From the UHGV virus genome UHGV-2017536: 17,594 bases of DNA; one strand, written 5' to 3'. The position numbers were made by a program, and so were the translations under genes. The notes below the pieces were generated by a model. It was not told where the DNA came from and did no database searches. It was given only the letters and a program-made list of their open reading frames with translations. Numbering within the stretch: position 1 is the stretch's first letter; each line of letters opens with the position of its first letter. Shown here one piece after another: positions 1 to 17,594 of this stretch. The DNA comes from a virus.

Positions 1-93
1 TTGATTACAATACTTGCCACCCAAATTAGGGAAGCGAAAAATGAGTTGAAAACGACTATAAAAGTGCTTTCCAAATTTGAAAAGCGGTCGTAA
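1..93 (+). CDS. 3' end of a gene that starts upstream of the window (C-terminal ~30 aa, ...IREAKNELKTTIKVLSKFEKRS*). Product unknown.
   Basis: Open frame from the window edge to a TAA at 91-93. The charged, helical-looking tail is the only evidence. Confidence 0.3.
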   Translation: MITILATQIREAKNELKTTIKVLSKFEKRS

Positions 94-140
94 TAGAGAA
101 CGGAATATGGATTTATAGAATGAAACGACTTTTACTCTCT

Positions 141-171
141 TAGGGTATACGGTATTTTACCGTATACCCTA
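141..171. repeat. Near-perfect palindrome TAGGGTATACGGTA-ttt-TACCGTATACCCTA (13-14 bp stem). Candidate bidirectional terminator or operator.
   Basis: Read directly from the sequence. It lies about 50 nt downstream of the partial + strand gene and about 90 nt downstream of the minus-strand gene at 264-497. Confidence 0.7.
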
Positions 172-263
172 ATTCTGCTTAGAATCCCTTTGTGGTGTAA
201 AACAAAATATCTGGGGAAACACAGCAGCCAGACCTTTATATCTCTGTGACAATATAAAGCAAA

Positions 264-497
264 TTATAGTGCAGCTTTTTCTACAAACTTTAGTTCTTTT
301 CCGCATAATTCCAAAATTACATATAGCTGATTGAGAGTAAATCGCTTTGGGTCACTTTTTCGTTCTGCTAGAGATGCCTTACTTAATCCAATATATGCCG
401 CTAATTCATCGTCATTGAAATTGTTTCTAATTTTTGCTTCAGCAACAAGAACGCGAATATCATCAAGTTGCCGCTCCATTTTATTATTTTTTCTCAT
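264..497 (-). CDS. Small HTH-like DNA-binding protein (77 aa). Function unknown.
   Basis: ORF with AAAGGAT 8 nt upstream of the ATG. The segment ELAAYIGLSKASLAERKSDPKRFTLNQLYVILELCG resembles an XRE-type helix-turn-helix. Confidence 0.45.
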   Translation of the reverse strand: MRKNNKMERQLDDIRVLVAEAKIRNNFNDDELAAYIGLSKASLAERKSDPKRFTLNQLYVILELCGKELKFVEKAAL

Positions 498-559
498 TTA
501 AAATATCCTTTGCATTATGAACTATATGTTTACTTTGCTCTTGAATATAGCTAGATTCT

Positions 560-700
560 ATAAAAAGGTCTGCCCAATTTTGAGGAGACCCCAATCCGCT
601 GGTTATGTTTTGGTTTACGCTGGTGCTCATGTTTCTATTAGGTGTCGTGTTTCGCGACACCCTACGGGGGTACGGCGTTCTACAGTACCCTATGCTGCAT
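560..700. other. Cluster of three stem-loops in a 212-bp gap with no credible coding capacity. The stems are GGTCT..AGACC, GGTGTCG-tgtttcg-CGACACC and GGGTAC-ggcgttctaca-GTACCC.
   Basis: Perfect 5-7 bp stems read from the sequence. The overlapping ORFs on both strands (484-732 minus, 517-708 plus) look spurious. Confidence 0.4.
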
Positions 701-709
701 TCGTTTAAG

Positions 710-982
710 TTACATTCCAAATAAATCCGCATGGGTTCCGGTTCGCTGCAACAGCAATTCTGTTTCGGTTTGCTGGTAAATCAATAACCAATCGGGCTGC
801 AAATGGCATTCTCTGTAACCGACATAGTTTCCTGATAAATTATGGTCCTTATTCTTTTCTGGCAATGGGGCCGGGATTCTTAATGTGTCAACTGCATTCT
901 GAAATATGGATACATCAAGGCCGCGTTTCACACAAGTTTTGAAATCTTTCTTGAATCTGGTAGAATACCGCACATCTAACAT
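710..982 (-). CDS. yafQ: Type II toxin, RelE/YafQ family mRNA interferase.
   Basis: The 90-aa product aligns by eye to E. coli YafQ. HNLSGNYVGYRECHLQPDWLLIYQ...LLLQRTGTHADLF matches HPLQGSWKGYRDAHVEPDWILIYK...LRFERTGTHAALF. It sits 2 nt downstream of a DinJ-like antitoxin gene. Confidence 0.8.
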   Translation of the reverse strand: MLDVRYSTRFKKDFKTCVKRGLDVSIFQNAVDTLRIPAPLPEKNKDHNLSGNYVGYRECHLQPDWLLIYQQTETELLLQRTGTHADLFGM

Positions 983-984
983 GG

Positions 985-1194
985 TCAGTCCTCCATCAGT
1001 TCGTTTATAAGGTCCTCGGTGCTTCCGGTAAAAAGATGGCCTCCCCCGTTCTCTAGCTCTGCAAATGCTTCCAATGTTTCAGTATTGGGTATTTCATCCG
1101 GGATAGCAGCTCCTTGGAGATATGGGATTATGAAAACAAGCTTACCTTCGGGAATCTGGTCAATTAAGCTTTTGGCTAAGTCTCTATTACTCAT
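985..1194 (-). CDS. dinJ: Type II antitoxin, RelB/DinJ family.
   Basis: 69 aa. The C-terminal ETLEAFAELENGGGHLFTGSTEDLINEL resembles the toxin-binding tail of DinJ/RelB. It lies immediately upstream of the yafQ-like gene on the same strand. Confidence 0.7.
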   Translation of the reverse strand: MSNRDLAKSLIDQIPEGKLVFIIPYLQGAAIPDEIPNTETLEAFAELENGGGHLFTGSTEDLINELMED

Positions 1195-1221
1195 AGTTTT
1201 AAGCTCCTTTCTGCAATGATA

Positions 1222-1779
1222 TCAAAGTTTTAATTGGCTAAAGTCAATGGAAAAATCCTCATATATGTTGACCTTAACAGAATCGTTGAATCGGTAAATG
1301 GTGGGGGGAGTTTCATTCGGAAAATCATAGACCACAATAATTTCCCTAGCTGGGTCTACAATCCAGTATTCCCGTACCCCCGCGCCCTGATAGAGGGCCA
1401 GCTTTTTATAATAGTCCATCTGGCGGCTGGAAGGGGATACAATTTCTATAATCCAATCCGGCGCACCATTGCAGCCCTTACTGTTCAATTTGTCTTTGTC
1501 GCAAATAACGGATATATCTGGCTCCAGGTAGTTTGTATTATTCTTTTCATCCTCTGCCTGGAGGAACACGGCAAACGGAGCCGGGAATACCTCGCAGGAA
1601 CCATTATTGTTGCGGATGTGGTTTCCTATCTCCAGGTGCAGGAATGACAATGTTCTTTGATGCGCTGTGCTGGGTGGGGCCATGTAATAAATCTGTCCGT
1701 TAATTAGTTCAGCCCGTTCACCTTCTGGCAGATTGTAAATATCGTCAATGGTATGGATTCTTTCTTTTGGTAATGGCAT
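1222..1779 (-). CDS. Uma2-family (DUF820) PD-(D/E)XK putative endonuclease.
   Basis: 185 aa. The family signature PDISVICDKD...APDWIIEIVSPSS...KLALYQGAGVREYWIVDP is present. The start sits 4 nt after the stop of the XRE gene, with GGAAGGAG upstream, so the two form an operon. Confidence 0.85.
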   Translation of the reverse strand: MPLPKERIHTIDDIYNLPEGERAELINGQIYYMAPPSTAHQRTLSFLHLEIGNHIRNNNGSCEVFPAPFAVFLQAEDEKNNTNYLEPDISVICDKDKLNSKGCNGAPDWIIEIVSPSSRQMDYYKKLALYQGAGVREYWIVDPAREIIVVYDFPNETPPTIYRFNDSVKVNIYEDFSIDFSQLKL

Positions 1780-1783
1780 AGGG

Positions 1784-2014
1784 TCACACTCCTTCCTGTG
1801 GATGTGGTTGTTCTGGTATATACTCCATTAGGTCCCCGGGCTGACAACATAGAAGCTGACATAGCTTTTCAAGGGATTCTGTTCCTAAGTTTCCTTTACC
1901 GTTTTTTAAATTGTAGTAAGTTTGTTGGCCGATTATCTTATTTTGACGTAAATAATAGGTTGTTATGTTTTTATCTTCTAATAGTTTGAATAGTTTTTCA
2001 TAGCTTATGGGCAT
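1784..2014 (-). CDS. Small XRE-family HTH transcriptional regulator (76 aa).
   Basis: ISYEKLFKLLEDKNITTYYLRQNKIIGQQTYYNLKNGKGNLGTESLEKLCQLLCCQPGDLMEY is a typical short Cro/C1-type HTH. It is the first gene of a two-gene operon with the Uma2 nuclease. Confidence 0.75.
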   Translation of the reverse strand: MPISYEKLFKLLEDKNITTYYLRQNKIIGQQTYYNLKNGKGNLGTESLEKLCQLLCCQPGDLMEYIPEQPHPQEGV

Positions 2015-2089
2015 TTTGTACCTTCTTTCATTGTCTAATAAGTGTGTCCAAATAATTTAACTCTTTTCATTATATTAATATTATATCAA

Positions 2090-2215
2090 ACGATATACAC
2101 TTTTACAAGTGCACAAAATACACAAATAGCAGCATGAAATATGGTCAAATATTTGTGTATATAGTCAATAGAATATGGTCAAGAAATAGTGTATAATGTA
2201 GTTACAAGGTTAAGA
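2090..2215. promoter_or_regulatory. Divergent promoter and operator region between the XRE gene and the 67-aa gene. It carries direct repeats of AATATGGTCAA, and a -10 TGTATAATG at about 2190 drives the + strand gene.
   Basis: GAAATATGGTCAA and GAATATGGTCAA occur 25 bp apart. TATAAT lies at 2193-2198. A minus-strand TTGTAA-17-TATAAT promoter for the XRE gene lies near 2060-2100. Confidence 0.5.
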
Positions 2216-2397
2216 AAAACAAGAGCAGCCGGGGCAGACAATCCCCCACAAACCTATCAATCGTACCTGTGAGCCGAAAGCAATAGACACGCAAGACTGA
2301 TAGGGGTTGCGGATTCAATTCCGGTGAGGATGTACCAAGGATGGCGAACAATAGCCTGGTGAGAATCAACCATTTATTATGAAAAGGAGATTATGAT

Positions 2398-2601
2398 ATG
2401 AGTACAATGGACTACATTGACATTCAGTGTCCAACTGCTGCGGAAATGTTTGGATTGATGCCAAAAGGCAGTAGCAGGCCATTAAGATTTGAAATATTGG
2501 GGTATGCAGAGTTAGAAGATGGACAGCGCTTCCCGATTTTGGGGAAAATCGTTCCGATTAATAAAACGATTCCTGTCAAGTTGGGAGAAATAGAGAAATA
2601 A
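2398..2601 (+). CDS. Hypothetical 67-aa protein.
   Basis: Strong RBS AAAGGAGATTATGATATG. It is followed by a rho-independent terminator and preceded by an approximately 200-nt leader. Confidence 0.5.
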   Translation: MSTMDYIDIQCPTAAEMFGLMPKGSSRPLRFEILGYAELEDGQRFPILGKIVPINKTIPVKLGEIEK

Positions 2602-2654
2602 TCAAAATCAAAATAAAGCTGATGGAAAAAGATATTAAGATAGGTTAAATTATT

Positions 2655-2693
2655 GAGAACACTGATTTTAAAACAAGATTAGTGTTCTTTTCT
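2655..2693 (+). terminator. Rho-independent terminator AGAACACT-(17 nt)-AGTGTTCT followed by TTTTC.
   Basis: 8-bp perfect stem plus a T-run, 55 nt after the stop of the 67-aa gene. Confidence 0.65.
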
Positions 2694-2847
2694 ATATATC
2701 CAAAAACCCATTCGCATACTTTACGAAAGTAGTGAACGGGCCTTTGGATATATATCATATTTAAGTAAAGGTATTATTTCTTTATATAGTGACCGGAGCT
2801 GTATATTTTGTGCAAGTATTGGATTTTGTTTAATCCGTATTCCATAA

Positions 2848-3069
2848 TTAGATTTCCTTCCGCGCCTGCATCGTGTCACGATTCATTGTTTCGTCTATGG
2901 CACGATTAATAAAGGAATTTAATGTTTCTCCGCTTAATTCAGCATGAGCTTTTATTTCTTCTTTTTTCCCTTTGGGTTTTACGGTTAATTCGATGCGGTC
3001 ATAATTTCGTTTCACATATTCATGCACTGCCTTTTGCTGCGCTTTGCTGATTTTGCTATCCTCTGGCAT
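2848..3069 (-). CDS. Ribbon-helix-helix (CopG/Arc-type) DNA-binding protein.
   Basis: A beta-strand-like YDRIELTVKPKG is followed by the helices KKEEIKAHAELSGETLNSFINRAIDE. The start at 3069 has GAAGGTG 6 nt upstream. The alternative ATG at 3087 has no RBS. Confidence 0.6.
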   Translation of the reverse strand: MPEDSKISKAQQKAVHEYVKRNYDRIELTVKPKGKKEEIKAHAELSGETLNSFINRAIDETMNRDTMQARKEI

Positions 3070-3140
3070 TTTAACACCTTCTTTCATTTTTAGGTAAATA
3101 GAGTGGCGAATAATAAATACACCTTCTCTACCATACCAAT

Positions 3141-3250
3141 ATTATAGCAAAAAAGTCTATTCACGTAAATATACAAAATTCACAAATATATTCACGTAAA
3201 TATATAAATGATGCCAATAGACTATTCACGTGAATAGATATATAATGTAG
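3141..3250. promoter_or_regulatory. Operator and promoter region. It holds two direct copies of TATTCACGTAAATA (3158-3171, 3189-3202) and the perfect palindrome TATTCACGTGAATA (3223-3236), which abuts the -10 TATAAT at 3241-3246.
   Basis: Repeats read from the sequence. The palindromic site overlaps the -35 region of the promoter for the 110-aa gene. Copy 1 overlaps the divergent minus-strand promoter (TATAAT on the minus strand near 3141-3146) of the RHH gene. The pattern suggests autoregulation plus repression of the cargo gene by the RHH protein. Confidence 0.5.
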
Positions 3251-3380
3251 TTATAAGGATGAAACAAACGAACAACCCGAAAAGTTGTGAAGCTGAAAAC
3301 CATATACCTGTAAGTGAGCAATAGAGCAAAACCAATAGCCAGGAAGATGATTCAGCCGGACAAGGAAGGAGACAGAAATC

Positions 3381-3713
3381 ATGAAGTACAATCTTCAAAA
3401 AATCATGCTGAGAGCATGGAGGCTTTACCGGGAGAAAAAAGAACTTTCTTTTGCAGAGTGTTTACACCGGGCATGGTTATCTGCAAAGGCAGAGGCAATC
3501 AACGCAAAGAGAATTGAAGAAGCAAAGGCCACGGCAGGAGTTGAGGAAGAAACAAATACCTGGAACGGCTGGAAGCAGTTAGGATATGAAGTCATTCATG
3601 GAAGCAAGGCCCTGTTTGGTACTGAACTGATATGGGGAAGCCGGGGAGATGGGAAAGCTTATAAGGCCAGATTCTTTGGGCGCTCACAGGTACAGGAAAT
3701 TGCAATAGCATAA
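3381..3713 (+). CDS. Hypothetical 110-aa protein, probably mobile-element cargo.
   Basis: Strong RBS GGAAGGAGACAGAAATCATG. It is followed at 3770-3815 by the hairpin GGGGCCG...CGGCCCC. Confidence 0.55.
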   Translation: MKYNLQKIMLRAWRLYREKKELSFAECLHRAWLSAKAEAINAKRIEEAKATAGVEEETNTWNGWKQLGYEVIHGSKALFGTELIWGSRGDGKAYKARFFGRSQVQEIAIA

Positions 3714-3912
3714 GAAAAAGCCTCTGCCAGTGCTACCAACACTGACAGGGGCCAACGAAACAGCCGGGGCCGTTCCTAATCACATAGGTATATTAGCACG
3801 GCCCCTAATAAAAGTAAAGAGTTGATAGAATAAATAATTTTGGAAAAGTTATTGACTTTTTGGGCTACATGAATTAACATATATTTATGGGCTACAGAAA
3901 GGGGGTGACAGG

Positions 3913-4089
3913 GTGAGTCCAAGGACTGGTAGACCGCCAGCAGAAAAACCTAAATCAAATCCCATCCATGTTCGGCTTGATAATGAAAGCCTTAAAATTC
4001 TTGATAAGTATTGCAAGCAAGAAAATATAAAGCGAACAGAGGGAATACGACAAGGAATTAAATTGCTGGAAGGTAACATGAAAAAATAG
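3913..4089 (+). CDS. CopG-family ribbon-helix-helix protein (58 aa, GTG start).
   Basis: SPRTGRPPAEKPKSNPIHVRLDNESLKILDKYCKQENIKRTEGIRQGIKLLEG matches the PRTGRP...RLxxE...L...C...SRSEAIR pattern of small CopG-like regulators. RBS AAGGGGG, promoter TTGACT-17-TAACAT at 3853-3881, and TGGGCTACA repeated twice upstream. It is absent from the ORF track only because it is shorter than 60 aa. Confidence 0.6.
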   Translation: MSPRTGRPPAEKPKSNPIHVRLDNESLKILDKYCKQENIKRTEGIRQGIKLLEGNMKK

Positions 4090-4270
4090 AAACAGTCGTC
4101 CCCTACCAAAGTTCAGACCGTTTCTATCACTCTATCAATACAGAAGTGTACTGATAAATCTATTCTATCTGTATTTCTGTATTACGTCAAGTAAAATCCC
4201 ATTAAAGGTCTTTAAATAATAAGAGGGTAACTGTGTAATAAGCTCCCCCATTTTTTTAGAAAGAGGTAAA

Positions 4271-4762
4271 TTGAAAATGTATCATTTAATTGATGAAAAA
4301 AGAAGATTATACGCTTGCAACGTGGCAGAAATTACACTGGAGGATTCGTATTGTATATTGCAGTCATGGGGTGGTGAGCATTCGCTATCAGAGGTATTGG
4401 TATTCTATTCCGTGACACAGAACGCAGTTGTTATAAATGAGAATTGCAAGGATTTTAATAGTATTGTTAAGTTATGCCGGGGCTTTTTGGATGCAGATGC
4501 AGAAACATTGGAAGATGTTGAAGCGAGCAACCTTGAAGGAAACACATGGGAGCTGGTTTGTCGTGTGCTGCTGGAAGCAAGAGGGATGATGGACTTTAAA
4601 GACAATATGGATATGCTTTCCCATCAGAAGCCTGGGAAGGAATATAACTTAATGGACTGGCGTACATATAATCACTTGATGCAGGAGCAGCAGTTTTTTA
4701 AGATATTCCAGTATGGCGTTATCATGGGTAAAAGGACTGAACGGGCAAGGAGGGCAAAGTAA
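4271..4762 (+). CDS. Hypothetical 163-aa protein. I recognise no domain.
   Basis: RBS AAAGAGG. Its stop overlaps the start of the next gene (TAAATG), so the two are translationally coupled. Confidence 0.6.
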   Translation: MKMYHLIDEKRRLYACNVAEITLEDSYCILQSWGGEHSLSEVLVFYSVTQNAVVINENCKDFNSIVKLCRGFLDADAETLEDVEASNLEGNTWELVCRVLLEARGMMDFKDNMDMLSHQKPGKEYNLMDWRTYNHLMQEQQFFKIFQYGVIMGKRTERARRAK

Positions 4763-5479
4763 ATGCACTATCCAATTAATATAGAGATGCTTATGGGGAT
4801 GGCCCAGACAGCCGGAATAAGTGACCTGTCAAAGAAGCTTTTAGGGCAGATGGCAAGGGCGTTAAATAATATATATAAGATGGGTATGGAGTATTCAACC
4901 GAGGATTTTGTTTTCACGCCCGAAATCGTAAGGGAAGCGCACCAGAGGGTATATGGTAAGCTTTTAACGAATGAAGAAGCAGACCAGCAATTCTATGAAT
5001 TATTATCTGAATGGGGAAACGATGCGTTTCAGGCAGGTGCAGCTAATGATAAACATACTGTCAGGTTATCCAGTATATCTATTTCCAGAAGAAATTCCGG
5101 TTCAAGGCCAACAAAAAAGAAGATGGAACAGGCTAGGAGGTTCTATGAAAAGTACGGCGTATATAAAAGGGAAATTGTGATTGATGAACACGGGGTATTG
5201 ATGGATGGATATACCACATATCTACTTATGTGTGAACAAGGTAAGGATATGGTTTCAGCAAGACGAATAAAGCGGCAAGGAATTACAGCGGTGTTCAATG
5301 AAGGGGGTAAAGCATATCAGTGGGAAATTCCCTTGAAATTGATAGATAAGATAGCTCCGGGGGATAGGGTGGTAGTGGAAACATTTTATGGACCGCAGCA
5401 AGTGACGGTTAAAGAGATTATCCCTCTTGCCAAAAGAACAGGCCGAAAGGTGAGGCGAATAGGAGAAAAACCGAACTAA
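4763..5479 (+). CDS. Hypothetical 238-aa protein with a central region resembling a degenerate ParB/Srx N-terminal domain.
   Basis: ISISRRNSGSRP...KKKMEQARRFYEKYGVYKREIVIDEHGVLMDGYTTYLLMCEQG follows the ParB-N layout (I..NPxNpR ... SI..xG ... PIvV ... y.iiDGhHRl.A...G). The GHHR arginine box is replaced by GYTT. The domain assignment is an inference. Confidence 0.55.
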   Translation: MHYPINIEMLMGMAQTAGISDLSKKLLGQMARALNNIYKMGMEYSTEDFVFTPEIVREAHQRVYGKLLTNEEADQQFYELLSEWGNDAFQAGAANDKHTVRLSSISISRRNSGSRPTKKKMEQARRFYEKYGVYKREIVIDEHGVLMDGYTTYLLMCEQGKDMVSARRIKRQGITAVFNEGGKAYQWEIPLKLIDKIAPGDRVVVETFYGPQQVTVKEIIPLAKRTGRKVRRIGEKPN

Positions 5480-5525
5480 CCAAAGTCCCAGGATGTCATT
5501 TATATATGGCAGACTGGGGCATTTT

Positions 5526-5547
5526 TTTGACTAACATTTGACTAACA
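5526..5547. repeat. Arm-type direct repeats (P arm), two tandem copies of TTTGACTAACA.
   Basis: The same 11-mer recurs three times at 5788-5817 on the other side of the tRNA-derived core. The arrangement is typical of integrase arm-type binding sites. Confidence 0.6.
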
Positions 5548-5600
5548 AAGTTGTATTAAGAAAAATTGGGAGAAAATAGAATATAGCCTTGAAATGGCCT

Positions 5601-5726
5601 AAATACGTACTTTTTTGAATATCGCAACTCAAGAAAACGTGTTAAAAATACCGATTTTTAAAATTCGTAATGCGTGGGTCGCCGGTTCGAGTCCGGCCAG
5701 TGGCTTGATTGAAAAAGTACGTATTT
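5601..5726. repeat. Inverted repeat AAATACGTACTTTTTT (5601-5616) / AAAAAGTACGTATTT (5712-5726) bracketing the tRNA-derived core.
   Basis: 15-16 bp arms with one indel, 95 bp apart. Read from the sequence. Confidence 0.55.
5671..5705 (+). other. attP core candidate. It is the 3'-terminal part of a tRNA gene: variable region, T-stem GCCGG, T-loop TTCGAGT, CCGGC, acceptor 3' strand CAGTGGC and discriminator T. There is no matching 5' half.
   Basis: A canonical T-arm and acceptor 3' strand are present. The complementary acceptor 5' strand GCCACTG does not occur anywhere upstream, so this is a fragment and not a tRNA gene. Confidence 0.6.
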
Positions 5727-5756
5727 ACAAGGAAATTTGAAGATTTAAGCAAAAAG

Positions 5757-5786
5757 AAAAACCGTCCGATGTGGGCGGTTTTCTTG
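5757..5786. terminator. Hairpin AACCGTCC-gatgt-GGGCGGTT flanked by A-runs and T-runs. It is a likely bidirectional terminator, for the integrase gene on the minus strand and the tRNA-like fragment on the plus strand.
   Basis: 8-bp stem with one G-U pair. T-rich tracts lie on both strands. Confidence 0.5.
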
Positions 5787-5787
5787 A

Positions 5788-5817
5788 TTTGACTAACATT
5801 TGACTAACATTGACTAA
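5788..5817. repeat. Arm-type direct repeats (P' arm): TTTGACTAACA TTTGACTAACA TTGACTAA. The last copy overlaps the integrase stop codon.
   Basis: Read from the sequence. Same motif as 5526-5547. Confidence 0.6.
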
Positions 5818-7160
5818 TTTGCTTTGATTAAAACACTCTCCATGATGTTAGCCGCTTCCTCATTTTTGCTGCGGAAAAAGTAAGCATAGATATTTAATGT
5901 GGTGGTCGCATTGGAATGTCCCAGAACCCCGGCAACGGAGCGAGGGTCCATATTGTTAGCAATCAATATGGAGGCTGCGGTATGACGTAAATCGTGTGGG
6001 GTTATATCCGGGGGAATCATGTGGCTGCAATCCTCTGCCACATATTTGTTATACAGTTCTATGATTCGTTTGAACTGATGGTATGGGCTTGAAGGATGCA
6101 TCTGAATCCCATTTTCCTGCGTGAAAATGAAATTCTTATCAAATTCTTTCCCGTGGTATCCCTGCCAATATGTGCCGCGCTCCATGCTTTGGCGCATTTG
6201 TTCCGCTTTCCATAATTTCAATATGCCCGTGACGACAGGCGGTATAACAGGAGTGCGTGATTTGTTTGTTTTGGTCTTTTTCTGTATTATCTTTCCATCC
6301 ACATAAGCTGTAGAGTTTTCAATATTCACGGTTCCGGTATCTAAGTCTATATCATCCCATGTAAAAGCTATATTCTCACCACGTCTATCGCCAATGAACA
6401 GGGCCAGATAAAAGTAAGCCCGCCATTTTAAAGAGAGCTTCCAGGACGTTTGATATTCTTTGATTGAATATACTTCCCCTGATTTGTTTTTACGCTTACG
6501 GCCTCCGTATTTTATCGTTATAGGGTTGTCTAAGGCCCACAGGAACGCTTGTGTTTGTTCTATGGTAAGATATTTCACCTTGTACTCTTTCTTTGGCCTG
6601 TGTCCCTTGCTTTGCTTTCCAGCATAGATTAAAGGGTTTATGGTGAGTAATCCCTCACCAACGGCATAAGACAATAAGCTGCTGACAATGGCGCAATCCC
6701 TTGTTATGGTGCTTTCAGATAGCCCGCCGGGCTTTCCGTCAATCCTGGCTCCGTCCTGCCTTAAGGCTTTGCTGTAATCCTTAAGGTTCTTTGGGATGAT
6801 GCTGCATATCTTTAAATGACCCAGGCGTGGGACAATGCGCAATTTCAAACAGTTTTTATAGCTGGCCCAGGTAGTGATGGACATAATATCTTCATCCGGT
6901 TTTCCAGTAGGTTCATTGTCTTTTAAAAATAACTCAGATAGTTCCTCCAAAGTCATGCGCCGGCCTTTAACGTTTTGGCCTGATTTTACATCACGTTCAA
7001 AATCCATTACAAATTGCTCCAGGGCCTTTTTCTCCTGTTTTGGGGTCATTCCTGGCTCTGGTGTGAATGTGTCCGTTTCAAGTATTTGGGTCCCATCGGC
7101 TCTGCGCCCATTGCTAACCGTGACTTGATAAGAGTTACCGCGCTTTCTTACACTTGCCAT
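5814..7160 (-). CDS. int: Tyrosine recombinase or phage integrase (448 aa) with an N-terminal arm-binding domain.
   Basis: The N-terminus MASVRKRGNSYQVTV is the Tn916/phage Int arm-DNA-binding fold. The C-terminus HDLRHTAASILIANNMDPRSVAGVLGHSNATTTLNIYAY carries the HxxR...Y catalytic residues. RBS GAAAGGAAGGA. Confidence 0.9.
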   Translation of the reverse strand: MASVRKRGNSYQVTVSNGRRADGTQILETDTFTPEPGMTPKQEKKALEQFVMDFERDVKSGQNVKGRRMTLEELSELFLKDNEPTGKPDEDIMSITTWASYKNCLKLRIVPRLGHLKICSIIPKNLKDYSKALRQDGARIDGKPGGLSESTITRDCAIVSSLLSYAVGEGLLTINPLIYAGKQSKGHRPKKEYKVKYLTIEQTQAFLWALDNPITIKYGGRKRKNKSGEVYSIKEYQTSWKLSLKWRAYFYLALFIGDRRGENIAFTWDDIDLDTGTVNIENSTAYVDGKIIQKKTKTNKSRTPVIPPVVTGILKLWKAEQMRQSMERGTYWQGYHGKEFDKNFIFTQENGIQMHPSSPYHQFKRIIELYNKYVAEDCSHMIPPDITPHDLRHTAASILIANNMDPRSVAGVLGHSNATTTLNIYAYFFRSKNEEAANIMESVLIKAN

Positions 7161-7174
7161 AATATCCTTCCTTT

Positions 7175-7204
7175 CATCTGCTGGGCGGCATGGATGAATG
7201 GAAA
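7175..7204. repeat. Direct repeat copy 1, TCAT(CTG)CTGGGCGGCATGGATGAATGGAAA, in the int 5' UTR.
   Basis: 24-nt identity with 8131-8159. Read from the sequence. Confidence 0.7.
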
Positions 7205-7229
7205 ATTGATAGTTGGCAATAGTGGTTAA

Positions 7230-7805
7230 TTAGTCTTTTTTCCTGTATTCCGGTATTTTCGTAAGTAATTCTAGCTGTTTAATGGTTCTGGTTATTTCTT
7301 CGTCAGCTTTCTTTTGACCTTCTTCGTTTAACATTGCATAATATTGTGCGAAAGAATCTCCTATGCTTCTTAAGGCTCTTTCCAGATAAGCTGATTTGAA
7401 TATGGATTCCTGCGGCGTCAGTTCTTCTCCACGGTCAGTTTTCTGCATAATTCCATTAAACTTCAAATCATCAAGATTTTTTTCATTATGGATATCATCA
7501 TTAGTGTGTAAAGGCGTTGTAAATCTAGGAACAGTTGTCATTTCTGTATCTCCTAGAAATCTAGCTCTATTTTCCCATGATTCAGAAGTTATATCTGGTA
7601 GTGGAAAACTATCGTCTAATAGTATATAAAGAGCAATATCAAACACCTTTGCTATTTTCTTCATTGTATCTAAATTAGGTTCTCGTTTTCCATTTTCCCA
7701 GTTATAAACAGCGTTTTGCGAAACATTTAAAGAGTCAGCGAGTTGTTTTTGAGTTAGACCTTTATCCGTACGTAACTTCTTTAATCTATTTGGAATATCT
7801 GACAT
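7230..7805 (-). CDS. cI-like prophage repressor, XRE HTH N-terminal domain (191 aa).
   Basis: The N-terminus LKKLRTDKGLTQKQLADSLNVSQNAVYNWENGKREPNLDTMKKIAKVF is a canonical HTH_XRE. It is transcribed divergently from the cro-like gene. RBS AAAGGAGGTG. Confidence 0.85.
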   Translation of the reverse strand: MSDIPNRLKKLRTDKGLTQKQLADSLNVSQNAVYNWENGKREPNLDTMKKIAKVFDIALYILLDDSFPLPDITSESWENRARFLGDTEMTTVPRFTTPLHTNDDIHNEKNLDDLKFNGIMQKTDRGEELTPQESIFKSAYLERALRSIGDSFAQYYAMLNEEGQKKADEEITRTIKQLELLTKIPEYRKKD

Positions 7806-7934
7806 ACTCGCACCTCCTTTTTAAACATAATAGCAAATTGGTGTAATATTTGCAATGCTATATTGACATTATAGCGTATTGGTGATACAATGTCAATATA
7901 AACACCAATATGGTGTAACCAAGGAGGCGAGATA
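7806..7934. promoter_or_regulatory. Lysis-lysogeny switch. PR is TTGACA (7863-7868), a 17-nt spacer, TACAAT (7886-7891), reading rightward. The divergent PRM is TTGCAA (7850-7855) and TATTAT (minus strand, 7827-7832). There are three operators with a TGGTG core: 7833-7855, 7861-7900 and 7901-7918.
   Basis: The operators are CAAATTGGTGTAATATTTG, TATTGACATT-atagcgtattggtgatac-AATGTCAATA and ACACCAATATGGTGT. Each is palindromic and overlaps the promoter elements. Confidence 0.7.
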
Positions 7935-8129
7935 GTGAAGCTTAGTAGAGACAAAATAAATGTTGCTATGGCGAGAAAAGCCCTTACTGTTACGAATCTG
8001 GCGGAAAAGTATGGAGTGAGCCGGGCGCGTATGAATGTCATTTTAAATAGTCGTGAAGTCACAGCAATATGTGCTGGACGTATGGCTAACAGTCTTGAAG
8101 TTGATGTGACTGAAATTTTAGAGGATTAA
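7935..8129 (+). CDS. Cro-like small HTH regulator (64 aa, GTG start).
   Basis: ARKALTVTNLAEKYGVSRARMNVILNS is an HTH. RBS AAGGAGG 6 nt upstream. It lies downstream of PR. Confidence 0.75.
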   Translation: MKLSRDKINVAMARKALTVTNLAEKYGVSRARMNVILNSREVTAICAGRMANSLEVDVTEILED

Positions 8130-8130
8130 A

Positions 8131-8159
8131 TCATGCTGGGCGGCATGGATGAATGGAAA
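8131..8159. repeat. Direct repeat copy 2, TCATGCTGGGCGGCATGGATGAATGGAAA, between the cro gene and the xis-like gene.
   Basis: Matches 7175-7204. Confidence 0.7.
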
Positions 8160-8176
8160 GGAGCAAGCTTAGATTT

Positions 8177-8527
8177 ATGACAAAAATAGAAATGGTTTCC
8201 AGATATGCGGACTTGGCGCGGCAGCGTTCAGAACTTTTCTTGCAATCTGGTTCCGGTTGGAATGCGGATATAGAACGGCGGGAAAAGGCTATTCTTGGCG
8301 AGATGGCGGCATTAGAAGCGGCTATTAAACTTCCAGTACAGGAGGAACAGGCCATTCCAGAAATGCTTACCATCCGTAAGGCAGCAGAGAGAACCGGGTT
8401 ATCTTATGATTGCATAAGAAAATTATGCCTCCAGAAGAAAATAACGTTTGTTATGGTTGGAACGAAATATTTAGTCAATTTTGGCAAACTGGTGGATTTT
8501 CTGAATGGACAGGGGGCTAATGCATGA
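8177..8527 (+). CDS. Excisionase-family (Tn916 Xis-type HTH_17) DNA-binding protein.
   Basis: The C-terminal LTIRKAAERTGLSYDCIRKLCLQKKITFVMVGTKYLVNFGKLVDFLNG resembles Tn916 Xis ([20 protein letters not shown]...[21 protein letters not shown]). RBS GGAAAGGAG precedes the ATG at 8177. The track's earlier ATG at 8153 lies inside that RBS. Confidence 0.6.
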   Translation: MTKIEMVSRYADLARQRSELFLQSGSGWNADIERREKAILGEMAALEAAIKLPVQEEQAIPEMLTIRKAAERTGLSYDCIRKLCLQKKITFVMVGTKYLVNFGKLVDFLNGQGANA

Positions 8528-8553
8528 GGGCTAAAGAATGGCGGTGATTAAAC

Positions 8554-9300
8554 TTGAATGGCTGGGTGAGCTTACATAGAAAAATGTTAGATAATCCTGT
8601 AGTATGTAAGGATTCGGATTATATGGCTATTTGGATTTATCTTCTGCTTAATGCAACCCATGCGGAAATTCCTGCTATGTTTAAAGGGCAAAAAATAATG
8701 CTTAATCCTGGTCAACTGATAACAGGCAGAAAGGCCATTTCTGACAAATTGCGTGTCACGGAATCGAAAGTGCAGCGTGTCTTAAAGTGTTATGAAAGTG
8801 AACAGCAGATTGAACAACAGACAGGCAATAGAAATCGCCTAATTACAATAAAAAACTGGGATATGTACCAAATGTGTGAACATCAGAATGAAACGCAATT
8901 GACCGACCATCGAACAGCCAGTGAACGACCAGTGCACACAAACAATAATGTAAATAATAAAATAAATATATTATGTTCGCCTGGAGCCGAACCAGATAAG
9001 ACGGGAGATAATAATTCCGACCTTGAACAGATGAAAACAGACTTTGAAAAGATTTATGCCATATATCCCAAAAAGAGGGGAAAAGCAAAAGCATTTGAAT
9101 ACTATTGTGCTTATGTGAAAAAAGGGCGTTGTATCAACAAAGTTCGTTATCGGCTGACTAACAAGCAAATTTATTTGGCGGTTCGAGCCTATACCCGTGA
9201 ATGGGAGGCAGAGGGAACAGAGATATGCTTTTGTAAAAATTTCGATACATTTATGTCAAAGGCTATTATTGATTATCTGCCGGGGGAGGATGATTTATGA
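8554..9300 (+). CDS. Phage replisome organiser or replication initiation protein (DnaD-like N-terminal domain).
   Basis: The conserved N-terminus WVSLHRKMLDNPV...DYMAIWIYLLLNA is typical of the phage replisome organiser family. A linker with AT-rich sequence and short repeats lies at 8880-9000. The gene overlaps the helicase gene by 4 nt. Confidence 0.7.
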   Translation: MNGWVSLHRKMLDNPVVCKDSDYMAIWIYLLLNATHAEIPAMFKGQKIMLNPGQLITGRKAISDKLRVTESKVQRVLKCYESEQQIEQQTGNRNRLITIKNWDMYQMCEHQNETQLTDHRTASERPVHTNNNVNNKINILCSPGAEPDKTGDNNSDLEQMKTDFEKIYAIYPKKRGKAKAFEYYCAYVKKGRCINKVRYRLTNKQIYLAVRAYTREWEAEGTEICFCKNFDTFMSKAIIDYLPGEDDL

Positions 9301-10568
9301 TTGTTAATGCGGAGCAAGCGCTTATTGGCGCTTTGATGATGGAACCACGGGCAATCAAGGATTGTAGGAGCATTCGCCCTGATATGTTTGTTGATGCGCT
9401 GTTAGGACGGATATATCTGGAATTTTTGAGAGCTCATGATTTTGGATATCAGGCCAATCTTGTTACCCTTGCAGCAAACATTACTGATGTTTCCCAATCT
9501 GAATTGCTGAGTAAATTAAAAGCGTGCAGTGATTCAAGCGTAACAAGTATGGCAACTGGGGAATATGCGGAAGTGATTAAAAACACATATAAGGCCCGTA
9601 CAGCCACGCAAATTATCAACGCGGTACAATTCCACCCCTCTGCCGTAGAAAAGCAAATAGGGGAGACTGTGAACGCTCTGGAGGCATTGCAAGAGGATGA
9701 TAGACCAAAGGCAAAAAGCTTAAGTGAGATTGTTGACGAAATGGCCCCAGGATGTTTTGTGGACAGGGAACGGGATTTTCTTTACACGGGATTCCCGCGA
9801 TTGGATGATTGTCTTGGTGGTCTGGAGGGTGGGGATATCATTGTCATTGGAGCGCGCCCGGCAGTTGGAAAATCTGCTTTTGTTACGCAAATACTAACAA
9901 ATATGGGAATTCAGGGCAAGCGGGTGCTGCTGTATAATCTGGAAATGACAAATAAGCAGATGTATGAACGACTGGTGTCGCGGCAATCTGGTATTATGAT
10001 GAACCGTATCCGGCAGGGAAAGGCTTTCCTGGGGGATGAAAAAGAACGGTTCCAAAAGGCCAATACGGAACTGAAAAGGCTGGATGTGTGGATATCAAGC
10101 GGGGTTAAATCCGTGGGTGAGATACGCAGAGAATGCCAGCACATGGGTGCTGATTGCATCATCATTGATTATTTGCAGCTTATAAAGGCCGAACGTCATT
10201 ACGCTAACCGGGCGTCAGAAGTGGGCGATATTTCAAAGGCAATTAAATCATTAGCAATGGAGTTGAACCGGCCTATCATAGTCTTATCGCAATTAAACAG
10301 GGCATCAGAAGGACGGCAGACAAAAGAACCCACTATGTCGGAACTGAGGGAATCAGGTGATATTGAGCAGGATGCATCAGTTGTTATGCTGCTTTGGAAT
10401 CTTTCAGAAGAAAATGAAAGATACAAAGGGGTGAAGGTAGAGAAAAACCGACAAGGGAAAACAGCAAAATTTCAAATGGAGTTTGTTGGTGAGGAAATGA
10501 GTTTCAAAGAAGTAGAGGGTAAAGATTTTGATTTCAAGCCAGCAAAGGAGAAAACACCATTTGATTAA
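9297..10568 (+). CDS. dnaB: Replicative DNA helicase, DnaB family (423 aa).
   Basis: DnaB N-terminal domain (ALIGALMMEP). Walker A GARPAVGKSAFV. Also DYLQLI, SQLNR and the arginine finger region. Confidence 0.85.
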   Translation: MIVNAEQALIGALMMEPRAIKDCRSIRPDMFVDALLGRIYLEFLRAHDFGYQANLVTLAANITDVSQSELLSKLKACSDSSVTSMATGEYAEVIKNTYKARTATQIINAVQFHPSAVEKQIGETVNALEALQEDDRPKAKSLSEIVDEMAPGCFVDRERDFLYTGFPRLDDCLGGLEGGDIIVIGARPAVGKSAFVTQILTNMGIQGKRVLLYNLEMTNKQMYERLVSRQSGIMMNRIRQGKAFLGDEKERFQKANTELKRLDVWISSGVKSVGEIRRECQHMGADCIIIDYLQLIKAERHYANRASEVGDISKAIKSLAMELNRPIIVLSQLNRASEGRQTKEPTMSELRESGDIEQDASVVMLLWNLSEENERYKGVKVEKNRQGKTAKFQMEFVGEEMSFKEVEGKDFDFKPAKEKTPFD

Positions 10569-10580
10569 CAGGGGGCCGAT

Positions 10581-10799
10581 GTGGTAAAAAATTCAGAGGT
10601 ACAACAGGAATTTGAAATGTTCGCAGACGTTTGGAAGCTATTTAAACAGCGGCTTCCAGTAGGCAAACCGGATGATGATGAATACTGGGAGGAAACCGTA
10701 AATGCAGTTAAGTGTTTCATGATAAAATATCCAGATTCATTCAGCAAGGATATAGCAATGGCGGTGTTGACAGAAATCGAAAGGAGGGGTAAGCGGTGA
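10581..10799 (+). CDS. Hypothetical 72-aa phage protein.
   Basis: GTG start with AGGGGG 5 nt upstream. Its stop overlaps the next start (GTGA). Confidence 0.5.
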   Translation: MVKNSEVQQEFEMFADVWKLFKQRLPVGKPDDDEYWEETVNAVKCFMIKYPDSFSKDIAMAVLTEIERRGKR

Positions 10800-11023
10800 A
10801 GATAAGAACCCAGGACGCAAGATAATACATTGAATATGGCGAAATATATGCAGAATACAGCCACGATGGTAAAGGGGCAATGGTATATGCCAGAAGCAGG
10901 TTTCATAACGGAGCATTGTTTGCGGGAGCCTATGAGGATATGACGAGGGCTAAAGGTGTTCTTTATGAGGTGGATTTAGCATATCAAGCCGGGCAGAGGG
11001 TCTTTTATATGCCGGCAGAATGA
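10796..11023 (+). pseudogene. Candidate small gene interrupted by an in-frame TAA at 10823-10825. It reads VKIRTQDAR*YIEYGEIYAEYSHDGKGAMVYARSRFHNGALFAGAYEDMTRAKGVLYEVDLAYQAGQRVFYMPAE.
   Basis: The GTG start is coupled to the upstream stop. One clean frame runs 225 nt and is broken only by that TAA. A shorter intact ORF is possible from the ATG at 10880. Confidence 0.3.
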
Positions 11024-11067
11024 AAATTACATAGCAGTATGATTGTATAGAGCCAGACGCTGAGACG

Positions 11068-11100
11068 CAGAGCCGTTTAAGGAAGGGCTTTATTTTTTTT
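11068..11100 (+). terminator. Putative rho-independent terminator, CAGAGCC-gtttaaggaa-GGGCTTT followed by T8.
   Basis: Modest 6-7 bp stem with one G-U pair, plus a run of 8 T. Confidence 0.45.
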
Positions 11101-11208
11101 ACTATAACACAAAGAAAGTGGGTGATAATGTGATTGTTATTGGAATAATGATTTTTGTGGTTATTTGTGAACTGGCGGAGATTTATGAAAAGATGGAGGG
11201 TAAAAACA

Positions 11209-11415
11209 ATGAATAAAATAGAAATGGTTGAAACGTGTTTGAGCGGATGCATGAAGATTCTGGGAGAAACGCAAAATGATTTGCCGGGTGTTGCGGCAGG
11301 ATGCATGGAAAAGGGAATGGAGTCAATATCCGGGTTTATGCAGAATACGGTGACAGAGGATAAAGCAAGATTAAAGAAAATGATAAACGGAGGTTATAGG
11401 AATGGCAAATATTAA
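11209..11415 (+). CDS. Hypothetical 68-aa protein with an internal GCM repeat (SGCMKILGE / AGCMEKGME).
   Basis: RBS GGAGGG 9 nt upstream of the ATG at 11209. The track's longer 11155 start has no RBS. It overlaps the next gene by 14 nt. Confidence 0.45.
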   Translation: MNKIEMVETCLSGCMKILGETQNDLPGVAAGCMEKGMESISGFMQNTVTEDKARLKKMINGGYRNGKY

Positions 11416-11899
11416 TTTTGATGATGGATTTGAAACATTTACAATCAATGGGGATTCCAACCGGGTTATAAAGATAAATCCAAAGGATGGAAACATCCTA
11501 ATCCGATTTGATGAAGCTATGCGGGACTTAAAAAACGAATCGGAACGACTTTCAAGTATCAAAGTTAAGGCAGATGGAAGTCCTGTAGAACAGGCAGGAA
11601 TATCCCTGGAGGAAAGTACTTCCAGACTTGGGGAGTTTAACCAGCTCATTAACGACAAGATGGATTTTATATTTAATGCCGATGTAAGACAGGCTGCTTT
11701 TGGGAGACAGTCCCCGCTTTCCATTGTTGGCCCGGATAACCGATTTCTATTTGAGATATTTTTAGAGGCGGCATTAGAAGCAGTCCGCGAGAAGCTGGAG
11801 GCTGCAACAAAAGAAATGGAATCCCATGCAGGAAAGTATACAGGCCAGTACAAACAGGCAGCAGACAACGGGAGCAAGTACCCATTCCCTGTAAAGTAG
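11402..11899 (+). CDS. Putative siphovirus tail assembly chaperone (165 aa).
   Basis: It lies immediately upstream of the tape measure gene. FETFTINGDSNRVIKINPKDGNILIRFDEAMRDL resembles the N-terminus of gpG-like chaperones (FELNGKTYELKF..ALREL). RBS AACGGAGG. Confidence 0.5.
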   Translation: MANINFDDGFETFTINGDSNRVIKINPKDGNILIRFDEAMRDLKNESERLSSIKVKADGSPVEQAGISLEESTSRLGEFNQLINDKMDFIFNADVRQAAFGRQSPLSIVGPDNRFLFEIFLEAALEAVREKLEAATKEMESHAGKYTGQYKQAADNGSKYPFPVK

Positions 11900-11906
11900 G
11901 TGTTAT

Positions 11907-12044
11907 ATGAGTTCTGATGAAAAAATGATTGAAGCAATAAAGAAGATTTTGTCCAGGGGAAATACGGCAGAAATAAAAAAGCGAAAAAATGATGTGATTA
12001 TCCTGGAGGTGGAGAAGAAAATTACATATCAAACTAATAGATAG
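11907..12044 (+). CDS. Possible 45-aa ORF (MSSDEKMIEAIKKILSRGNTAEIKKRKNDVIILEVEKKITYQTNR).
   Basis: AGGTG 6 nt upstream. It is in the +1 frame relative to the chaperone and closed by a TAA just upstream, so it is not a G-T type -1 extension. Confidence 0.3.
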   Translation: MSSDEKMIEAIKKILSRGNTAEIKKRKNDVIILEVEKKITYQTNR

Positions 12045-12071
12045 AGTGGTATCTATTAAAGGCTAAATGGA

Positions 12072-12112
12072 GCCGGGAATTTTGCGATATATGCAAGATT
12101 TCCGGCTTTTTC
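12072..12112 (+). terminator. Rho-independent terminator GCCGGGAA-(20 nt)-TTCCGGC followed by TTTTT. It lies 30 nt upstream of the tape measure start codon.
   Basis: 7-8 bp GC-rich stem plus a T-run. Read from the sequence. Confidence 0.55.
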
Positions 12113-12141
12113 TGTCTCTTAGGAAGTGAGGAACTGGGATA

Positions 12142-15114
12142 TTGAAAGCAGATGGAAATATTGTTATTGATACAAAAATCAATTCAGATGGGATGCAGCG
12201 TGGTATATCAGAAATTAAAGGCTCCATGACAAAGCTGGGTGGCATAGTGAAAGGCATCGGTAAGGCCATTATTACCGCTTTTGCGATAAAGCAGATTGTG
12301 CAGTTCGGTAAAGAATGTTTGGAACTGGGGTCCGATTTGGCAGAGGTACAAAACGTTGTAGATGTGACTTTTCCTAGCATGACAAAACAGGTGGATGATT
12401 TCGCAAAGGCGGCGGCAGATTCCTTTGGGCTTTCTGAGACGATGGCAAAAAAATATGTCGGTACATTTGGAGCAATGTCTAAATCCTTCGGCTATTCAGA
12501 AAGCGCGGCCTATGATATGGCTACAGCATTAACTGGGTTAACAGGTGATGTCGCAAGTTTCTATAATTTGTCGCAGGAAGAAGCATATACAAAATTGAAA
12601 TCCGTGTTTACGGGGGAGACGGAATCGCTTAAGGAATTAGGCGTTGTCATGACACAAAGTGCATTAGACCAATATGCCCTTGCAAATGGTTTTGGAAAAA
12701 CCACCAATAAAATGACGGAGCAGGAAAAGGTTGCCTTACGCCTACAATTTGTACAGAACCAGCTTTCAGCGGCAAGCGGTGATTTTGCCCGTACATCGGA
12801 TTCATGGGCCAATCAGGTAAGGATTTTTCAGTTAAGGTTACAGTCTTTAAAGGCTACGATTGGACAAGGGCTTATAAACCTGTTCACGCCTATTATAAAG
12901 GCAATAAATGTATTCCTTGAACGGTTGTCAACAGCAACCACGGCATTTAAAAATTTTACAGAAACGGTAATGGGTAAGAAGTCTGTAAATAGCGGAGCTG
13001 CACAAGCGGCTGGTGAAATGGCAGAGGTACAGGCTGGATATGAGGGCGCGGCTGATGGTGCGGAGGACTTTGCAGATGGAGTAAAAGACGCGGGAAAACA
13101 GGTAAAGAAATCATTGGCACCCTTTGATAATTTGATACAGATTCAGCGTGATGCAGAGGAAGGTTCAGAAAATACGGGAGATAGCAGTATAATGCCACCG
13201 GGATTGTCTCCTGATGAACAGCAGACAGAATCACCGTTTTTAAAGAATGTCATGGAAACCCTGGAGGCAATCAAACAAAGGCTGATTGAGATAGGGGGAA
13301 TCTTTCAATCCGGGTTCTGGCAAGGTCTGGGGGATTATAAGCCTGTCCTGGATTCAATAAAAACAAACATAGCAAGCATTGGCAATAGTCTGAAAGATAT
13401 TTTTACGGACCAGGGCGTTATGTCGGCCTTTAATACCATGTTGGATACCATTTCCTACAACTTGGGAAGAACTGCCGGGTCGTTTGCCAGTGTTGGACTG
13501 ACAATAGCTGATAATCTGACTGGAGGAATAGCATTATATCTTGAAAGTGCAAAGGACAGAATCAAGGGTTATCTGATAAGTATGTTTGATATCACATCAG
13601 AAATCAGTACCATAGGCGCCGATTTTGCGGTGGCTGTAGCGGATATTTTTTCAGTATTTAGAAGCGATACGGCAAAGCAAATCACGGCTGATATTATAGC
13701 AATCTTTGCAGATATATTCATGGGGATTACAGAACTGTCAGCAAAGTTGTTCAGGGATGTGTTGGACACGATTCTTACCCCATTTGTAGAGAACAAAGAT
13801 AAGATAAAAGAAGCCCTTACAAATACGATGGAGCCAATAAAAACCGTCCTTGATTCTATTTCACAGGGCATAACTGAGACATTCGAGAATTTAAACAAGA
13901 TGTATGACGAGCATATTGCTCCGCTGTTTGAATCTATTAAGAATGGGCTGTCTGAAATCCTGGGGAATCTGCTGGATGGTTATAACAAGTACATTGCCCC
14001 AACCCTTCAAAAACTGGCAGATAAATTCTCAGAAGTATATGAAGGTACGATACAGCCGCTTATTAATAAAATTATTGAGCTGATAGGGAAAGTTGCAGAT
14101 TTAATCAAGGTAATATGGGATGAATATTTAAAGCCTTTACTTAGTTGGATATCTTCCAACATACTGCCCGTTGTTGCCCCTATACTGGAGACAATAGGCA
14201 CGTACCTGCTTAACCTGATTGACACGGCGGCATCTGTTTTGGATGGGCTGATAACGGCCTTTTCTGGAATTATAGATTTTCTGACAGGTGTATTTTCTGG
14301 AGATTGGGAAAAAGCATGGGAAGGTATCAAGGAAATATTTGGAGGCGTTATTGATGCCATTATGGGCCTTGTGGAAGGTCTGATAACGTCACTAGGCGAT
14401 TTTATTAGTGGAGGGCTAGAAAGTATTGGCGCAATCATAGAAACGGCGCTAAACGGCCTTTTAGGGGCGGTAGAGGAAGCATGGAAGCGTATTTCCAGTA
14501 CCGTCAAGGGATTATGGGATGCTTTAAAGGGGGATGCACAGAATATATTTGAAGGAATCGGACAGGAGATAGAATCAGTGTGGGATTCTGTAATGAATAA
14601 GACTACTGAAATATGGAACAGTATTGTGACGGTAATAAAGAATACGATAGCGAAGATTGTTTCAGGTATCGAGGGCATGGTAAATTCGGTGATATCCGGG
14701 ATAAACAAAATTATTGAGGCAATCAATAGGGTAATGGATAAGGTGGGAATTGCAATCCCTACCATCCCTAATTTGAACCTATCAGGCAAAACCAGTTATC
14801 CGGCCTCTGCCTATGCAGCAGTACCATTTAGAATGCCAATGCTTGCAACTGGTACAGTAGTGCCACCACGGGCCGGAATGTTTGCGGCTATCCTGGGAGA
14901 CAACAACCGTGAAACAGAAGTGGTATCCCCGCTATCAACTATGAAGCAAGCCCTTAAAGAAGCACTGGCAGAAAGCAATATATCCAGCGGAAACCAAATT
15001 GCTAAAGCAGAGCTAATACTTGATGGCACAAAATTTGGTCAGCTTGTGGTTAAGTTCGGGAACAACGAAAAGAATCGTGTTGGTGTAAGAATGGTAACGG
15101 AAGGAAGTGTATAA
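12142..15114 (+). CDS. Phage tail tape measure protein, TP901-family core (990 aa, TTG start).
   Basis: The N-terminal third matches the TP901 tape-measure core (LAEVQNVVDVTFPSMTKQVDDFAKAAADSFGLSETMAKKYVGTFGAMSKSFGYSE...LTGDVASFYNLSQEEAYTKLKSVFTGETESLKELGVVMTQSALDQYA). The remainder is long, Ala/Ile/Leu-rich and helical. RBS GAGGAA. No peptidase or lysozyme domain is evident. Confidence 0.85.
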   Translation: MKADGNIVIDTKINSDGMQRGISEIKGSMTKLGGIVKGIGKAIITAFAIKQIVQFGKECLELGSDLAEVQNVVDVTFPSMTKQVDDFAKAAADSFGLSETMAKKYVGTFGAMSKSFGYSESAAYDMATALTGLTGDVASFYNLSQEEAYTKLKSVFTGETESLKELGVVMTQSALDQYALANGFGKTTNKMTEQEKVALRLQFVQNQLSAASGDFARTSDSWANQVRIFQLRLQSLKATIGQGLINLFTPIIKAINVFLERLSTATTAFKNFTETVMGKKSVNSGAAQAAGEMAEVQAGYEGAADGAEDFADGVKDAGKQVKKSLAPFDNLIQIQRDAEEGSENTGDSSIMPPGLSPDEQQTESPFLKNVMETLEAIKQRLIEIGGIFQSGFWQGLGDYKPVLDSIKTNIASIGNSLKDIFTDQGVMSAFNTMLDTISYNLGRTAGSFASVGLTIADNLTGGIALYLESAKDRIKGYLISMFDITSEISTIGADFAVAVADIFSVFRSDTAKQITADIIAIFADIFMGITELSAKLFRDVLDTILTPFVENKDKIKEALTNTMEPIKTVLDSISQGITETFENLNKMYDEHIAPLFESIKNGLSEILGNLLDGYNKYIAPTLQKLADKFSEVYEGTIQPLINKIIELIGKVADLIKVIWDEYLKPLLSWISSNILPVVAPILETIGTYLLNLIDTAASVLDGLITAFSGIIDFLTGVFSGDWEKAWEGIKEIFGGVIDAIMGLVEGLITSLGDFISGGLESIGAIIETALNGLLGAVEEAWKRISSTVKGLWDALKGDAQNIFEGIGQEIESVWDSVMNKTTEIWNSIVTVIKNTIAKIVSGIEGMVNSVISGINKIIEAINRVMDKVGIAIPTIPNLNLSGKTSYPASAYAAVPFRMPMLATGTVVPPRAGMFAAILGDNNRETEVVSPLSTMKQALKEALAESNISSGNQIAKAELILDGTKFGQLVVKFGNNEKNRVGVRMVTEGSV

Positions 15115-15199
15115 ATAATCCCGCTGTCGTTTTTAAATGGGTGATGGCAGCGGGAAAGTCACATTGCTTTTATTATATCAGAAGGATGGTGTATAAGCA

Positions 15200-15535
15200 A
15201 TGAGGATAAGGGACAAGAGCTTAAGCGATTACGGAATAGATTGCAGCCGGGCGGCTGAATTAGTGGAACTTGCCAGACTGGAAGAAAATAAAGGCTTAAT
15301 ATGCAAGGCGGCTGATTTAAGTAATCCAGGGCTATCTACATTTATTATTGAATCTCTCACACAAAAAAGGGGGTATGACCGTATTTATATTAAATCATAT
15401 ATTCCCGCTAAACGTGATGATTTTTACGCATATCGCAGAAAGACATTAGCATTGTTTAGTCTGCTGCTGGAAGGGAAAGCGCCTATAATACCGAGGGATA
15501 GGAGGATACGGAGAAATTCCCGCATAGTTAGTTAA
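15200..15535 (+). CDS. Hypothetical 111-aa protein, basic C-terminus.
   Basis: RBS AAGGATGG. It is preceded by the hairpin CCCGCTG...CAGCGGG at 15119-15153. Confidence 0.45.
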   Translation: MRIRDKSLSDYGIDCSRAAELVELARLEENKGLICKAADLSNPGLSTFIIESLTQKRGYDRIYIKSYIPAKRDDFYAYRRKTLALFSLLLEGKAPIIPRDRRIRRNSRIVS

Positions 15536-15698
15536 AATAGAAGGAAAGGGCATTCTGGTTCGTTGTATAGGGTAATTCTTATATTATGAATGGATGCTGT
15601 AATAGGCTTATCGGTGTTGGCAGGGGGTCACTCAATGGGAATACCTTATTATGTGCGGATAAGAGAGAAAACTATATAGCAAAATTCGAGGTGATAAC

Positions 15699-15965
15699 AT
15701 GCAAAATAATTTGATAAAGGCCGGGAAAACAGTACAATATTTTACTATACTGGCAACAGTCACCCGCCTGGAAGAACAAGATAAATATGAGGGTATGTTG
15801 CTGCTGAGACAGAAAGGAAAGGAGCGCGCAAGGTATGAAGCAAGCGATATTCGAGTACTGTCAAAGAGTAAAGAAACGGTATATAAGCAATTGCGACAAA
15901 TTGCAGAGTTGTACCCACCAAAAGAGGATATACATATTTTAGACCTGGAGGAAAACAAGGCATGA
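15699..15965 (+). CDS. Hypothetical 88-aa protein.
   Basis: RBS GAGGTGA 5 nt upstream. Its stop overlaps the next start (ATGA). Confidence 0.5.
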   Translation: MQNNLIKAGKTVQYFTILATVTRLEEQDKYEGMLLLRQKGKERARYEASDIRVLSKSKETVYKQLRQIAELYPPKEDIHILDLEENKA

Positions 15966-16183
15966 ATAACATTGCAGAGAGGTATCGACTCGCCCATCTT
16001 ATGAAACAACAGGAGGCGGGAGTAAAGAAGAAATTACGATGGAATACCCCGGCAGAGGTACGGCGCTCACTGGCCCGCGTCAATAATTGGGTCGTCAATG
16101 GAGAAATAACGGCAAAGGAGGCGAATGCTATATTCTATTCGGCTAATCTTATTCTTAAAGCATTAGAGCAAGAAAAACAGTGA
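15962..16183 (+). CDS. Hypothetical 73-aa protein.
   Basis: Translationally coupled to the previous ORF. Confidence 0.45.
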   Translation: MNNIAERYRLAHLMKQQEAGVKKKLRWNTPAEVRRSLARVNNWVVNGEITAKEANAIFYSANLILKALEQEKQ

Positions 16184-16440
16184 TATCACCAACTTATCGT
16201 AACGTGTCGGTGGGACAGGCACGTTAGAATTACTCTTGTCGCTGGGTTATGCAAAGCTGATTAAGATAATGGTACTGGCCTGGGGCGGTGAAATACCGGG
16301 TCAGTATTTTTCTACCCCAGGACAATCAGATAATGCTTTATGATATCATAGTTTGAAACTGCGCAAAAGTGCGCACAAAAAAAGAATAGACTAAACTAAA
16401 CGCTATCCCTCTGCCGGTATCAACTATAGGCACATATACG

Positions 16441-16506
16441 TTGACGAATGCACAAAATGCACTAAAATGCATACAAAAAAAGCCCAGGTCAAAAATGAGG
16501 TATAAT
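16441..16506 (+). promoter_or_regulatory. Promoter-like elements TTGACG-17-TAAAAT (16441-16468) and TATAAT (16501-16506), upstream of the antirepressor remnant. They sit inside a highly structured 390-bp intergenic region.
   Basis: Hexamers read from the sequence. The flanking IRs are TAACGTG..CACGTTA (16199-16225), CCTGGGG-29 nt-CCCCAGG (16280-16325) and GCGCA-aaag-TGCGC (16360-16373). Confidence 0.4.
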
Positions 16507-16577
16507 TTTATGACAATCCGAGGGGGCAGTGAAACAGTCCTACCTTAGATGAGTGTGAGTCAAGGGGGCTAGAGTAG

Positions 16578-17594
16578 GTGGAAAACGATTTGTTAGGCCT
16601 GGACAATACTGGAATGAGTTAGGACAGTAGAGACTGAGAATGAGGTTTACTTCGTTGGAAAGGATATAGCTGGCATCCTCGGGTACCAAAACGGTAGTCG
16701 AGATATTAACCGCCATGTAGACGAAGATGACAGGCGCAAAGTTATGTTTTTTGACGGGAATCAGGATAAGGAAACTATTATCATTAACGAATCCGGGCTT
16801 TATTCCCTGGTGCTTTCTAGTAAGTTGCCAAATGCGAAAAAATTTAAGCGTTGGGTAACAAGTGAAGTCCTCCCCTCTATCCGCAAAAATGGTGGCTATA
16901 TCTCCGGGCATACCTGACGGATTTCACGGCCGAAAATTCGGCAGCCAAAAAATACTTTTTTCCCAAAATGGAATAAAGAGGCAAGTAAGAGAGTTACATG
17001 ATGGACTGGAAATCAAGAGCAACTTCACGACATGGTTTGACCGTATGTGTGAGAATGGTTTAACTGAAAACGATTATACGGTTATGTGGAGCGATTCCAA
17101 AAATGGAAACGCTGTAGAGTTTGAGAAAATGCGGATTACATATTGGTTACTCAAAAAAAAGAAACCAATAATCCAAAGAATCCGGTGACGGAATTTACTG
17201 ACTATCAGATTTCAGTAGACATGGCAAAACAGATTTGCATGAGGGATTGGAGATTAGAACTGAATTCGCAAAGTGGTTTTCAAGGATGTGTAAGTACGGT
17301 TTTTTCAATAAAATGGACTATTTTAGAGGTTATCGTCAAAAATGACAAAAACTCAAAAGGCGGTAGGCAGCAACAGATTTATATGATTTACTTTGGAAGT
17401 GATGAAATGACCAGCGTACTTACACCTCCGGAGGTTCAAAACAACGGCGGTGTGCAGATTAGAGAGCTTCAAGACTATATTGTTTCTGTTGACACAGCAA
17501 AGCATATCTGCCTTATTAGCCGCACAGAAAAAGGCAAGCAATGGTCAGACCATTGACATGCTGAAGGGCGAAAACACCGTTCTTCTGGAGGATG
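16578..17594 (+). pseudogene. Bro-N-domain phage antirepressor, disrupted. The reading frame changes at least four times and runs off the window.
   Basis: GTG at 16578 with AAGGGGG upstream gives VENDLLGLDNTG, matching NELQVFNFEGNS. After a 1-nt shift near 16614, frame 1 gives VRTVETENEVYFVGKDIAGILGY...IIINESGLYSLVLSSKLPNAKKFKRWVTSEVLPSIRKNGGY, a canonical Bro-N domain. Downstream, the C-terminal motifs HDGLEIKSNFTTWFDRMC / HEGLEIRTEFAKWFSRMC and DYQISVDMAKQIC / DYIVSVDTAKHIC...EKGKQW lie in frames 2, 1, 3 and 1. Confidence 0.55.

Follow-up and report, generated by a model that had tools for sequence, protein, structure and literature searches.

The window analysed here (the whole stretch of 17,594 nucleotides, from virus genome UHGV-2017536) contains, around region 2090-3380, two adjacent repressor-controlled cassettes; the mobile element that carries them is small and belongs to gut Clostridia. 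They raise a simple question: why should two cassettes, each with its own regulator, operators and cargo, begin with promoters and leaders that resemble each other, and what might such a leader do? The first-pass annotation had read the locus as a modular plug-in site whose leader, conserved after duplication, was either a cis-acting RNA element or a DNA site for a second regulator common to both cassettes. The parts of cassette A are the following; R1 denotes a covariance model of the leader RNA that was built without the window sequences.

1784-2014, minus strand: regulator, a 76-aa XRE-family HTH protein (Pfam HTH_26, E=3.8e-14)
2080-2108, minus strand: predicted promoter-like site of the XRE gene, TTGTAA-17-TGnTATAAT (consensus scan, 10/12 matches)
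2139-2182, unstranded: operator-like direct repeats, ATAT(G/A)GTCAA (from the sequence; repeat family D1)
2169-2209, plus strand: predicted promoter P_A, with -35 TAGAAT at 2169-2174, a 17-nt spacer, -10 TATAAT at 2192-2197 and the initial-transcribed block to 2209
2223-2314, plus strand: leader A, three-way-junction RNA motif (cmsearch with R1, 35.8 bits, E=1.2e-7)
2311-2367, plus strand: second, tandem core of leader A, GGAUUC-AAU-UCCGG-UGAG-[variable]-CAAUAG-C-CUGG-UGA-GAAUC (partial R1 match)
2398-2601, plus strand: cargo A, a 67-aa ORFan protein with RBS AAAGGAG at 2383-2389 (ORF list)
2657-2687, plus strand: intrinsic terminator closing the cassette (terminator scans, dG -12.7 kcal/mol and a U-tract)

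The XRE identity of the regulator, proposed from the letters alone, is borne out by the HTH_26 match (E=4e-14 when rounded; 53.1 bits against a cutoff of 22), and the PHROG match of the protein is a transcriptional repressor. Its presumed operators read ATATGGTCAA (2139-2148), ATATAGTCAA (2159-2168) and again ATATGGTCAA (2173-2182), the third copy overlapping the -35 and the spacer of P_A, whose transcription start is predicted near 2204. The same repeats stand beside homologous XRE genes in related loci (L054, L059, L065, L066, L069, L070 and L073). The 67-aa cargo protein has no match in Pfam, NCBIfam or PHROG and just 11 close homologue clusters. Cassette B is built from corresponding parts.

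2848-3069, minus strand: regulator, a 73-aa RHH-like protein (ORF; phrog_13890)
3141-3169, minus strand: predicted promoter-like site of the RHH-like gene, TTTACG-17-TGnTATAAT (consensus scan, 10/12)
3158-3236, unstranded: operator-like palindromes TATTCACGTRAATA at 3158-3171, 3189-3202 and 3223-3236 (repeat families D2/D4)
3218-3258, plus strand: predicted promoter P_B, TAGACT-17-TATAAT (3218-3246), and the initial-transcribed block to 3258 (consensus scan, 10/12)
3266-3363, plus strand: leader B, three-way-junction RNA motif with reduced P1 (cmsearch with R1, 47.9 bits, E=9.6e-11)
3381-3713, plus strand: first cargo gene, a 110-aa protein of a large uncharacterised family, with RBS GGAAGGAG at 3364-3371
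4271-5521, plus strand: rest of operon B, genes for 163-aa and 238-aa proteins and a strong terminator at 5485-5521 (ORFs)

The RHH-like gene starts at 3069 behind the SD GAAGGTG, and an upstream ATG at 3087 has no SD. An RHH identity, as previously assigned, is suggested by matches that are all sub-threshold (TacA1, E=0.07, for the window protein; RHH_7, E=1.3e-4, for a relative in its cluster); the protein has no PDB sequence match. The palindromes are spaced by 31 and 34 bp, the first overlapping the -35 of the regulator promoter and the third lying between the -35 and -10 of P_B, from which transcription is predicted to start near 3253. The 110-aa protein has 2392 homologues, every one hypothetical, and matches neither Pfam nor any PDB sequence; its weak, sub-threshold matches are to the AcrIIA3 family (E=5.8e-4) and to a PHROG of unknown function. 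Its AF2 model (pLDDT 63) is confident for the N-terminal helices only and poor in the C-terminal half. The operon further contains a weak DUF5839 match and a final terminator of dG -20.7; from 3381 to 5479 no terminator is predicted on the sense strand.

Both switches are additional to the main cI/cro-like pair of the element, located at 7230-8129, and occupy its integrase-proximal end. A third cassette, hinted at near 16.4 kb by repeat D8, was rejected, as that region has neither an R1 match nor the common -10 block. Megablast of window positions 1-5600 against plasmids and phages gave no match.

What the cassettes have in common is a scaffold, consisting of regulator start and RBS, divergent promoters, a -10/start block and the leader. 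The block, TATAATGTAGTTAYAAGG, is exact at both sites, as had been noticed before, and has just two occurrences in the window, at 2192-2209 and 3241-3258, where 0.06 would be expected by chance. Alignment of the intergenic regions 2015-2397 and 3088-3380 scores 47, compared with 21.3 +/- 2.8 for dinucleotide shuffles (z=9). The likeness reaches upstream to the RBS and start of the regulators (1995-2032 and 3051-3088) and takes in the -10 boxes of the divergent promoters, a stretch rich in A (ACAAAATWCACAAATA; 2113-2128 and 3173-3188) and a -35 region CAATAGAMTAT. The remaining parts differ, as the first-pass annotation had stated: A carries ATAT(G/A)GTCAA three times and B carries TATTCACGTRAATA three times, the cargo proteins (67 and 110 aa) are unrelated, and so are the two regulators.

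Downstream of the start block the picture is less straightforward. Common leader blocks described earlier are real in the sequence, but their details needed correction. The block ACCTGTRAGYGAGCAATAGA fits B (3306-3325); the version in A, ACCTGTGAGCCGAAAGCAATAGA, has 3 nt more. Both leaders contain CAATAGCCWGG (A 2349-2359, B 3333-3343), but the copies are not collinear, for it belongs to the second, tandem core in A and to the first core in B. When the leaders are aligned pairwise, as the annotation had advised, their likeness 3' of the -10/start block is not significant (z=1.7), although that of the entire intergenic regions is; we therefore discarded the pairwise alignment as proof of homology. 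Significance is reached only through the model of the whole family (E=1e-7 for A and 1e-10 for B).

In this family the consensus fold is a three-way junction of about 100 bases. Its P2 hairpin carries a GNRA-like CGAAA loop, and in its other arm P3 and P4 (CCUG/CAGG) are separated by a conserved internal loop, AUAUA/AAGAU, while P4 closes the loop UGAG-[variable]-CAAUAG. In an alignment of 17 leaders from other loci, made by MAFFT only, 98% of the cells are paired, compared with 84.5% in shuffles and about 46% in slid registers; compensatory changes affect 15 of the 24 pairs, a number reached in none of 500 shuffles. RNAalifold independently yields P3, the closing pairs and P4. Among 43 distinct sequences aligned to the model, compensatory changes extend to 21 of the 24 pairs. 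Searching the window with R1 returns exactly two significant matches, both on the plus strand, at 2223-2314 and 3266-3363, and apart from these leaders no match below E=0.8. We thus regard it as nearly certain that leaders A and B are diverged members of one structured-RNA family. The family is widespread among related loci, with 145 R1 matches in the limited set that was fetched.

Leader A forms P1 (2225-2230/2305-2310), P2 (2231-2234/2243-2246), P3 (2253-2259/2298-2304) and P4 (2266-2269/2288-2291), and its terminal loop comprises UGAG (2270-2273), CCGAAAG and CAAUAG (2281-2286). In leader B, P1 is restricted to C3269-G3358 and G3270-C3357; P2 (3273-3276/3284-3287) has the loop CCGAAAA and is followed by P3 (3292-3297/3351-3356), the closing pair C3301-G3349, the internal loop AUAUA (3302-3306) and AAGAU (3344-3348), P4 (3307-3310/3340-3343) and a terminal loop from UAAGUGAG through to CAAUAG (3333-3338). 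Folding the leaders one by one, another check that had been advised, agrees with the family consensus: the MFE fold has the same P1, P2 and P3 in A, and P3, the closing pairs and P4 in B. The second core of leader A is weak by itself (R1 match 2321-2359, E=0.9), and the same extra core is found 3' of B-type motifs in L134, L142, L183, L189 and L201.

The anticipated cis-located RNA element is thus supported, as a covarying family with both leaders as members. Its supposed origin by local duplication does not hold. In the structural alignment the leaders are just 43% identical, and each has relatives elsewhere that are 94-99% identical to it (94-98% for the copies of leader A in L054-L059 and L042-L044), so they are better viewed as independently assembled members of the family. 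A DNA site for a second, common regulator is not needed to explain the conservation.

Could the conservation reflect nothing but common descent of a promoter-leader scaffold, the leader being a generic 5' stabiliser or spacer that is not specifically recognised? Pairing of the 5' end is a classical block to 5'-exonucleolytic decay in Firmicutes, and many relatives possess a helix, P0, that pairs their extreme 5' end with the pre-RBS segment and leaves the SD free; the weak pairwise likeness of A and B would fit as well. But P0 is absent from both window leaders, and the idea explains neither the compensatory changes in four helices nor the nucleotides TNCCTGTGA, AATAG and CANG, kept in at least 90% of the protein-sampled set (for the core, only the protein-sampled L054-L133 are unbiased, since its invariance in L134-L207 was imposed by the search pattern). 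Nor does it account for retention of the core while everything around it is exchanged. We consider this explanation highly improbable.

As to the strand that folds, counts of G-U versus A-C pairs were abandoned as a test because they do not discriminate; much of the A-C signal looks like a product of B-type junctions forced into the three-way-junction model. RNA of the sense strand is favoured by the GAAA-type loop, the purine-rich conserved loops and the single-sequence folds that match the consensus. The opposite notion of a folded ssDNA site for recombination or priming (attC-like or sso-like), at which cassettes insert, is hardly credible: the pair counts exclude neither strand and the extra segment described below ends in a second motif copy, superficially like an integron cassette with its attC, but the junctions of that segment (2379/2380 and 3365/3366) lie outside the motifs at SD-like AAGGAG, there are no hybrid motifs (leader A stays A-type and leader B stays B-type over the full length), orientation is tied to promoter and gene in all sampled loci, and GAAA-type loops point to RNA.

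The motif appears to be new. Rfam 15 gave no match at gathering threshold for the whole window or for 20 related loci; at E<=10, window positions 1950-3950 gave chance matches only, and the best-scoring members, L089 and L047, gave just miRNA-type matches on palindromic operators. Keyword searches of the literature brought up no account of it, nor is it described in the 224-motif paper or the 50-genome paper. Of the 408 supplementary files belonging to the microbiome catalogue (PMC8040213), the 200 that were searched do not describe it either; the others may contain it as an unnamed earlier prediction.

Genomic position of the motif is highly regular. All 69 R1 matches in loci found by protein or DNA match share the strand of the gene that follows, and among the motifs fetched by pattern, every one that was oriented and checked precedes a same-strand ORF or a terminator. 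Most motifs lie directly 3' of a -10 box and 5-50 nt 5' of an SD; about 90% of instances are situated between promoter and RBS. The genes that follow are mixed and include the 110-aa family, 91-93-aa coiled-coil proteins, HD, ASCH-like and GP88-like proteins, replication organisers and XRE proteins. Because the cargo is so heterogeneous, the RNA evidently goes with the promoter slot and not with a particular protein. The start block is a poor guide to the family: TATAATGTAGTTAYAAGG was dropped as a signature, since chance alone predicts roughly as many matches as the 40 seen in contigs, given about 17.5 specified bases and 596 Gb searched on two strands. True relatives among them are L004, L025 and L018 only, and several others represent an unrelated Ruminococcus response-regulator promoter. 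The block is thus best taken as a good promoter/start sequence, not as a specific marker.

The proposed plug-in layout is well supported, as natural variants show every module exchanged. Divergent regulators near the motif belong to at least three families, XRE relatives being one. Leader A is found behind three regulator/operator sets (that of the window, that of L042, L044 and L056, and that of L043 and L041), and the 110-aa gene follows, depending on the locus, leader A or B, a diverged leader of B type, or a leader of an unrelated class. This second, structurally different class (C/D) can occupy the same slot between promoter and RBS. The window itself offers an example:

2380-3365, plus strand: segment present in the window and absent from L054-L057 and L059 (blastn joins 2377/2379 directly to 3366)

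The segment consists of the RBS, the 67-aa gene, the terminator, the RHH gene, promoter P_B and leader B; the loci that do not have it carry the RBS of the 110-aa gene directly after leader A.

We suggest that each cassette is a small genetic switch composed of five exchangeable modules. The first would be a small autoregulated repressor, divergently transcribed, and the second its own operators, placed over conserved back-to-back promoters of sigma-A type. The conserved -10 with the initial-transcribed block, the structured leader RNA and the cargo would make up the other three. On this model the leader RNA may act in cis on the newly derepressed transcript as a second checkpoint, after initiation. 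Its invariant loop and internal loop would bind a macromolecular partner while the RNA emerges, either the transcribing RNA polymerase, following the logic of HK022 put, or a protein of host or element, following that of lambda nut/boxB; binding would then govern transcript elongation or stability in the early operon, or its translation. Taken as a whole, the explanation by exchangeable modules plus a cis-acting leader RNA seems to us somewhat better than an even bet. For the specific mechanism of macromolecule binding, with polymerase or protein as partner, we would put the likelihood at a little under one half.

There are several observations with which the mechanism has to contend. A terminator-proof polymerase would run through the terminator that ends cassette A, whose cargo is a lone gene of 67 aa. 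The window leaders do not have the P0 of many relatives, and B has a reduced P1. Within 3 kb downstream of the motif, few intrinsic terminators are predicted on the sense strand: 61 over 254 kb in total, with 58 of 96 loci having none at all. The first of them is at least 332 nt downstream, and none lies between motif and RBS; with so few of them, a need for antitermination is not evident. Finally, large phage contigs of one lineage (L139, L145, L158, L168 and L203) carry the core alone after an ORF, directly 5' of a terminator, which does not fit a strictly promoter-proximal role.

Of the other conceivable functions, a riboswitch aptamer survives best, though we hold it to be unlikely. It would sense a small host metabolite or alarmone and limit the early genes to a suitable physiological state. 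The architecture is indeed aptamer-like, with a multi-stem junction, covarying stems, a GNRA-type loop and invariant nucleotides in internal and terminal loops, and the fold lies in the 5' UTR with its 3' end 5-50 nt from the SD. Tandem cores, as in cooperative riboswitches, occur in leader A, in L105/L127 and in L134-type leaders, and the second leader class in the same slot recalls the multiple riboswitch classes known for one ligand. On the other hand, neither a terminator/antiterminator nor an SD-sequestering platform was detected. Both leaders are rich in purines and lack any anti-SD sequence; the downstream genes have no common metabolic theme, and no riboswitch in Rfam matches the motif.

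The solitary cores of the large phage contigs, each with its own terminator, speak for another idea, that the RNA itself is the product and acts in trans, for example as a decoy or sponge for a host protein (a nuclease or a defence sensor) or as a small regulatory RNA. Unrelated cargo and up to two copies per leader are also in its favour. An Enterocloster relative of the 110-aa operon has a weak match to Lar restriction alleviation beside an integrase, which would fit expression in a context of entry or anti-defence, but this match is weak and the locus is without an R1 motif. (A link between the 163-aa window protein and the Lar-like protein was considered; no relation was found.) Moreover, the great majority of instances sit exactly between promoter and RBS, P0 in many lineages ties the 5' end to the pre-RBS segment, suggesting coupling to the mRNA, and neither a processing signal nor a partner was identified. 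We rate action in trans as rather less likely even than the aptamer.

The preferred reading, a leader RNA that works in cis behind a repressor-controlled promoter, can be compared with known systems. Both put and nut, also cited in PMC11658703, are promoter-proximal cis-acting RNAs in mobile-element operons, and putL and putR of HK022 are factor-independent processive antiterminators. Like them, the present motif is a folded RNA, presumably cis-acting, immediately 3' of repressor-controlled early promoters in a temperate element, with a comparable size (about 70-100 nt), conserved internal loops within helices and two copies per element. Unlike them, it forms a three-way junction in place of two stem-loops, shows no match to put in sequence or model, and rarely has downstream terminators that need to be overridden. 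The nut sites of lambda and P22 (boxA and a boxB hairpin bound by N) are likewise promoter-proximal and ahead of the first early gene, and the P2 hairpin, with its GNRA-like GAAA(A) loop, resembles boxB; yet no N-like protein was identified, and the invariant part is the P3-P4 arm and not the GNRA hairpin.

Closer in terms of host are conAn2 of pLS20 (PMC8191782) and canT of Tn916 (PMC11658703), cis-acting antiterminator RNAs of Gram-positive conjugative elements. They too reside in the 5' part of repressor-gated operons in mobile elements of Firmicutes, but they are 340-450 nt long or "large", in contrast to about 100 nt here, and no conserved covarying consensus has been published for them. 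Also, conAn2 lies after the conAn1 gene, while our motif lies before the first gene of a phage-like integrative element. Orphan riboswitch and 5'-UTR motifs (the catalogues of Breaker and Weinberg; Fremin & Bhatt 2021, PMC8040213) were found in the same manner, by conserved intergenic sequence and covariation, and share the 5'-UTR location, the multi-stem junction and the conserved loops; the present family differs in having no Rfam 15 match and no coherent association with genes of a pathway. Finally, the locus resembles the mosaic immunity regions of temperate phages, where a small repressor diverges from the early promoter, three operators about 3 helical turns apart overlap both promoters, and modules are exchanged between relatives. 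Here, however, two tandem switches feed the same RNA family.

To our knowledge, mobile elements seldom have structured RNAs just downstream of their early promoters, but those that are known, put, nut, conAn2 and canT, are mechanistically rich, and we know of almost nothing on such RNAs in Lachnospiraceae and Oscillospiraceae, which are dominant in the human gut. The motif is short, strongly covarying and abundant, and in many phage-like elements it precedes genes for replication, recombination and accessory functions. It offers a directly testable candidate for a new class of riboswitch, antiterminator or protein-binding RNA. At the same time, the locus is a clean natural plug-and-play switch, in which each of repressor/operator, promoter core, leader RNA and cargo is swapped without regard to the others; such modules inform the evolution of mobile elements and offer parts for synthetic circuits in anaerobes. 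More tentatively, and with less than even likelihood, the three-way junction and the class C/D leader may represent new classes of functional RNA that serve as a second switch behind the repressor in temperate and integrative elements of gut Clostridia. The RNA could then modify RNA polymerase independently of any factor, sense the state of the host, or serve as decoy for a host protein of defence or RNA decay. If this is true, a widespread layer of post-initiation control on the early genes of mobile elements would have been overlooked so far.

The intergenic regions of the two cassettes are related. Two copies of the 18-mer TATAATGTAGTTAYAAGG, and no more, stand in the window (2192 and 3241), where chance would give 0.06. 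Aligned locally over their full length, the regions score 47, whereas dinucleotide-shuffled sequence reaches 21.3 +/- 2.8 (z=9). The segment upstream of the -10 aligns with z=3.4, but the leader downstream of the 18-mer reaches only z=1.7. The similarity is thus real, but in pairwise comparison it is carried by the promoter scaffold; the leader similarity claimed in the first-pass annotation holds for the regions as a whole and not for the leaders compared on their own. The scaffold extends beyond what had been noticed:

1995-2032 / 3051-3088, sequence repeat: regulator SD and start region, common to both cassettes
2080-2108 and 3141-3169, minus strand: -10 of the divergent predicted promoter of each regulator
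2113-2128 / 3173-3188: A-rich block common to both cassettes
-35 region: CAATAGAMTAT

The operators sit as inserts within this scaffold and, as previously asserted, differ completely: the candidates are three ATAT(G/A)GTCAA direct repeats in cassette A and three TATTCACGTRAATA palindromes, spaced 31 and 34 bp, in cassette B. One operator per cassette lies at or within the -35/spacer of the cargo promoter. Protein comparison agrees that the cargo genes (67 aa and 110 aa) are unrelated. The regulators show no relationship to each other either; the XRE assignment stands (HTH_26 match), while the cassette B regulator is RHH-like on sub-threshold matches only.

As a diagnostic marker the 18-mer was rejected. 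Its 40 matches in 596 Gb of genomes are about the chance number by our arithmetic, and only L004, L025 and L018 are truly related. The decisive step, unlike the 18-mer, was sampling through the 110-aa protein (2392 homologues), which led to 11 loci from viruses and 80 from metagenomes; the 260 nt ahead of every homologue were inspected. The gene nearly always stands behind a conserved 130-200-nt leader downstream of a TATAAT box, and there are few leader classes. In L042-L044 and L054-L059 it is the 110-aa gene itself that follows leader A (94-98% identity), and in this position the leader is paired with at least three distinct operator sets; other loci carry leader B or diverged B-type leaders. 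Operator variability far exceeds leader variability. A third group, class C/D, has no sequence relationship to the A and B types.

Class C/D leaders occupy the same promoter-to-RBS slot, some 130 nt ahead of the 110-aa homologue (L047, L064, L066, L068-L070, L072, L073, L075, L076, L078, L085-L087, L090, L091, L096, L106, L108, L130, L133). They begin with ACAGCGAAGG and end with CCUGCCGGRGCUGU; compensatory changes occur at 6 of the 17 pairs that RNAalifold gives, and Rfam holds no match.

A-type, B-type and intermediate leaders share an invariant core, CAUAUACCUGUGAG-(7-30 nt)-CAAUAG-N-CAGGAAGAUG, whose flanks diverge in sequence and retain complementarity. In the protein-sampled set TNCCTGTGA, AATAG and CANG are each kept in 90% or more of the 43 distinct sequences. 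An IMG/VR scan with the core pattern added 74 loci; core invariance in L134-L207 is a product of that pattern, which does not impose the stem covariation. The structure was drawn on A4, in which 17 diverse leaders, all from outside the window, were aligned by MAFFT alone. Its consensus fold is a three-way junction:

P1: 5 bp
P2: 3+2 bp, CGAAA loop
P3: 7 bp plus three closing pairs
Internal loop: AUAUA/AAGAU
P4: 4 bp, closing the UGAG...CAAUAG loop

Standard pairs fill 98% of A4 cells; shuffles give 84.5%, and shifting the partner by one column leaves about 46%. Both sides change at 15 of 24 pairs, a value reached by 0 of 500 shuffles; in the model-fitted alignment, compensatory change is found at 21 of the 24. 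RNAalifold independently predicts P3, the closing pairs and P4 from a broader alignment of 37 sequences. The closing pair is C-G in 29 sequences and A-U in 8, without exception. Many lineages have an extra helix, P0, in which the first nucleotides of the transcript pair with a stretch just 5' of the SD; it is formed by several different sequence pairs, and leaders A and B of the window have none.

R1, the covariance model derived from A4, was searched against the complete window with filters off and gives exactly two significant matches:

3266-3363, plus strand: leader B RNA motif (47.9 bits, E=1e-10)
2223-2314, plus strand: leader A RNA motif (35.8 bits, E=1e-7)

Minimum free energy folds of each leader alone already include the consensus helices. 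Both leaders belong to one structured-RNA family, so the RNA element suspected in the first-pass annotation is present. They are only 43% identical in the structural alignment and are therefore old family members; conservation after a local duplication, as had been supposed, is not what we see. A weak partial match at 2321-2359 in leader A is a second, tandem copy of the core. It accounts for the last block noted as shared, CAATAGCCWGG, which is present in both leaders but belongs to core 2 in A and core 1 in B. In L134, L142, L183, L189 and L201 this additional core also stands after B-type motifs. Separately, L105 and L127 (2811-2908 and the next ~60 nt) carry two minimal tandem cores per leader without P1/P2, the first being GCGAUAUACCUGUGAGGGAAAGGAAAGUACCAAUAGUCACGAAGGUCGC.

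The proposed plug-in layout is borne out by natural variants, traced by blastn of the window against related loci. In L054-L057 and L059, window position 2377/2379 is fused straight to 3366. The window thus holds an additional unit of 986 bp, made up of an RBS, the 67-aa gene and its terminator, the RHH gene, P_B and leader B, which separates leader A from the RBS that serves the 110-aa gene. Its junctions fall at the leader/SD boundary, outside both motifs, which argues against a role in site-specific recombination. In L041 and L043 an RHH-type regulator (70% DNA identity, different operators) precedes leader A, and L045 is a deletion variant without P_B. Two stretches are missing from L045, L052 and L177 (IMGVR_UViG_2721755796_000007): 2600-2678, covering part of the terminator of the 67-aa gene, and 3056-3251, which takes in the 5' end of the RHH gene, every B operator and P_B. 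Read-through from P_A would there be the only way to transcribe leader B and the 110-aa operon. Segment 3822-4257, with a 58-aa repressor-like gene (3913-4089; phrog_876, aCcr1-family match) and its own promoter-like site, looks like another regulator module inserted within operon B; in L004, L054-L062 and others it is missing and 3821 is joined to 4258.

The element itself is integrative and phage-like. Window 17386-17594 runs on into 1-2040 in two metagenome contigs (L055, L059), so the window is a circular permutation of a ~17.6-kb element; IMG/VR relatives are also 15-18 kb. It encodes an integrase, a cI/cro-like pair, a DnaD-like loader, DnaB helicase, a 990-aa protein, an antirepressor-like region, TA and Uma2 genes and the two cassettes. 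In an Enterocloster clostridioformis relative, the 110-aa operon adjoins an integrase with a Tn916-type N-terminal domain. Upstream of cassette A lie:

264-497: HipB-like HTH
710-982: YafQ/RelE-type toxin
985-1194: 69-aa putative antitoxin, adjacent to the toxin gene
1222-1779: Uma2-family endonuclease

Several further repeats and signals were seen. The exact 22-nt repeat TTTGACTAACATTTGACTAACA, a tandem 11-mer, lies at 5526-5547 and 5788-5809 (262 bp apart), in the gap that separates the terminator of operon B from the integrase gene; the copies are candidate integrase arm or att sites. On either side of the cI-like/cro-like module (7230-8129), at 7179-7204 and 8134-8159, stand exact copies of the 26-nt repeat TGCTGGGCGGCATGGATGAATGGAAA, which might be a scar of module exchange or a regulatory site in common. 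At 3719-3753 (minus strand, dG about -22) a strong terminator-like hairpin with U-tract abuts the stop of the 110-aa gene, and no convincing minus-strand gene was found upstream of it. Repeated AAAnTGCRCnAAAATGCRYACAAAAAAAG boxes (16356-16482), upstream of the antirepressor-like region, show 78% similarity to the XRE promoter surroundings (2095-2126); their region has neither an R1 motif nor the shared -10 block.

R1 finds 69 + 76 matches in the fetched loci, and in the first set the motif lies on the strand of the downstream gene in 69/69. Each pattern-fetched motif that was oriented and checked is followed by a same-strand ORF or a terminator. Next to the motif stand divergent regulators of at least three families (RHH-like, HTH_26, HTH_3). 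The gene immediately after it is, in the viral set, often outside the 110-aa family: 91-93-aa coiled-coil, HD, ASCH-like, GP88-like, replication organisers or XRE. In a lineage of ~100-200-kb phage contigs the core occurs alone, after an ORF and before a terminator. In L139 (minus strand, ~4663-4771), L145, L158, L168 and L203, a P3-P4 core without P1/P2 lies ~35 nt past the ORF stop, directly before a terminator-like hairpin; this form of the motif may belong to a 3'-UTR or stand alone as a small RNA.

Counts of G-U versus A-C gave no strand resolution; a sense-strand RNA is favoured by the conserved loop of GAAA type, by loops rich in purines and by the constant placement of the motif between promoter and RBS. 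The stretch from motif to RBS holds neither a terminator nor a platform for sequestering the SD. Over the 3 kb after the motif, few sense terminators are predicted (61 in 254 kb; none at 58 of 96 loci), and operon B has none ahead of its final one at 5485-5521. On these grounds we commit, tentatively and at somewhat under even odds, to a leader RNA that would act in cis, its invariant loops binding a macromolecular partner (a protein, or RNA polymerase itself); it would serve as a checkpoint after initiation, comparable to put or nut. A small-molecule riboswitch seems unlikely, an autonomous or decoy RNA slightly more so, and a mere stabiliser improbable. A DNA-level site is very improbable, as the cassette junctions lie outside the motifs.

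No Rfam 15 family matches any leader, and the literature searched, with the bulk microbiome catalogue covered in part, holds no description of the motif. Taken together, the finding is real, and better than the first-pass annotation could see. The cassettes are shuffled repressor switches in mobile elements of gut Clostridia with a leader RNA embedded in them, and the two versions of this leader are members of an abundant, apparently undescribed structured-RNA family.
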